Shown: positions 1-64,000 of the stretch, piece by piece | Numbering within the stretch: position 1 is the stretch's first letter | How the letters are laid out: every line of letters begins with the position of its first letter | Assembly: GCA_963765765.1 (NCBI GenBank) | Contig: CAVXYC010000015.1 | Span: 160,001-224,000, forward strand | Direction of reading: 5' to 3' | Source of the DNA: an uncultured Chloroflexia bacterium | GTDB lineage: Bacteria; Chloroflexota; UBA6077; JACCZL01 | DNA length: 64,000 bases | Made by a program: the position numbers and the translations under genes | Notes under the pieces: model-generated | Told to the model about the DNA's origin: nothing | The model's input: the letters and a program-made list of their open reading frames with translations, nothing else | Database searches by the model: none

Positions 1-583
1 CAACGGTGTACTGCAGGAGGATGAACATGAACGGTGTCAGGATGTCAGCCGAGAGATCAGTCAGCGGCTGGTTGATGCCCAGGGCACGCTGCGCATCCCA
101 GGTATGGACCGAATAGTCCATGAGCTGGAAAGCCGGGAAGAAGAACGCCGGTAGCGGGCCCATGTAGGAATGGTTCACCAGGTGGCTGCCCCATTCTTCC
201 TCGTTGAGCTGCTCGAAGATCGCAAACAGCCGATCCGCGTCGCTGTTCAGCCGCCGCAGCATCTCGTGGCGCGGCAGATCGCGAAACCGTCGCGCGCCAG
301 CGTCCTCCAGCTCGGCCATCACCAGGAGGCCCACCGGATCAGGGAACGTCTTGCCAGTGCGGGCGCCATCAAAGCGCTCCAGGTACGACTCGGAGTTATC
401 GACCAGGTGCCCGACGAGGTCGCGTATATGCCATCCTTCGCATGGCGTCGGTTTGGTCCAGTCGTCCTCGGAGGCCGAGACCAGTTGATTGAACGTAGCC
501 CGGTCCGTACGCAGCGCTTCTAGCAGGGCATCCTTGCCTGCGAACTCCATTGCGTTGAGCGATCGTGAATGACCCTGCGTCAT
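1..583 (-). CDS. Maleylpyruvate isomerase N-terminal (MDMPI/DinB superfamily) metal-binding protein, runs off the left edge
   Basis: Manual translation from ATG 583: MTQGHSRSLNAMEFAGKDALL...WTKPTPCEGWHIRDLVGHL...DYSVHTWD. The TPCEGW-x-RDLVGHL and HTWD motifs are typical. Open to base 1, so absent from the ORF track. Confidence 0.8.
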   Translation of the reverse strand, partial: MTQGHSRSLNAMEFAGKDALLEALRTDRATFNQLVSASEDDWTKPTPCEGWHIRDLVGHLVDNSESYLERFDGARTGKTFPDPVGLLVMAELEDAGARRFRDLPRHEMLRRLNSDADRLFAIFEQLNEEEWGSHLVNHSYMGPLPAFFFPAFQLMDYSVHTWDAQRALGINQPLTDLSADILTPFMFILLQYTV

Positions 584-779
584 GGCTTCCGTCCTTCTTT
601 CGCCCAACGCCCTGGCTCCAGCCAACGCATCGGCAAGCGGAGTTTCCCGGCAGTGTGGATTCAGCCCTTGAGAACGGGCTCAGTATACGCCCATTGCTGA
701 CCTGCGCCCGCCCGTCATAGCGATGGGGCGTTCTACAAGCGGGAGGAACATCGACGGAGAAACGGCATCGTTGATGCAC

Positions 780-830
780 TGCCGACAGGATGTCGGCGGT
801 CCCAGTGCTTAGCACAAGGGCTACTGGGAG
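780..830. repeat. REP-like palindrome (GCCGACAGGATGTCGGCGGTCCCAG)
   Basis: Hairpin GCCGAC-agga/t-GTCGGC; a related copy lies at about 30916-30950 (CCGGGACCGCCGACAGGAAGTCGGCGG). Confidence 0.45.
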
Positions 831-912
831 CCGGACAAAGATTCCGCGACCGGGCCGGCGAACCAAGCGCACTCCTGGCTCGGTGTACGCCCGGCCCGCG
901 CTGCTTAGTGCG

Positions 913-2028
913 CTAACGGGCGCCGACGAAAGTCTTCATGCGGGATTCGATCCCTCGCCGGGCCAATTCCTGTTCGAACATGGCCAGGATGCGGGGGTCC
1001 TCATCCTCGTATTCGAGCTGCCGACCACCATCTTTGACTGACAGGTCCGCGCCCCGGTAGGTGTCCCGCTTGTACTGCATGACCGGGTAGCGAACATTGC
1101 CGAACCCCATGGCCAGGTAGCGCGACGGCTGCTCGGCCGTGTTGAAATGCTGGTGATAGTGCTCGCCCGCCCCGTTGCAGAACATCGTGCCCGGCTTCCA
1201 GTCCACCCGGATCGTATCGACCGGCGACTCGCCCTCCTGCCACAGCAGGCTGTAGCCGTGACCGGAGACGCAGAAGATGTAAACACCCGACTCACTGGGA
1301 CGTCGGTGCGCCTTCTTGTAGGTCCCTATGGGAAACTCCGAGACATGGGAGTGGAGCGTATTCTCCGCCAGGGAGAACATGATGCTCCTGCCGCCAGCTC
1401 CGCGTGCCGACCACTCCCGCAGCACGTCCAGCTTCTCCAGGCTGGGGACAAAGCTCGTCTCCCACTGGTGGCGCCCGGGGATGACCTCGCGGAACTCGCC
1501 CTCACCCCTGAGGTACTTAGCATCGGCAATGCGATCGTCGAAGACGAACGGATTGTCGAACACGAACGACTCATTGTGATAGAGATTCAACGCGATGGGC
1601 ATGCTGGTGAGCCCGATGAAGCGAGCCGGCTCCGTGCCCGAGCCGTTGAAGATCTGATACGGGGCATTGATGGGAATGGCGAAGAGACTTGTTGGGCCCC
1701 ATTCGAAGGACGTCTTGCCGCCCGGCACTTCCAGGGTTGTGGCGCCCCGACCGGAGAGCACAAATATGATCTCCTCATACATATGCTTCTCAGGGTTGAG
1801 CGATCCGCCCGGCGGAATCTCCGCAACGTAGCAGGTGACAAAGTCGCCGCGGCCGGGAATATGCAGGTATGCGCCGAGGCCGCCTCTGCGCTGCCACGGC
1901 TCCAGAGGTAGCGTCAGGCAATCCGCGGTCAGCATGTCTTCGTAAACCGGGATTCCCTCCTTCGTCAGGAAGTCCCGAAACGGATCCCGCATGAAGTACG
2001 GGTTGTTGGTTGGCAGCGTATCCGTCAT
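913..2028 (-). CDS. Double-cupin domain protein
   Basis: Cupin motifs EKHMYEEIIFVLSGRG, SEFPIGTYKKAH and HQHFNT; RBS AGGAGG upstream. Confidence 0.85.
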   Translation of the reverse strand: MTDTLPTNNPYFMRDPFRDFLTKEGIPVYEDMLTADCLTLPLEPWQRRGGLGAYLHIPGRGDFVTCYVAEIPPGGSLNPEKHMYEEIIFVLSGRGATTLEVPGGKTSFEWGPTSLFAIPINAPYQIFNGSGTEPARFIGLTSMPIALNLYHNESFVFDNPFVFDDRIADAKYLRGEGEFREVIPGRHQWETSFVPSLEKLDVLREWSARGAGGRSIMFSLAENTLHSHVSEFPIGTYKKAHRRPSESGVYIFCVSGHGYSLLWQEGESPVDTIRVDWKPGTMFCNGAGEHYHQHFNTAEQPSRYLAMGFGNVRYPVMQYKRDTYRGADLSVKDGGRQLEYEDEDPRILAMFEQELARRGIESRMKTFVGAR

Positions 2029-2335
2029 TGACGCCTCCTTGTCCTTTGCGGCACCAGCCTACCACCTCAAGGATCAGCCATCAAACGCGCTCGGATCGAA
2101 CATTCACATTGAATATGAATAGCCGCCTCGAGCTCGGCCACACCAGTCGGTAAGCGGATCGGCTTGCGTGCCTGTGGGCGGCTTCTCGTTCGGCGGTGTG
2201 GGCGCCTCGCGCGGTGACGGCCAGAAGCAGGTCCTGGAGCTCGGCATGTTTGCGGATGTCGAGAATGCGGTGTTCGCTCCGTCCCAGGGATATCAGCGGC
2301 CATGACGGGGCGCGCAAGGAAGAAGGAAAGCCATC

Positions 2336-2770
2336 ATGATCGAACGGATGGACAACGTCGGAATCATTGTTGACGACCTCAAGGCTACTATCGCGTTCTT
2401 TACCGAGCTTGGTCTGGAACTGGAGGGCGAGACGACGGTTGAGGGGAAATGGGTGGACGGCTGCGTCGGACTTGAGGGTGTGCGCTGTGACATCGCCATG
2501 ATGCGGACCCCGGACGGCCACAGCAAGCTCGAGCTGAGCAAGTTTCAGACGCCACGGGCTGTCACCGCTGAGCCAAACGCTCCGGTGAACACGCAAGGGC
2601 TACACCGCATCATGTTCGCCGTGACGGACCTCAGAGAGGTCCTTGCTCGCCTGCAGGCCCATGGCGCCACGCTCGTGGGCGAGGTGGTGCAGTATGAGGA
2701 CCTGTTCTGGCTCTGCTATGTCCGCGGTCCCGAAGGCATCATTGTCGCGCTGGCCGAGCAGATACGTTAA
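2336..2770 (+). CDS. VOC/glyoxalase family protein
   Basis: MDNVGIIVDDL...AFFTELGLELEG...YVRGPEGIIVALAEQ. Confidence 0.9.
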   Translation: MIERMDNVGIIVDDLKATIAFFTELGLELEGETTVEGKWVDGCVGLEGVRCDIAMMRTPDGHSKLELSKFQTPRAVTAEPNAPVNTQGLHRIMFAVTDLREVLARLQAHGATLVGEVVQYEDLFWLCYVRGPEGIIVALAEQIR

Positions 2771-2805
2771 CGGCCCCATCACGCCCGCCCCCAGAGCAGA
2801 AGGAG

Positions 2806-3315
2806 ATGGTAACCGTGCAACCGAACGAGATCACTGAGATTCTGAACCGACCGATCAGCCAGGAGCTGTTGGCCCGCGACCTGACCCGCCTGGCCTACGT
2901 CGCCAGGGACGGCACACCCCGCAATGTCCCGATCGCCTTCACCTGGAACGGCTCGGAGATCGTCATGTGCACTACGAAGAACGCCCCGAAGCTCCCGTCC
3001 CTGCGCGAGAACCCGATGGTTGCCCTGACGATCGATACCGAAGTGCACCCGCCGAAGATCTTGCTCATCCGCGGTCGGGCCGAGTTGGATTTCGTCGATG
3101 GCATCCCGGACGAGTATCTCAAGGCGACTAGCACCTATACGATGACGCCCGAGCAACGGGTCGAGTGGGAGGCGGAGGTGCGTTCGCTTTACCACGACGG
3201 CATGGTTCGGATCGTCGTAACTCCCACATGGGTGAAGCTCATCGACTTCGAGACGACTCTGCCGAGCGCGGTCGAGGAGCTGGTCCGAGAGCGGGAAGAG
3301 CGTCGGCGCGCCTGA
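2806..3315 (+). CDS. Pyridoxamine 5'-phosphate oxidase-like (split-barrel flavin-binding) protein
   Basis: RLAYVARDGTPRNVPIAFTWNG...KLPSLRENPMVALTID; RBS AAGGAG. Confidence 0.88.
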   Translation: MVTVQPNEITEILNRPISQELLARDLTRLAYVARDGTPRNVPIAFTWNGSEIVMCTTKNAPKLPSLRENPMVALTIDTEVHPPKILLIRGRAELDFVDGIPDEYLKATSTYTMTPEQRVEWEAEVRSLYHDGMVRIVVTPTWVKLIDFETTLPSAVEELVREREERRRA

Positions 3316-3587
3316 GCGCCGCGCAGTCAGAGGCGTTGGGTGGATCGCCCACGCCTCAACCCCACAGCGGTGCGCAGACAACGTTTACTCCCCCTGCCCG
3401 TTGATCGCTAATCCGCAAACCGAGTGCAGCTCCAGACGACGGCGGCGCGTGCAAGCGTCTGGTTGATATGTCGGGTGTGGGCTCGGTAAAGACTGCGATA
3501 CGAGTCCGGCGCGACATCCGCATCCTCTGCCGCGCCGGACTCATGTGCGGCTTCTCAAGGGCTGATTGAGAGACCGAGGGTGCCACC

Positions 3588-3908
3588 ATGGCCAAACTGA
3601 TCTACGACGCGTGTACGTCGCTCGATGGTTATGTTGCGGATGAAAACGGCAACTTCGATTGGGCGGAGCTGGATGACGAAGTCTATGCCTTCATTAACAA
3701 CCGCGAGAGGCAGATCGGCACCTATCTCTTTGGGCGCAAGATGTATGAGACGATGGCCGTTTGGGAGACGCCAGAGGTCATTCCGGATCCCCCAGCAGCC
3801 GCGCTGGAGTTCGTACCGATCTGGCAGGCGGCTGAAAAGATCGTGTACTCGGGAACGCTGCAGACGGTCTCTACGGCCGATACGCGGCTCGAGCGGAAGT
3901 TCGATTGA
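3588..3908 (+). pseudogene. C-terminally truncated DHFR/RibD-C family protein
   Basis: SLDGYVAD...YLFGRKMYETM...KIVYS, then TGA TAG at residue 106. The GG-containing second half is not evident downstream. Confidence 0.75.
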
Positions 3909-4121
3909 TAGCTGGACTGCGGGTCGCGTGCACGCAGTTTCAACCCGAATCGGATTAAAGGCACGCTGTTGCTCACGTGGTATGCTCCTGTCACCCCCGC
4001 GGACGCTGACATGCTCTGAGCCATTCAATCAGCGCTGGATACCGCGTGCGGCGCACCACGGCCTCCCAGCCGTCTTGTGGACGGGATGCTCACCTGACAG
4101 AATGGATAGAGCATGTGCGCA

Positions 4122-4769
4122 ATGACACACTCGAACCCAAACGATACGGAGCCTATTCATTTCGCGGGTGGGGTGCTCGACAAGTATCGGCACGTGTGTG
4201 CGTTCTTTCCGGCGCCTGACGATGAGCACCGCGTGCTTGACCCGTACGTCCGCGAGGGACTCCATCGTGGCGAGAAAGCATTTCACATCGTAGATCCCGC
4301 TTTGCGCGATGACTACGTGCGCCGTCTCGCTGCAGCCGATATCGACATCGTCGACGGTATGTCGCGTGGTCAGTTCGAGCTGTGCACCTGGGACGAGGCG
4401 TACCTTCGCAATGGGCATTTCGACCAGGATTCCATGCTTGCCCTTATTCAGGAGGTATTGGACGGCGGGCGGCAAGCGGGATACCCTCTCACCCGCCTCG
4501 TGGCACACATGGAGTGGGCCCTCGAGGACCGTCCCGGAGTGGACGATCTCGTGGAATACGAAACGCGCCTTAACTATGTCTTACCGCGCTATCGGGACCC
4601 GGTCATATGACTGTATGAGACCGCCAAGTTTGGCGGCGGCATCGTGATGGACATCTTGCGCACGCACCCAATGGCAATCATGGGTGGGGTGTTGCGCGAG
4701 AATCCGTTCTTCGTTCCTCCGGATGAGTTTCTCCAGGAACTTCGCGAACGCGCGCGCGACCGTGCATGA
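4122..4769 (+). CDS. MEDS-domain sensor protein with in-frame TGA (4608-4610), candidate selenoprotein
   Basis: RHVCAFF...GLHRGEKAFHIVD...RLVAHMEWAL...EYETRLNYVLPRYRDPVI-TGA-LYETAKFGGGIVMDILRTHP...ENPFFVPPDEFL. The MEDS C-terminus continues in the same frame to the stop at 4767-4769. Confidence 0.85.
4615..4642 (+). promoter_or_regulatory. Candidate bacterial SECIS of the MEDS gene
   Basis: CCGCCA-AGTT-TGGCGG (4621-4636), loop starting 16 nt after the TGA with G at loop position 2; possible lower stem ATG(4615-17)/CAT(4640-42). Confidence 0.6.
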
Positions 4770-4799
4770 GCCGCCCGAGGACGGAACTTAGGCTGTAGC

Positions 4800-6503
4800 G
4801 TGTCGGAGCGAGAGGTATCACGGGCGGCGGAAGGGGATCCGGCGCGCGAGTTGGCGGCGCTGCTCGCATTACCGGCGACGTGGAAAGGATGCGAGCCGGC
4901 TGCCATCGCGACCAGCATGCTCGACGCACTTGTGAGCCTTCTGCGCCTCGACATCGCTTACCTCGATCTCGATGACGGCCGCGTCGAGCGTGCGTGGCCA
5001 CCGGCCACGAGGTTCCCGCCGAAACTGGCTGACGTGGTGCGGGCGCGAATCGAGGATGGCGATATCGCTCCGATCCTAACCACGCCAGATCCGGCTCGTG
5101 ACGGAGCATTTCGGGTCGCCGGCCTCGCTCTCAAGCCGATGGGCCACGCTGGGCTCATCGCGGTTGGTTCCCGGCGTCCCAGCTTCCCAAGTCCGTTCGA
5201 GTCGTTCTTGCTGAGCATGGCGGCGGAGCAGGCACTCATCGCAATCGACACGGCGTTGCTGATCGCGCGAGAACAACGGCGCGCCCGACAACTGCGCGCA
5301 CTCACGGAGGCCGCAGCAGACATTAACGCCGCTGTGAGCACCACGGAGGCGCTGCAGCGCATCACGGACCGGGCTCGGGACATTATTGGTGCACACCAGG
5401 CGATGACGAGCCTTTCAGTGGACCAGGCAGCCGCGCCAGAAATCACCGCCATCTCCTTCTCGAGCAAGTACGAGCGCCACCGAAGCACCACGGTAGACCG
5501 CAGCCGATCGGGCTTAAGCGCACTCGTCTGTCACGAAAATCGGCCATATCGGCTGACACACGAGGAGCTCCTGAGCCACCCGGCCTGGCGCGGCGGTGAT
5601 CACGGAGATCAAGAACGCCCGCCGCTGCGCGGCTGGCTGGCCGCTCCGCTGATCGGGCGGGATGGGGAAAACCTGGGGCTGATAGAGCTCTCGGATCGCA
5701 ACCGCGGCGACTTCACGGAGAACGATGAAGCGATCCTAGTGCAGCTCGCGCACCTGGCGTCGGTGGCAATTCAGAATACTCACCTCTACGAACAAGCGCG
5801 TCGGGCTCTAAGCCTTCGCGACGAGTTCCTGGCGCAGGCGGCTCACGAGCTGAAGTCGCCCCTGACAGCCCTGAAGGGATACGTTCAGCTCTCTGCACGC
5901 CGCGGAGGGGCGGACCCGTTCAGTGCTCGCATGGTGACCCAGGTGAACCGCCTCGATCGTCTCGTTGGTGACCTTATCAGCGTGGTTCGGCTGGAGACTG
6001 GACAGCTCGAACTGGTTCGTCAAGAGACAGACCTCATCACCGTTGCGGAGTCCTGCATCGGTGCGGCTCAAGCCCTATCCGTGCGTCACGTTATCAGTTT
6101 GGAGTGCGCCCCAGCCTCGCTGGTTGGGAGGTGGGACCCGGATCGTCTGACCCAAGTGTTTGAGAACTTGCTCGCAAACGCGGTTAAGTACTCGCCGGGT
6201 GGAGGTGAGATCCGTGTCCAAATTCGAATGGTGGGGGCGGAGGTCCGCGTTTCGGTGCACGACGCTGGAGCGGGGATCGCAGCAGATGTGCTCCCCCGAT
6301 TGTTCGAGCGATTCTACCGGGCCCCAAGTGTCGCGCGTGAGGTCGACGGGCTCGGACTCGGACTGACGATCACGCGATCGATCATAGAAGGGCACGGGGG
6401 CCGGATTTGGGCGGAGAGCGCGGGCGAGCAGCGGGGCAGCACGTTCGCCTTCACGTTACCGCTAAATCGACTCCACACGCGGACAGGCGAGTACAGCGGC
6501 TGA
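4800..6503 (+). CDS. GAF-domain sensor histidine kinase
   Basis: GAF (GWLAAPLIGRDGENLGLIELSD), H-box AAHELKSPL, N-box ENLLANAVKYS, G1 DAGAGI, F-box LFERFYR, G2 GLGLGL. Confidence 0.95.
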   Translation: MSEREVSRAAEGDPARELAALLALPATWKGCEPAAIATSMLDALVSLLRLDIAYLDLDDGRVERAWPPATRFPPKLADVVRARIEDGDIAPILTTPDPARDGAFRVAGLALKPMGHAGLIAVGSRRPSFPSPFESFLLSMAAEQALIAIDTALLIAREQRRARQLRALTEAAADINAAVSTTEALQRITDRARDIIGAHQAMTSLSVDQAAAPEITAISFSSKYERHRSTTVDRSRSGLSALVCHENRPYRLTHEELLSHPAWRGGDHGDQERPPLRGWLAAPLIGRDGENLGLIELSDRNRGDFTENDEAILVQLAHLASVAIQNTHLYEQARRALSLRDEFLAQAAHELKSPLTALKGYVQLSARRGGADPFSARMVTQVNRLDRLVGDLISVVRLETGQLELVRQETDLITVAESCIGAAQALSVRHVISLECAPASLVGRWDPDRLTQVFENLLANAVKYSPGGGEIRVQIRMVGAEVRVSVHDAGAGIAADVLPRLFERFYRAPSVAREVDGLGLGLTITRSIIEGHGGRIWAESAGEQRGSTFAFTLPLNRLHTRTGEYSG

Positions 6504-6758
6504 TGTAGACCTTCCGGCTCGCCATCAGCCACGGCGACAAGTCATCTCGTACGCGGGCAGAGGCAGTTTATCCAGAGCAGACCCGAACTCGGGCCGATCA
6601 GTGAGTCACCCGTTGCGGCGCCCGTGCCCTCAAGCACGGCGTGGTGCTCACGAGAGCCTGCGACGGAACAATCGCAGATCCGATGCGCCGCCCATTGCGT
6701 CGTGGCCCGGAAGGTGCATCGTGAGTGTAGCGAGCGGCTCGCCCGCGATCGGATCATC

Positions 6759-7142
6759 ATGCTCTGCAACCATTCCGTACTCCTCGTCGACGATCATGCC
6801 GATATACGAGACATCCTGAATTTCGTGCTTGCGGACGAGGGCTACAACGTTCTAAGTGCAAAGAATGGCGTTGAGGCCCTTGAAATGGTTCGAGACGACA
6901 CCTTCGCCGTCATCTTGATCGATGTCCAGATGCCGGTCATGGACGGCGTGGAATTCATTCGCAGATACCGGGCACTGCCGGGCCACAAGGCACAACTCAT
7001 CATCATGACTGCGGGCCAGAACGCGAAGATGTACGCCGAACTAGTCGGCGCTGATGCCTATCTCGCGAAGCCGTTTGAGCTCGACGATGTGCCCGAGATC
7101 GTGGGCAAGCTTGCTGGCAGAGTGTCGACGGACAGATGTTAG
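6759..7142 (+). CDS. Single-domain response regulator (receiver)
   Basis: VLLVDD...ILIDVQMPVMDGVEF...IIMTA...YLAKPF. Confidence 0.93.
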   Translation: MLCNHSVLLVDDHADIRDILNFVLADEGYNVLSAKNGVEALEMVRDDTFAVILIDVQMPVMDGVEFIRRYRALPGHKAQLIIMTAGQNAKMYAELVGADAYLAKPFELDDVPEIVGKLAGRVSTDRC

Positions 7143-7349
7143 GAGTTGGAGGTGGCAATCGTTGTATCCGCTCAGGCACAGAACTCATCTAGCTAGTGTC
7201 GTGCAGTGTGCCAGAGCGCATTAGTCAGCATGCAATGTGGGCCCCCAGGAAATGATAAGAAAAGGGGAAAGGGAGCAGACGGTTGACAGTATCGTCACCC
7301 TGACGAATAGTGGCAAGCGTCAGACCGCCTACCCGCCCGACAAGGAGTT

Positions 7350-7664
7350 GTGATGTTCATGCAGCTGATCCGTGTCAGGGTACGGCCCGACGCGTGGGAC
7401 AAGTTGGGGGCACTCGACGAGCGGTGGGAGAAGGAGCAGGCGTCAATCGCGCCCGGATTCCGGGGCACCACGATCTTGCGCGAGATCGATGCGCCTGACC
7501 GGGCCATCCTGACGGTCCTGTTCGAGAGCCGGGAGCTGGCACAACGGAACTCCGATCGGCCTGAGACGAATGCCTGGTACCGGGAACTGCTTACACTCGT
7601 GGAAGGGGAACCCGAATTCATCGGCACCGACGTATTCCGCTCCTACCTGCGTGAGGTTAAGTGA
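7350..7664 (+). CDS. Small ABM-like (dimeric alpha-beta barrel) protein
   Basis: APGFRGTTILRE...VLFESRE...WYRELLTLVEGEPEF; RBS AGGAG. Confidence 0.65.
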   Translation: MMFMQLIRVRVRPDAWDKLGALDERWEKEQASIAPGFRGTTILREIDAPDRAILTVLFESRELAQRNSDRPETNAWYRELLTLVEGEPEFIGTDVFRSYLREVK

Positions 7665-8061
7665 TTCACCGGTCCACAGGGTAAACGACCGAACTGGGAT
7701 TTTCGGTTGACACAACTACGCTGTTGTCAGGCCAACGCCTAATCCGATCTCTCACTAGCATGGATGCGCAATGTGCCACCGACCGGACGGAGGCGTCAGC
7801 GGTTTGTGGCCTGCTGTGCGATGTGGTTGCGTATGGCTCGGGCTCCGTCGTAAGTCCCGTTGCCAAAGAGGCTGTTGACTTGCGGCGTCGTCAACAATGC
7901 CGCCGATGCGCATCAATTCGGTGAGGACTTCTGGGTCGTTCAGCGCAGAACGAGCGCTTTGCGTCAAGCCTGGATGAGCTGCGTTACAGTCAGCGTTGCT
8001 GTCACCTGCGGCCGCCGCCCTGGTCAATCGCCAATTAATGCCAACAATTGAACTTGAATTC

Positions 8062-8148
8062 TGGTGCCGGGGACGGGATTCGAACCCGTACGCCCTCGCA
8101 GGCAGCGGAGTTGAAGTCCGCCGAGTCTGCCGTTTCACCACCCTGAGC
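8062..8148 (-). tRNA. Class II tRNA with Leu-type body and UCA anticodon (possible opal suppressor or pseudo-tRNA)
   Basis: GCTCAGGG TG GTGAAACGGCAGACTC G GCGGA-CTTCAAC-TCCGC T GCCT-GCGA-GGGC GT ACGGG-TTCGAAT-CCCGT CCCCGGC A CCA. Perfect anticodon and T stems, A73, encoded CCA; acceptor and D stems are imperfect. Confidence 0.8.
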
Positions 8149-8246
8149 AGGTTTGTCAGCGCGTCGGTTGAAGATACTGCTGGAGGGGCGCTGAGTGCTG
8201 TGAACAACGCGCGCAGCAACTGTTCAGAGTAGAGAGAGAGCGAGAG

Positions 8247-8275
8247 ATCGTAGTCGTAGCACGGGGGCTTGTCCA
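8247..8275 (-). promoter_or_regulatory. Possible sigma70 promoter for the tRNA
   Basis: TGGACA-17 nt-TACGAT on the minus strand, about 100 nt upstream of the tRNA. Confidence 0.4.
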
Positions 8276-8371
8276 CTGTGCTTGGGCATCGGGCCGGCGA
8301 TTTCGCGGTTTACGAGCCCGACAATGATGGCTAATTGCACTCCAGGCTCAAGGGACAGGCCCCCGTGCTAC
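8256..8371. repeat. GTAG-type REP doublet (family A, degenerate)
   Basis: GTAGCACGGGGGCTTGTCC ... GGGACAGGCCCCCGTGCTAC, inverted pair. Confidence 0.7.
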
Positions 8372-8473
8372 GAGGACCGCCTCGTGAGTCTGAACACTTA
8401 CCGCGCGCAGTTAGAGCTTGCGTGAATCCCGAAGTTGGCGCAGGATTAGCCCAGGTTCGCAAGGGGGTTCACA

Positions 8474-10186
8474 ATGCCGTACGACCTGCTCATCAAGAAC
8501 GGTACGGTGATCGACGGCTCCGGCATGCCGCGTTTTCGCGCGGATGTCGGTGTGAGCCGTGGCAAGATCGCGCGCATCGGCCGCATCCGCGAGGCTGCCA
8601 GGGAAGTCATTGACGCCGAGGGCCATGTGGTCGCACCTGGCTTCGTCGACGGCCATACGCACATGGATGCGCAGGTTTTCTGGGATCCGCTCGGCACCTC
8701 GTCGTGCTATCACGGCATCACCAGTGTGGTCATGGGTAATTGCGGGTTCACGCTGGCGCCCTGCGCCGACGAGGACAAGCATCTCGTGGTGCGTAATCTC
8801 CAGCGCGCCGAGGACATCCCGCCGGCGGCGATGGAAGCGGGCATCAAGTGGAGCTGGACGACGTACCCGGAATATCTGGAGGCGTTAGAAAAACTGCCGA
8901 AGGGTATCAACTACGCGAGCTACGTCGGTCACTCGGCGATTCGTACGTTTGTGATGGGTGAGCGCGCCTATAGCGAAACCGCGAGCGAAGACGATCTCAG
9001 GGCCATGGAACAACAAGTGCGCGACGCGATTAGCGCGGGCGCCGTCGGCTTCACCACGTCGCGCTCACCCGCCCACGAAACGCCGGAAGCCATGCCCGTG
9101 GCTAGCCGCAAAGCGGCGTGGGAAGAAGTGCGCCGGCTGGTCAACGTGATGGGTGATCTGGGCGCGGGGCTATTCGAAATCGCCGGCGAAGGCGTGGATC
9201 GCACCGCGGGTGACCCAGGTGTGCGCGAGTACCATGAACGGCTGCGCGATCTCGCGGTCGAATCCGGCCGCCCTATTACTTTCGGCGTCTTCAGCCGCCG
9301 CAACGTGCCCGGCACCTGGCAACAGTACCTCGACCTCCTGGACGAGACGGCCGCCGCGGGCGGTCGCATGTTCGCGCAAGTGCACACACGTGCGCTGTCC
9401 GCTCTCGTGTCGTTCAAAACGCAAACGCCATTCGATCGCCTGCCAGTCTGGAAAGACATACGCGCGTTACCGGACGCGGAACAACAAGCCAGGCTCGCCG
9501 ACCCGGCGCTGCGCCAAGCGCTGATCGAGAATTCCAGTGCACGGACGGACCGCGAAGCTCGCGGCACGGAAGCTCAGCCGGCCGACTACGACTGGCTGTT
9601 CGTGCTCGACACCGTCGAAGGCCCGCACCGCTCGGTGGCCGAGGTGGCGCGCGAACGCGGCCAGCATCCAGCCGAGACCATGATCGAGCTCGCACTGGAA
9701 AAGGACCTGAACCAGTTTTTCCTGCAGCCCATTGCCAACGAAGATCAGGACATCGCGCTCACACTCATGCGTCACCCGCGCACGGTGACCACCTTCTCCG
9801 ATTCTGGCGCGCACGTCTCGCAGCTCATGGATTCCTCGCTGCAGACGCACCTGCTGTATCACTGGGTGCGCACCAAGCAGGCGTTCACGCTAGAACAGGC
9901 CGTGCGCATGCTCTCGTTCGTGCCCGCGACGTCCTGGGGCTTTCACGACCGTGGTTTGCTCCGCGAAGGCATGGCCGCCGATATCGTGGTGTTCGACCCG
10001 GACACCATCATGGCGGAACTTCCCGAAGTGGTGGATGACCTGCCCGCGGGCGCGCGCCGCCTAGTCCAGCGCACACGTGGCGTAAAGGCCACCGTCGTCA
10101 ACGGCGAAGTGTTGCTATGCGATGGCGAACACACCGGTGCGCTGCCGGGCAAGCTGCTGCGCGGGCCGTTGGGGCAAATGGCTTAA
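8474..10186 (+). CDS. N-acyl-D-amino-acid deacylase-like amidohydrolase
   Basis: DLLIKNGTVIDGSG, APGFVDGHTHMD, VVMGNCG, SDSGAH, DRGLLREGMAADIVVFD. Confidence 0.92.
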   Translation: MPYDLLIKNGTVIDGSGMPRFRADVGVSRGKIARIGRIREAAREVIDAEGHVVAPGFVDGHTHMDAQVFWDPLGTSSCYHGITSVVMGNCGFTLAPCADEDKHLVVRNLQRAEDIPPAAMEAGIKWSWTTYPEYLEALEKLPKGINYASYVGHSAIRTFVMGERAYSETASEDDLRAMEQQVRDAISAGAVGFTTSRSPAHETPEAMPVASRKAAWEEVRRLVNVMGDLGAGLFEIAGEGVDRTAGDPGVREYHERLRDLAVESGRPITFGVFSRRNVPGTWQQYLDLLDETAAAGGRMFAQVHTRALSALVSFKTQTPFDRLPVWKDIRALPDAEQQARLADPALRQALIENSSARTDREARGTEAQPADYDWLFVLDTVEGPHRSVAEVARERGQHPAETMIELALEKDLNQFFLQPIANEDQDIALTLMRHPRTVTTFSDSGAHVSQLMDSSLQTHLLYHWVRTKQAFTLEQAVRMLSFVPATSWGFHDRGLLREGMAADIVVFDPDTIMAELPEVVDDLPAGARRLVQRTRGVKATVVNGEVLLCDGEHTGALPGKLLRGPLGQMA

Positions 10187-10253
10187 CAAAAACGTGGGCC
10201 CAGGAGTGGGCATCGGCTCCAACTAATTCGTGGATTGATGCGATATTTCAGTC

Positions 10254-10344
10254 GTAGGGCGTCCCTTCACGGGGCGCCCACCGGCATCTTGCATTGCGAT
10301 CGGCCGTCCGAGAGACCGAAGGGCGCCCGTGAAGGGACGGCTAC
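10254..10344. repeat. GTAG-type REP doublet (family B)
   Basis: GTAGGGCGTCCCTTCACGGGGCGCCC ... GGGCGCCCGTGAAGGGACGGCTAC. Confidence 0.7.
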
Positions 10345-10375
10345 GAGACTCCAAGCAGGCTATGGCCTCCGCCTT

Positions 10376-10491
10376 TTGGAGTGCGCGTGGCCGCGACACC
10401 GCTTTCCCTTCCGCGATCGCTTCGGACAAGAGCATCTGGAATGTGGACATTCGCCGAAAAGAAAGTGGTGTCGCGGCCACGCGCACTCCAA
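10376..10491. repeat. GGAG-type REP doublet (family C)
   Basis: TTGGAGTGCGCGTGGCCGCGACACCGCTTT ... AAAGTGGTGTCGCGGCCACGCGCACTCCAA; related copy at 37566-37655. Confidence 0.7.
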
Positions 10492-10891
10492 GAAAGGGCA
10501 TGGCGGATCCACGGATGCGCCCAAGAGTGCCACACGTGACCCTGGAGACGCGCCTGGCCGGGCCGACAGCTCTCTTGAGGCGAGCGTTGACCGACGAGCC
10601 AGTCGGACGGTGTCGACAGACGCCAGCCCACGTCCCAGAGACGAGAGGCCTTTGCCGCGTGATGAATAGCGGGGAAGTTATTTCTCCGATGGCCAGGTAA
10701 CTAGTGCCCTCCGGGTCTCGGATTCAGAAATGTCCGCGTTCAGCCTTACCTCATCGCAATCGGAACATCTTGTGTAACAAGTGGGTAGCCCTTACACTCC
10801 GTCCATCAAATGTTCTGGATGGCTCTCTGCGCCTATATTTCGTTTGATGTACATACGGTGATCCGGCGATTTTGCGCGAAGGGCTGCCTGC

Positions 10892-12043
10892 ATGACTTAC
10901 CGGCTTCGGTCGAATCACTACCAACCCTGGACCACGTTGATACTGGCTATAGTTGCCCTTTCGGCTATCGCGGCTCCGTGGCAAGACGACAGTGTTCGCG
11001 CCGCCGGACGCACCGAGTTTCTCGATATTAGTTTTGAGCTGCCCGGTGCAGATTGGTCACCCGTCAGCGACCCCCTTCCGGGCGCTCAGCTGGATCGCCT
11101 CGTACAGTACGTGCGAGAGCAGTCTCCCCATGAGCAGCTGGTGACTATTTGGTCCCTGCCTGTCCAGGCTTCTGCTAGTCGAGCGGCGGTCGCTGCCGGC
11201 GTATTCGGTGCCTTCCGGCAGGTACAGTCTGAAGAGGGTCGCATCGATGCCGCGGCACCGACGCAACGGAGTATCGCTGGACGATCTCACCCGGTGATGA
11301 CCTTCCGGCTCGTACACGATGATGGAGTGTTCGTCCGCGATGGGCTCTATCTCATCTATTTCTCCGACGACTTTGAGCAGCGTCAGCGAGTTCATGTCCT
11401 TTCGTGGTTCGATAACCATTCGTCAGATGTAGCTGCCAGCGCTCTGGACGATTTCGACGCCATTGTCGCGAGCCTGGAGGTGATGGCAGTGGGTTCGCCT
11501 CTGCAATCGGACGACTTCTCGGTTGTATCACCGGGAACCTTCTCGCCGGGCAGCACCCGCCCGGAACGCTACGTTGATGGCGAGTATGTGCTGTCCAATA
11601 CCGAAACCGCGTCCGGGTTCACGGTGGTGACAGAGCGGCGATTTGTGGATAGCTCCGTCGCGTTTGACGCGCGCTTCACCAGTGACACGCCGAACCAGAA
11701 CGTGCAGATAGTGTGTCGACGCAATCTCACCAACGGGACGATGAACGGCTACTACGTCCGTTTATTCCCGTTCTCGGGGCGGGTGGACGTTACCCGACGA
11801 GATAGCGACAAAACGACTGTGCTTGCTTCGCGCCAGTCGCCAGTGAATCAGCTCGGCGAGACGCCCGTGCACCTGGAGCTGATTTGCAGTGGCGGATCGA
11901 TTATCGCCAGCGTCAACGGTACCCGCGTCGTGCGGGTGGAAGATGACACCTTTACCGAAGGGACCATGGGGCTGGGAATCGTGGCCCCTCTGGGTTCGGT
12001 AGCCGAAGCGCGGTTCGACAATTTCGTGATCACCCAGCGCTGA
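10892..12043 (+). CDS. Secreted protein with C-terminal DUF1080/ConA-like beta-sandwich domain
   Basis: Hydrophobic signal-like N-terminus; C-terminal ...IIASVNGTRVVRVEDDTFTEGTMGLG...ARFDNFVI. Confidence 0.65.
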   Translation: MTYRLRSNHYQPWTTLILAIVALSAIAAPWQDDSVRAAGRTEFLDISFELPGADWSPVSDPLPGAQLDRLVQYVREQSPHEQLVTIWSLPVQASASRAAVAAGVFGAFRQVQSEEGRIDAAAPTQRSIAGRSHPVMTFRLVHDDGVFVRDGLYLIYFSDDFEQRQRVHVLSWFDNHSSDVAASALDDFDAIVASLEVMAVGSPLQSDDFSVVSPGTFSPGSTRPERYVDGEYVLSNTETASGFTVVTERRFVDSSVAFDARFTSDTPNQNVQIVCRRNLTNGTMNGYYVRLFPFSGRVDVTRRDSDKTTVLASRQSPVNQLGETPVHLELICSGGSIIASVNGTRVVRVEDDTFTEGTMGLGIVAPLGSVAEARFDNFVITQR

Positions 12044-12442
12044 GTCTCGCGCCAGGTGGCATGACGGCAAGTCACTTTCGGCCAATGATGCAGGAACAAA
12101 GCGGATGGATCGGGCCGTTAGGGGCGGAATGACTTACAGAGCCGCTGTCTGGGCTTCATATCCCCCGTCTGCCCGCCGCTGGTGGACGACAGTGATCGCG
12201 CTTATTGCCCTGGACATCTCTAGGACGTTGCGGAAAGCCCCGGCCACTGGCGGCCGACGCCACGCGGGATGATCGGGTTCGTGTTCTTCGCTGGCTCCAT
12301 TTCCTACTCCCTTCCCCTGGCGCTACCCCCGCCCCCTTTGGGGGGCAGATTGAAATGACCGCGGCGGGAGCCGCTACAGCACATACCTGCCGTGAACGCG
12401 ACGACGCGTGAGAAAATCGGGCGTCCTCCTGACTGGCTTCTT

Positions 12443-14021
12443 TCAGTGTCCGAAGCGGAGCGCACGGCCGGGAAGTGCCCCGGTGTGCGCGCCGTTGTCA
12501 ACAACGATCTTGCCGTTCACGATGACGTAGGGAATCCCTAGCGGGTACTGCTTGGGCTGTTGCGGTGTCGCGGTGGCCTTCACGGTGGCTGGGTCGAAGA
12601 TCACGACATCCGCCTTCATGCCGTCTCGGAGCAGTCCGCGGTCCCGTAGGCCAAGCCGCTGTGCGGGAAATGAGGTCATCTTGCGAATCGCCTCCGGCAG
12701 TTGCAGATGCTTCTCCGCACGCACGAACTCAGCCAGGATTACCGGGAAGCACCCATAGGTGCGCGGACTGGGGTACTCACCGAACAGGATGGCGTCGCTG
12801 CCCACCATGCCACACGGGTGGGACACGAACGCCGGCAATGTCTGGGGATTGGTACCGACTGAGATGATGCAGAGGCTGTGGCCCTCGCTCCGCATGAGGT
12901 CGAGGAAGGCGTCCAACGGGTCCTGGCCGCGCTCCCGGGAGATGTCAAGCAGCGAGCGCCCTTCGTACGCCACGTTCTCAGGCCTCCGGAAATTGGTGAG
13001 CCACCCCTCGCTGGTGCGCCCCAGGGAGTTGCGCGCCAGCATCTCCTGGCGGAGGCGGGCCCGTTCTTGCGGCGAATCGAGGACTGCCCGAAAGTCGCTC
13101 CGGGCCGCCGTCCATCGTCCAGCCTGGTAGACAGATGTTGGCGCGGGTGCTGCCGTACACGTAGGGATAACAGTCGAAGGTGACGTCCATCCCCTCGTCG
13201 CGACTGCGCTCCACCAGACCCAGGTAGTCCAGGTGCGAGCCGTCGCCCTGCGAGCCCTGGCGGTAATGGGTGAAGTGCACGCCGATGCCGCCTGCGCGCC
13301 CAATCTCGAGCGCCTCAAGCCACGGCGCCAAAAGCCCCTGCGCTCGGAGGAGCCCACGCGTGTGCGTGTGATAGAAGCCGCCCACGCGCGCCACCACCTG
13401 AGACAACTCGATCAGCTCGTTGGTGTCGGCGTATGACCCCGGCGGATAGTCAAGACCAGTGGACAGGCCGAAGGCCCCTTCCTCGCAGACCTCGCGGACC
13501 ACGGACTTCATGTCGTCGAGCTCCGCGCGCGTGGCCGGCCGGTCGTTCCAGCCAACCGACCAGATCCGCACGGGTGAGTTCCCGAGGATGAAGCAGATGT
13601 TGACCGCTACCTTGTTGTCAAACATCGAGAGCTGCCCGGCCATGGTGAGCCAGTCGGCCGGCATCGGGGGCTCGCCATTGAGCCCGGAGTCAAGCTCAAT
13701 GTAGCGGTGCAGGTCTTCGCGAGTCTTGAACGGCGCGTGCGAATTGCCGTCGATGCCGATGAGCTCGGTGGTGACACCCTGCCGAACTTTCGGCTCGTGC
13801 CGCGGTTCGGTCAGGATCGTCAGACCCGCATGCGAATGCATATCGATGAAGCCCGGCGCGACGACGTGACTGCTGGCGTCCACCGTGCGCGAGGCGACTA
13901 GCGCACTGCTATCGCCCCTGAAGATACGAAGAACATCCCCTTCCACTCCCACAGTGGCGTAGTAACCGGGATTCCCGCTGCCGTCAATGATGAGGCCGTT
14001 GCGAATGATCAGATTGAGCAT
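12443..14021 (-). CDS. D-aminoacylase family amidohydrolase (frameshift near 13090)
   Basis: LIIRNGLIIDGSG, APGFIDMHSH, GLSTGLDYPPG in one frame; MVGSDA, PRTYGCFP, DRGLLRDGMKADVVIFD in the other. Confidence 0.9.
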
Positions 14022-14285
14022 AGGGCCCCCTCCAGCGGGCTTCACTGAGGACGATGGCAGGGTGAGTCTCGCACGAGCGGCACGTGCCCGGCGAGCACGC
14101 CGGCCGATCGCACTATCCCCAGGATCCGCACGGATGAGAGGCCGTGCAACGCAGGACCCTTTCAGTGGGGCCTCCCTAGGAATCGCCCGCCAACGGTTCG
14201 GGACGTCCAGGTCCTCGGTCGCTGATTGCTCGCTGATCGGGGCATGATGGCATAGTGTGCAGCCAGCAGAACGGAGGCGCGTCCC

Positions 14286-14846
14286 ATGGCACGCATACCA
14301 CTCATCGACTCGAAAGATCAGCTATCCGAGGCGGACCAGGCCATCTATGCCGAGACGCTGCGCATGCCCGGGGTCACTCAGCAGATCACCGGGCCACAGC
14401 GTCTGGTCCTGCGGAATGCAAAGCTCAATCACGCTTTCCAGGTGTTCGTTAGCGCGCTGCGCACCGAGACCACGGTGACCGAGCTGGATCACGAGCTGGC
14501 CATTCTGGCTACCGTGCGCGAGATGCGTAGCGCCTACCCCTGGGGTGCGCACGTGATCCGCGCACGGGAAGCCGGCGTTTCGGAAACCGCCATCGAGGTG
14601 ATTCGGAGTCGTGCCGCCGCGGACCGACTTCCGGCCGCGGATGCCGACATCGTTATGTACGCGCGGCAGCTCGCGCGCGACGGTCAGGCCGAGCAGGCCG
14701 TGTTCGACCGTCTCCTGTCGGCGCACGACGAGCGCTGGCTCATGGAGCTCACGCTGCTGATCTCATGGTATTGCGGCATCGCCACATTCGCGAATGCCTT
14801 CGAGATCGAGCCAGGGGAAGGCGCGGATCCGTTGCCATCTGACTAA
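14286..14846 (+). CDS. Carboxymuconolactone decarboxylase/AhpD-like protein
   Basis: ELAILATVREMRSAYPWGAHVIRAREAGVS...ELTLLISWY. Confidence 0.85.
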   Translation: MARIPLIDSKDQLSEADQAIYAETLRMPGVTQQITGPQRLVLRNAKLNHAFQVFVSALRTETTVTELDHELAILATVREMRSAYPWGAHVIRAREAGVSETAIEVIRSRAAADRLPAADADIVMYARQLARDGQAEQAVFDRLLSAHDERWLMELTLLISWYCGIATFANAFEIEPGEGADPLPSD

Positions 14847-14893
14847 CTGCTCGGAAGTCCAGGCGAAGCGGAGCAGTCGAGGGCGGATGAAAC

Positions 14894-16267
14894 TTAGTTT
14901 GATTTCGCCCGCGCTCGGCCGCTCCCAGCTCCGCGGAGCGGCTCAAACTCACGTCCGCTTGCATGGATTGCAGGAGCAGCATTGTGGGGCGGACGAACCA
15001 GATAGAGCGCGGCCGCGCAGAGTAGCCAGGTCACCGTCATGAACAGCAAGCTTGGATAGTAGCTCCCAAAGAGATCGGCACTGTAGGCCATCAGCCAGAC
15101 GCCTCCCCATGAGGCAACGATGCCAAATGGGCGGGTGAAGCCAGTGATCCGGCCGAGGTGCAAACGTCCGTAGTATTCGGCCCAGATGGATCCGGAGATG
15201 GCGACGAACCCGCCGACACTCGAGCCAATCAGCAGCGCGTAAGCAAATGCCTGCCAGCCGACCGTTGGATCGGCCAGCATGATGAGGGGCGTGCAAGCGG
15301 CGGTATAGAGCGAAACCGCGATGAGCACAGACCGGATCGGAAAGCGCACAGCAAGCGTGCCCCAGACCAGCTTCAGACTTACGGAAGCAATGCCGAACCC
15401 GGTCAGGCCAAGAATCGCCGCCTCGTTCGAGAATCCATGATCGGCGAGTAGTAGAGACATATTCGTTGGCATGGCCGTCTGGCTCAGCATGCCCAACGAC
15501 ATCCCAACGACCAGGATCCAGAATCCGGAGCTATCGAGTGCTTGTTGGGCGGTCATGCTGGACTCTTGCCTCGGTACACCGTTCGAGCTCTGCGCTGACG
15601 GCGCGAGATCGCCATCCGGGCGTAGCCCGATGTCTTCAGGCTGGCGACGTATCAAGAATGCCGGCAGCGTCGTGACGATGAATGCGATCACCGCCAGTGC
15701 TACCCAGGCGCCCCGCCATCCAAACGACGCCTCCAGCGAAGGAACGAGTATGGGCATCCCGATGGCCGATGACGCGCCACCCATCGTGGTGAGTGCCCCG
15801 GTCAGTCCGCGGAGGCGCACGAACCACTTGGGCACGATGGCCGTACTGATCATGAACCCTTGAAGGATCCCCGCGACGCCTCCCAGAATTCCAAAGAGGG
15901 CTAAGAACTGCCATTCAGTGGTGGCCAGGCTGATGAGTGCCAGCCCAGTGCACGAGATCACTCCGCCAATGACCGCCAGGATAAGGGCGCCATGTTCGCG
16001 GTCGACATAATGGCCAAATAGCGGCGAGATCACGATGCCCATCAACCCGCGCAGGGCAACAGCTCCCAGTACCGCGGAGCGGCTCCAGCCCACGTCCGCT
16101 TGCATGGATGGCAGAAGCAGCCCCGCCACAAATCCCAGTCCCAGGCTGAAGAAGCCCATGCAGAAGGCGATCGCCACGATGATCCACCCGTAGAAGAACG
16201 GCAGTCGGGCTTGCCAGGGTGGATTGCTAACGACAGTCGATCTCAGGGTGAGCTCCGTTGATGCCAC
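14894..16267 (-). CDS. MFS transporter
   Basis: About 12 hydrophobic segments; FFYGWIIV, KWFVRLRG, FGWRGAW, AEYYGRLHLGRITG. Confidence 0.92.
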   Translation of the reverse strand: MASTELTLRSTVVSNPPWQARLPFFYGWIIVAIAFCMGFFSLGLGFVAGLLLPSMQADVGWSRSAVLGAVALRGLMGIVISPLFGHYVDREHGALILAVIGGVISCTGLALISLATTEWQFLALFGILGGVAGILQGFMISTAIVPKWFVRLRGLTGALTTMGGASSAIGMPILVPSLEASFGWRGAWVALAVIAFIVTTLPAFLIRRQPEDIGLRPDGDLAPSAQSSNGVPRQESSMTAQQALDSSGFWILVVGMSLGMLSQTAMPTNMSLLLADHGFSNEAAILGLTGFGIASVSLKLVWGTLAVRFPIRSVLIAVSLYTAACTPLIMLADPTVGWQAFAYALLIGSSVGGFVAISGSIWAEYYGRLHLGRITGFTRPFGIVASWGGVWLMAYSADLFGSYYPSLLFMTVTWLLCAAALYLVRPPHNAAPAIHASGREFEPLRGAGSGRARAKSN

Positions 16268-16405
16268 GGATGTCGTGGCGCATGCGAGAAGATCATCGAG
16301 TCAGCGCCTGACCGGGTCAAGTGATTTGCGATGCACTCAAAGCGCCCGGGCGGTGAAGGTCATCACGAACCGCTAGAATCAAAAACTACAACGGAGGGCT
16401 TTCGC

Positions 16406-17695
16406 ATGTTACGCGCTGAAGAGAATGCTCGACTGACCCAGACAGGGCCGGGAACGCCAATGGGAAACCTGCTTCGGCGCTACTGGCTGCCCGCACTCAA
16501 GGCGTCTGAGATTCCATCGCCAGATTCGCCTCCAGTTCGATTGCAGCTCCTGAGTGAGAACCTGGTTGCCTTCCGCGACACCAATGGAGACATTGGCATC
16601 GTTGCAGAGAATTGCCCTCATCGTGGAGCATCGCTGTTCTTCGGGCGGAATGAAGAGGCCGGCATCCGCTGTGTCTATCACGGTTGGAAGTTCGATACCT
16701 CCGGCGCATGTGTGGACATGCCCAATGAGCCACCGGAATCAAACTTCAAGCACAAGGTGCGGGTGACGGCATACCCGGCGCGCGAGGCGGGTGGACTGAT
16801 CTGGGTGTACATGGGACCCGCCGGCACCGAGACGGCTATGCCCGAGCTCGAGTGGCTTGGACTGCCATCAGACCACTACTACATCACCAAGCGCTACCAG
16901 CGGTGCAACTACCTCCAGAACGTTGAAGGCGAGCTCGACTCGAGCCACGTTTCGTATCTCCATAGTCGAATAGGCGGGAACGCCTACGATGACGTGAACA
17001 AGAATAAGTACGACGATCCCAATAAGGGACAGTTCCCGAGCTATATGGCCACGGACAAATCTCCGGTCTTCACCATCGCGGAGACACCCTACGGTTTTGC
17101 CGTGGGCGCCCGTCGGAACGCGGAAGTGGATTCGTATTACTGGCGAATCACCCAGTTCCTCATGCCGTCCTACACGATGATTCCTGCCCCGGTAGGCGGA
17201 CCGGTCAGCTTTACCGGGGCCGTGCCCGTGCGCGCTGACTACATGGTTGGTTTCACCGTCACCTGGCATCCCGACCGACCGCTCAATCGCGACGAGATCG
17301 ATCAGATTGAAATGTGGACGGGGATCCACACGGAAGTGGACCCGGTCACCTTTCAGCCATTGCGCAATAAGGACAACGACTACCTGATCGATCGCCAGGC
17401 CCAGAAAGCCTGGTCGTTTACCGGCATCCGCGGAATTCGTGAGCAGGATCTGGCGGTTCAGGAAGGGATGGGGCCGATCTACGATCGGAGCAAAGAGCGG
17501 CTCGGCACGAGTGATACGGCGATCATAGCCGCGCGTCGGCGCATCTTGCGGGCGCTCAAAGATCTTGAGGAAGGCCGCCTACCCTATGAGGTCCAGGATG
17601 GCAGCGTGTACCGAATTCGGTCGGCTGCCCTGGTCCTTCCCCGCTCGGTCCCGTTCCTGGAGGGCGCAAAAGAGGCTCTCGTAGCCACGGCCTGA
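16406..17695 (+). CDS. Rieske non-heme iron oxygenase alpha subunit (phthalate 4,5-dioxygenase/LigX-like), paralog 1
   Basis: CPHRGASLFFGRNEEAGIRCVYHGW Rieske motif; EGELDSSHVSYLH; EQDLAVQEGMG. Confidence 0.93.
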   Translation: MLRAEENARLTQTGPGTPMGNLLRRYWLPALKASEIPSPDSPPVRLQLLSENLVAFRDTNGDIGIVAENCPHRGASLFFGRNEEAGIRCVYHGWKFDTSGACVDMPNEPPESNFKHKVRVTAYPAREAGGLIWVYMGPAGTETAMPELEWLGLPSDHYYITKRYQRCNYLQNVEGELDSSHVSYLHSRIGGNAYDDVNKNKYDDPNKGQFPSYMATDKSPVFTIAETPYGFAVGARRNAEVDSYYWRITQFLMPSYTMIPAPVGGPVSFTGAVPVRADYMVGFTVTWHPDRPLNRDEIDQIEMWTGIHTEVDPVTFQPLRNKDNDYLIDRQAQKAWSFTGIRGIREQDLAVQEGMGPIYDRSKERLGTSDTAIIAARRRILRALKDLEEGRLPYEVQDGSVYRIRSAALVLPRSVPFLEGAKEALVATA

Positions 17696-17846
17696 CTTCG
17701 GACCAGTATGTAGTCAGTCTCTCCAAGATCCGCGATCGAACCCAATGCTTGGATTCGGTCGCGGATCTTGGTACATCACTAGTTGCCCGCGGACACATGG
17801 AACCTGGAAGCACAATGCTGCCAGGCGCAAGAGTCGAGGAGGACTG

Positions 17847-19640
17847 ATGTTTCGAGATCGAATCGCCGCGCACCGTTTGCTCGGTGTACTCGCAGCCGGC
17901 AGCGTCTTGCTGGCCGCGTGCAGCGGCGGTGGCGCGGCTCCAGTCAAGCCGGAAACCAAGACAGAGGCAAAGCCGACCGCGGCGGTGAGCCAGCCAAAAG
18001 TAGAGTTCCGGCCTAACGCGGCGGCGCAGCCGAAGACTGACGCGCAGCCCAAGGCCGATGAGCCCGTCCGGGCGGTGCCCCCCGCCGCGACGAACCCGAA
18101 GACAAACCGCCTCGTCATGGGGATCGTCCCGCCCGCGTTAGAGACGAACGCGATCCGCGACCTGACGCCTACCATCATCTGGCAGCTCAAGCCGATGTAT
18201 GAGTATCTGCTGATGGTCGACGGGGCCACGGGGAAGCTCGCGCCGGGGCTGGCCACAGAGTGGACCCAGGAGGACGGCGGTAAGAGCTTCCGCATGAAAT
18301 TGCGTAGGGGTGTGCAGTTCCACGACGGCATGGGTGAATTCACCGCTCAGGACGTCGTTTTTACCTGGAAAGATGTCACCGACCCGGCCGCCCAGTACAG
18401 CGACGCGCAGGTCTTCCGCGACATGATCAAGGACATCCAGGTTGTGAACGACTACGAAGTCGTCTTCACGCTGGATCAGAACGCGCCATTCTTCCTGTAC
18501 TGGGTATCACAGGGCCAGGGCGGCTTTGAGATCCGCAGCAAGAAGCACGCGGATGCTATGGGCCCAGTCCCGCCGATAGACCAGCGACCTCTGGCTGGCA
18601 CTGGCCCCTACCAGTTCAAGGAGCGCGCACAGGCACAGTTCATTCGATTCGAACGGGTCCCCTGGTCGCACTGGCGGGTCAATCCGGACTTCCCGGAGTT
18701 CGAGTATCGATTCCAGCGTGAGCCCTCCACTCGGGCTGCCGCTCTCCAGACGGGTGAGACGCACCTGACCGCGTTACCGACGGACCTTCAGAATCAGTCT
18801 GAGAGGGCCGGAATGAAGGTCATTCAGGGATCGGCGGCCGGCCCCGGATCTTCCTGAATCTCTCGTGCTGCTTCATGCAGGACCCGGCCACGCTTTCAGG
18901 CTTGATGTTTCCGGATAGTCCGTTGCTTGACGTAAAGGTCCGCAAGGCGCTGCAAAAGGCCATCAATCTCGACGAGCTAAACAAAGCGTTCTTCGGCGGT
19001 AAGGGCCAGCCCATGGTTCAGACGCACATGCATCCGAACAGCCCGGGCTGGAATCCTGAGTGGGTCTCAAAATTTGCCGATGAGTACGGGTACGACCCAG
19101 CGGCCGCCAGGGCGCTGCTCGCCGAGGCGGGCTATAGCGCGTCGAAGCCGCTGCAGACCAATCTGCACCTCATCGAATCTCCCGCAGTTCCCAGGTACGT
19201 TGGACGTAGTTGAAGCGATCGGTGGCTACTGGCGCGCCGTGGGTGTGCAGCCCGAGATGCCGCAGATCGACGCCGGCGAAATCACGCAACGACAGCGACA
19301 GATGGCGTTCAAGAACGACTTTTTTATCTCTGGGACGAGCTCGGTGGAGTTCATCGGCACGTCGGCATACTGGACGTCGGTGCTGCCTCGAAACAGCGGC
19401 TACGAGGACCCTACGCTCGACGGCCTCTTTCTGAAGATCCGCAGTGAGACGGATGAAGCCAAGCGTACCGAGCTCTGGCGACAGTTGGGCGACTACGCGT
19501 TTGTCACACACCCATCAATCAATCTCTTCTGGCTGCCTGCTGAAGGATTGGTGAATCCACAGATCGTTGGCGAGTACGTCTTCCCAGGCTCCATCACCGG
19601 CACCTGGACGCACGTGGAGTACATCAAGACCGCGAAGTAG
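17847..19640 (+). CDS. ABC substrate-binding lipoprotein, family 5 (frameshifts near 18845 and 19190)
   Basis: Lipobox LAAC; PGLATEW, LRRGVQFHDG, GTGPYQF, DVKVRKAL, YDPAAARALLAEAGY. Confidence 0.88.
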
Positions 19641-19651
19641 ACCGTTTTCGT

Positions 19652-19737
19652 GTAGCACGGGGCCTTGTGCCCTGTGCCTGGAAATCCTCAACCTAAGTAG
19701 GAGAGGTCCAGGCACAGGGCACAAGGCCCCGTGCTAC
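19652..19737. repeat. REPIN-like element, family A (perfect 31-bp inverted arms)
   Basis: GTAGCACGGGGCCTTGTGCCCTGTGCCTGGA and its exact reverse complement at 19707-19737. Confidence 0.85.
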
Positions 19738-19807
19738 GCCTGGTTCGCGCCGTCGATCAAAGGTGCCTGACAATAGCTTGTATCCGGGAATAGGGGGAGT
19801 CTGCACC

Positions 19808-20324
19808 ATGGCGCGCATCACCGCCGTAACGAGTCGAGACCAGCTCAACGAAGCTGATCGCGATCTGGGACGAGATCCAGGCGAGCCGAGGCGCGGTTCG
19901 CGGTCCGTTCGCGGTGCTCCTAAACCGGCCGGAGCTAGGTCGGCGGGTGGCGCATCTTGGTACGCACATTCGATTCGAGACGTCGCTCGACGGGTACGTC
20001 AGGGAGTTTGCCGTCCTGGTTACCTGCGGCACCCTCGAGTGTGAGTACGAGTGGTCGGCGCACGAGAAGCAGCTACGCGAGCTTGGCGGAACGGATCAGA
20101 CGGTGAATGCCGTCCGCGATCGGAATCCGGCTGCGTTGTCCGAGCAGGATCGGATCGTCTATGCGGTCGTGACAGAGATCCTGGAGAACCACCGCATCAG
20201 TGATGGAACCTACGCGCAGGCCCGGGAGCGATTCAGCGAGGCGCAGCTTCTCGAGTTGTTGGGAACGGTCGGATATTACGCGATGCTCGCCTGCGTGCTG
20301 AACGGTTTCGAAGTTCATCCGTAG
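19808..20324 (+). CDS. Carboxymuconolactone decarboxylase family protein (frameshift near 19860)
   Basis: MARIT...; RGPFAVLLNRPEL, REFAVLV, ECEYEWSAH, ELLGTVGYYAM. Confidence 0.85.
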
Positions 20325-20562
20325 TTCATGCGGGGGCCTGGTCTAGCCTGATGGCGTGGCGACCCCCTTTGGTGGCAAGTCGTCAATCCACCTGTCAATC
20401 GGTTACGATTACTTCAGCGTGGTCGTCCGTGGGACGATAGCGCTTCCGTCAGCATTGCTCGTTTCGTTGGTTTCCTCCCAGGGGCGCCCACCGGCAAATG
20501 ACTGGTGGGCCTATGTTTGCTGGCCCGTATGTGCGCACGGCTCTGTCCAGGGAGGACATTCA

Positions 20563-21971
20563 TTGTATTCGTCATTTGCTGACTTTTCTTTCCGACCTTC
20601 CAGCCGCAAAGCGCTCGTAGAGCTCGGATTCGATACCCCGACACCGGTTCAGGCAGCCACGCTTGCGCCTCTTCTCGAGGGAAGAGATGTCATTGGTCAG
20701 GCTCGAACGGGCTCTGGGAAGACACTTGCGTTCGCGTTGCCGCTAATGGAGCGGATTGATTGGACCGAGCCCGGCGTGCAGGCGCTTGTATTAGTGCCTA
20801 CGCGCGAGCTGGCTGCACAGGTTGCCGGAGTCATCGAGCAGCTCGTCAATAACCCGCGCTCTGCCCCGGCGCTGCTCTTCGGCGGCCGCCCGTTTGGCCC
20901 GCAGGTGGCAGCTCTTCGGACGGCGCGCATCGTCGTCGGAACGCCCGGCCGAACCCTGGACCACTTGCGTCAAGAGACGCTGAGTCTCCGTCACGTCCGT
21001 TATCTCGTGCTTGATGAGGCGGATGAGATGCTCGATCGCGGGTTCGCCCCGGATGTCGAGCGAATCATGCGGTCTGCGCCGCGGTCGGCGCAGAAGGCGC
21101 TTTTCTCCGCGACCATCGCGGAGTGGGTGCATGAGATCTCGGCTCGCCACCTGACCGATCCGCTCACGGTTCGCGTTGATGGTGACCGTGGCCATGATGA
21201 CGGCAGCGTCTCTGAGCTGATCTACAAAGTCTCCGCGGAGCAGAAGCAAGCTGTGCTCGAGACACTGCTCGACCGACGTGGGCGAGGCTCGGTGGTCGTC
21301 TTTGGGCGCACCAAGCACGGCGTTCAAAAACTCGGCAAGCGGCTGGCCGCAAAGGGGTTCCCCATCGCGGTGCTTCAAGGCAATCTCAGCCAGAATGCGC
21401 GCGATCGCGCGATGGCCGAGTTCCGCGCAGGTCGAGCCCCGATTCTGGTCGCCACAAACGTCGCGGCACGTGGTATCGATGTCACCGACATTGAGCTGGT
21501 GATCAACTACGAGCTTCCCGAGAATGCCAGCCTATTCACGCACCGCATCGGTCGAACCGGCCGCATGGGACGTGAAGGCGAGGCAATCACGCTATTGAGC
21601 CCCGGGGAGCAGCTACAGTGGCGCAAGATCGAACGCGACCTGGGCCGGAAGATCACCACGGCAGTATGGGACGAGCAGGTGTCCGAGTTTCCTGTGATAC
21701 AGGAGGCAATGAACGCCAAGGCTCCCACCGCGCCTCGGGAGGACGAGCAGAGGCGGGCTCCTTTCAGAGCGCGCACGCAGGGCCGTGTCACCGCGGAAAA
21801 CGGGCGCGCGCCACAAGGCGGGCATAGCCGCGGTGATGGATCGAACGATGCACATCGGAGCGCGCAGGAGCAACTGCCGCGTCACCAAAAAAGGTTGAAG
21901 TCGGTTCGGTCGCTGGTGCCGCGAGTCCATCGCCCCGGGCAGGCCGGCGTCGGTGGCGGAAAGCCCGCTAG
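20563..21971 (+). CDS. DEAD-box RNA helicase (probable frameshift near 21880; ORF-track frame ends at 22026)
   Basis: Q motif PTPVQ, GSGKT, PTRELA, TPGR, DEAD, FSAT, HRIGRTGR. An alternative frame gives a typical basic tail ...RAGRRRWRKAR-TAG(21969-71). RBS GGAGG before TTG 20563. Confidence 0.95.
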
Positions 21972-21984
21972 ACTTTCGACCAGA

Positions 21985-22021
21985 CCCTTTGTAGAACGGA
22001 ATTACTCTGTTCTACAAAGGG
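21985..22021 (+). terminator. Hairpin after the helicase gene (terminator or GTAG REP singlet)
   Basis: CCCTTTGTAGAAC-11 nt-GTTCTACAAAGGG, 13-bp stem. Confidence 0.55.
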
Positions 22022-22257
22022 GATGACGCCCCTCCAGCCTATGGTAGGCATTGCCAAAAGTAGGGAGCAGCTCCTTCTTATTTGATGCCTGCACCCGTAC
22101 GGGCGCACCTCCACTAGAGAAGCTTTACCAGTGCGCCAGCGTGCCTCGGAAATGGCACGTCGTTTGCCCTTAGCTTGACAGAAGTAATTCCAGAAGGTAA
22201 CTCGCGTCCTGGATATACTTCTAATCGCCTTATGTCAACAAGAGGGCAGGGGAAGTC

Positions 22258-23514
22258 ATGTTAAGCAAGGAAAACAACGAGCTCATTACTCGGGTTGGTC
22301 CTGGCACTCCGATGGGCCAGACGATGCGCCGCTACTGGATGCCGGCCGCGCTTGCATCGGAGCTGCCAGAGCCGGATTGTCCGCCGGTCAGGGTACGACT
22401 CCTTGGAGAGGACCTGGTCGCCTTCCGCGACACCAACGGGCAGGTCGGGCTCATCCAGGAGAACTGTCCACACCGCGGGGCGTCGCTCTTCTTTGGGCGC
22501 AATGAAGAAGCTGGGATTCGGTGCGTCTACCACGGCTGGAAATTTGACACATCGGGCGCCTGCGTGGATATGCCAAATGAGCCGCCCGAGAGCAATTTCA
22601 AGGACAAGGTCCGGGCAACCACCTACCCAACAACCGAGAAGGCCGGGATCATCTGGGCGTATATGGGGCCGCCTGAGAAGCAGCCACCCGTACCGAACCT
22701 CGAGTGGATGCGTGCCCCTGAAGGCTGGTGTCGCGTTTCGAAGACGTTCCAGGACTCCAACTATCTGCAAGGACTGGAAGGCGGTCTCGACACATCACAC
22801 TCGTCCTTCCTGCACCGCACCCTGGACCCGGAAGGACTGCGTAACCCTCGTGCTCGCTCCACCCATCCGCGACTGGAAGTACTCACTACCGACTACGGCT
22901 ACATGTACTCCAGCATTCGGCATCTGCCGGACGAGAACAAGAACTACGTCCGTCTGTACCACTACGTGATGCCCTTCTATCAGATTCGGGCCGCTGATGT
23001 GGACGAGGACAACCGGGCAATGCACGGTCATATCTGGGTGCCTATTGATGACGAGCACACCTACGTCTTCAATTACATGTGCAACAAGGATCGTCCGCTG
23101 CCCTATGAAGAATGGCAGGAGCAGGAGCACCGCGCCGGTCGGGGCGTGCAGGACTACATTCCGGGCACCTTCAAGCTGAAGCTGAACAAGAGCAATGATT
23201 GGGGCCTGGACCGCGAGATCCAACGAACCACCAACTTCCCGGGCATCGTCGGTGTCAACACCCAGGACATGGCGCTCCAGGAGACCATGGGCGCGATTTT
23301 CGATCGTTCCCAGGAACGGCTTGGAACGGCGGATACGGCCATCATCTTCATGCGCAAGCTGCTCATGCAGGCAGCCAAGGATGTGATGGAAGGCAATGAT
23401 CCGCTCGGCACCAATGGCGAGGGATCAGACGTTCGCCCCGCGGAGATGATCCTTCCCGCCGATGTGCACTGGTATGAGACGGCTCTCAAGCAAGAGACCG
23501 AAGCAAAGTTTTAG
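22258..23514 (+). CDS. Rieske oxygenase alpha subunit, paralog 2
   Basis: CPHRG...CVYHGW; EGGLDTSHSSFLH; TQDMALQETMG. Confidence 0.93.
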   Translation: MLSKENNELITRVGPGTPMGQTMRRYWMPAALASELPEPDCPPVRVRLLGEDLVAFRDTNGQVGLIQENCPHRGASLFFGRNEEAGIRCVYHGWKFDTSGACVDMPNEPPESNFKDKVRATTYPTTEKAGIIWAYMGPPEKQPPVPNLEWMRAPEGWCRVSKTFQDSNYLQGLEGGLDTSHSSFLHRTLDPEGLRNPRARSTHPRLEVLTTDYGYMYSSIRHLPDENKNYVRLYHYVMPFYQIRAADVDEDNRAMHGHIWVPIDDEHTYVFNYMCNKDRPLPYEEWQEQEHRAGRGVQDYIPGTFKLKLNKSNDWGLDREIQRTTNFPGIVGVNTQDMALQETMGAIFDRSQERLGTADTAIIFMRKLLMQAAKDVMEGNDPLGTNGEGSDVRPAEMILPADVHWYETALKQETEAKF

Positions 23515-23542
23515 TCCAGCCTCGTGCGGTCTCGAGGTTTAG

Positions 23543-23695
23543 TCGCGGTCATTAGCGGTACTCAATGGAGAAGGTAGGTTCGAAGCGGCTTCGGTCGTTG
23601 GCGTGTTCATCCTGCTGATGACCGTGGGGGTGGCGTTCGTTGCCGCATTCTCGGTCTACGTGTCGGGCCGCACGCCGGCTAGATCAAGTAAATAG
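23543..23695 (+). pseudogene. Probable C-terminal remnant of an ABC (FbpB-like) permease
   Basis: SRSLAVLNGEGRFEAASVVGVFILLMTVGVAFVAAF...; resembles the last TM helix of iron ABC permeases; no start codon in context. Confidence 0.4.
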
Positions 23696-23730
23696 GACGT
23701 AGCACGGGGCCTTGTGCCCCGTGCTACGTC
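23696..23730. repeat. Family A REP hairpin between convergent Rieske genes (may act as a terminator)
   Basis: GACGTAGCACGGGGC-CTTGT-GCCCCGTGCTACGTC, perfect 15-bp stem. Confidence 0.8.
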
Positions 23731-23741
23731 AGGTTCAGTCG

Positions 23742-25058
23742 CTAGACGGCTGCGATGCCTCCGAGTGGATCTCGCGACAGCTCCGGATGATCCACAAAGC
23801 CCTTACGAAGCTCCTTCGTGGATTCCACCCAGTTCGAGCCGGTAGGAAGCACCACCGAGCCGGTGCGCTGCCCCCAGGCGCTGCAGTCCTCGATTCCGGG
23901 TGGGAGCGTGCCGTGGTCCCGTAGCGCCTTTGCCGCATTGATCAAGCGTCGGCGGGTGCGAATGATCATCAAATCGCTCGTGCCGAGTCGCTCATGAGTA
24001 CGATCGTAGATCTCCCCCATGCTTTCCGTGACTGCCTGATCCTGAATAAATATGCTGCTGATCCCGGTGTAGCTCTCTTTGCGAGCCTGGGCATCGCGAT
24101 CGATATTGTAATCATTCCGAGCGTTGTCCACGCACTGGAACCGGTTGTACCAGCCCGTCGAGTTCGGAATCGTCTCGGTCATCGGAGCTGGCCGGCCGTC
24201 CACGCTGCGGGCGTATCGGGAGACGCTATTCACCGAGTAGGCCAGTGTATGACCGTCGTCCATCGGTACCCAGGCTCGGTAGCGCACTTCCAGGCCGAGG
24301 ATGCCTGTTGGGATCATGGCGTAAAACGGGAAAAGGAATTGGGCGATGCGCCAGTACGTGCGCTGTTCGTCCAACGGACGGAAGCAGCCGTACATCGTGC
24401 CAATCTCGGTGTCTACGGACTCGTAACGCGGCGCTCGATCTTCCAGTGAGAGGCGAGCGTACGATCCCTCTGGTGCCTGCTCCGGTTCCATCGCGCCGAG
24501 ATGCAGAAAGACGGTGTGGCCGGTGTCGATATCGCCTTCCAGCGCCTGCATCCAGTTGCACTCGCGCTGCATTACCTGGACGGTGTACTCCCCCTCCGGC
24601 ATCATGTTCGCCTCGAGGTCCGGCAGTGGCGGCGGTGTCTCACGCTGACCCATGTACGTCCACACGATGCCTCCGCGCTCCACGCACGGGTACGCGGTCA
24701 CGCGTACCTTATGCTTGAAGTTGGACTCCGGGGGTTCATTGGGCATGTCCACGCACGTGCCCGACGCGTTGAACTTCCACCCGTGATACACGCATCGCAG
24801 GCCAGACTCTTCATTGCGACCGAAGAAGAGCGACGCGCCGCGGTGAGGGCAGTTCTCTTGGACAAGGCCGATTGCGCCCTCAGTGTCGCGAAAAGCGATC
24901 AGGTTCTCGCCCAGGAGCTTGATGCGCACCGGCGGGCCATCTCTCTCCGGAAGCTCCTGCGAGAGACCCGCGGGTACCCAATACTGGCGCATAAGCGTGC
25001 CCATCGGCGTGCCGGGGCCCACACGGCAGAGCAGTTCGTTGTCTTCGCGACTCAGCAT
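23742..25058 (-). CDS. Rieske oxygenase alpha subunit, paralog 3
   Basis: CPHRG...CVYHGW; EGDIDTGHTVFLH; IQDQAVTESMG. Confidence 0.93.
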   Translation of the reverse strand: MLSREDNELLCRVGPGTPMGTLMRQYWVPAGLSQELPERDGPPVRIKLLGENLIAFRDTEGAIGLVQENCPHRGASLFFGRNEESGLRCVYHGWKFNASGTCVDMPNEPPESNFKHKVRVTAYPCVERGGIVWTYMGQRETPPPLPDLEANMMPEGEYTVQVMQRECNWMQALEGDIDTGHTVFLHLGAMEPEQAPEGSYARLSLEDRAPRYESVDTEIGTMYGCFRPLDEQRTYWRIAQFLFPFYAMIPTGILGLEVRYRAWVPMDDGHTLAYSVNSVSRYARSVDGRPAPMTETIPNSTGWYNRFQCVDNARNDYNIDRDAQARKESYTGISSIFIQDQAVTESMGEIYDRTHERLGTSDLMIIRTRRRLINAAKALRDHGTLPPGIEDCSAWGQRTGSVVLPTGSNWVESTKELRKGFVDHPELSRDPLGGIAAV

Positions 25059-25347
25059 AGATGCCTCTCAGACGCAGATCGTTTCAATCATGATAAATGG
25101 CGAACCCCGTTGTCCGGGAAGGATTTCCCAGGATCGAGCGACTTGCGCCTCTACAAATCCGGGCTGCTGGGGCATCAGACTTTGAATCTGATGGAGCTGT
25201 GTGACCGCTTCGCTCTGGCGACTATTGGGAACGCGCAGCAGCCCTGGAACAAGAACACGGGAGCCTCCAAGGGGATGGGAAGGAAAGGGCGGCGCCTGTC
25301 GGACCAGATGATCCCGCCAGCGCCGCCCCGTGTTGAGTCTGGATGAA

Positions 25348-26163
25348 CTAAGCGGTCAGGAAATCAGAGACGAGCTTGTTGAACTCATCAGGCTTTTGCT
25401 GCGGGACCATGTGGCCTACGTTGTCGAAGACAACGAGCTTCGCGCCCGGGATGTTCTTTGCCGTGTCCTCGCCAAGCTCCAGGGCGTTGGTCTCGTCATC
25501 GCGGCCCCACACAACCAGCGTCGGTGCCTTGATGTACTTCATCCGACGGATCGTGTTGTACTTGACTCGGGTCGGATTGTTTGTCATGTGCTTCATGACC
25601 TTGCCGAAGGCCTCACCATGACCCGGTAGCTCGGCCTTTTTGATGAACGTCTCCGCCAGCTCGTCGACGTTTACTCGCCCGGGAGCATAGCGATGGGAGA
25701 GCTGTTCCTTGACTTGCTCCGCGGTGGGGACCTTGAAATCCACCATGTTCTGGAGTGGACGCGTGGCGGTGCCGCCGCCGGCGACGTTGACCACCTTGTT
25801 CACTCGATCTGGGCTCTCGTAAGCCATCAGCGTGACCAGCCAGCCACCCATCGAGTGGCCCACGAAGTTCGCCTTCTCAATGCCCAGTGCGTCCATGAAC
25901 TCACGGATGTGATCCACCATGTACGCAAAGGAAAGCTCCATGTCAAGCACATCGCCGGTGCCCCAGTTGAGGCAATCTACCGCTATGACGCGGAGCTTCT
26001 CCGATAGTGGGCCAATGTTGAGAGCCCAGGTCTCGCAACCGCTTGTCCAACCGGCGCCGTGGAGCAGGATGGTGGGATAGCCGGTTCCGGCCTCCCAGTA
26101 GCGTGTCTTGCCGTGGCTCAGCTCTACAAAGTTTTCAGTCCATACTTTGGGTTCAACTGCCAT
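25348..26163 (-). CDS. Alpha/beta hydrolase (meta-cleavage-product hydrolase-like)
   Basis: LLHGAG, VGHSMGG nucleophile elbow, VVWGRDD, GHMVP. Confidence 0.9.
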   Translation of the reverse strand: MAVEPKVWTENFVELSHGKTRYWEAGTGYPTILLHGAGWTSGCETWALNIGPLSEKLRVIAVDCLNWGTGDVLDMELSFAYMVDHIREFMDALGIEKANFVGHSMGGWLVTLMAYESPDRVNKVVNVAGGGTATRPLQNMVDFKVPTAEQVKEQLSHRYAPGRVNVDELAETFIKKAELPGHGEAFGKVMKHMTNNPTRVKYNTIRRMKYIKAPTLVVWGRDDETNALELGEDTAKNIPGAKLVVFDNVGHMVPQQKPDEFNKLVSDFLTA

Positions 26164-26322
26164 GATCTTGCCTCCACCGGGTCATGTGTGACGCTCGTTT
26201 TCCCAGACGTGCCCTTTGGAAAGCCGCGCCTGATGCCGAAGGACATGATAGCGCTCCCCGTCCATTGGGTCGAGCAACGAAACGGCGCTACTATGCAGGT
26301 CAGGAAGCGAGGGACCGAAGGT

Positions 26323-27214
26323 ATGGCTGATCTACCGACACAGCGACTTGGACGCACCGACATGGATGTAACGGTGTTGGGCTATGGCGCCATGGAGCTC
26401 CGCGGGGCGCCTCGCGGGCGCGACATCAGCGAGGCGGATTCAGATCGCATCTTGAACGCGCTCCTCGACATGGGCGTGAACTACATTGATACATCGATCG
26501 ATTACGGCTTGAGCGAGGAGCGCATCGGCCGAGCCATCAGCAATCGTCGCTCGGAGTACTTCCTTGCGTCCAAGTGTGGGTGCCCGCTTGATTCAGAAGC
26601 GTCCAGGTATGGTCGGGGCGAGCACGTCTACACCGCTGACCGAGTTCGCGATGGCGTTCTGCAGAGTCTGCGTCGACTTCAGACCGACTACCTCGACCTC
26701 GTCCAATTCCACGCGAGTCCCACACCGCAGCAGCTCACTGAGCACGGCGGCTTTAGAGGCGCTTCAGGAGCTTCAGCATCAGGGCAAGGTTCGCTACATC
26801 GGTATTTCCGGAACGATCCCGAATCTCCGCGACCAGATTGCTATGGGTGTGTTCGACGTGTTCCAGATACCGTACTCGGCTCTTCAGCTCGAGCACGAGG
26901 AGCTCATGGCCGACGCGTCGAACGCGGGCGCCGGCATCGTCATTCGTGGTGGCGCGGCACGTGGCGGTCCTGCAAAGGAATCGGGTGATGCCTGGTCCAC
27001 CTGGAAAGCGGCCGGGATGGATGATCTCATCGGCGATATGGATCGGATGGAATTCGTCCTGCGCTTTACTTACAGCAGTCCGGATCTCGATACGACCATC
27101 GTGGGGACGCTGAACCCGGACCACCTTCAACAGAACATCGATGCGCTCATGAAAGGGCCTTTGCCGCCCGATCTCTATGACGAAGCGAAGCGGCGTCTCG
27201 CGAGCGCTCAGTAG
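26323..27214 (+). CDS. Aldo/keto reductase (frameshift near 26750)
   Basis: LGYGAMEL, IDTSIDYG, SLRRLQTDYLDLVQFH; then GKVRYIGIS, QIPYSAL. Confidence 0.9.
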
Positions 27215-27222
27215 GTTTCAAG

Positions 27223-27559
27223 GTGGAGCCCGAGGAGCTTCGTGCGTTTGCCCTCAGCTTTCCAGAAGCGGTGGAGATCGAAACGTGGGGCCACCCCACG
27301 TTTCGAGTTCGCGAAAAGATTTTCGCCACGCTCGGGGACAGCGGAACGTCCGGCGTCAAAACATCGAAGCTAGAACAGATCGCCCTGGTGAGCTCCCAGC
27401 CGGACGTGTTCAGTGTGCCGGCGTATGTCGGCCGCTACGGCTGGGTGAGCGTTCGATTGGATCGCGTGGATGCCAGATCATCTGAAGGAGCTTGTTGAAG
27501 ACGCCTGGCGACAGACCGCGCCGAAGCGGCTGGTGAAGGAGTACGACGCCAGCAGCTAG
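27223..27559 (+). CDS. MmcQ/YjbR family protein (frameshift near 27475)
   Basis: WGHPTFRVREKIF, YVGRYGWV; shifted frame LKELVEDAWRQTAPKRLV. Confidence 0.88.
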
Positions 27560-27562
27560 AGC

Positions 27563-27934
27563 CTACGGTTGATCTCGTCTCTCCTCCAGCACGCAAAACT
27601 CATTTCCTTCAGGGTCGGCAAGGACCACCCAGGTCTGCTGGCCTTGACCAATGTCTACTCGCTGGGCACCGAGAGCGATGAGTCGGGCGACTTCCGCCGC
27701 CTGGTCGCAGCCGCGGGGATTCACATCGATGTGGACACGGTTCTTTGCGCTCTTTGGCTCATCGTTCGGAACGAAGGTTATTGATGGAATTGAGCCGTCG
27801 GACGCGCCGATTTCCAGTGCTCCTTCGTAGCGTCCGGTTGGCTCCCAGCCGAGTGCGGCGCACCAGAACTCACTGAGCCGTTGTGGGTCCCGGGCGTCGA
27901 TGATGAGCTCGGTAAACGTGCAAGACACTGGCAT
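27563..27934 (-). CDS. VOC family protein
   Basis: FWCAALGW, KNRVHID, WVVLADPEGNEFC. Confidence 0.92.
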   Translation of the reverse strand: MPVSCTFTELIIDARDPQRLSEFWCAALGWEPTGRYEGALEIGASDGSIPSITFVPNDEPKSAKNRVHIDVNPRGCDQAAEVARLIALGAQRVDIGQGQQTWVVLADPEGNEFCVLEERRDQP

Positions 27935-28108
27935 TCTCCTCTCTTGTTGACATCCTCACCCTAACGCCAGGCAGCTCGGGAAGTTGTTGTTCAAAATTAG
28001 CCGAAAATCGGGACTAAATTGGCCTCGTTGAGCGTTTGAAATCCGGTAAGATCGGAGCAGGTCCGGCCCGCCGCTGATCGCAGGGTCGTTCCTCTGGAAT
28101 CACACGAC

Positions 28109-28528
28109 ATGCTGATCAACGCCACTAGCTGGACCGACATGTTAACGTCCCCCGTGACGATGTGCGCGCTGTTTCTGCTGGCGCTTTTCTTCGTCGGCGA
28201 GCTCGTGACGTTCTTCTGCACCTCTGTTCCGAGGCGCGCCTCAGCATGGATGCAGTCCAGCAATCTGGTGATTCTTGGGCGTTTAGGCAATGGCTGGGCG
28301 ACGCACCGGGTTGTGGCGATGGAACAGGCTGATCACGCTGTGACTCTGGACGAAGTTGGCTCCTGGGTGACCGTGGCTCGTGCCCCTAAGGCTGAGCCTG
28401 ACGACGATCACTCAGCGTCCGGTCCGCCCCCAGATCAGCTCCGCGCCTTTGCGCGCTGGTTGGCCGAGCGCGGACGGCTGGGTGAGTGGGATAGCTCGGA
28501 CGCCGAGCACCGCGACATACGCCTCTAG
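28109..28528 (+). CDS. Hypothetical protein with N-terminal hydrophobic segment
   Basis: 139-aa ORF with one TM-like stretch; no family recognised. Confidence 0.4.
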   Translation: MLINATSWTDMLTSPVTMCALFLLALFFVGELVTFFCTSVPRRASAWMQSSNLVILGRLGNGWATHRVVAMEQADHAVTLDEVGSWVTVARAPKAEPDDDHSASGPPPDQLRAFARWLAERGRLGEWDSSDAEHRDIRL

Positions 28529-28604
28529 CAGCCCGCTCCAGTAACGAAGCTCCTCCCGTATCATCCCGGTGCGCTGGGATGGCGCACGCCGGAGGACAAA
28601 GATC

Positions 28605-29679
28605 ATGCCAGTCATCGATGCCGATGCACACGTGGTGGAAACCGAGCAGACCTGGGAGTACATGGATCCAGATGACCTGAAGTATCGTCCTCAGATCGTC
28701 GAAGACCCATCCGGAAATGGCGTCACCTACTGGCTGATTGAGGGAAAGATTCGTCGCACCGCTCGCGGCGCCGCGGGCTTGCCAAAAGGGCTGTCAGAGA
28801 AGGTGAAGCGCAACATGGTGACCGATGAAGCCAAGCGCTTCATGCAGGACATCCCTGGACGTGTTGCGCACATGGATGAGCTGGGCATCGATATTCAGGT
28901 GCTGTATCCGACGATTTATATCCAGCGGGTCTGCGATTCGCCGGAAGCCGAAATTGCTCTTTCCAAAAGCTACAACCGCTGGCTCGCTGACATCTGGCAG
29001 CAGAGCAAGGGACGCCTGCGCTGGACGTGCATCCTACCGTTAGAGACGCCCGATGAAGCGATCAAGCAGCTTCACTGGTCGGTGGAGCACGGAAGCTGTG
29101 GCGTCACCATGCGGGGGATCGAGGGCGAGCGCTTACTGATCGACCCGCACTTCTTTCCGATCTACGAGGAGGCTGAGCGGCTCAATGTGCCGATCACCGT
29201 GCACATCGGTAACTCAAATCTCGACATCCTGAGCATCATGGCCAAGGATGGGATCGGCGGGACATTCGGAGCCTTCAGGCTTGCCTCGGTAGCCAGCTTT
29301 CATCAGCTCGTGACCACGGGCATGCCCAAGAAGTTCCCCAAGCTGCGCTTCGGCTACATCGAGGCCAGCTCGCAGTGGATCCCCTACGTCATCCACGATC
29401 TGCGGCGCCGACTCGAGACCCGCGGGCGGCAGCTCGAGGAGGACGTGCTGGGCGCGTACAACATCTGGGTGACCGCCCAGACGGATGACGATTTGCCGAC
29501 CGTGCTGAAATACGCCAACCCGGGTCATCTGATGATCGGCACGGATTACGGGCACCAGGACCAGAGCAGCGAGATCGAAGCGATGCGGAACATACGCAAT
29601 CAGGGTGGGGTGGATCCCGGCGATCATTGACCGTATTCTGGGCCCCAACGCGGCTGACTTCTACGGGATCACGGTCTGA
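28605..29679 (+). CDS. Amidohydrolase_2 family protein (frameshift near 29617)
   Basis: IDADAHVVE, HMDELGIDIQVLYPT, YNRWLAD, FPKLRFGYIEA, GTDYGH; shifted end IDRILGPNAADFYGI. Confidence 0.9.
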
Positions 29680-29892
29680 TCATCGTTTGGGGTGCCCGCG
29701 CGAACAGGTCATCCACCAGATTAGATCGACGATGAGCATCTATTCCGACACCAGCTACCTCCAGCATTCGTCCTACACAATCCGCCGGAGATTCATACGG
29801 CCAATGGCATTTTTCGAGAGGAACCGCTTCCTCACGGGCGCGGCTCTGAGGCTGTCTGGGGTACGCAACCCCACGGGATGCGGCTCTGTCGG

Positions 29893-30831
29893 CTACAGAT
29901 CGCCGCGCGCTCGACGGGCCTCCAGATTTGTGGAGTCCGTGCCCATGTAAACGCCGCGCTCCCATTCGCGCTTGAGCGGATCGTGCACGTGGATAGACAT
30001 GCGGCCGATCTTCTCGATCTCTATTTCGCAGAATTCGCCATCCTGCAACGGCCCAAGTCCCTCGTGATTCGTGCCGCAGGCAATCACGTCGCCGCTGTTC
30101 AAGGTCATGATCGTCGTGGCGAATTCGATAAGCTCCGGAACGCGGTGCTCCATGTCATCGGTCACGTAGTCGTGTCTGAGATCGCCGTTGTTCCAGAACT
30201 TCACCCATAGCTTGTTGGGGTCTTCGATCTCGTCGGCGGTTGTGATGCACGGACCGATCGGGGCGAAGGTGTCAAAGCTCTTTCCCATCCAGCTTCCCTG
30301 ACGCCAGGTGCTGCGACCTTGGCCGCGGGCAGACACATCGATGATCGCGGAATAGCCGAAGATCGCCTTTCGCCAGTTGTCCTGGTTCACGCGTTTGGCT
30401 GGTCCACGGATGATCAATGCAAGCTCGGCTTCATGCTGGAACACCCATGGGTCGGTGAACTCGGGCAGCTCCACGGTGTCACCGTGGCCGATCACGGCGT
30501 CCGGATTCTTCAGGAACATATTGAGCGGGCGCGCCTCGCGTTGGGCGTGCTCCCAGTAATTGCCGATGCAGCACAGGATTTTGCCCGGCCTGGGCAGTGG
30601 CGGTCGCAGCCGAACTCCGCCGAGCGGCAAAGGTGAGCGCTCGGCCACCAGCCGTTCAAAGGACGGCCGAAGCGCCTCAAACTCATCGATGATGAGCTGC
30701 ATCAGGTGCTGTGGAGAGATCGCGTTCAGTCCCGACGTGGCAGACGAGACGTCCACCACACCCTGGTCTGTGAGCACCCCGGGATGCAGAAGCTGACCGG
30801 TGCCGGGACGTTGAAAAAGCACGAGCCGCAT
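29893..30831 (-). CDS. Fumarylacetoacetate hydrolase family protein
   Basis: KILCCIGNY, HEAELA, DVSAR, GKSFDTFAPIGP, GDVIACGT. Confidence 0.93.
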   Translation of the reverse strand: MRLVLFQRPGTGQLLHPGVLTDQGVVDVSSATSGLNAISPQHLMQLIIDEFEALRPSFERLVAERSPLPLGGVRLRPPLPRPGKILCCIGNYWEHAQREARPLNMFLKNPDAVIGHGDTVELPEFTDPWVFQHEAELALIIRGPAKRVNQDNWRKAIFGYSAIIDVSARGQGRSTWRQGSWMGKSFDTFAPIGPCITTADEIEDPNKLWVKFWNNGDLRHDYVTDDMEHRVPELIEFATTIMTLNSGDVIACGTNHEGLGPLQDGEFCEIEIEKIGRMSIHVHDPLKREWERGVYMGTDSTNLEARRARGDL

Positions 30832-30982
30832 GGGGAATTCTCCAGTGCGTGAGCCGAATTGTGGGTTGGGTTAGGATGGACCTTACCGGAATCGAGATTA
30901 AGAGGGAAGTGAACATCCGGGACCGCCGACAGGAAGTCGGCGGGCCCGGGGATGCTCCAGTCTTTTAGGCGCGGGGGAGAAC

Positions 30983-32120
30983 ATGAAGCGAAGCACCGAT
31001 CGCATTCTGACAACGCATACTGGTAGCCTTGCACGTTCTCCAGAGCTTGTCGAGATGCTCCAGGCGCGCGAGGCCGGTGAGCCGCTTGATGCGCGAGAAG
31101 TTTGCGGCTACTGTGCGTCGGGAGGTCGCCGACACCGTACGCAAGCAAGTCGAGGTCGGTATCGACATCGTGAGTGACGGCGAGCTTGGAAAACCGAGCT
31201 TTGCTTCCTACGTCGCGGACCGCATTGGCGGATTTGGTGAGATCAACCCCGAGCTGCGAACGTCCAAGGACTGGGAAGTCTTCACTGAATGGTCCAAAGA
31301 CAAACCTCGGCCCAACATCAAGCGCCGCTTCTGCGATGGTCCGATCGAGTGGCACGGCGACGATGAGGTTGAGTCGGACCTTTCGAACCTGTCTGCTGCC
31401 GTAACCGCCTCAAAGGCCGTCGAGGCGTTCATGCCTTCAGCATCAATCGGGATCATCGCGGACGTCATGGCCAACCGACACTACCCCAGTGAGGATGCCT
31501 ACCTCACCGCGCTTGCTGAAGCGATGCGTCACGAGTACCGAGCCATCACGGACGCTGGCTACGTCCTTCAGATCGACGCTCCTGATGCCGCGATGGGTCG
31601 ACACATGCAGTTCCGAGACGATTCGTTGGAAACGTTTCGCAAGGCGACCGAGGCTCGGGTGGAGGCGCTCAACTATGCTCTTGAGGGCATCCCCGAGGAT
31701 CAGGTCCGCTATCACATCTGCTGGGGTAACAATGAGGCTCCGCACGTTCATGACGTCCCGCTGGCGGACATCATCGATCTCGTTCTCAAGGTGAACGCTG
31801 GAGCCTATTCCATCGAAGCCTCAAACCCGCGGCATGCGCATGAATGGCGCCTGTGGGAGTCGGTGCGACTTCCTGAAGGGAAGGTGCTCATTCCAGGCGT
31901 CATCGACTCGGCCACAAACTTTGTGGAGCATCCCGAGCTTGTCGCCGAGCGGATCGAGCGGTTCGCGCAGCTCGTGGGCCGGGAAAACGTGATCGCGGGA
32001 ACCGACTGCGGTTTTGGCACCAGCGCCGGGCGCGACCGCGTGCACCCAGAGATTATCTGGCCGAAACTCCGTTCGCTGGCTGAGGGCGCGGCCATTGCGT
32101 CAGAGCGGTTGTGGAAGTAG
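30983..32120 (+). CDS. Short cobalamin-independent methionine synthase II-like (MetE C-domain/epoxyalkane:CoM transferase family), paralog 1 (frameshift near 31085)
   Basis: RILTTHTGSL, SDGE, HICWGN, IPGVID, GTDCGF. Confidence 0.9.
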
Positions 32121-32865
32121 CGTCGCGTTGACAGCCGAGCGATGAGTGATGAGTAACTAATCGGCCAGCCAGCATACGGCGCTGCCAATTCACTCATTGG
32201 GTTCACCGAGCCGCCGGTGTACCTGGGAGCCGGCTTCACGGTGCGCCCTCCGTGATGCACCCGCTCGTCCGTTTTGAGACGTTTCATCACAACTCGTCCT
32301 GTTTGGGAAATTCCCCGGGGCAACGCTCCCCCTGAGCTATACTGCCTTCGCCGACGCGTGGCGCGAGCTAAGGTCCTCCGCCGTTCAGTCAATCCGCGTA
32401 TGGTGCGTGCGCCTGGGCCGCCTCATCATTATGCGCGGCCGATCGCGGGAGCCCCCCAATCAATTACGCTGGCTCGGTAAGTCACGGCTCAGAACAACGT
32501 CACAGCTCGAGCCACGTGCCGACGGCAAACGTGATGTCGTTGAGAGCCGGCCGACCGCTCACACAGAGTCGGCGTTCTATAAACCGCGCAATACGGGAGC
32601 CGTACCGACAGCAGTCAAACGTACCTCTCCAATGCCCGGATGACCTTGCCGAGCAGCGAGGAGGGCATCAAGACTGCGCGGCTTAAGTCAAGCCTTCCAG
32701 CGCGTCTACCTTCCCTAGAAGCCGTCGACATTCCGAAGCTTCCGGCGGCACAGTCAGGTACGCAACGCGTCCGGCTCCATGATGCCGGCCATGTAATCAA
32801 CCCAGAGGCGTGCATTGCACCAAACTCAACCAATTCCGCGGCGTAGGGCTCGGCAATCAGTGGGC

Positions 32866-33810
32866 ATGCTTTCAACTCTACCTCCGTGGAGATGGTCACT
32901 CTCGAAAGCTACATTTCTCAGCATTACTCTGCTCATTGCAGCGCTTATTCCGTCGCCACGCCAGGCTCAGGCGGCGGATCAGCATTTCCGTTACCTGCTC
33001 TTCCTCGATGGTGTCATGAGCAGTGGAGACAGGGCAGTTGAAGCCTTTCAGCCCATCGCCGAATCCCTCCGTGCGCCGGGCCGGCCGGCGGCCTATGACA
33101 GAGCGGCGTATTTCTCTTATAGCGGTAACTGGCGGGAGACGTGCAGTGCTACGACAGCAGTCGCGTGCCCGCCGCAATACGAGCCGCTCGATACCACTCA
33201 GAGGGTGGCAAGCCACTTCGCAACTCTAAGGGCGCAGGTGGCAGCCATACTCGCGGAAGATCCCGCCGCTGAAATCGATGTGATCGGCTTCAGCCTGGGC
33301 GGCGTGGTCATCACGAGCTGGCTTGGCACACCGCAGGATGGCGGAGGGCCGAGTGATGAAATGGCCGCGGCGATCCGTTCGGTCATTGCCATCAATAGCC
33401 CTCTCAGGGGACCTGGTGACCTTACCAACCTGGTGCCATGGAAGCAGGATGTACTCCAAACGGAGCTGATCTTCGGCAGCGCGGCGCCTGACCTCGATGC
33501 CGGATCGCCAATCATGGCCGCGGTTGCGCGCGGAGTGGCGCGTCGACCATCACGGGTCTATGGCATCGAGAACGTCGGCGACGTCATTGTGAACGGCATC
33601 CTGCTCAAAGGCGCACAGGGCCTCCCCGGCCTGAGCGGCTGGTGCGGGCGCGAACTCGGCCTATTTCGTCCGGAGTCACCCCGGGATATCTTCCCGAGCC
33701 TCATCAAGACCCACGGGAGCGCGCTTTCCGACGTCTTCGCGCTGGACCAGATCCGTGCGTTTCTCGAGCGACGGCCGACCACCTGTGGTCTTGCGGATCG
33801 CAGTAGGTAA
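32866..33810 (+). CDS. Secreted alpha/beta hydrolase-fold protein
   Basis: Signal-like segment ending AQA; DVIGFSLGG; INSPLRG; C-terminal His (KTHGS). Confidence 0.7.
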   Translation: MLSTLPPWRWSLSKATFLSITLLIAALIPSPRQAQAADQHFRYLLFLDGVMSSGDRAVEAFQPIAESLRAPGRPAAYDRAAYFSYSGNWRETCSATTAVACPPQYEPLDTTQRVASHFATLRAQVAAILAEDPAAEIDVIGFSLGGVVITSWLGTPQDGGGPSDEMAAAIRSVIAINSPLRGPGDLTNLVPWKQDVLQTELIFGSAAPDLDAGSPIMAAVARGVARRPSRVYGIENVGDVIVNGILLKGAQGLPGLSGWCGRELGLFRPESPRDIFPSLIKTHGSALSDVFALDQIRAFLERRPTTCGLADRSR

Positions 33811-34087
33811 GACTAGCACGCCAGGCGTTCATGCACTGATTCCCTGATTGGACGTCGAAGGGTCGGACTCTTAGTCGGACCTCGATCGGGTCGGCACCAC
33901 GGCCGGTTCGATTCTGTATTGCTCTCCGTAAATCCACGGCCACTTCTGTCAGCACTTATCGACGAGTTAACAGTTGACAGCAGGCGCCCCAGAGATGAAA
34001 GTTCCCATGGTGGTTGGCGGATCGTCTGACGAGTCCAAAGCTGTCGACTGTCCACCGTTGACCGTCAACTCGGGAGGATGCTTGACC

Positions 34088-35236
34088 ATGGCAACGATGT
34101 ACCGCGCGGATCACGTGGGGAGCTTCCTGCGTCCCCAGGAAGTGCTTGATGCACATGAGCAGTTTGGCGCAGGAAAGATCTCGGAAGAGCAGATGCGCGA
34201 GATCGAAGACGCGGCTATCTTGAAGGTTCTGGATCTACAGAAGCAGTCCGGAATCGAGATCTTTACTGACGGTGAGTATCGCCGATCGGGTTGGGCCGGT
34301 GAATTCCCTGCATCGGTCGACGGCTATGTCAACGCCGAAGTCCCCATCCGACTTGATTGGAAGCTGCCGGACGGAAGCGATCGGTTGACGGATCCGGCGG
34401 TCGTTGCCGCGATTCAGCAAGCCGTGCCACAGGCGTCCGGAAGAGTTGTTGGAGAAAAGCTGAAACCAAGGCGAAGCATGACCGCCACCGAGGTTGCTTT
34501 TATGAAGCAACACTCTCCGGGTGCATTCAAAGTCACCATGCCGGCGCCGTCGTACAACGTTGCGCGTGGCTGGAAGCCCGGCGTATCTGACAAGGCCTAT
34601 GCGTCCCGCCGAGAGCTGCTGGACGACGTCGCGCGGATCATCAAATCAGAGGTCGACTCCCTTGTTCAACAGGGCGTCACATACATTCAACTCGACAACC
34701 CCCATTATCCGGACTACATTCCCGAGGATCGGCGTGCTCAGTGGCGATCCATTGGAGTGGACCCGGACCAGGGACTGATTGAGGATCTCGTGGGTGATAA
34801 TGCGGTGCTCGAAGGGATCGATCGGAGCACCACCATCGTCGCCTCGCACATCTGCCGAGGGAATGGCCGCAGTGCCTGGCACACCCAAGGCGGGTACGAG
34901 CCGATTGCCGAGCAGGTCTTCGGCACGCTCAATGTGGATCGTTGGCTGCTCGAGTATGACTCTGACAGGGCTGGCGGATTTGAGCCATTGCGATTCGTGC
35001 CCAAGGGCAAGGTCGTGGTCCTGGGTTTGATCACTACCAAGCTTGGCGAGCTCGAGAATCAAGACGACATCATCCGACGCATCGAGGAAGCGAGCAAGTA
35101 CGTGCCAATCGAGAACCTGACGCTGAGCCCACAATGCGGTTTTGCCTCGGTGGACAAGGGCAATTTCCTGAGCTGGGACGAGCAGCGGCGGAAGCTGGAC
35201 CTGGTAGTGGATACTGCGCGGAAGGTCTGGGGATAG
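34088..35236 (+). CDS. Short MetE-like protein, paralog 2
   Basis: YRADHVGSFLRP, TDGEYRR, HICRGN, LLEYD, SPQCGFAS. Confidence 0.93.
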   Translation: MATMYRADHVGSFLRPQEVLDAHEQFGAGKISEEQMREIEDAAILKVLDLQKQSGIEIFTDGEYRRSGWAGEFPASVDGYVNAEVPIRLDWKLPDGSDRLTDPAVVAAIQQAVPQASGRVVGEKLKPRRSMTATEVAFMKQHSPGAFKVTMPAPSYNVARGWKPGVSDKAYASRRELLDDVARIIKSEVDSLVQQGVTYIQLDNPHYPDYIPEDRRAQWRSIGVDPDQGLIEDLVGDNAVLEGIDRSTTIVASHICRGNGRSAWHTQGGYEPIAEQVFGTLNVDRWLLEYDSDRAGGFEPLRFVPKGKVVVLGLITTKLGELENQDDIIRRIEEASKYVPIENLTLSPQCGFASVDKGNFLSWDEQRRKLDLVVDTARKVWG

Positions 35237-35264
35237 TAGCCAAGTCCTATTAGGAAATCACTTG

Positions 35265-35384
35265 ACCCTCACCCCAACCCTCTCCCAAAGGGAGAGGGAG
35301 TCACGTCGGGGGAAATCGAGTGCTCGAGCATCGATTCCCGCTGGCTGGCTCCCTCTCCCTTTGGGAGAGGGTTGGGGTGAGGGT
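35265..35384. repeat. Long inverted repeat (CCCTCACCCCAACCCTCTCCC family)
   Basis: 36-bp arm 35265-35300 with its reverse complement at 35349-35384. Confidence 0.85.
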
Positions 35385-35446
35385 GGAGCGACATCCCCAT
35401 GGCTATAGCGTCGTGACCACAACACCGGACCAGCCAGGAGTACAAC

Positions 35447-36340
35447 TTGCCACTCAATTCAATAGGAATCCTCAGTCCCGGAGATATGGGCCATTCCGTT
35501 GGCGCCATGCTCAGGCGTCACGGGCGGCGGGTGTTTACGTGCCTGGAGGGCAGGTCTGAACGAACGCGGATGCTGGCCGCTGAGGCGGGCTTGATAGACG
35601 CTGGCGACATGCAATCGCTGGTTAGGTCGGTCGACGCCTTGATTAGCATCGTTGTTCCATCGTCCGCAGTCGGTGTTGCAGCCGAGGTCGCCGAGGCGAT
35701 GGAAGCCACGAAATCCAAGCTTCTGTACGTGGATTGCAATGCGATTGCTCCGAGCAGCGCGCAGGCTGGGGCAGCCCGCATTGTCGGCGCTGGCGGGCGG
35801 TTCGCTGATGTTGCCATTCTGGGTGGCCCGCCCACCGAGAGCCCTAACACGCGCTTCGTGGTCTCAGGGCCCGGCGCATCTGAGTTTGCTGAGCTGAGTG
35901 ACTCCGGGCTCAACATTCGCGTGATCGACGGTGACGTCGGAGCAGCTTCCGGGCTCAAGATGTGCTTCGCGGCCATGAGCAAGGGATTGCAGGCACTGGG
36001 CATAGAGCTGCTGGTGACGGCCCGCCGGCTTGGAATTGAGAACGAGCTGCGTGAGGAGCAGCTCAATTCGCAGAAGGGTCCGCTGAGTCTGCTTCAACGT
36101 AGCGTTCCCGCAATGCCAACGAAGGCTCATCGCTGGGTAAGCGAGATGGAAGAGATCGCTCAGACATTTGCTGACACGGGCTTTACGCCAGAGATCTACA
36201 CCGGCGTGGCAAACTTATATCGATGGGTCGCCACGACGCCACTGGCTGATGAAACGCCGGAGAATCGAGATAAGTCCCGCGATCTGGATGGCGTCATCGC
36301 GGGGCTCGAGCGGGCGGTACAGCCACCATCCAAGAAGTGA
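35447..36340 (+). CDS. NAD(P)-dependent oxidoreductase, 6PGD-like/DUF1932
   Basis: IGILSPGDMG, DCNAIAP, ASGLKMCFA, KAHRWVSEMEEIA. Confidence 0.9.
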   Translation: MPLNSIGILSPGDMGHSVGAMLRRHGRRVFTCLEGRSERTRMLAAEAGLIDAGDMQSLVRSVDALISIVVPSSAVGVAAEVAEAMEATKSKLLYVDCNAIAPSSAQAGAARIVGAGGRFADVAILGGPPTESPNTRFVVSGPGASEFAELSDSGLNIRVIDGDVGAASGLKMCFAAMSKGLQALGIELLVTARRLGIENELREEQLNSQKGPLSLLQRSVPAMPTKAHRWVSEMEEIAQTFADTGFTPEIYTGVANLYRWVATTPLADETPENRDKSRDLDGVIAGLERAVQPPSKK

Positions 36341-36375
36341 TTGCCTTCTCCATCAAACCATGACATGCTCAATAT

Positions 36376-37547
36376 ATGAGTGAATATCAGTACTACGAGT
36401 TCGTGGCTATTGACAGGCCGCTCAGCCCCGACCAGCAACGAGAGCTTCGAGGGATCACTTCACGCGCAACCATCACTTCCACGCGTCTCGTCAATGAGTA
36501 CCAATGGGGAGATTTCAAGGGCGATCCTAGTGGAGCTGCTCGAGAAGTACTTCGATGCGCATCTCTACTATGCGAACTGGGGCACGCGCGTGCTGATGTT
36601 CGGATTCCCGATCACTCGTGGACGTTGACGCCCTTTCGGCATACGTGGACGACGAGTTTGTCCGAGTCATTGAGCGAGGCAATCGCGTCATCGTGGAGCT
36701 ATGGGAGTCCGAAGGAGATGGTGGATACGGTGAGTCTGAAGCGCCACAGCTCTCCGACCTGATTTCACTGCGCGGGGACATCCTCGCTGGCGACCTTCGA
36801 TGCCTCTATCTCGCTGCTCTGAAGGGGCTGGGGATCTGGATCGATGAGATCGAGCTGGACGAGGACGTCGAAGAGGAGAGCAATCTCGAGCCGCCCCTGC
36901 CCCCCGGACTTGGCCAGCTCAGCGCTCCCCTCGAAGCGCTGATCGACTTCCTGGAGATTGACGAAGATCTCGTGGAGGTTGCGGCCGAAGGAAGCCCGCC
37001 ATTGCCCTCGAGCGAGCTCACCAATGAGGCACTGGAGCGCTGGATTCGACGTCTGCCTGAGGGTGAGAAGGACTCGTATCTGCTTCGTGTGGCTAGAGGA
37101 GAGATCAACGTTCCGAATGAGCTGCGGCTTCGATTCGTCACAGAGCAGCATGCAGGGTCCACCAGACCTGTACCGCCACCACGCCGACAGGTGGCGACGC
37201 TTATCGGTCGGGCTGAAAGGCTCCGTGCTGAGCGCCGCGCCGCGGAAATTGCGCGACGAGAGGCGGAAGAAGCCCAACAGCGCGAAAAAATCGCCCGTGA
37301 GCGGGCGGCCCATCTGGAGAGGCTGCGTGGAAACGAGCAGCAGCTCTGGGGACAGGCTGAGGCCTTGGCAATGAGGAAAACGCCTGGTGACTACGATCGC
37401 GCCATCCTTCTCCTGAGGGACTTGCGTGACCTGGCAGAGGGTCGTGAAAAGCAGGAAGAGTTCTTATCGCGACTCTACGCCTTCCGTGCTGCTCACGTGA
37501 AGAAGCCATCGCTCATGCAGAGGCTGGATCAGGCCGGACTCCGGTAA
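36376..37547 (+). CDS. Conserved hypothetical protein (MSEYQYYEF family; frameshifts near 36525 and 36610)
   Basis: MSEYQYYEFVAIDRPL...YQWGDFKGDP / KYFDAHLYYANWG / GDLRCLYL...PPGLGQL...KPSLMQRL. Confidence 0.8.
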
Positions 37548-37565
37548 CCGGTTCGGGAAGGGCTT

Positions 37566-37655
37566 TTGAGTGCGGTGTGTGCGAGCACCGCTTTTCAGTC
37601 ATCTCGCACAGAGTCAGAGCATCTTAGAAAGCGGCGCTCCGTGCGCGCGTTCCAA
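37566..37655. repeat. Family C REP doublet (degenerate)
   Basis: GAGTGCGGTG...CACCGCTTT / AAAGCGGCGC...GTTCCAAG. Confidence 0.55.
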
Positions 37656-37717
37656 GCATTTCATGCCGAGTATGCGCAATCCATTTCATCCAGTCTCGGC
37701 GTTTCCCGGCGCGTTTC

Positions 37718-38605
37718 TTGCTTTTTGCCCCACGGCTGCTTCTCTTAGGCAGTGCGGGAGTGGGTGTGCGGACGTCTTCAAGCACCGAGCATGGTGTGCT
37801 GAGTGCTTCAGAATGGCTGGATACCCATTTTGAGGCCTGCCGTGAAGAGTACGTCAGCATGCTTCGCTGGGTCGGGTTGCAGCCTGGCTGGAATGTCCTG
37901 GACGCCGGATGCGGAGCCGGGAGCTTCCTTCCTGAAATTGCCAACTTATTGGGCCCAACTGGATCTGTCGAAGCGCTCGACCCAAATTACGCTCACGTCG
38001 CCGGGATACGGAGTCGGCTCACTGGTGCGTTCGAATGCCCCATTTCCGCTTCCGTAGGCGAGCTCTTGAACCTTCCGTACGAGTCCGGCCGGTTTGATGC
38101 TGTCTGGTGCGCAAACGTTCTCCAGTATTTCGAGGAGGACGAGCTGCGCCATGCGCTTTCAGAGCTGACACGCGTGGTTCGGACCGGTGGCCTCGTGGCC
38201 GTCAAAGACGTGGACATGCTGCTCGCACGCATTGGGCCTGGCGACCCATGCCTGATGACACGTTTAGCCGATGCCTGCTCGACGGCGCCTGATGCTCTCA
38301 CACAATCACGAGGATCGTTGCGAGGTCGAGAGCTTCGACATTGGATGGAGCGGGCCGGATTTGCGAACGTTCGTCAGTCCACGACGCTGATCGAGCGATG
38401 GGCGCCACTTCGTCCCGTGGAGATGCGGCTCTGGGATGCCTGGCTGGAACATCTGGCCAACGCGGCTCGTTCTCGCGACCTACCTTCGTCAGATCGCGAA
38501 AGATGGCGGAGTCTTGAGGATCCTGCGAAGCGCGCAGCGTTTGTTAACGATGAGGAATTTTACGCCTGCGAAGGCCAGACGGTCGCGGTTGGCGAGGTGG
38601 CATGA
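37718..38605 (+). CDS. Class I SAM-dependent methyltransferase (true start probably downstream)
   Basis: VLDAGCGAG, LPYESGRFDAVW, RVVRTGG. Confidence 0.9.
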   Translation: MLFAPRLLLLGSAGVGVRTSSSTEHGVLSASEWLDTHFEACREEYVSMLRWVGLQPGWNVLDAGCGAGSFLPEIANLLGPTGSVEALDPNYAHVAGIRSRLTGAFECPISASVGELLNLPYESGRFDAVWCANVLQYFEEDELRHALSELTRVVRTGGLVAVKDVDMLLARIGPGDPCLMTRLADACSTAPDALTQSRGSLRGRELRHWMERAGFANVRQSTTLIERWAPLRPVEMRLWDAWLEHLANAARSRDLPSSDRERWRSLEDPAKRAAFVNDEEFYACEGQTVAVGEVA

Positions 38606-39775
38606 GTCTCCTGAGTCCGTCCGCCGCGGCAGCACCCCTCGGTGCCGGGCAGGGATCGCCATCGTCGAAGTCACGCACAGACCATTTACGATCGGCGTGG
38701 CAAGCTCCGCAGAACCATCCATCCGGAACGATCGCGGCGTCGTACATTTTGCCAATCCGTCGGGATCATCCAATGACCAACGCCGAGCTGGAAGAGATGA
38801 CCCACTACCTGGAGTCGCTCGCTGCTCATCTGGAAGTCATAGTTGTGGACGGCTCGCCATCACAGATCTTTGACCAGCACAGCCAAGCGTGGGGCCACAC
38901 CGCGCGATTGCTGCGCCCTGAGATTTACACGCTCAATGGGAAGGTTGGAAACGTGCTTACCGGCGTGCGTCATGCCGAGCACGAGCGTGTGATCATCGCG
39001 GATGACGATGTGCGTTACAGCCTTTCGCAGTTGGAGCGAGTCGTCGGTGAGCTGGATTACTGGGACGTCGTTCGGCCTCAGAACTACTTTTGTCCTCTTC
39101 CTTGGCATGCTCGCTGGGACTCAGCTCGGTCGTTGCTCAATAGAGTGGCCGGGGGCGACTGGCCGGGCACCCTGGCAGTGCAAAAAGTCTTTGCTGGCCT
39201 TGACACGAGGTTACGACGGCAGCGTCCTCTTCGAGAATCTCGAGCTGGTCCGTACGGTCAAAGCGGTGGGTGGACAGGAAGCTATTCCACTTGACCTTTT
39301 TGTGCGACGCCTTCCGCCCGACGCAAAGCACTTCTGGTCTCAGCGCATCCGCCAGGCGTATGACGAGCTCGCGCGGCCGGCACGGCTTATCACGTGGCTC
39401 ACCGTCCTGCCCACGCTGCTCGCGCTTGCGGCCAGACGACAATGGGGAGCAATTGGCCTGGGGCTGCTTGGCATAGTGGGCTTAGCCGAGGCGGGTCGGA
39501 GGCGTGCCGGCGGTGCTCGGGTCTTCCCTCGAACGTGTGCGCTCTTTGCTCCCGCCTGGGTGCTCGAGCGCTCTGTGTGCTCGTGGATCGCCCTTGGCAT
39601 GCGCGTTGTTCGAGGCGGCGTACCCTATCGAGGGGGAACGCTCAGCCGGGCTGCTACTCCAATGTCTGTGTTGGAGCGACGTCACCGAGCCGCTCGGGCG
39701 GCTCTTCGACGCAGCCGTGGAATTCCGGTCGGAAGGGCCAATCAGAGTGGCGAGAGCATTCATGTCAGCCACTAG
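38602..39775 (+). CDS. Glycosyltransferase family 2 (frameshift near 39185)
   Basis: EVIVVDGS, NGKV, IIADDDVRY, VRPQNYF; then LFENLELVRT, FWSQRIRQAYD. Confidence 0.85.
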
Positions 39776-40547
39776 GCGAGCCAGTGCTCGCTACGCCACG
39801 TGCTATCGACTAGAAGATGGCCGACTGGTTCCAGCGTCGGACGAGGTGATTGCAATCGATCCCCGTGCTGAGCTCGTTCACGATCAGCTTCGGTCACTGG
39901 TGTCGAGTCAACGATTCTCGTGCCTTGGTGCCAAGGCGGCGTTCAGCGCGGGTCAGTACTGGATCGGTGTATACGACGAGATGGCAAGTCCGTCATCTAC
40001 CCCTTCTCTCGCCCGCGACCTCCAGGCCTTCTCCGCGGAGGAGACCCAGAGGATGCCTGATGACGGGACGTTTCGCACGTTTATCGCCACGTTCATGGGG
40101 CCGGTTTGCCCAGATGAACCTGCGTTCGAGAAGCTTGTTTGGAGCCAGCTTCAAGCCTTGCATGACCAGGATCAGCGCGTCCATGATTGGGACCCCGCAG
40201 CAAGCGCTGACCCCAGTGATCCTCACTTTGCATTCAGTGTCGGGGGGCGGGCGTACTTTGTGGTGGGACTCCATGCGGCGGCCTCACGTTGGGCGCGTCG
40301 ATTCGCCTGGCCTACGCTGGTGTTCAACCCGCATCGTCAGTTCGAGCGACTGCGCGAGCAGGGGTTGTTCACTCGGTTTCGTGACCAGATTCGTACCCGT
40401 GATCGGGCACTTCAGCAGGTGCTGAACCCAATGTTGAGCAACTTTGGTGAAGAATCGGAAGCGCGGCAGTACGCCGGGCGGAGGGTGGAAGATGATTGGC
40501 GATGCCCGTTCCAAGCCGTGGAGCGAGACGACCCTGAAGTTGATTGA
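39762..40547 (+). CDS. YqcI/YcgG family protein (GntA/DcsA-like heme-dependent N-hydroxylase family)
   Basis: FSCLGAKAA, FEKLVWSQLQALH, WDP, ARRFAWPTLVFNPHRQFERLR, SEARQYAGR. Confidence 0.85.
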   Translation: MSATRRASARYATCYRLEDGRLVPASDEVIAIDPRAELVHDQLRSLVSSQRFSCLGAKAAFSAGQYWIGVYDEMASPSSTPSLARDLQAFSAEETQRMPDDGTFRTFIATFMGPVCPDEPAFEKLVWSQLQALHDQDQRVHDWDPAASADPSDPHFAFSVGGRAYFVVGLHAAASRWARRFAWPTLVFNPHRQFERLREQGLFTRFRDQIRTRDRALQQVLNPMLSNFGEESEARQYAGRRVEDDWRCPFQAVERDDPEVD

Positions 40548-41133
40548 CCAGTTCCGTCTGGAGCCGCAGACCGGCCGCGGATTCGAGCTTCAACGCGGGC
40601 AGATTCTGCGCGTCATCGATCCTGAAGGTGAACAGGTCGCTGATCTGACATCGTTCGCTGCTGACGGATCAGGCGAATGGCTTTCGTCCGGACGCAGCAT
40701 CGACTATGCCAACACGATCTATCTCACCACGGGGCACACGCTTTATTCGAATATGAGCCGCCCAATGTTCACCATGCTGCAGGACATGGTGGGGCGGCAC
40801 GATTTTCTTTTGACTCCCTGCAGTCAAGAGATGTTCTGCAAGCTCTACGGAATCGAAGGGGCGCATCCAAGCTGCTTTGGCAACCTCGAATCAGCGCTCA
40901 CGCCCTTTGGAATTCAGCCCAATCAGATTCCCACGACGTTGAATATCTTCATGAACGTGGAGATCGACAGGTCCGGCGAGCTGACTATCGGTCCGCCCCT
41001 ATCTAAGCCAGGCGATTATCTCGAGCTCCGTGCCGAGATGGACCTGATCGTCGGGCTCACCGCCTGCTCCGCCGAGAAATCCAACAATCATCGCTTCAAG
41101 CCAATTGATGCGATGATCTTTGGGGCTCCCTGA
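40540..41133 (+). CDS. DUF1989 urea carboxylase-associated family protein
   Basis: VIDPEGEQVADL, LSSGRS, HDFLLTPCS, CFGNL, NIFMNV, LTACSA. Confidence 0.9.
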   Translation: MIDQFRLEPQTGRGFELQRGQILRVIDPEGEQVADLTSFAADGSGEWLSSGRSIDYANTIYLTTGHTLYSNMSRPMFTMLQDMVGRHDFLLTPCSQEMFCKLYGIEGAHPSCFGNLESALTPFGIQPNQIPTTLNIFMNVEIDRSGELTIGPPLSKPGDYLELRAEMDLIVGLTACSAEKSNNHRFKPIDAMIFGAP

Positions 41134-41224
41134 GGCTTGGACGGCGGCTGTCTTCACTGTTTAAAAGATCGGTGAAAATTGGACTGGCGGCAAGTCGCCG
41201 GGGCCATGGTGCCGACGCCCGAGC

Positions 41225-42203
41225 TTACGCGTAGCCGTTGGGATGCTTACTGCGCCACGCCCAGGCGCTACCGATGATCGATTCGAGGTCCGGATAGCGC
41301 GGCTGCCAGCCCAGCTCCTTGCGGATGCGTTCGGATGACGCAATGAGCGTGGCTGGATCGCCGGGGCGGCGTGGGCCGATGGTGTACGGGATGCTGCGAC
41401 CGGTGATCTTCTCCGCCGTCTCGATGACCTGTTTGTTGCTGAAGCCCGAGCCGTTGCCCAGGTTGTAGGCGCGACTTCCGCCGCTGAGGGCTTCCAGTGC
41501 CAGGATGTGCGCCCTCGCCAGATCCACCACATGGATGTAGTCTCGTACGCAGGTTCCGTCCTCCGTCGGATAGTCGCCGCCGAAAAGTGTGAACTTCTCA
41601 GTCTGCCCCTGGGCCACGCGTAGGACCAGGGGAATGATGTGCGTCTCTGGATCATGCGCTTCGCCCACGCGCTCGGTGGCGCCGGCGGCGTTGAAATAGC
41701 GCAGGGCCGCATAGCGAAGCTGGTGGACGCGGTCATACCAGTACAACGACCGTTCCAACATGTGTTTTGACTCACCGTACGGCGAGCCCGGAATGATCGA
41801 TTCAGTCTCATCAATTGGCATCCGCTCGGGCGCATCGAAAAGATTTGCCGTGGACGAGAGAATGAATCGACCAACACCGTGGCGAACAGCCTGGGCCATG
41901 AGCGTTACGCCCGCGTTGACGTTGTCTCGCAGGTACAGCTCGGGACGCTGCATCGATTCGCCAACCAGCGTGTATGAGGCGAAATGCATGACCGCCTCGA
42001 TGCCCGGATGCGTCTGAAAGGCGCGCTCCACCGCTTGCTCATCGCGTAAATCGCCCTCGACGAGCTCGGCATCAGGGTGCACCGCCTCACGATGCCCCTG
42101 ATAGAGGTTGTCAAAGACAACGACGGCGTGTCCTTCCCGGAGAAGCTCATCCGAAACGACGCTTCCGATATAAGCCGGCGCCACCGGAGACCAAGATCTT
42201 CAC
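41225..42203 (-). CDS. galE: UDP-glucose 4-epimerase (extra base near 42172)
   Basis: GTG start KILVSGGAG(Y)IGS, HFA, SSTA, PYGESK, LRYFN, RDYIHV, RRPGDP. Confidence 0.95.
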
Positions 42204-43318
42204 TGTTGTACTCCGCCTTCCGAGGAATGCTGGTCGGGCGGCACGAAGATTCGCGCGGAATGCCCGGTGCGCTGAGAATAGGTTTTGGAGATGCGCGCCC
42301 CGACGCGTGCAGCCGCGCCTGGTGACGTTAGGGCCACGATCGACCCGCCAAACCCCCCACCGGTCATGCGCGCGCCGAATACATCGACATCTCCCGCTGT
42401 CAATTCTACTAACGTATCGATCTCTGGGATAGACACTTCATAGTCGTCTCGCATCGACGCGTGCGAATCGAGGAAGAGCCGTCCGAGCTGCTCTACGTGA
42501 TTCCGCTCCATGGCGTCTACCGCCTCCAAGACCCGGGCATTCTCGGTGACCACGTGTCGCGCCCTGCCGGCCAGCGGCCTGGGCAGCGATTCAATTCGCG
42601 GAAGATCGTTTACTGAGCATTCTCGTAGGAGGTCAATCCCAAGCAGGCGACACGCTTCTTCGCATTCCGACCGTCGGCGGTTGTAATCCCCCGACGCATG
42701 GCGGTGAGTGATCCCAGAATGGATCACCAGGAGATCGGCTGCGACAGGCATCGGAACGCGGCGGTACTCCAGGCTACGGGTGTCTAAGAAGAGTGCCGAT
42801 GATGCGTCAGCAAGGCTGACCGCCATCTGGTCCATGATGCCGACTCGAGCGCCGACGAAGTCGTTTTCAGCCGTTTGTCCGAGCCTGGCGAGCTCAACGT
42901 CACTGAGATTCAGCTCAAATGCTTCGCGTAGCGCTCGGAGAAGGGCGATCTCCAGGGCGGCGCTTGAGGACAGCCCACTGCCAGTCGGCACGGTGGAGTA
43001 GATCCGTGCATCGAAGCCGTTGATTTCGCATCCCGCTACTTCGAGCGCCCGAGTGACGCCCTGAATGTAGTCCAGCCACGATCGAGTCTGGAGCTCCTCT
43101 CCAAGCGTGTATTCGAGGTCGCGAGAGTCTCTGGAGTGAGTGACGCTCCAGACTCGGACCAGGCGATCCCGACGCCGCACCAGCTCAACCCGCGTCGTTT
43201 GCGGGATTGTTGTGGGCAGCACGAATCCGCCGTTGTAGTCCGTGTGCTCGCCAATCAAGTTGACGCGACCTGGCGCTTCACCGATGGCCGTGTCGTGCCG
43301 ATTCGCATCCTGCTGCAT
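42200..43318 (-). CDS. galK: Galactokinase
   Basis: APGRVNLIGEHTDYN, GSGLSSSA, GIMDQ, GARMTGGGFGG. Confidence 0.97.
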   Translation of the reverse strand: MQQDANRHDTAIGEAPGRVNLIGEHTDYNGGFVLPTTIPQTTRVELVRRRDRLVRVWSVTHSRDSRDLEYTLGEELQTRSWLDYIQGVTRALEVAGCEINGFDARIYSTVPTGSGLSSSAALEIALLRALREAFELNLSDVELARLGQTAENDFVGARVGIMDQMAVSLADASSALFLDTRSLEYRRVPMPVAADLLVIHSGITHRHASGDYNRRRSECEEACRLLGIDLLRECSVNDLPRIESLPRPLAGRARHVVTENARVLEAVDAMERNHVEQLGRLFLDSHASMRDDYEVSIPEIDTLVELTAGDVDVFGARMTGGGFGGSIVALTSPGAAARVGARISKTYSQRTGHSARIFVPPDQHSSEGGVQQ

Positions 43319-43431
43319 AGTGCCTCTGCTTCAGATTACCGCACGGCTACCGCGCTGGCTCACTGTCCATCGGCTTCGGCGCTTGCAATTGCCCTGGCAT
43401 GCGTCGTGCAAAGGCGGGCCTCGGCCCCGCA

Positions 43432-43946
43432 GGGTCTCGCATCTGGTGGCCGCCTTCGCGCCTCGGGATGGGCAGGTGCTGGGCCAAAAAGGGGGACGCT
43501 GAAGGAGCACGAGCTGCGCCTGGCGGAGGCGCTGTTGGCCGATCTCGACCTCCACGGCGTCACGGTCACCGGTGACGCCCAATTTTGCCAGCGTGCCCTG
43601 AGTCATCAGGTGGTCGCGGCGGGCGGCGCGTATTTCTGGGCGGTCAAAGACAACCAGCACCGGCTCCTGGAAGCGTTGGTGGCGCTGTTTACCCTGGAGC
43701 CCCCACCCGGTGTGACGTTCGCTCGGGCGGTGCAGCGCGGCCGGCACGGCGATCGGCAGGAAGAGCGCACGCTGCGGACATCGACGCTCCTGAACGACTA
43801 CCTCGATTGGCCGCATGTGGCTCAGGTCTGCACCATTGAACGGGTCGTCACGCGGCACGGGCGGACCACCCGGGAAGCCGGGTATGCGCTCACGAGTCTC
43901 CACCCGGATCAGGCCGACGCCACCAGCCTGGCCGCCCTTTGGCGGC
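43432..43946 (+). mobile_element. ISAs1-family transposase internal remnant
   Basis: HLVAAFAPRDGQVLGQ / LDLHGVTVTGDAQFCQR...YFWAVKDNQ...RHGDRQEERTL...YALTSL...LAALWR. Lacks the N-terminus and the HWGIEN segment; no terminal IRs seen. Confidence 0.85.
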
Positions 43947-44021
43947 TCGGCCCCGCCAGGGGATTGCGGGGCGCGTGCTCTTACCTCCCCGTGCGTACAT
44001 GGAAAAGTTCGTGAGGGTAAT

Positions 44022-45268
44022 GTGCACAAAGATTTCGATATCGTCTGTCTCTCCCATCTGCGATGGGATTTTGTGTATCAGCGACCGCAGCACCTCCTGA
44101 GTCGATGCGCCCGGGAGCGACGGGTTCTGTTCATCGAGGAGCCCGTGCTGACCGATGGCGAATCCGCATGGAGAGTGACGCCACGTAGCGACAACCTTAC
44201 CGTTGCCGTACCAGACCTCTCGTTCGCGGATTTCAACGGCAATCAAGACGCGGTAGTCGCGGGAATGATCGACCGTCTCTTCGCCGAGCAACAAATCTCG
44301 CGCTACGTGCTCTGGTACTACACGCCGATGGCGGTAGCGCTGACTCGTCATCTGATGCCCGTCGCCTCGGTCTATGACTGCATGGACGAGCTGTCAGCCT
44401 TTGCCGGCGCGTCGCCCATCATCCGACTTCGAGAAGCCGAGTTATTCGAGTCCGCCGACATCGTATTCACGGGCGGTCAGAGCTTGTATGAGAGCAAGCG
44501 TCGGTTGCATAGCAATGTTCATGTCTTCCCAAGCAGCGTCGATGTCGCTCATTTTGGTCAGGCTCGCGATTGGGCCGATGAGCCTGCAGACCAGGCACAA
44601 ATCCCAGGCCCGCGTCTCGGGTTTTTCGGAGTCATCGATGAGCGTCTCGATCGGGAGCTGATTGACGGTGTGGCCGCCGCGCGGCCTGACTGGCAGTTTG
44701 TCATGTTGGGGCCCGTGGTCAAGATCGATCCATCGCAGCTCCCAGTCGTCCGAATATCCATTTCCTGGGAGCGAAGGACTACAAAGACCTCCCCAGCTAC
44801 CTGGCGGGCTGGGACGTGGCGCTCCTTCCGTTTGCGCGGAATGAGTCGACGCGATTTATCAGCCCCACCAAGACCCCCGAATATCTCGCCGCCGGCTGCC
44901 CGGTAGTCTCTACGTCAATCCGAGATGTCGTTCGACCCTACGGCGAGATGCGACTCGTGCACATCGCCGATAACGTGAATACGTTCGTCGCAGCAGCCGA
45001 GCAGGCGATGCGGGCGGATAGGGCGGCGCTGCGGACACGGGTGGACGCGTTTCTCGACGGCAATTCCTGGGACGCTACCTGGGCGCAGATGCGTGCCGTC
45101 ATCGAATTGGAGATCGGTATCAACGCCCCCGCGCGTCTCGCTGATGCGACTTCACCGAGCTCCGAGCTTGCAGCTAGTCAGCTCAGAGTCCCGAGGGAGC
45201 TAATGCCTATCAGCATTGCACTCGGAACTCCGAGCAATCGTTTACCGAAGACTGCGCACCAGAGATAG
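44022..45268 (+). CDS. GT-B glycosyltransferase of glf-associated clusters (frameshift near 44745)
   Basis: CLSHLRWDFVYQRPQHL, YDCMDELS, GFFGVIDER; PFARNESTRFISPTKTPEYLAAG. Confidence 0.9.
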
Positions 45269-45280
45269 AAGGATCACAAT

Positions 45281-46499
45281 TTGTTCGATTACATGATCGT
45301 TGGCGCTGGATTTGCTGGAAGCGTCATTGCGGAGCGGCTAGCCGAGGGATTGAACCAGAAAGTCCTCCTTGTTGATCGGCGCCCGCACGTTGGTGGAAAC
45401 GCATATGACTGCTACGACGACCACGGTGTGCTCATCCACAAATATGGCCCCCACATTTTTCACACTAATTCTGCTGACGTGTTCGATTACCTATCGCGGT
45501 TCACGGAATGGCGCCAATACCAGCATCGGGTCCAGGCCAGCGTTGACGGGCAGCTCGTCCCAATGCCCATCAACCTGGACACGATCAATCAGCTTTACGG
45601 ACTCAGTTTAAATTCCCTTCAGCTCGATGAATTCCTTGCTTCGGTCGCGGAGCCGAGGTCGGAGATTCGGACATCAGAGGATGTCGTCGTAAGCAAAGTC
45701 GGGCGCGAGCTGTATGAGAAGTTCTTCAGGAACTACACGCGGAAGCAGTGGGGGATTGATCCTTCCGAGCTCGACGCGTCAGTTACGGCCCGCGTGCCTA
45801 CGCGGAATAACCGTGACGATAGGTACTTTACCGATCGATATCAGGCGATGCCTCTGCACGGGTACACCCGGATGTTCCGAACGCATGATCGATCATCCCA
45901 ACATCAAAGTCATGTTGAACGTCGATTATCGGGAGATCAAACAGATTATTCCTTTCCGACAGATGATCTATACGGGACCGGTGGATGAGTACTTCGACTT
46001 TCGATTCGGGAAGCTGCCGTATCGGTCGATAGATTTCCGATTCGAAACGCATGACCGACCGGTGTATCAGCCAGTGGCGGTAGTGAACTATCCGAATGAA
46101 TACGCGTACACCCGAATCACTGAGTTCAAGTATCTGACCGGCCAGGCGCATGCGAAGACCACTGTGGTCTACGAGTATCCGACTTCGGAAGGTGATCCCT
46201 ACTATCCCGTCCCGAAGCCCGAGAACGCCGAGCTGTACAAGCGGTACTCAGCACTCGCGGAGGCGACGCCAAGCGTTCACTTTGTAGGCCGTCTCGCTAC
46301 GTACAAGTACTACAACATGGATCAGGTGGTGGCGCAGGCGCTGGCCACCTACGATCGCATTCGGGGTGCTCGCAAGCTCACTGTCGCGAGTGACGACTCA
46401 ATGAAGATCTTGGCTGACGCGGCAGCGCGGACTCCCGACGGGGATCCTCGAGGTAAGCCGCTGGCTGCTGCTACTGGATCCGCTGGGAACCGAAACTGA
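45281..46499 (+). CDS. glf: UDP-galactopyranose mutase (frameshift near 45877)
   Basis: IVGAGFAG, HKYGPHIFHT, YTRKQWG, DDRYF; PYYP, GRLATYKYYNMDQ. Confidence 0.95.
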
Positions 46500-46501
46500 C
46501 C

Positions 46502-48748
46502 GTGGCATCGAATTATTTCAGTGAGCCGCCTTCTGAGCTCCACCTGTGGGCCGGATTCGAGTGCACCGTTGCTAGGCTGGGTGACCGCTACGTTGACCAG
46601 TTAGAGCTAAGCGGCCACGCTTCCCGCCTGGACGATCTCAACATGCTCGCTGAACTTGGTGCTCGAGCAGTGCGCTATCCGGTTATTTGGGAGCGAACCG
46701 CTCCGGCTCACATAGAGGATGCGGACTGGACGTGGTCCGATGAGCGTTTGTCGCGATTGCGCACACTCGGGATCGAGCCGATCGTCGGACTCGTCCACCA
46801 CGGCAGCGGCCCTCCAGATACCAGCCTCATAGACCCGCAATTTCCGGAGCGTGTCGCGCACTACGCTCGCGCGGTGGCCGAGCGATATCCATGGATTCAG
46901 GGCTGGACTCCGATCAACGAGCCGCTTACAACCGCGCGATTCAGTGGTCTATACGGCCACTGGTACCCGCACGGCTGCGACTACCGAACGTTTTTGCGCG
47001 CGCTTCTGAACCAATGCAGGGCGGTCGTCCTGGCCATGGAAGAGATCCGCGCGGTCAATCCGGATGCGCAGCTCGTGCAGACGGACGATCTTGGAAAGGC
47101 GTTTGGCACCGACGTGCTGCAGTACCAGGTTGATTTCGAGAACGAGCGCCGTTGGCTTTCGTTCGACCTGTTGTGCGGTCGGCTCTCGGAGAACCATCAT
47201 CTCCGGAACTTCGTCGTGGACCACGGTGCAACGCCGGATGAGCTCGAGTGGTTCCAAAAGCACGCCTGTCCACCAAACATCCTTGGTATCAATCATTATC
47301 TCAGCAGCGAGCGGTTTCTGGACGAGCGACTCGATAGGTATCCTCCGGATGCCTGGGGCGGCAACGGTCAGCATGAGTACGCGGACGTTCTCGCCGCGCG
47401 AGTGCTGTCCTTGGGCCCAGCCGGGCCGCGCACGTTGCTCGGCGAAGCGTGGGATCGTTACGGGATTCCATTGGCTATCACCGAGGCCCACAACGGATGT
47501 ACGCGCGAAGAGCAAATTCGCTGGCTGATGGAGATCTGGACGGCGGCAGAAGACGCTCGGCACGCTGGGATCGACATGCGCGCTGTGACTGCATGGTCGC
47601 TGCTTGGCGCATTTGATTGGGATACCTTGCTAACTCAGCCGGTGGAGAGCTACGAGCCAGGAGTCTTCGACTTGCGCGGACCTCGCCCGCGTCCAACCGC
47701 CGCGTTCCATGTGCTTCAAACGCTGGCCACTGGCGGCGTTCCAGAACATCCTGCCCTGGACGTGCCCGGCTGGTGGCGTCGACCAGAGCGACTTCTTTAC
47801 GGTGTCTCGGTGGAGCTTGCAGCGCGCGCGCCTGATGGTGGAGGTACTTCTAGATCCGCCGCAAGCTCCGAAGTGCGGAAGGGAGTGGAACGACCGCCAC
47901 GGGAACTAGTGATTACTGGAGCGACAGGCACACTTGGGCGCGCCTTTGCGCGCTCCTGCGAGGCGCGTGGACTGCCGTATCGACTGTTATCGCGCCAAGA
48001 TATGGACATCGCCCGCGCGAGCTCCGTGCAAGTGACGCTGCGTGACATCCGTCCCTGGGCGGTGATCAACACTGCGGGATACGTCCGGGTGGATGATGCC
48101 GAAAGTGACGCCGAGCGGTGCATGCGTGAGAATCTGCACGGGCCGACCGTTTTGGCCGAGGTGTGTCGCGATCTCGATCTCCCCCTTGTCTCGTTTTCAT
48201 CGGATCTCGTCTTTGACGGAGCTCAGAGAGAGCCATACGTCGAGACGGATCCAGCGCATCCGCTTAACGTGTATGGCACCAGCAAGCGCGCCGCAGAAGA
48301 GTCGGTTCTGGCGACCTGTCCGTCTGCTCTCATGGTGCGGACGAGCGCCTTCTTCAGCCCCTCCGACCAGTACAACTTCGTAACGCTCACCCTTCAGGCC
48401 TTGCAACGAGGGCAGCGATGTCTGGCCGCGGCGGACGCGGTCATCTCGCCGACGTATGTGCCCGACCTCGTGGAAGCTACACTCGACCTCCTCATCGACG
48501 GAGAATCGGGACTCTGGCATCTGGCTAATCCCTCGGCGGTCACCTGGGCGGAGCTGGCCAGGCTGGCCGCAAATCGGGTTGGTGTAGACGCATCCACGCT
48601 GGTGGACTGCCCAACGAGCGAGATGGGCTGGACGGCAACACGACCGCGCTACTGTGCGCTTTCGAGCGTTCGGGGCGTTCTGCTGCCGCCATTGGAACGC
48701 GCTCTCGACAGATATGCGGAGGCCTGGGCCGCTCAACGCGCAGATTGA
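46502..48748 (+). CDS. GH1-like glycoside hydrolase fused to an RmlD-like SDR domain
   Basis: WAGFECT, TPINEP, AITEAH in the N-terminal part; ITGATGTLG, FSSDLVFDG, YGTSK in the C-terminal part. Confidence 0.9.
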   Translation: MASNYFSEPPSELHLWAGFECTVARLGDRYVDQLELSGHASRLDDLNMLAELGARAVRYPVIWERTAPAHIEDADWTWSDERLSRLRTLGIEPIVGLVHHGSGPPDTSLIDPQFPERVAHYARAVAERYPWIQGWTPINEPLTTARFSGLYGHWYPHGCDYRTFLRALLNQCRAVVLAMEEIRAVNPDAQLVQTDDLGKAFGTDVLQYQVDFENERRWLSFDLLCGRLSENHHLRNFVVDHGATPDELEWFQKHACPPNILGINHYLSSERFLDERLDRYPPDAWGGNGQHEYADVLAARVLSLGPAGPRTLLGEAWDRYGIPLAITEAHNGCTREEQIRWLMEIWTAAEDARHAGIDMRAVTAWSLLGAFDWDTLLTQPVESYEPGVFDLRGPRPRPTAAFHVLQTLATGGVPEHPALDVPGWWRRPERLLYGVSVELAARAPDGGGTSRSAASSEVRKGVERPPRELVITGATGTLGRAFARSCEARGLPYRLLSRQDMDIARASSVQVTLRDIRPWAVINTAGYVRVDDAESDAERCMRENLHGPTVLAEVCRDLDLPLVSFSSDLVFDGAQREPYVETDPAHPLNVYGTSKRAAEESVLATCPSALMVRTSAFFSPSDQYNFVTLTLQALQRGQRCLAAADAVISPTYVPDLVEATLDLLIDGESGLWHLANPSAVTWAELARLAANRVGVDASTLVDCPTSEMGWTATRPRYCALSSVRGVLLPPLERALDRYAEAWAAQRAD

Positions 48749-48827
48749 GTATTCTGGTCGCTAGAGGTCTCAGGGTCTGTATCTTGGGCGGGCCCCAGGT
48801 TTCCGGAAGATACGGTTGTTAAGCGGA

Positions 48828-50656
48828 ATGCACGGTTATCCACGGCCACAGCTGCGGCGGGCGACATGGACATCGCTGAACGGTGAATGGGACTTTGCCA
48901 TCGATCACGATGCTCGCTGGGAGCAGCCGTCGCAAGTCCAGTGGGAGCGCACCATCCGTGTACCCTACGCTCCTGAGACGGCCGCGAGTGGAATTCAGGA
49001 GATGGGCCTGGTCTCTGCCTGCTGGTACCACCGCGACATCGACGAGGCTGCATTGTCGGATGGTGAGCGGCTCATCTTGCACTTTGGGGCCGTCGACTAC
49101 GAGGCATGCGTCTGGTTCAATGACTGCCTCGTTGCCACGCATGAAGGCGGCTACACCCCATTTGCCGTTGACGTGACGCCGCTGTTGCGCCCGGGCAGCC
49201 AGTGCATTGTCGTGCGCGCGATTGATGACCCATTCGATCTCGCCAAACCGCGGGGGAAGCAAGATTGGCAATTGAATCCGCACGCTATCTGGTATCCGCG
49301 AACGACAGGAATCTGGCAGACGGTATGGCTTGAGAAGCTTCCCGCAACGTGGATCGACTCCTTGCAGTGGGATTGCAACCTGGAACGTTGGGAAATCGGC
49401 CTGGCCGCCCAAGTTCGCGGACGTCACCTCCACGACTCGCTCCAGCTTCATGTGTCTCTGCGCGCGGGAGACGAGGTTCTCGCCAGCGATACCTATCGAC
49501 TCACTGGCGATCACCTCACGCGGCGCATCACACTCTCCGACCCAGGTATCGATGACTATCGGAATGAATTGCTCTGGAGTCCGCAACGGCCGACGTTGAT
49601 CGATGCACTGATCGAGGTAAGAACCCCGGACGGCACTGTGCTCGACCGTGTTCGAAGCTACACGGCGTTGCGGACTGTCGGCGTCCAGGGTGATCGATTC
49701 CTGCTCAATGGCCGACCGTACCGGCCGCGCATGGTCCTGGATCAAGGATACTGGCCGGAGTCAGGCCTCACTCCTCCAGACGATGAGGCTTTGCGACGGG
49801 ATGTCGAACTGGCCAAGAGCATGGGCTTTAACGGAGTGCGGAAACACCAGAAGATCGAGGATCCCCGTTACCTCTACTGGGCTGATCGACTGGGGCTGCT
49901 GGTCTGGGAAGAGATGCCAAGCGCTACCGCTTTACTCAGCGGTCAGTGGAGCGTCTCATCAAGGAATGGGAGGCGGCTATCGCTCGAGACCGGAGTCATC
50001 CATGCATCGTTTCCTGGGTTCCATTTAATGAATCCTGGGGCGTTCCTGACTTGCCATTCATTGCCGCGCAGCGTCACTATGTGCAGGCTCTCTACCATCT
50101 TACGCACACCTTGGACTCCGGCGCGTCCCGTGATCGGAAATGACGGCTGGGAGAGTGTCGCAACGGACATCGTTGGCATCCACGATTACGACGAGGACAC
50201 CTCGAAGATCGCGCGGCGGTACGAGACGGAGGAAGTGCTGCCGCGTCTCTTCCAACGCGAGCGCCCTGGTGGTCGCCAGCTCACGGTCGAAGGGTATCCA
50301 CATACGGGCCAGCCGATCATGATCACGGAGTTCGGTGGAATCACCTACGCCCATAATCCCGTGGGAACCTACGGTTATGCTCGAGCGACGAGTCCTGGGG
50401 ATCTCGCCGGCGCTACGCTGAGCTACTGGACACCGTGACGTCGCTTTCATTGATGGCGGGATTCTGCTACACGCAGTTTGCGGATACTTACCAGGAAGCC
50501 AATGGTCTGCTCTACGCGGACCGTACACCCAAGTTCCCCCTCCACGAGATGTCCCAGTCTACGCGCGGCCACCGAACGGCGCACGAGCGCTTCGTCGAAC
50601 GTGATTGGGATACTCAGCTTCTTCGGATTCGGCTCGACGATGGAGAGCGAGTGTAA
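48828..50656 (+). CDS. Glycoside hydrolase family 2 (about three frameshifts, 49925-50415)
   Basis: [55 protein letters not shown]. Confidence 0.92.
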
Positions 50657-50706
50657 GCGCCTACGTCACGCCCGACTAACGTCAAATTAAGGCAAAGGCG
50701 CGCAAC

Positions 50707-50793
50707 GTAGCACGGGCCCTTGTGCCCAATGCCTTGGGAACCCCAATCGTCGGTTCACGCATTCAAGGCACACGGCACAAGGCGCCGTGCTAC
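50707..50793. repeat. Family A REP doublet
   Basis: GTAGCACGGGCCCTTGTGCC ... GGCACAAGGCGCCGTGCTAC. Confidence 0.75.
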
Positions 50794-50898
50794 GTTGCCA
50801 CAATATCTGGTGGGGCACGAGTCCTGCAGTGCCAGGCCGCGGCTGATCCCGCGCCGGAGATAGAAGTGGCTCGAGCACAACGTGCATCCGTTGGCACT

Positions 50899-51708
50899 GT
50901 GGTCAATCGACCCATCGATGAGAACTCCATTACGTTCATTGGTACCGCCACAGTTCTTGTCCGCATCCAAGGCTTCACCGTCCTGACCGATCCTAATTTT
51001 CTTCATCGCGGCCAGCACGCGCGTCTGGACTACGGCCTCCGATCTCGCAGGAGGACCGAGCCGGCTATGCAGATCGGTCAACTACCGCCGCTCGATCTCA
51101 TCGTTCTCTCCCACTTTCATGAAGACCACTTTGACCGGATTGCCGAACGCGGACTGGATCGTTCGACGCCAATCGTGACAACTCCTCACGCCGCGGCGGA
51201 GCTCGACAAGCGAGGCTTTGCCGCAACGCAAGGCATTGAGCGGTGGCAGTCGTTTGAAGTGGAAAAGGGAGAGCTTCGACTGCGGATCACCGCCGCCCCT
51301 GCTCAGCATGGTCCGCGTCTCGTCTCGAAACTGTTGCCGGAAACGATGGGCAGCGTCTGGGAGCTTTATCGGGGCCCGAGCCTGGATGGACCGCGCCTCT
51401 ACGTCAGCGGAGATACCTTAATGCACGAGGACATTGGCGATATCCCGCGCCAATTCCCCGATGTGGATCTTGCACTGGTGCATCTCGGTGGTACGCGGAT
51501 CTTCGGCGTGCTTCTCACCATGGATGGCAAACAGGGTGTTGAGCTGATCAAGACCGTCCGGCCGAAACTCTCGATCCCCATTCACTATGACGACTACACA
51601 GTCTTCAAGTCGCCCCTCAGAGACTTCCAGTACCAGGTAGAAACCGCTGGCCTTATGGGGCAGGTGCAATATTTACAGCGCGGAGAGTCGTTCCAGCTTC
51701 GCACTTGA
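50899..51708 (+). CDS. MBL-fold metallohydrolase
   Basis: LTDPNF, SHFHEDHFD, YVSGDT, IPIHY. Confidence 0.9.
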   Translation: MVNRPIDENSITFIGTATVLVRIQGFTVLTDPNFLHRGQHARLDYGLRSRRRTEPAMQIGQLPPLDLIVLSHFHEDHFDRIAERGLDRSTPIVTTPHAAAELDKRGFAATQGIERWQSFEVEKGELRLRITAAPAQHGPRLVSKLLPETMGSVWELYRGPSLDGPRLYVSGDTLMHEDIGDIPRQFPDVDLALVHLGGTRIFGVLLTMDGKQGVELIKTVRPKLSIPIHYDDYTVFKSPLRDFQYQVETAGLMGQVQYLQRGESFQLRT

Positions 51709-52147
51709 TCATTTGAGCCGTCAATCGCGCGGCTCTGGATTGAAACCCCGGGAGGCTTACGGCGAGTCTAGCCGTTTCGTACGTGCTCGCTGGAGCAGAT
51801 CGGGCACCAGTGCTCATCAGCGTCGAAATCAAATCGGCTGCCACGGTCTCCGGCCATAACCTCGTGGTTAGGCTTCACGCGTAGGGCGTCGTCCGCATCG
51901 GCGCTGGGCGCGCCCGCCTTCCCAATGCGGAGCTGCTGGGCGCGGGCAACGCGCGGTTCGAGATCGATGCCCAGACCAGTCAAGGCCCCCAACCGCGGTG
52001 CTGACAAGTGTGCTGCCGGACTGACGAAAGAATGAGCGTCGCGAAACCGCCATGCGGTTCCTCCAGGCCTGGATCGTGGGGCGGCCCTGCAGAAGCCCTG
52101 CCAGGGAGGACCTGGATTGACAGTTGTTTGCAAGCGCCTAGTCGATC

Positions 52148-52242
52148 TCCGAGCCGCGACCGTGAGCGAGCGGTTCCTTTCCGAGAGCATCTCTACTGCG
52201 CGATCTCTGGAGGGAACCGCTCGCTCACGGTCGCGGCTCGGA
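52148..52242. repeat. REPIN-like element, family D (30-bp inverted arms)
   Basis: TCCGAGCCGCGACCGTGAGCGAGCGGTTCC and its reverse complement at 52213-52242. Confidence 0.85.
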
Positions 52243-52259
52243 AGTTCCTTGGGGAGGGG

Positions 52260-52600
52260 CTAAAACACGTCGTCGCGCTCGCCGGACGCAAACTCGGCGG
52301 TGCGGGAGTCAAGCTCTACCGCCGGCACAAGCCCTTTGCGATCCAAGAGCCTCTCGAATGCGGCGAGCCAACGCTCGTAGTAAGTTGATTCGCTGGCCTG
52401 TTGGTCAGCCTCAGCGATCTCGGCGATGAGCTGCTGTCGAAAGTCTTCCCAATCGAGCTGATGACCCTCGCTCATGGCCACGGCCATGCCGAAGATCCGC
52501 CCCTCCCAGGCTTCGTTGAACACGAGCTCGCCGTTCTTGCGGGGCAAGCGCGGCGGATCCATCCATGTCGGCGATTTGACGGTCCGGTTCTTCCGACAGT
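52260..52600 (-). CDS. Nitrile hydratase accessory protein (P14K-like); start uncertain, likely frameshift near 52548
   Basis: LPRKNGELVFNEAWEGRIFGMAV...WEDFRQQLI...YYERWLAAFERLL; directly after the alpha subunit gene. Confidence 0.88.
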
Positions 52601-52607
52601 TCGACGC

Positions 52608-53222
52608 TCAGACGGTGGCGGGCTCGAGCGCGCGCGCTACGCCAATCATCGAATCGCGAGTGACGAGCGTGGCAAGCTGCTCTTCCGTCCAGCCCTCGGT
52701 TCCAGCGGGTCGCTCTGGAAGCACCAGATAGCGAAGCTCCGAGCTACTGTCCCAGACGCGGACTTCAACAGACTCGGGAACTTCTGTTCCGAATTCCGAA
52801 AGAACAGCTCGGGGTTCGATGACCGCTCTTGAGCGATATTCGAAGGACTTGTACCAGGTAGGTGGAAGGCCGATGAGCGCACTTGGATAACAAGAGCAGA
52901 GCGTGCACACCACCATATTGTGGATATCTGGAGTGTTCTCGATGACCTGTAGGTGCACGCCGCCAAATCCCATCTCGCCGATGGTGGCCGTACCGTCCTC
53001 CAGCAACCGCTTCTTGAACTCGGGGTCTGCCCAGGCACGGGCGATCACGCGTGCGCCGTTGTGTGGTCCAATGTCGTCTTCGTACATCGTGACGATGCGA
53101 TCCACGACATCACTGGTCATGAGCCCTTTCTCGATGAGCAGCGATTCGAGGGCTCGGACTCGGATGGAGGTCGGAGATTCTGGCTCCAGGTGGTGGGAGT
53201 GGTCGTGATCGTGAGTTGTCAT
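52608..53222 (-). CDS. nthA: Cobalt-type nitrile hydratase alpha subunit
   Basis: VCTLCSCY metal-binding motif, LPPTWYKSFEYRSR, RYLVLPERP. Confidence 0.96.
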   Translation of the reverse strand: MTTHDHDHSHHLEPESPTSIRVRALESLLIEKGLMTSDVVDRIVTMYEDDIGPHNGARVIARAWADPEFKKRLLEDGTATIGEMGFGGVHLQVIENTPDIHNMVVCTLCSCYPSALIGLPPTWYKSFEYRSRAVIEPRAVLSEFGTEVPESVEVRVWDSSSELRYLVLPERPAGTEGWTEEQLATLVTRDSMIGVARALEPATV

Positions 53223-53318
53223 GAGCTTAATACCTTCGAAGTAGTTGGAGTTAATGAGTTGAAAAGTGAAGAGTGGAGACGATGGACGCAATTCTTAGTA
53301 ACTCTTCACTCATAACAC

Positions 53319-53994
53319 TTAACTGCCAACGAGATAGCTTTCCCAGAGATCAAGACTGACTGTGGAATTTGGCTCCGCGGCGTCGGTCCATAGCTCCTGC
53401 GCTGTGAATCGCACGGTGTAGAGCGGTTGAGGCTGCTCACCCAGTCCCACGGCGTTCGTATCCGGGAAGACGTACACGCCGTGGACGCTATCGATGATCC
53501 CGTGTTTACCCCGAGCATACCGCGGAAGTCGCGTATGGCCACGAGGGTGAATGTTCCGAGTCGTTACCCTGTCACCCACTCGAAACTTCGGATCTGGCCC
53601 GGGACGCTTATAGTTGCGACCGCTGCGAACCTGGCTCACCAATGAGCTGACAGAGTCAGAGTCCGTTGCTTCGGGGAGTGGCGCGTCGGGGTTCTGCTCG
53701 ATTTGCGCGATCCGAGCCTGGAGCTCATCCGGATCGATGATGCCCTTCTCGATGAAGTTGCGGATGGACCGATCCAGCCAGCGCTCGTAGTAGCTGCGAC
53801 GTCAGGTATTTCGCGGGATCCATCTGCTCGATGCCATAACGCGACTCATCGATGTTGGTAATCCCGAGAGCACCGGCAACGCGACTCATCGCGACGACGG
53901 ATTTTTCCCATTCTTCATGGAAGACCGGCTCGTTATCTTCGCGTTGCACTCGCCCAAATCCGTGCATGCCGCCCATGTCATGGATGCCGTTCAT
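53319..53994 (-). CDS. nthB: Nitrile hydratase beta subunit (extra base near 53797)
   Basis: MNGIHDMGGMHGFG, FHEEWE, YYERWL, HTRLPRYARGKHG, DLWESYL. Confidence 0.95.
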
Positions 53995-54025
53995 GGATCG
54001 TCCCCTCGCCAGCGCGTCCGGCTCG

Positions 54026-54054
54026 ATTGTACTGTCTCCGGTCGGGATTGTCAG
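54026..54054 (-). promoter_or_regulatory. Sigma70-type promoter of the nitrile hydratase operon
   Basis: CTGACA-17 nt-TACAAT, ending 32 nt before the nthB ATG. Confidence 0.6.
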
Positions 54055-54148
54055 AAGCGTCTTGCTGAATCGGGAAGGTCTAAGTCGCCTGCTGCCTGCG
54101 GTGCGGCGGAGCGCCGGACGGCGAAGTTCCGGGAGTGGGAGAGGACTT

Positions 54149-54829
54149 CTAATCGCCGTCAGTATTCGCCGTCTCGTCTCCCTGGCGAGATGGCACGCGA
54201 CGATCGCGATTCTCATCAAAAAGCTCGTGTTGAGCGTTCTCTTGCACGCGGTACTGACTCTTGCGAGCGGTCTCCTTCGTGTAGTGAGTAATGAACTGGA
54301 ATGCCACCAGCGAGAGGCTGACCATCGCCAGAGCAATCCCGTTTTGCAGTAGCACGGACGAGTTTTCCCAACCGATGAAGTGCTCCAGAAACGTCACCGC
54401 TTGGATCACCAGGATGACCGATATGACTTTCATCTCCAGATCGTTCAGTGACTCCACGCCCAGTGCAATTGGGAGATTCAATGGCGCCACAAATAAGCTG
54501 TACAGACCAATGCCAATAAGATAGAAGAAGACAGCCTTCAAGATGATGGTCACGACCTCGAGCAGCTTTACGGTGAGATCGGTTGACGTGACACTACCGT
54601 TGAGAACACCTACGGACGAAGTCCAGACGTGATAGACCGCGAGCCAGGCGCCTAGCACGAAGAGCGTGACTGCGATGCCCAGTACAGCCAGGACGCCGAG
54701 AAGCACTACGAATCGGGTATTGCCGATGATCCCGGCCAGGGGCGCAGGTGATTGCTGCGTCTCATTCTTCGATTGCCACGAGTTGTCGGCGTCGTTCGGA
54801 CTTGATGTTGCAGTCTGGTGATGTATCAA
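54149..54829 (-). CDS. YqhA/UPF0114 family membrane protein
   Basis: Four TM segments; IGLYSLFV, VESLNDLEMKVISVI, VTFLEH. Confidence 0.85.
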   Translation of the reverse strand: MIHHQTATSSPNDADNSWQSKNETQQSPAPLAGIIGNTRFVVLLGVLAVLGIAVTLFVLGAWLAVYHVWTSSVGVLNGSVTSTDLTVKLLEVVTIILKAVFFYLIGIGLYSLFVAPLNLPIALGVESLNDLEMKVISVILVIQAVTFLEHFIGWENSSVLLQNGIALAMVSLSLVAFQFITHYTKETARKSQYRVQENAQHELFDENRDRRVPSRQGDETANTDGD

Positions 54830-54934
54830 CGGTTGCGGGCCTGACTGGCGACGTGCTGTACAGGTAGGCGTCGCTAGATCGACATATCTCCTGAGCAGTG
54901 CCAGGATCCCAGTGGCACCTTTCGTGCCGATCGT

Positions 54935-55222
54935 TCAGCTGCCGCCGCGCAATAACGCGCCCGCATGCTCCAGCGCAGGCCAGTTGATGGCACCTACGGG
55001 GTACGCTGCCGCGTGAAGCAAGCTCAGGGCCTGGTTGACGCGATCCAGCCGCTCTGAGTCCATCTGCGGACCATTTCTTCTGGAATCGCGGCGGAGCTCG
55101 TCACGCAGAGCTACGAGAGAGCGTTGGATAGGACTGAGCTGCTCCGCGAGGTTCGACGGACGTTGAGCTTCAATCGTCTCGAGCATGCGCGCCACAGTTG
55201 CCAGCGATTGATCGTCGTTCAT
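54935..55222 (-). CDS. Hypothetical helical protein, last gene of the fdh operon
   Basis: ATGA overlap with the upstream NrfD-type gene. Confidence 0.65.
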   Translation of the reverse strand: MNDDQSLATVARMLETIEAQRPSNLAEQLSPIQRSLVALRDELRRDSRRNGPQMDSERLDRVNQALSLLHAAAYPVGAINWPALEHAGALLRGGS

Positions 55223-56281
55223 GTTTGGCTCGAATCGTCAGATGGCTGCGAAATTCTGAAGTAGTCCGCGGGTCGGTTGGCTGAGCTATTCCCCGCGATG
55301 ACAAAAAGCCACCGCTCGGCGAAACTGCCGACGAGCGCTGAGAACGACCCGAGCAGGACCAGCGGTTGAAGTGGTCTGCTGGTGCTCAAAACGGCCACAT
55401 GGGTGATCGCAGGTAGCATGATACCGGCACCCTTGACCAGTACTCTGTCGACGGAGCCGAAAGGACGCTCCTTTCGCGGGTCTGTGAGACCCGGCCTTCC
55501 CCCAGGCTTGCTCAACGGATCGCGAAGACCAGAGCTGGACGCCCGCGGCAAACAGGCCCAGGAGGCTCAGCGGCCGTCGATGCGTTCCTTGCGGGTTGGT
55601 GACTCCAAGAATCAGATCAATTGCTGCAATTGCTGAGGCAATGGCTGTGCTTCCAAAGAGCACTGGAAGCGGTCGCGCCGCGGTGAGCCAGAGAGGTGTG
55701 CTGGTACTGGAGAGCAACGTTGCCGTGTACGTTGACATAGCGGCCCCCGAGACGGCGCCAAGGATTCCAGCGATCCGGTCCACCTTCGCAAGTTCATTGG
55801 ACTGAGTCCGATTCCGCCAGAAGTGAGTAGCGGCGGCAATGCTGCTCGAGAAGCCGAAGGCGCTCAGAACCCAGGAGCCGATGCTCATAGGTGACGTTGG
55901 CCGAGCGATGCGCAGCATGTTGTACCAACGGGTCGGTGTATGCAAATCGAGAATGAGCAGCACCGGACTGATCAGCGTTCCCGCGAGTGCGAGATAGCGA
56001 CCCGTCCGCACGACGGGTCGCTGCGAAGGCCCGCCGAACAGATCGGCGACGGTTGCGACGACCTGGGCTGCGCCTGCCAAACCGCCGAGGAAGAAGTAAG
56101 AGGCAATGAGCCAGCCCCAGGGGCTCGGCTTGACGACCGGGAGTCCGTAATAGTGCTCACCTCGATACGGTCGGAATTCCAGGTCGGATCGTCGCTTACT
56201 GGAGCGCTGAGAAACCTCACCCGATGCACGATCTGTATGTCGGCCGTATCGATGGGGCCGGGCCTCGCCGTCACCGTTCAC
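55219..56281 (-). CDS. NrfD/PsrC-family membrane anchor (frameshift near 55500)
   Basis: YYGLPVVKPSPWGWLIASYFFLGGLAG, LILDLHTPTRW, SPMSIGSW, YTATLL; shifted frame AERWLFVIAG. Confidence 0.9.
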
Positions 56282-57199
56282 TTCGATCGAGCTCGTGGAC
56301 GCGATTCCGCGAACGCCGCCGCGGCGGCCAGAGCAAAGGCCGCCATTGTTGCCATGCCGGTGACCACGCCACGACGGACACGTCGCGAAGGAAGTGATGG
56401 AGCGGTCGGAAGGTTGTAGACCTCGGGTCGATCGGTCAGGAGAAAGAACGCGTGTAGATCGCCGATGCCGCCCGTCGTACCCGAAGCTTCGTCGATCCCA
56501 TATAACTGAGCTGACGAAACGCCCCGGTCCTGAAGGCTATTCACGCGCCGGCGGGCACGCTCCTTCAGCTCAGGTCAGCTCACCGAACTGGATGGAGTTC
56601 GTCGGGCACGACTTGGCGCAGGCGGGCTCCAGTCCACCTTTCAGTCGGTCGTAGCATAGCGTGCACTTGTGCGCCTTACCATCGACCTTGTTGATGGCGA
56701 CGACGCCAAACGGGCACGCTGGTACGCAATAACCACAGCCGTTGCAGATGTCCTGCTGGACGACGACAGTATCGAACTCGGTCCGGAAAAGCGCACCTGT
56801 CGGACATGCCTCCAGGCAGGCCGCGTTTTCGCAGTGCTTGCAGACGTCGCTCAACATGAGCCAGTTGCTCTGGAAGGGTGGCATCTCCGTGACCGGCTCT
56901 GATTCGACATCGCTAATCTTCTCGATGAAGCTGACGTGTCGCCAGGTCGTGGCTCCCAGCGAGCCCGTGTTGTCATAACTATTGCCGCTGAGCTTCATCT
57001 CTTCGGCAGGCAGCACATTCCATTCTTTGCAGGCGACCTCACAGGCCTTGCAGCCGATACAGAGCGTGGTATCGGTGAAGAAGCCATACTGCTTGCCCGG
57101 CTCAATGCGGACGCCGGCGGAGATTTCGGACTCGTTTTCGATCCGGCCAGCGGTGTCTCGGGCGCGCTCGGGAATATAGCGGGGAAAGAGTGCGCTCAT
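56278..57199 (-). CDS. Formate dehydrogenase iron-sulfur (beta) subunit (extra base near 56573)
   Basis: CIGCKACEVAC, CKHC...CLEACP, CNGCGYCVPACP, CTLC...CAKSCP; C-terminal TM helix in the shifted frame. Confidence 0.93.
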
Positions 57200-57248
57200 G
57201 TTTGATTGGCTCCGAGGAATGCCGCGAATTCGCTCATCAATATCTTCA

Positions 57249-60200
57249 TCACCTCAACCGACCCTTCCTTACGTTGCAGGTAAACGCCTTGCCCTCATGG
57301 ATCGATGTGTTTGGGTCGCCCACCAGAGCGGTGAGATCGTTCACAATGTCGCCCGTAGCGTAGCCCTCCCAGCCAAAGTGCCAGGGCAGACCAATCTGGA
57401 AGATCTGGCGTCCGTCTATCGTGAGCTGCCTGAGGCGATCGGTCACCAGCGCGCGTGTTTCGATCTCACCTCGCGCTGTGGAGACAACCACCCAATCCAG
57501 CGAGGCGAGCCCGAGCTGACTGGCCAGCTCAGACGGGATCTCGGCAAATCCTTCCGGCTGAAGCTCCGCCGTCGATGGAACGAATCGCGTGGGAATTCCG
57601 CCGGAATGATGCTCGGTGAGGCGGTGCGTGGTGATGACATATGGATACGCTGGATCTCCGACGGCATGGTACCGATTGTCTTCTCGCTCCCAGCGCTTGG
57701 CTGCCGGGTTGTCCTGTTGCTCATAGAGCGGATTCTTTACGGGAGATTCGACCGGCTCATAGTGGCTGGGTAAGGGACCATCGCGCAGCCCTGACGGGAC
57801 GAAGAGCGCGGCCTTGCCGTCAGCGTTCATCATGAACGGCGATTTGCCATCGTGCGCGTCAACTCCGCCTGGTGCATCTGATGACCAGTCAGGGACAAAC
57901 GACGGCGCCTTGTCGGCTGGACAGTCGGGGATGTCATTCCCGCCCCAGCGCCCGGATTCTTCATCCCACCAGAGATAGCGCTTGCGCTCCGACCAAGGCT
58001 TTCCTTCTGGATCCGCGGATGCGCGGTTGTAGAGCACACGCCGATTGCTGGGCCAGGCATAGCCCCAATTCAGATGGCTTCCGGAGCCTTCTGGACCATC
58101 TGCCACACGCGACCGAGCCCGGTTTTCGTCTGAGCTGGGGTGCACTCCGGCGTAGATCCAGACGCCGCACGCGGTGCAGCCGTCATCCTTTAGCTCGCGC
58201 GGGTCGGTGATTTGTTCGCCCGTGGCCACGGTGAATCCATTTATCTCCCGAAGCACGGCTTCCGCAGATGGTTCCTGGTGCGGACCTTCGGTGGGATAGT
58301 CCCAGGTCAAGTTCTGAATGGGTTCATCGCGCGGATCGGCGCTGCCAGAGTAAAGCTCTTTCAGCCGCACGCCCAGGTGGTGAAAGAACCACAGGTCGGA
58401 TCGCGTATCGCCCGGCGGCTCCACAACCTTATCGTGCCATTGAATGAGCCGATGGGTATTGGTGAACGTGCCCTCCTTCTCGCCAGGCAGCGCAGCCGGA
58501 AGCAGGAAGATCTCAGTCTGGATGCTGCTCGCATCCAGCTCACCGTTCTCCACTTCGGGCGAGCTGAGCCAGAAGTTGGCTGTCTCGTTCTCGAATGTCT
58601 CGCGAACCACCATCCACTCGAGATTTCCAAGCGACTTCCGAATCAGGCGGGTATTGTGCCCACCTACGGCCGGGTTCTGGCCGATGAGCAGGAGCCCCTT
58701 AATGAGTCCATCGGCAATAGCCATCATCATCACGGACTGTGAATGATCGCCCATGATTTTCGGAATCCAGGAATACCCCCAGCTGTTCTGCGCCGTGGCT
58801 CGCTCGCCGTACCACGCTTTGAGGAGGCTGACGATGTACTTGGGGAAGTTGGACCACCAGCCGGTCGGCGCTGTTTCGGCACTTACATAGTCCTGAAATG
58901 ACTGGTGAGGCCGGTATGAGGCTGGTTGCGGCAGATACCCAGGCAGCAGGTTGTAGAGCGTTGGAACGTCCGTGCTGCCCTGAATACTGGTGTGGCCGCG
59001 GAGAGCGAGGATTCCACCGCCGGGGCGACCAATGTTTCCCAGCAGCGTCTGAATGATGGCCGCGGCCCGGATTGTCTGGACTCCTGTCGTGTGATGCGTC
59101 CAGCCAACGGCGTAGCACCACGCTCCGGTACGTTCGCGGCCGGAGTTTCGGGTCACTTCGTCGGCAATCTTCAAGAACGTTTCGCGCGGGCAACCTGTGA
59201 TGCGCTCCACCATCTCAGGCGTATAGCGCGCATAGTGCCGCCGCAGGATCTGGTACACGCAACGCGGATCCTGGAGCGTCGGATCGGTTGGCGGGGGGCC
59301 GTGACCGGCCTTTTCACGCGCGAGATGGCTTTCCACCTCAGGATGATGTTCTCCCTGATCTGACGGCGTCTGATGCCCGTATTGCCACGAATCCGACTGA
59401 TAAGCGTGACCTTTATCGTCCCAGCCGGAGAAAAGCCCCTCGAGGTCTTCAGGATCCTGGTAGCGCTCGTCGATGATATGCGCGATGTTGGTGTAATTGA
59501 GTACATACTCTTTGAACCAGAGATCGTGCTCCAAGATGTGCCGAATGAGACCACCCAGAAAGGCGATGTCCGAGCCTGCCCGAACCGGCGCATAGATGTC
59601 CGCCATCGCTGACGTGCGCGTGAAGCGCGGATCAACGTGGATGATCGTCGCGCCACGCTCCTTCGCCTCTAGCACGAAGCGAAAGGCAATGGGATGGTTC
59701 TCGGCCATGTTGGAGCCCATGATCACGACACAATCGGAGCTCGCCAGGTCCCACTGAGCAGTTGTCGCGGCGCCGCGCCCGAATGTGGCGCCCAGACTGG
59801 GCACCGATGAGCTGTGTCATATGCGCGCCTGATTCTCGATCCAGACCATCCCCAGGCCGGCGCCGCACAGTTTCTTGATCAGATAGTTCTCTTCGTTGTC
59901 CAGTGTGGCGCCGCCGAGCTCCGCGATCCCCAGCGTGTGGTTGACAACTGTTCCATCCGGCAGTTTCTCAACGAATGTCTCGTCGCGCGTTTGCTTCACG
60001 AGCTGGGCGATACGCTCCATGGACCATTCGAGCGACTTCTCTTCCCAGTGATCCGAGTACGGGGCTCGGTACTTCACCATGGTTAAGCGATTGGGATTGG
60101 AGAGCCAGCCGAACGTGGCCGCGCCCTTAGGGCAGAGCGTGCCCTGATTGATGGGGCTGCGCGGGTCGCCCTCGATGTGGATGATGTCATTGCCGCGAGC

Positions 60201-60401
60201 GTAGATGAGCTGGGCGCAGCCCACGGCACAGTACGGGCAGATGCTGGTCCCGACTCGATCGGCATCTTCGAGACGTGGGCGCGTGTCGCGGGAGGCCGCG
60301 GATTCAGCGGCTTTTCGAGATGAGTCCTGCCCTTGTAACTGACGCGGAACGGACCAATCTGATAGCGTCTGCTGAAGCCGCGTCCAGACGTTACTGGCCA
60401 A
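57249..60401 (-). CDS. Selenocysteine formate dehydrogenase alpha subunit (Mo/W-bisPGD), Sec TGA at 59817-59819
   Basis: CPYCAVGC, LCPKG, ENQARI-TGA-HSSSVPSL continuing in frame into 57249..59804; ALRGH; C-terminal RLTEHH. Confidence 0.96.
59787..59805 (-). promoter_or_regulatory. SECIS element of fdh alpha
   Basis: GGTGCCCA-GTC-TGGGCGCC hairpin starting after an 11-nt spacer downstream of the TGA. Confidence 0.85.
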
Positions 60402-60481
60402 GCAGTCTCATCCTTTCCACGGAACTATCGTAGCTCAGCCAACCGCACGAGGGGGCGTAAGTCACCTCGGAAGTCGGATCG

Positions 60482-60700
60482 TCAGGCGCGGCGCACGTAG
60501 TGTGCCGAAGCCGATGCTAATCCCGGCTGTCCCGTGTACTCGACAACCACCGGCGCGCCCTCCGCCAGCAATGCTCGAAGCTCGTCCGCCTGGAGATTCG
60601 CACCGCGACCCAGTGTGAGTAAGAAGCTTTGCCCAGTATCCGATGTCACGCGAAATCGCTGCTCCTGGACAAGCGTTATGCGTCCACTCAAGGTTGTCAT
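60482..60700 (-). CDS. Small hypothetical protein upstream of fdh
   Basis: 72 aa, beta-rich: GRITLVQEQRFRV...VVVEYTG. Confidence 0.65.
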   Translation of the reverse strand: MTTLSGRITLVQEQRFRVTSDTGQSFLLTLGRGANLQADELRALLAEGAPVVVEYTGQPGLASASAHYVRRA

Positions 60701-60809
60701 GTCCGATTGAATTCTGAGTTACTCCGTTGCCATCGTGCCATCCTGGCGTGCCGATCGCATGACGACAAGAGAGTGCTGGCATGTGCCGTGCGTCGGTAGG
60801 GTGAACAAC

Positions 60810-61757
60810 ATGTCAACCGGGAGTAGGCGAACCCAATGCAATCTGACCGACGCGGGTCACGTCCTTCGCTGTGTCATCCAGCATTCTCTACGCGATGATG
60901 TGCCAGGGCTCGCTGCCGAGCTTGCGTACAAGTTCTTCCTCGGGCTATTTCCGTTCCTGATGTTTCTTACCGCGCTCGGCGGGTTCGTATCGTCCCAACT
61001 AGGAATACGAAACCCCGCCGAGAACGTCGCTGAAACTTCGCAGGAAGGGCTGCCTCCGTCAGCGGCGGATCTCGTTACTCGGGAGCTTCGGGCGATGATC
61101 GGCGAACGGAATCCAGGCCTCCTCTCAGGCAGCATTGTCGGGGCACTTTTAATAGCTACGACAGGCGTGACGTCCATTATGAAGGCGTCGAATCGTGCCT
61201 ACGAGGTTCCCGAGACCCGACCGTGGCTCCAGCGATCCCTCCTGGCACTCTTGCTGACTGTGTTGGCGGGAGGATTCATCATCATTGCATTGGCGCTGGC
61301 GCTTGTCGGGCAGATCGTCGGCTCTCAGATTGCTCAAGTTTTCCAGATTGAGGGGGCGTTCTGGACGATCTATACCATCGCCCGGTGGCCCCTCATTACT
61401 CTCCTAGTGCTGGCAGCGGTGGCGCTGCTCTACCGTCTTGCGCCAAACGTGGACCAGCCGATTGGTTGGGTGACTCCCGGCGCCGTTTTATTTGTGTTGA
61501 GCTGGTTAGGCGGAACGTACATCTTCAGCGGCTACGTCGCGAGCTTCCACACGTACGATTTCGTCTATGGCACTGCTGGAGGGGTGGTTGTGCTCCTGGT
61601 GTGGTTCTACATGAGCGGCCTCATGCTTCTGCTCGGCCTGGAGCTCAACCAGGCAATTGATCAGCAGATCGGGCCTCGCCAAATTGAGAACAGAGCTCGT
61701 GAGCTCGGTGCAACACGAGCAGAAGACAGAATACCTGTAGGATCCAGCGTGGGTTGA
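60810..61757 (+). CDS. YihY/virulence factor BrkB family membrane protein
   Basis: LAAELAY, LFPFL, NRAYEVPETRPW, LLYRLAPN, TPGA, YGTAGGVVVLLVWFY. Confidence 0.93.
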   Translation: MSTGSRRTQCNLTDAGHVLRCVIQHSLRDDVPGLAAELAYKFFLGLFPFLMFLTALGGFVSSQLGIRNPAENVAETSQEGLPPSAADLVTRELRAMIGERNPGLLSGSIVGALLIATTGVTSIMKASNRAYEVPETRPWLQRSLLALLLTVLAGGFIIIALALALVGQIVGSQIAQVFQIEGAFWTIYTIARWPLITLLVLAAVALLYRLAPNVDQPIGWVTPGAVLFVLSWLGGTYIFSGYVASFHTYDFVYGTAGGVVVLLVWFYMSGLMLLLGLELNQAIDQQIGPRQIENRARELGATRAEDRIPVGSSVG

Positions 61758-61883
61758 GCCGCCTCGCTTGGGCGTGAGCCATCGTCGGACTTACTGAAGA
61801 CATCCGTGAAGCCGCGGCTTGACGGTCCGCTCAAATTGCCACGATAGTCACTGGCGCAGACTGTCTTTCGTCCACAGTGGAGG

Positions 61884-63059
61884 TTGAGCGTGGCAACGCA
61901 GGCACTGGAGCTAAGCATTGAGGCGCTGCGAAAGCGCCGCGGGACTAAATGGCACCGTTATCCGGATGACGTGCTGGGCGCCTGGGTGGCAGACATGGAT
62001 TTCACGGTGGCGGAGCCCGTTGAAGCAGCCATCCGACGCATCGTAGACGCCGGCGATTACGGGTATGGGGCTCGCTTGGGCGAAGAGAGCCTCGCAGCTG
62101 CGTTCCAGTTTCGCATGGACAGTCACTTCGGTTGGACTCCTGAAACAGACCACGTCCAGGCCGTTTCCGATCTAATTCAAGCGCTCTTCGCGGCGATCCA
62201 CGCGTTCAGCGAGCCCGGCGATGGAATCATTCTGCAGTCGCCCATCTATCCACCGTTCCTTGCGGCGATCGATCAAACCGGACGTCGGCTTGATGACAAT
62301 CCGCTTGTCGATACCGGTTCAAGTTTCGCGCTGGATATGGATGGGCTTCGCGCGCGCATCGACGAGCGTACACGTATTCTGCTCGTCTGCAATCCTCACA
62401 ACCCCACCGGTCGGGTCTTCACGCGCGAAGAGCTTCTGGCTCTCGGTGAGCTTGCTGTGGAGCGCGACCTGGTGGTGATCTGCGATGAGATTCACGCAGA
62501 TCTCGTGTATCCAGGACGGACGTTTGTACCGTTCGCCACGCTCCCCCGCGAGATCGCCGACCGGACAATCACCATTACTTCGGCCACCAAGGGCTTCAAC
62601 ATTCCCGGTCTGAAATGCGGCGTGATGTACTTCGGTTCAGCCGAGCTGAAGCGTCGCTTCCATAAGACCATTCCCGAGCGACTTCTTGGACAGGTCAACG
62701 TGCTTGGTGTAGATGCGACCGTGGCGGCCTGGCGCGAGGGTCAGCCGTGGCTCGACCAGGTGATGACGCGACTCGTAGCGAACCGCGAGCGTGTGGCGGA
62801 TTTCATCCAAGAAGAGCTACCTGAGGTTCAACACTATGCGCCCGAAGGGACGTTTCTTGCCTGGATGGACTGCCGCGAGCTCGAGCTGCAGCCATCGGCA
62901 TACAAGTTCTTTCTCGATCGCGCCAAAGTCGGCCTGAACGACGGCGCGGACTTCGGCACAAACGGCGAAACCTGCGTCCGCCTGAACTTCGGCACGTCTG
63001 GGGTGATCCTCGATCAGATTTTGGCCCGCATGGTCTCAGCGGTACGAGGACGATCCTAG
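61884..63059 (+). CDS. MalY/PatB-type PLP-dependent C-S lyase/aminotransferase
   Basis: WVADMDF, CNPHNPTGRV, DEIHADL, SATKGFNIPGLK, RLNFGT. Confidence 0.94.
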   Translation: MSVATQALELSIEALRKRRGTKWHRYPDDVLGAWVADMDFTVAEPVEAAIRRIVDAGDYGYGARLGEESLAAAFQFRMDSHFGWTPETDHVQAVSDLIQALFAAIHAFSEPGDGIILQSPIYPPFLAAIDQTGRRLDDNPLVDTGSSFALDMDGLRARIDERTRILLVCNPHNPTGRVFTREELLALGELAVERDLVVICDEIHADLVYPGRTFVPFATLPREIADRTITITSATKGFNIPGLKCGVMYFGSAELKRRFHKTIPERLLGQVNVLGVDATVAAWREGQPWLDQVMTRLVANRERVADFIQEELPEVQHYAPEGTFLAWMDCRELELQPSAYKFFLDRAKVGLNDGADFGTNGETCVRLNFGTSGVILDQILARMVSAVRGRS

Positions 63060-63211
63060 AAGTTTAAAAAGGCAGTCGCGCCGGTCACCTGAATCGGTCA
63101 TTTCCTCAATTAAATATCGGTTGAACACCGGGTCAAAAGGTCGCTCGTTTCGCGTAGCGTCACGTACCATGACGGTCGCGTAGTGTGCGAAAAGAGACCA
63201 AGGGAGGACAG

Positions 63212-64000
63212 ATGATCCACAGCACTGACCGAATCCTGGTGACCCACCAGGGCACGTTGCCGAGACCGTCGGATCTGCGCCAGATGGTGCTGGACCGCGC
63301 GGCGGGCCGGCCCGTTGACAAAGAGAAGATCGCCTCGCGGGTCGCTGAGGCGACGCGGGAAGTAGTGAAACGGCAGCTTGACATCGGCATTGACAGTATC
63401 AATGATGGTGAGCTGAATAAGTCTAGCTTCTCCAACTACGTCCGCGAGCGCCTCGGCGGCATCACCGTGGTGCCGGCCAAGGAGGGTGACGGACTCGAGC
63501 AACAGATGATGTTCTCCCGCGACATCCCAGAGTACGAAGAATACTTCAAGGATCGCATGGATGCCGCGCTGAAGGCGCCGCGTCTACTGGCTACAGGACC
63601 GATCACTTACGTCGGCCAGTCCGACATCCAGGCGGACATTGCCAATTTCAAGGCCGCGATGGAGGGGCACAACGTCACCGAGGCGTATCTCCCCGCGGTC
63701 ACTCCGGGGACAATGGAGCACTGGCTCAGGAATCAGCATTACGCCACCGATGAGGAGTTCCTCATGGCCTGCGCGGACGCCATGCATGAGGAGTATCAGG
63801 CTATCGTGGACGCCGGATTCCTCCTGCAGGTGGACGACCCGGATCTTCCGGATGGTTGGCACATCCATACAGAAATGGATCTCCCGCAGTACCTGAAGTT
63901 CGCTGATCTCCGCGTGGACGCTCTCAACCACGCGCTCCGTGGTATTCCCGAGGACCGCGTGCGCTTCCACACCTGTTGGGGTAGTTATCACGGGCCGCAC
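63212..64000 (+). CDS. Short MetE-like protein, paralog 3 (runs off the right edge)
   Basis: Manual translation MIHSTDRILVTHQGTLPRP...NDGE...LQVDDP...RFHTCWGSYHGPH; RBS GGAGG. Confidence 0.9.
   Translation, partial: MIHSTDRILVTHQGTLPRPSDLRQMVLDRAAGRPVDKEKIASRVAEATREVVKRQLDIGIDSINDGELNKSSFSNYVRERLGGITVVPAKEGDGLEQQMMFSRDIPEYEEYFKDRMDAALKAPRLLATGPITYVGQSDIQADIANFKAAMEGHNVTEAYLPAVTPGTMEHWLRNQHYATDEEFLMACADAMHEEYQAIVDAGFLLQVDDPDLPDGWHIHTEMDLPQYLKFADLRVDALNHALRGIPEDRVRFHTCWGSYHGPH

Follow-up and report, generated by a model that had tools for sequence, protein, structure and literature searches.

The locus raises the question of whether the TGA at positions 4608–4610 of the window (the whole stretch of DNA analysed, 64,000 nucleotides) ends a truncated MEDS protein or is translated as selenocysteine (Sec), and what a Sec residue might do in a sensory protein. 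Comparisons with related loci made the TGA very probably a selenocysteine codon. The whole proposal, a MEDS protein with Sec at residue 166, decoding by means of a hairpin, signalling to a kinase and a redox or covalent input at the selenol, is considered highly probable. The coordinates are collected in Table 1.

Table 1. Features of the MEDS locus and of selenocysteine use within the window.
Feature	Position	Strand	Details
MEDS gene, full-length, probable selenoprotein	4113–4769	+	218 codons plus stop; Sec at codon 166
In-frame TGA, very probably read as selenocysteine	4608–4610	+	most conserved Cys column of the family; strand beta5 of the model
SECIS-type hairpin CCGCCA-AGUU-UGGCGG	4621–4636	+	within codons T-A-K-F-G-G
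Cytoplasmic histidine kinase	4800–6503	+	GAF-like N-domain ~16–170, GAF 180–325, HisKA 340–401, HATPase_c 446–556
Receiver-only response regulator	6624–7142	+	REC at residues 52–159 of the longest ORF
tRNA-Sec (selC, anticodon UCA)	8062–8147	-	ARAGORN tRNA-SeC; Rfam tRNA 33 bits
Sec-type formate dehydrogenase (FDH) of the host	57249–60401	-	

The in-frame TGA and its conservation

The MEDS reading frame, when begun from the ATG at 4113, meets its first stop at TGA 4608–4610, and beyond it stays open for 52 codons (LYETAKFGGGIVMDILRTHP...NPFFVPPDEFL...) until TGA 4767–4769, which is followed by 30 nt before the kinase start. All these elements were present as the preliminary description had given them, and also its product of 215 amino acids with Sec at residue 163 is correct when counted from the alternative start, ATG 4122 (218 amino acids and residue 166 from ATG 4113). 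The Pfam MEDS model (PF14417) matched residues 26–186, across the TGA, as a whole domain (profile positions 1–161 of 161; E 3e-38) and above its threshold (131.6 bits, gathering threshold 29.8). The NCBI and ENA records end the product at 4610, as a truncated protein of 165 aa. Both the MEDS gene and the kinase gene terminate in TGA, which is thus an ordinary stop in the host.

The TGA was also looked for in contigs derived from reads, where bridging was judged by a 31-nt rule. An independent contig of 386 nt from a soil-metagenome run (X3; 4305–4690) spans the TGA unchanged. The contig of run X2 ended 6 nt beyond the TGA, and that of X14, the sole RNA-library contig (4602–4802) and possibly DNA carry-over, started 6 nt ahead of it, so that neither bridged the codon by this rule. 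In run X1, the best by shared words, a single 126-nt piece with less than 90% likeness was aligned, and this was silent on the TGA.

Among the 80 best related loci of species genomes, 76 have TGA at the column of this codon and the other four TGC; of 80 metagenome loci, 79 have TGA. The TGA-form loci represent several phyla at 59–75% protein identity; among 60 relatives of the same class, two had TGA orthologues (73 and 67% identity). When 150 diverse MEDS representatives were aligned, Cys was found in 135 of the 136 rows ungapped at this column, in agreement with the earlier claim that the TGA stands at a conserved Cys, and full-length Cys forms are known at 60–71% identity. The tree interleaved Sec and Cys forms within the MEDS subfamily and required approximately 16 switches between them, at least three of which were forced by well-supported branches. 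Across 147 unique genes, the conserved residues +14 to +47 past the TGA vary synonymously, and the frame beyond the TGA is therefore taken to be translated. It is also the read-through stop, and not the TGA, to which the next gene is tied, with a start at -29 to +31 nt from this stop in 75 of 82 loci. The context of the UGA, AUA-UGA-A/C, is biased, with ATA at -1 in 101 of 136 sequences and A or C as the next nucleotide in all 136.

The hairpin (CCGCCA 4621–4626, loop AGTT 4627–4630, TGGCGG 4631–4636) was found as described earlier, its loop beginning 16 nt past the TGA. It has the form of a bacterial SECIS element, in which a stem-loop follows the UGA at a short distance, with 16–37 nt as the limits of the bSECIS model, and a conserved G stands early in the apical loop. 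The folding energy of the window hairpin was -10.5 kcal/mol against -5.35 ± 2.16 in shuffles, 24 of 1000 shuffles being equally low, and Rfam at gathering scores matched the tRNA and no other element, the hairpin included. The hairpin of the window taken alone is moderately unusual, and it is the comparison among relatives that lends it significance.

In this comparison, the 12-mer GCCAAGTTTGGC was present in 76 of 77 TGA forms and in none of six Cys forms; the exception, L108, has another hairpin with a GUU loop at an equal distance from the TGA. Codons +5 to +8 (GCC AAG TTT GGC) had an entropy of 0–0.06 bit, against at least 0.43 bit in all 100 other conserved columns, and they were frozen at their synonymous sites in TGA forms only. 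The preliminary description had warned that the codons of A-K-F-G would give the hairpin in Cys homologues too. This did not hold: the apical stem was part of the minimum-energy fold in 102 of 103 Sec-form stretches against 0 of 7 distinct Cys-form stretches. A search of 401 Pseudomonadota for further Cys-form DNA, made with a degenerate pattern, recovered the centre genome and no other, so that seven stretches make up the Cys-form control for the hairpin. The hairpin includes one covarying pair, the flanking pair 13–28, which was paired in 92 of 104 sequences, as U-G, G-C or C-G, a level reached by none of 2000 shuffles.

The host encodes all of selA (555 bits), selB (312 bits, 337 with neighbours), selC and a Sec-type selD (382 bits, with one TGA), which bears out the earlier statement that the organism uses selenocysteine. 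Sec-trait genes (selA or Sec-type selD) were found in all 72 TGA-bearing genomes tested; selA was above the cut-off in 69 of these, and in the remaining three selD contains an in-frame TGA. Two of the three Cys-only genomes (G106, G112) were without selA, selB and selD, and the expected restriction of the TGA forms to Sec-trait genomes was thus observed. Within the window, ARAGORN found a single tRNA with a UCA anticodon, typed as tRNA-Sec. A linkage of selC to the MEDS module was rejected, because ARAGORN found no tRNA-Sec in 82 other MEDS loci; neither was any other sel gene linked in them.

The MEDS module and its probable partner kinase

The best PDB matches of the AlphaFold2 model of the MEDS protein (pLDDT 89.4) in Foldseek were FlaH, KaiC and PH0284 (E 4e-6 to 1e-3, TM 0.5–0.6), and according to the model the protein is a stand-alone, inactivated KaiC/RecA-like MEDS module. 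MEDS is also listed as an inactivated KaiC-like domain by Galperin et al. 2018 (PMC5847659). The model has the alpha/beta fold of the KaiC/FlaH/RecA-superfamily ATPases, to which the protein is 9–15% identical, and at the place of their P-loop there is H-V-C-A-F-F-x-x-x-D-[DE]-E, as placed by the sequence and the secondary structure of the model rather than by residue-level superposition. Searched by sequence with the family profile, the PDB yielded a best match of only E 0.27. The most conserved columns include His27 (120/124), Cys29 (109/125, Ala or Gly in 13 of the 125 representatives), Cys166 (135/136) and His185 (133/134).

The Cys-type stand-alone MEDS proteins of the same subfamily (e.g. 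P0003, P0019, P0045; named MEDS domain-containing protein or DcmR-like sensory protein) are 60–71% identical over their full length and share the conserved residues. They differ in having Cys in place of Sec and an AKFG stretch that can vary, with Gly174 kept in only 26 of 134 rows, and none of their seven DNA stretches has the hairpin. The RsbA-type anti-sigma regulators of actinobacteria (NF041045) gave a weak match of their N-terminal MEDS-like domain (45.1 bits; residues 25–213 against profile 1–175). Membership in the RsbA family was rejected, as the cut-off is 210 bits and the protein is without the kinase-like anti-sigma C-terminal half. No dedicated model matched Sec-MEDS in the NCBIfam search.

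The N-terminal domain of the window kinase showed weak GAF matches, and a domain homologous to its first 180 residues was present in 74 of 77 other downstream ORFs. All ten downstream ORFs sampled were histidine kinases, and four of the five Cys-form loci from species genomes (L076, L080, L089, L107) likewise precede a kinase that shares this N-terminal domain. Both parts of a two-component system are thus present in the window, HisKA and HATPase_c being found in the kinase and a receiver domain in the regulator. Since REC starts only at residue 52 of the longest ORF, the true start of the regulator may be an ATG near 6759. Receiver-like sequence matching the regulator occurred in 20 of 82 other loci; in some of them it lay directly 3' of the kinase, and in others it was fused to the kinase or located elsewhere. 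Of the coupling proposed earlier, the partnership with the kinase was supported by the conserved tight gene order, but the regulator is kept only in a minority of loci. The gene order suggests that the MEDS protein is coupled to the kinase encoded directly downstream.

A comparable pair has been described from ethylene-oxidising mycobacteria, in which EtnR2 consists of MEDS only and is thought to signal to the GAF-containing EtnR1 (PMC11197473). At the level of the published description, the likeness is that also here a MEDS-only protein precedes a partner with a GAF-like N-domain, in this case the kinase. The signals given for EtnR2/EtnR1 and for Methylobacterium DcmR, epoxyethane and dichloromethane, are small electrophiles, and the sensing of small hydrocarbon derivatives by MEDS is a prediction of the same sources (PMC11197473, PMC11507031). 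In the EtnR and DcmR systems, as described there, the partner is a DNA-binding activator, whereas here it is a histidine kinase; unlike those systems, the module here is without flanking catabolic genes.

Proposed mechanism and alternative readings

According to the proposed mechanism, the hairpin CCGCCA-AGUU-UGGCGG would recruit SelB and Sec-tRNASec, and the UGA would be read as Sec and not as a stop. The selenol would then replace the near-invariant Cys of the MEDS subfamily on strand beta5, which by the usual 5-1-4-3-2 order would adjoin the strand of His27-x-Cys29. At the input, the selenol might be oxidised to a selenenic acid, form a selenenylsulfide with Cys29 or be alkylated by a small electrophile, the Sec chemistry presumably being faster and more reversible than that of the Cys forms; the sensed chemistry would thus be that of an oxidant or an electrophile at the selenol. 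A bond between Cys29 and Sec166 cannot be the only mechanism of the family, because Cys29 is not universal in the Cys forms. As output, the MEDS protein would modulate the autophosphorylation of the kinase and the transfer to the receiver-only regulator, as the conserved coupled gene order suggests.

The first part of this mechanism has two competing readings. That the TGA is a true stop, caused by a nonsense mutation, pseudogene formation or an assembly error, with the 52 downstream codons as a decaying remnant, has a negligible probability: the public gene calls do end the protein at 165 aa, and from one window a fresh nonsense mutation could not be told from recoding, but the TGA is kept in nearly all the best related loci of several phyla and occurs in independent contigs, purifying selection with synonymous change is evident in the codons beyond it, and it is to the second stop that the following gene is tied. 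A read-through of the UGA without selenium, by a near-cognate Trp or Cys tRNA or a suppressor tRNA and with the hairpin slowing termination, is very improbable. The biased AUA-UGA-A/C context could as such affect the efficiency of termination; against this reading, the TGA forms occur in Sec-trait genomes only and two Cys-only genomes are without those genes, the codon stands for Cys in the classical Sec/Cys pattern, the position and GU-containing loop of the hairpin are those of SelB-type elements with an apex resembling the FDH element of the host, and the only tRNA of the window with a UCA anticodon is tRNA-Sec. Judged from the sequences, the UGA is a Sec-type recoding site.

Granting Sec166, its role allows two further readings. 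It could be a ligand, together with His27, Cys29 and His185, for a metal ion or cofactor that binds the signal molecule, instead of a redox or alkylation switch. Sec is a metal ligand in FDH or [NiFeSe] hydrogenase, a set of two His and two Cys is typical of metal sites, and the four residues are among the most conserved columns; as the sequence searches of Pfam, NCBIfam and the PDB found no metal-binding family, and Cys29 is in part replaced by Ala or Gly, this reading is regarded as rather unlikely. The UGA might also gauge the supply of selenium, low selenium leading to a stop at codon 166, loss of the sensor and a changed output of the kinase. The efficiency of Sec decoding depends on selenium supply, and selC is located approximately 0.9 kb downstream of the regulator in the window; the lack of linked sel genes in the other loci makes this reading quite improbable, as do the free interchanges of Sec and Cys forms on the tree, which fit a chemical benefit better than a role as a selenium gauge.

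The most far-reaching form of the preferred selenol reading is that the Sec-MEDS proteins are reactive-selenol chemosensors, in which an event at the selenol would be passed through the GAF-like docking domain to the kinase, and the first bacterial selenoproteins for signal perception and not catalysis; this is put forward as a tentative possibility. If true, the mechanism throughout MEDS (DcmR, EtnR2, RsbA-type, archaeal kinases) would be covalent chemistry at one Cys or Sec. Since 2005 MEDS has been regarded as a predicted sensor of small molecules, and to our knowledge no mechanism has been described for it. The position of Sec may indicate the residue that does the sensing, and as the Sec substitution is a natural label of a chemically active residue, it points to Cys166 as the one for testing.

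Sec-MEDS among the known selenoproteins

Bacterial genes with a SECIS within the ORF are decoded by SelA, SelB, SelC and SelD, the archetype being E. coli fdhF, and they share with the MEDS gene an in-frame UGA at a Cys column, a 3' hairpin and GU in the apical loop. The FDH and MEDS genes of the host both have the context ATA-TGA-C and an apex closed by CCA/UGG (CCA-GUC-UGG and CCA-AGUU-UGG, respectively). Redox enzymes, carriers and transporters make up the overwhelming majority of catalogued bacterial selenoproteins; the MEDS protein differs in that it serves a two-component pathway as a small sensory module and is not a redox enzyme. Sec in a dedicated two-component sensory module widens the known uses of selenium.

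The novelty suggested earlier was upheld in the sources consulted: PF14417 is absent from the 119 selenoprotein families in Table 1 of a May 2026 review (PMC13188914). Literature searches for MEDS, DcmR or PF14417 with selenocysteine or selenoprotein, and for selenoproteins in two-component systems or Acidobacteria, found nothing relevant. Nor did the words MEDS, sensor or histidine kinase appear in the main texts of BSepDB (PMC13326102) and deep-Sep (PMC12013277). According to the review, the groundwater study of Deng et al. 2026 contains candidate selenoprotein families that are unvalidated (PMC13188914).

The Sec-MEDS proteins of soil bacteria form a widespread and apparently uncatalogued family of signalling proteins that very probably contain selenium. 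Public gene calls cut these proteins at 165 aa, the host genome included; as the SECIS forces an invariant A-K-F-G peptide, this provides a simple signature for finding and correcting the truncated calls. Judged from record titles, Sec-MEDS occurs in at least nine phyla, mostly in soil Acidobacteriota. The distribution is sparse: of 150 other Acidobacteriota species sampled evenly, two had a TGA orthologue, one of them the unpublished genome G559. The same sample included one match with an internal TAG, in G605.

The MEDS gene and its in-frame TGA

The TGA at 4608–4610, within the MEDS (PF14417) gene of the window, was shown by comparison of homologous genes to bear every comparative mark of selenocysteine (Sec) recoding, and it is very probably decoded as Sec. 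The open reading frame, the TGA, the 52-codon extension and the hairpin beyond it proved correct in all details in the preliminary description. The read-through product comprises 218 aa, and the Pfam MEDS profile spans the TGA, covering positions 1–161 of 161 with 131.6 bits. The public protein record of the gene is a 165-aa truncation. TGA also serves as an ordinary stop in the host, ending both the MEDS and the kinase genes.

Features of the MEDS module and of the Sec-related genes in the window
Feature	Position	Strand	Remarks
MEDS ORF	ATG 4113 (or 4122) to TGA 4608–4610		co-oriented with kinase and regulator
MEDS read-through	52 further codons to TGA 4767–4769		second stop 30 nt ahead of kinase start
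Hairpin CCGCCA-AGTT-TGGCGG	4621–4636		loop starts 16 nt past the TGA
Histidine kinase	4800–6503		GAF, HisKA and HATPase_c domains
Receiver-only regulator	6624–7142		third co-oriented gene
tRNA-Sec, anticodon UCA	8062–8147	minus	typed by ARAGORN as tRNA-SeC
Sec-type formate dehydrogenase alpha subunit	57249–60401	minus	listed as two ORFs, 194 and 851 aa

The formate dehydrogenase of the host has its in-frame TGA at 59817–59819 (minus strand; protein context R-I-U-H-S-S), and downstream of this UGA lies an 8-bp hairpin, GGUGCCCA-GUC-UGGGCGCC. Its Sec codon shares the ATA-TGA-C context with the MEDS gene, and the apex of its hairpin resembles that of the MEDS hairpin, being closed by CCA/UGG and containing GU.

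Distribution of the TGA and its exchange with cysteine

When the whole genomes of 60 same-class relatives were searched, two other families of the order proved to have orthologues with a single in-frame TGA at this column (73 and 67% identity); Cys paralogues turned up as well, and the host has one. The GTDB set, scanned with one genome per species, gave 266 relatives, and JGI metagenome contigs gave 561. The codon at the Sec166 column was TGA in 76 and TGC in four of the best 80 of the 266 genome loci, and TGA in 79 and TGC in one of the best 80 of the 561 metagenome loci. A regular expression caught 74 of the genome TGA loci; the two that it missed, L056 and L060, likewise have TGA.

According to the record titles, the TGA forms are mostly from Acidobacteriota, the other titles being Chloroflexota, Rokuibacteriota, Methylomirabilota, Binatota, Myxococcota, Gemmatimonadota, Planctomycetota and one betaproteobacterial MAG, of which single MAGs may be misbinned. 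The nearest relatives of the window gene are titled Chloroflexota. A TGA orthologue was present in two of 150 evenly sampled other Acidobacteriota species, one of these being the unpublished genome G559. The Sec-MEDS family is taxonomically wide but sparse. Another MEDS match in the Acidobacteriota sample, 53% identical, has a TAG inside a 574-aa open frame (G605:C6:106506–107129).

The stretch recurs in contigs from other public soil runs. A 386-nt contig from another soil run, X3, corresponds to 4305–4690 and spans the TGA unchanged, with four differing letters elsewhere, and no TGC or TGT variant of the codon was seen in the contigs from other public soil runs. A metatranscriptome contig (run X14) covers 4602–4802 with one differing letter; it begins just 6 nt before the TGA and could be DNA carry-over.

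Full-length Cys forms are numerous in the protein database (60–71% identity). In a set of 150 proteins, each standing for one 50%-identity cluster, the Sec166 column was Cys in 135 of the 136 ungapped rows, which bears out the earlier alignment of the TGA with a conserved Cys. Also His185 (133/134) and Glu150 (145/149) are, like this column, among the most conserved positions, and in the same set 109 of 125 rows retain Cys29 and 120 of 124 retain His27. The FastTree tree was built from 76 Sec and 117 Cys forms, 193 rows in all, after exclusion of rows without full coverage from codon −140 to +48 and of nine of the 120 database proteins, which failed the length or motif filter. It requires 16 Sec/Cys changes, compared with a mean of 60 when the labels are shuffled, and well-supported branches make at least three of the changes unavoidable. 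Replacement between the Sec and Cys forms has thus happened repeatedly in both directions, as in established selenoprotein families.

Both forms were in some cases found together. The metagenome contig with TGC, L191, carries tandem MEDS genes, the TGA copy at 368 and the TGC copy at 1086, and in genome G102, where L094 is of the Sec and L076 of the Cys type, a kinase and a receiver come after both copies. In the 600 nt after the Cys-type paralogue of the host (locus L016, G000:C27:9054–12644; 47% identity) there is no long ORF in the same orientation, in contrast to the host's Sec copy.

Probable recoding signals and Sec machinery

Synonymous sites were analyzed in 147 unique TGA-form genes, using the 104 columns in which at least 90% of the rows have the same degenerate amino acid. 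The conserved columns past the TGA (R+17, T+18, H+19, P+20, N+31, P+32 ... R+47) were free to vary synonymously, which is the signature of protein-level selection and not of downstream decay. The next long ORF begins −29 to +31 nt from the read-through stop in 75 of 82 loci.

The codons GCC AAG TTT GGC had entropies of 0, 0, 0.06 and 0.06 bit in these genes, compared with at least 0.43 bit in each of the other 100 conserved columns. The Phe of AKFG is encoded by TTT in a ratio of 146:1, while other Phe columns prefer TTC. The 12-mer GCCAAGTTTGGC was found in 76 of the 77 genome TGA forms and in all 79 metagenome TGA rows, but in none of the six Cys forms; the two Cys forms retaining the A-K-F-G peptide differ synonymously (GCC AAA TTT GGG and GCC AAG TTC GGC). 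The peptide is invariant in the Sec forms, and Gly174 is kept in just 26 of 134 Cys-form representatives. The minimum-energy fold contained the apical stem for 102 of 103 unique Sec stretches but for none of seven Cys stretches. Together with the other hairpin data, this speaks against the earlier caveat that the AKFG codons form part of the hairpin in Cys homologues as well. Covariation of the stem reaches into the flanking codons at pair 13–28, which is paired in 92 of 104 unique stretches (U-G 60, G-C 21, C-G 11), with a mean of 63 in shuffled data and none of 2000 shuffles attaining 92. At the next pair outward covariation was not significant in these stretches.

The sole TGA form without the 12-mer, locus L108 of a Gemmataceae MAG (797–840), reads GCC CGG TTC GGT and folds a hairpin of another kind, which has a bulged U and a GUU loop and lies about as far from the TGA. 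It looks like an independent SECIS solution.

Also the immediate context of the codon is biased. The preceding codon was ATA in 101 of 136 unique contexts (4605–4613 and the same place in loci L034–L193), a codon that elsewhere in these genes accounts for only 1 to 8 of 140–146 rows per Ile column. The base following the UGA was A in 127 contexts and C in nine, never G or T.

Use of Sec by the host, proposed earlier, is corroborated by the tRNA-Sec in the window together with selA, selB and selD elsewhere in the genome. The selB and selA genes adjoin on contig 14, and selD (locus L010, G000:C21:108202–112119) has an in-frame TGA of its own (G-A-G-U-A-C-K) and is itself a selenoprotein gene, as it is also in genomes G093, G105 and G117. 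The tRNA-Sec gene lies some 0.9 kb beyond the response regulator; this proximity looks coincidental, since no tRNA-Sec was detected in the flanks of 82 other MEDS loci. The best 80 of the 266 genome loci fall in 75 genomes, 72 with a TGA form and three with Cys forms only. The selA gene was above the cut-off in 69 of the 72 TGA-bearing genomes, and in the other three selD contains a single in-frame TGA, G117 having selB as well. With selA or a TGA-bearing selD in 72 of 72, every TGA allele found was in a genome with Sec-trait genes. Two of the Cys-only genomes, G106 and G112, which are titled Methylococcaceae, had no selA, no selB above the cut-off and no selD; the third, G129, has selA.

Among the papers that could be searched, none pairs MEDS, DcmR or PF14417 with selenocysteine or selenoprotein. 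The prokaryotic selenoproteome was reviewed in May 2026 (PMC13188914), and the 119 families of Table 1 there include neither MEDS nor PF14417; MEDS is also unmentioned in the main texts of BSepDB (PMC13326102) and deep-Sep (PMC12013277). NCBIfam release 20 contained no matching selenoprotein model, the single match being a sub-threshold RsbA. Judged from the comparative data, the window MEDS gene is a real, conserved and mis-annotated selenoprotein gene of a family missing from the catalogues consulted.

Protein fold, likely kinase partner and predicted function

The AlphaFold2 model, based on 31 aligned rows, was confident (pLDDT 89.4, pTM 0.86), with five core strands at 27–32, 55–60, 88–92, 127–132 and 164–169. 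Its best PDB matches were FlaH, KaiC and the RecA-superfamily ATPase PH0284 (TM 0.5–0.6), which fits the listing of MEDS in the literature among inactivated KaiC-like domains (PMC5847659). Sec166 is in the fifth modelled strand and His27-Val-Cys29 in the first. In folds of this type the usual strand order is 5-1-4-3-2, making strands 1 and 5 neighbours, and by this topology Sec166 may lie beside His27-Val-Cys29.

All ten sampled downstream ORFs were cytoplasmic histidine kinases with diverse PAS/GAF arrays, their initial ~170–380 residues without Pfam match. Of the 77 other downstream ORFs with 190 aa or more, 74 have a domain homologous to residues 1–180 of the window kinase, among them the ORFs that follow four of the five Cys-form loci of the genome set. 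This domain is weakly GAF-like, GAF_2 matching 14 of 31 rows (best E 1.4e-4) but not the window row. What is conserved is thus the pair of a MEDS-only protein and a kinase bearing a dedicated GAF-like domain at its N terminus, and a functional partnership of the two is predicted as likely. Of the coupling first described, the kinase part is supported, whereas a receiver, either following the kinase or fused to it, occurs in a minority of loci only. The N-terminal domain is uncatalogued and about 160 aa long (4800–5339 in the window; downstream ORFs of loci L034–L113), with the motifs D-L...L-P-A-x-W-x-G, L-R-L-D and F-P...N-Q-A.

In the mechanism envisaged, SelB would bind the hairpin 3' of the UGA, and the MEDS protein would dock on the N-terminal domain of the kinase, tuning its activity. 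The signal would be a covalent event at the selenol, which might be oxidised, be bonded to Cys29 as a selenenylsulfide or react with an alkylating electrophile. Such redox or electrophile sensing is a tentative prediction, rather less likely to hold than to fail, and a serious alternative is that His27, Cys29, Sec166 and His185 act as metal ligands. That the UGA would instead serve as a gauge of selenium is unlikely, because selC is unlinked in the 82 other loci and the Sec and Cys forms interchange freely.

The arrangement of a MEDS-only protein with a GAF-like kinase echoes that of ethylene-oxidising mycobacteria, in which EtnR2 is MEDS-only, EtnR1 has a GAF and a DNA-binding domain, and the response is to epoxide (PMC11197473, PMC11507031).
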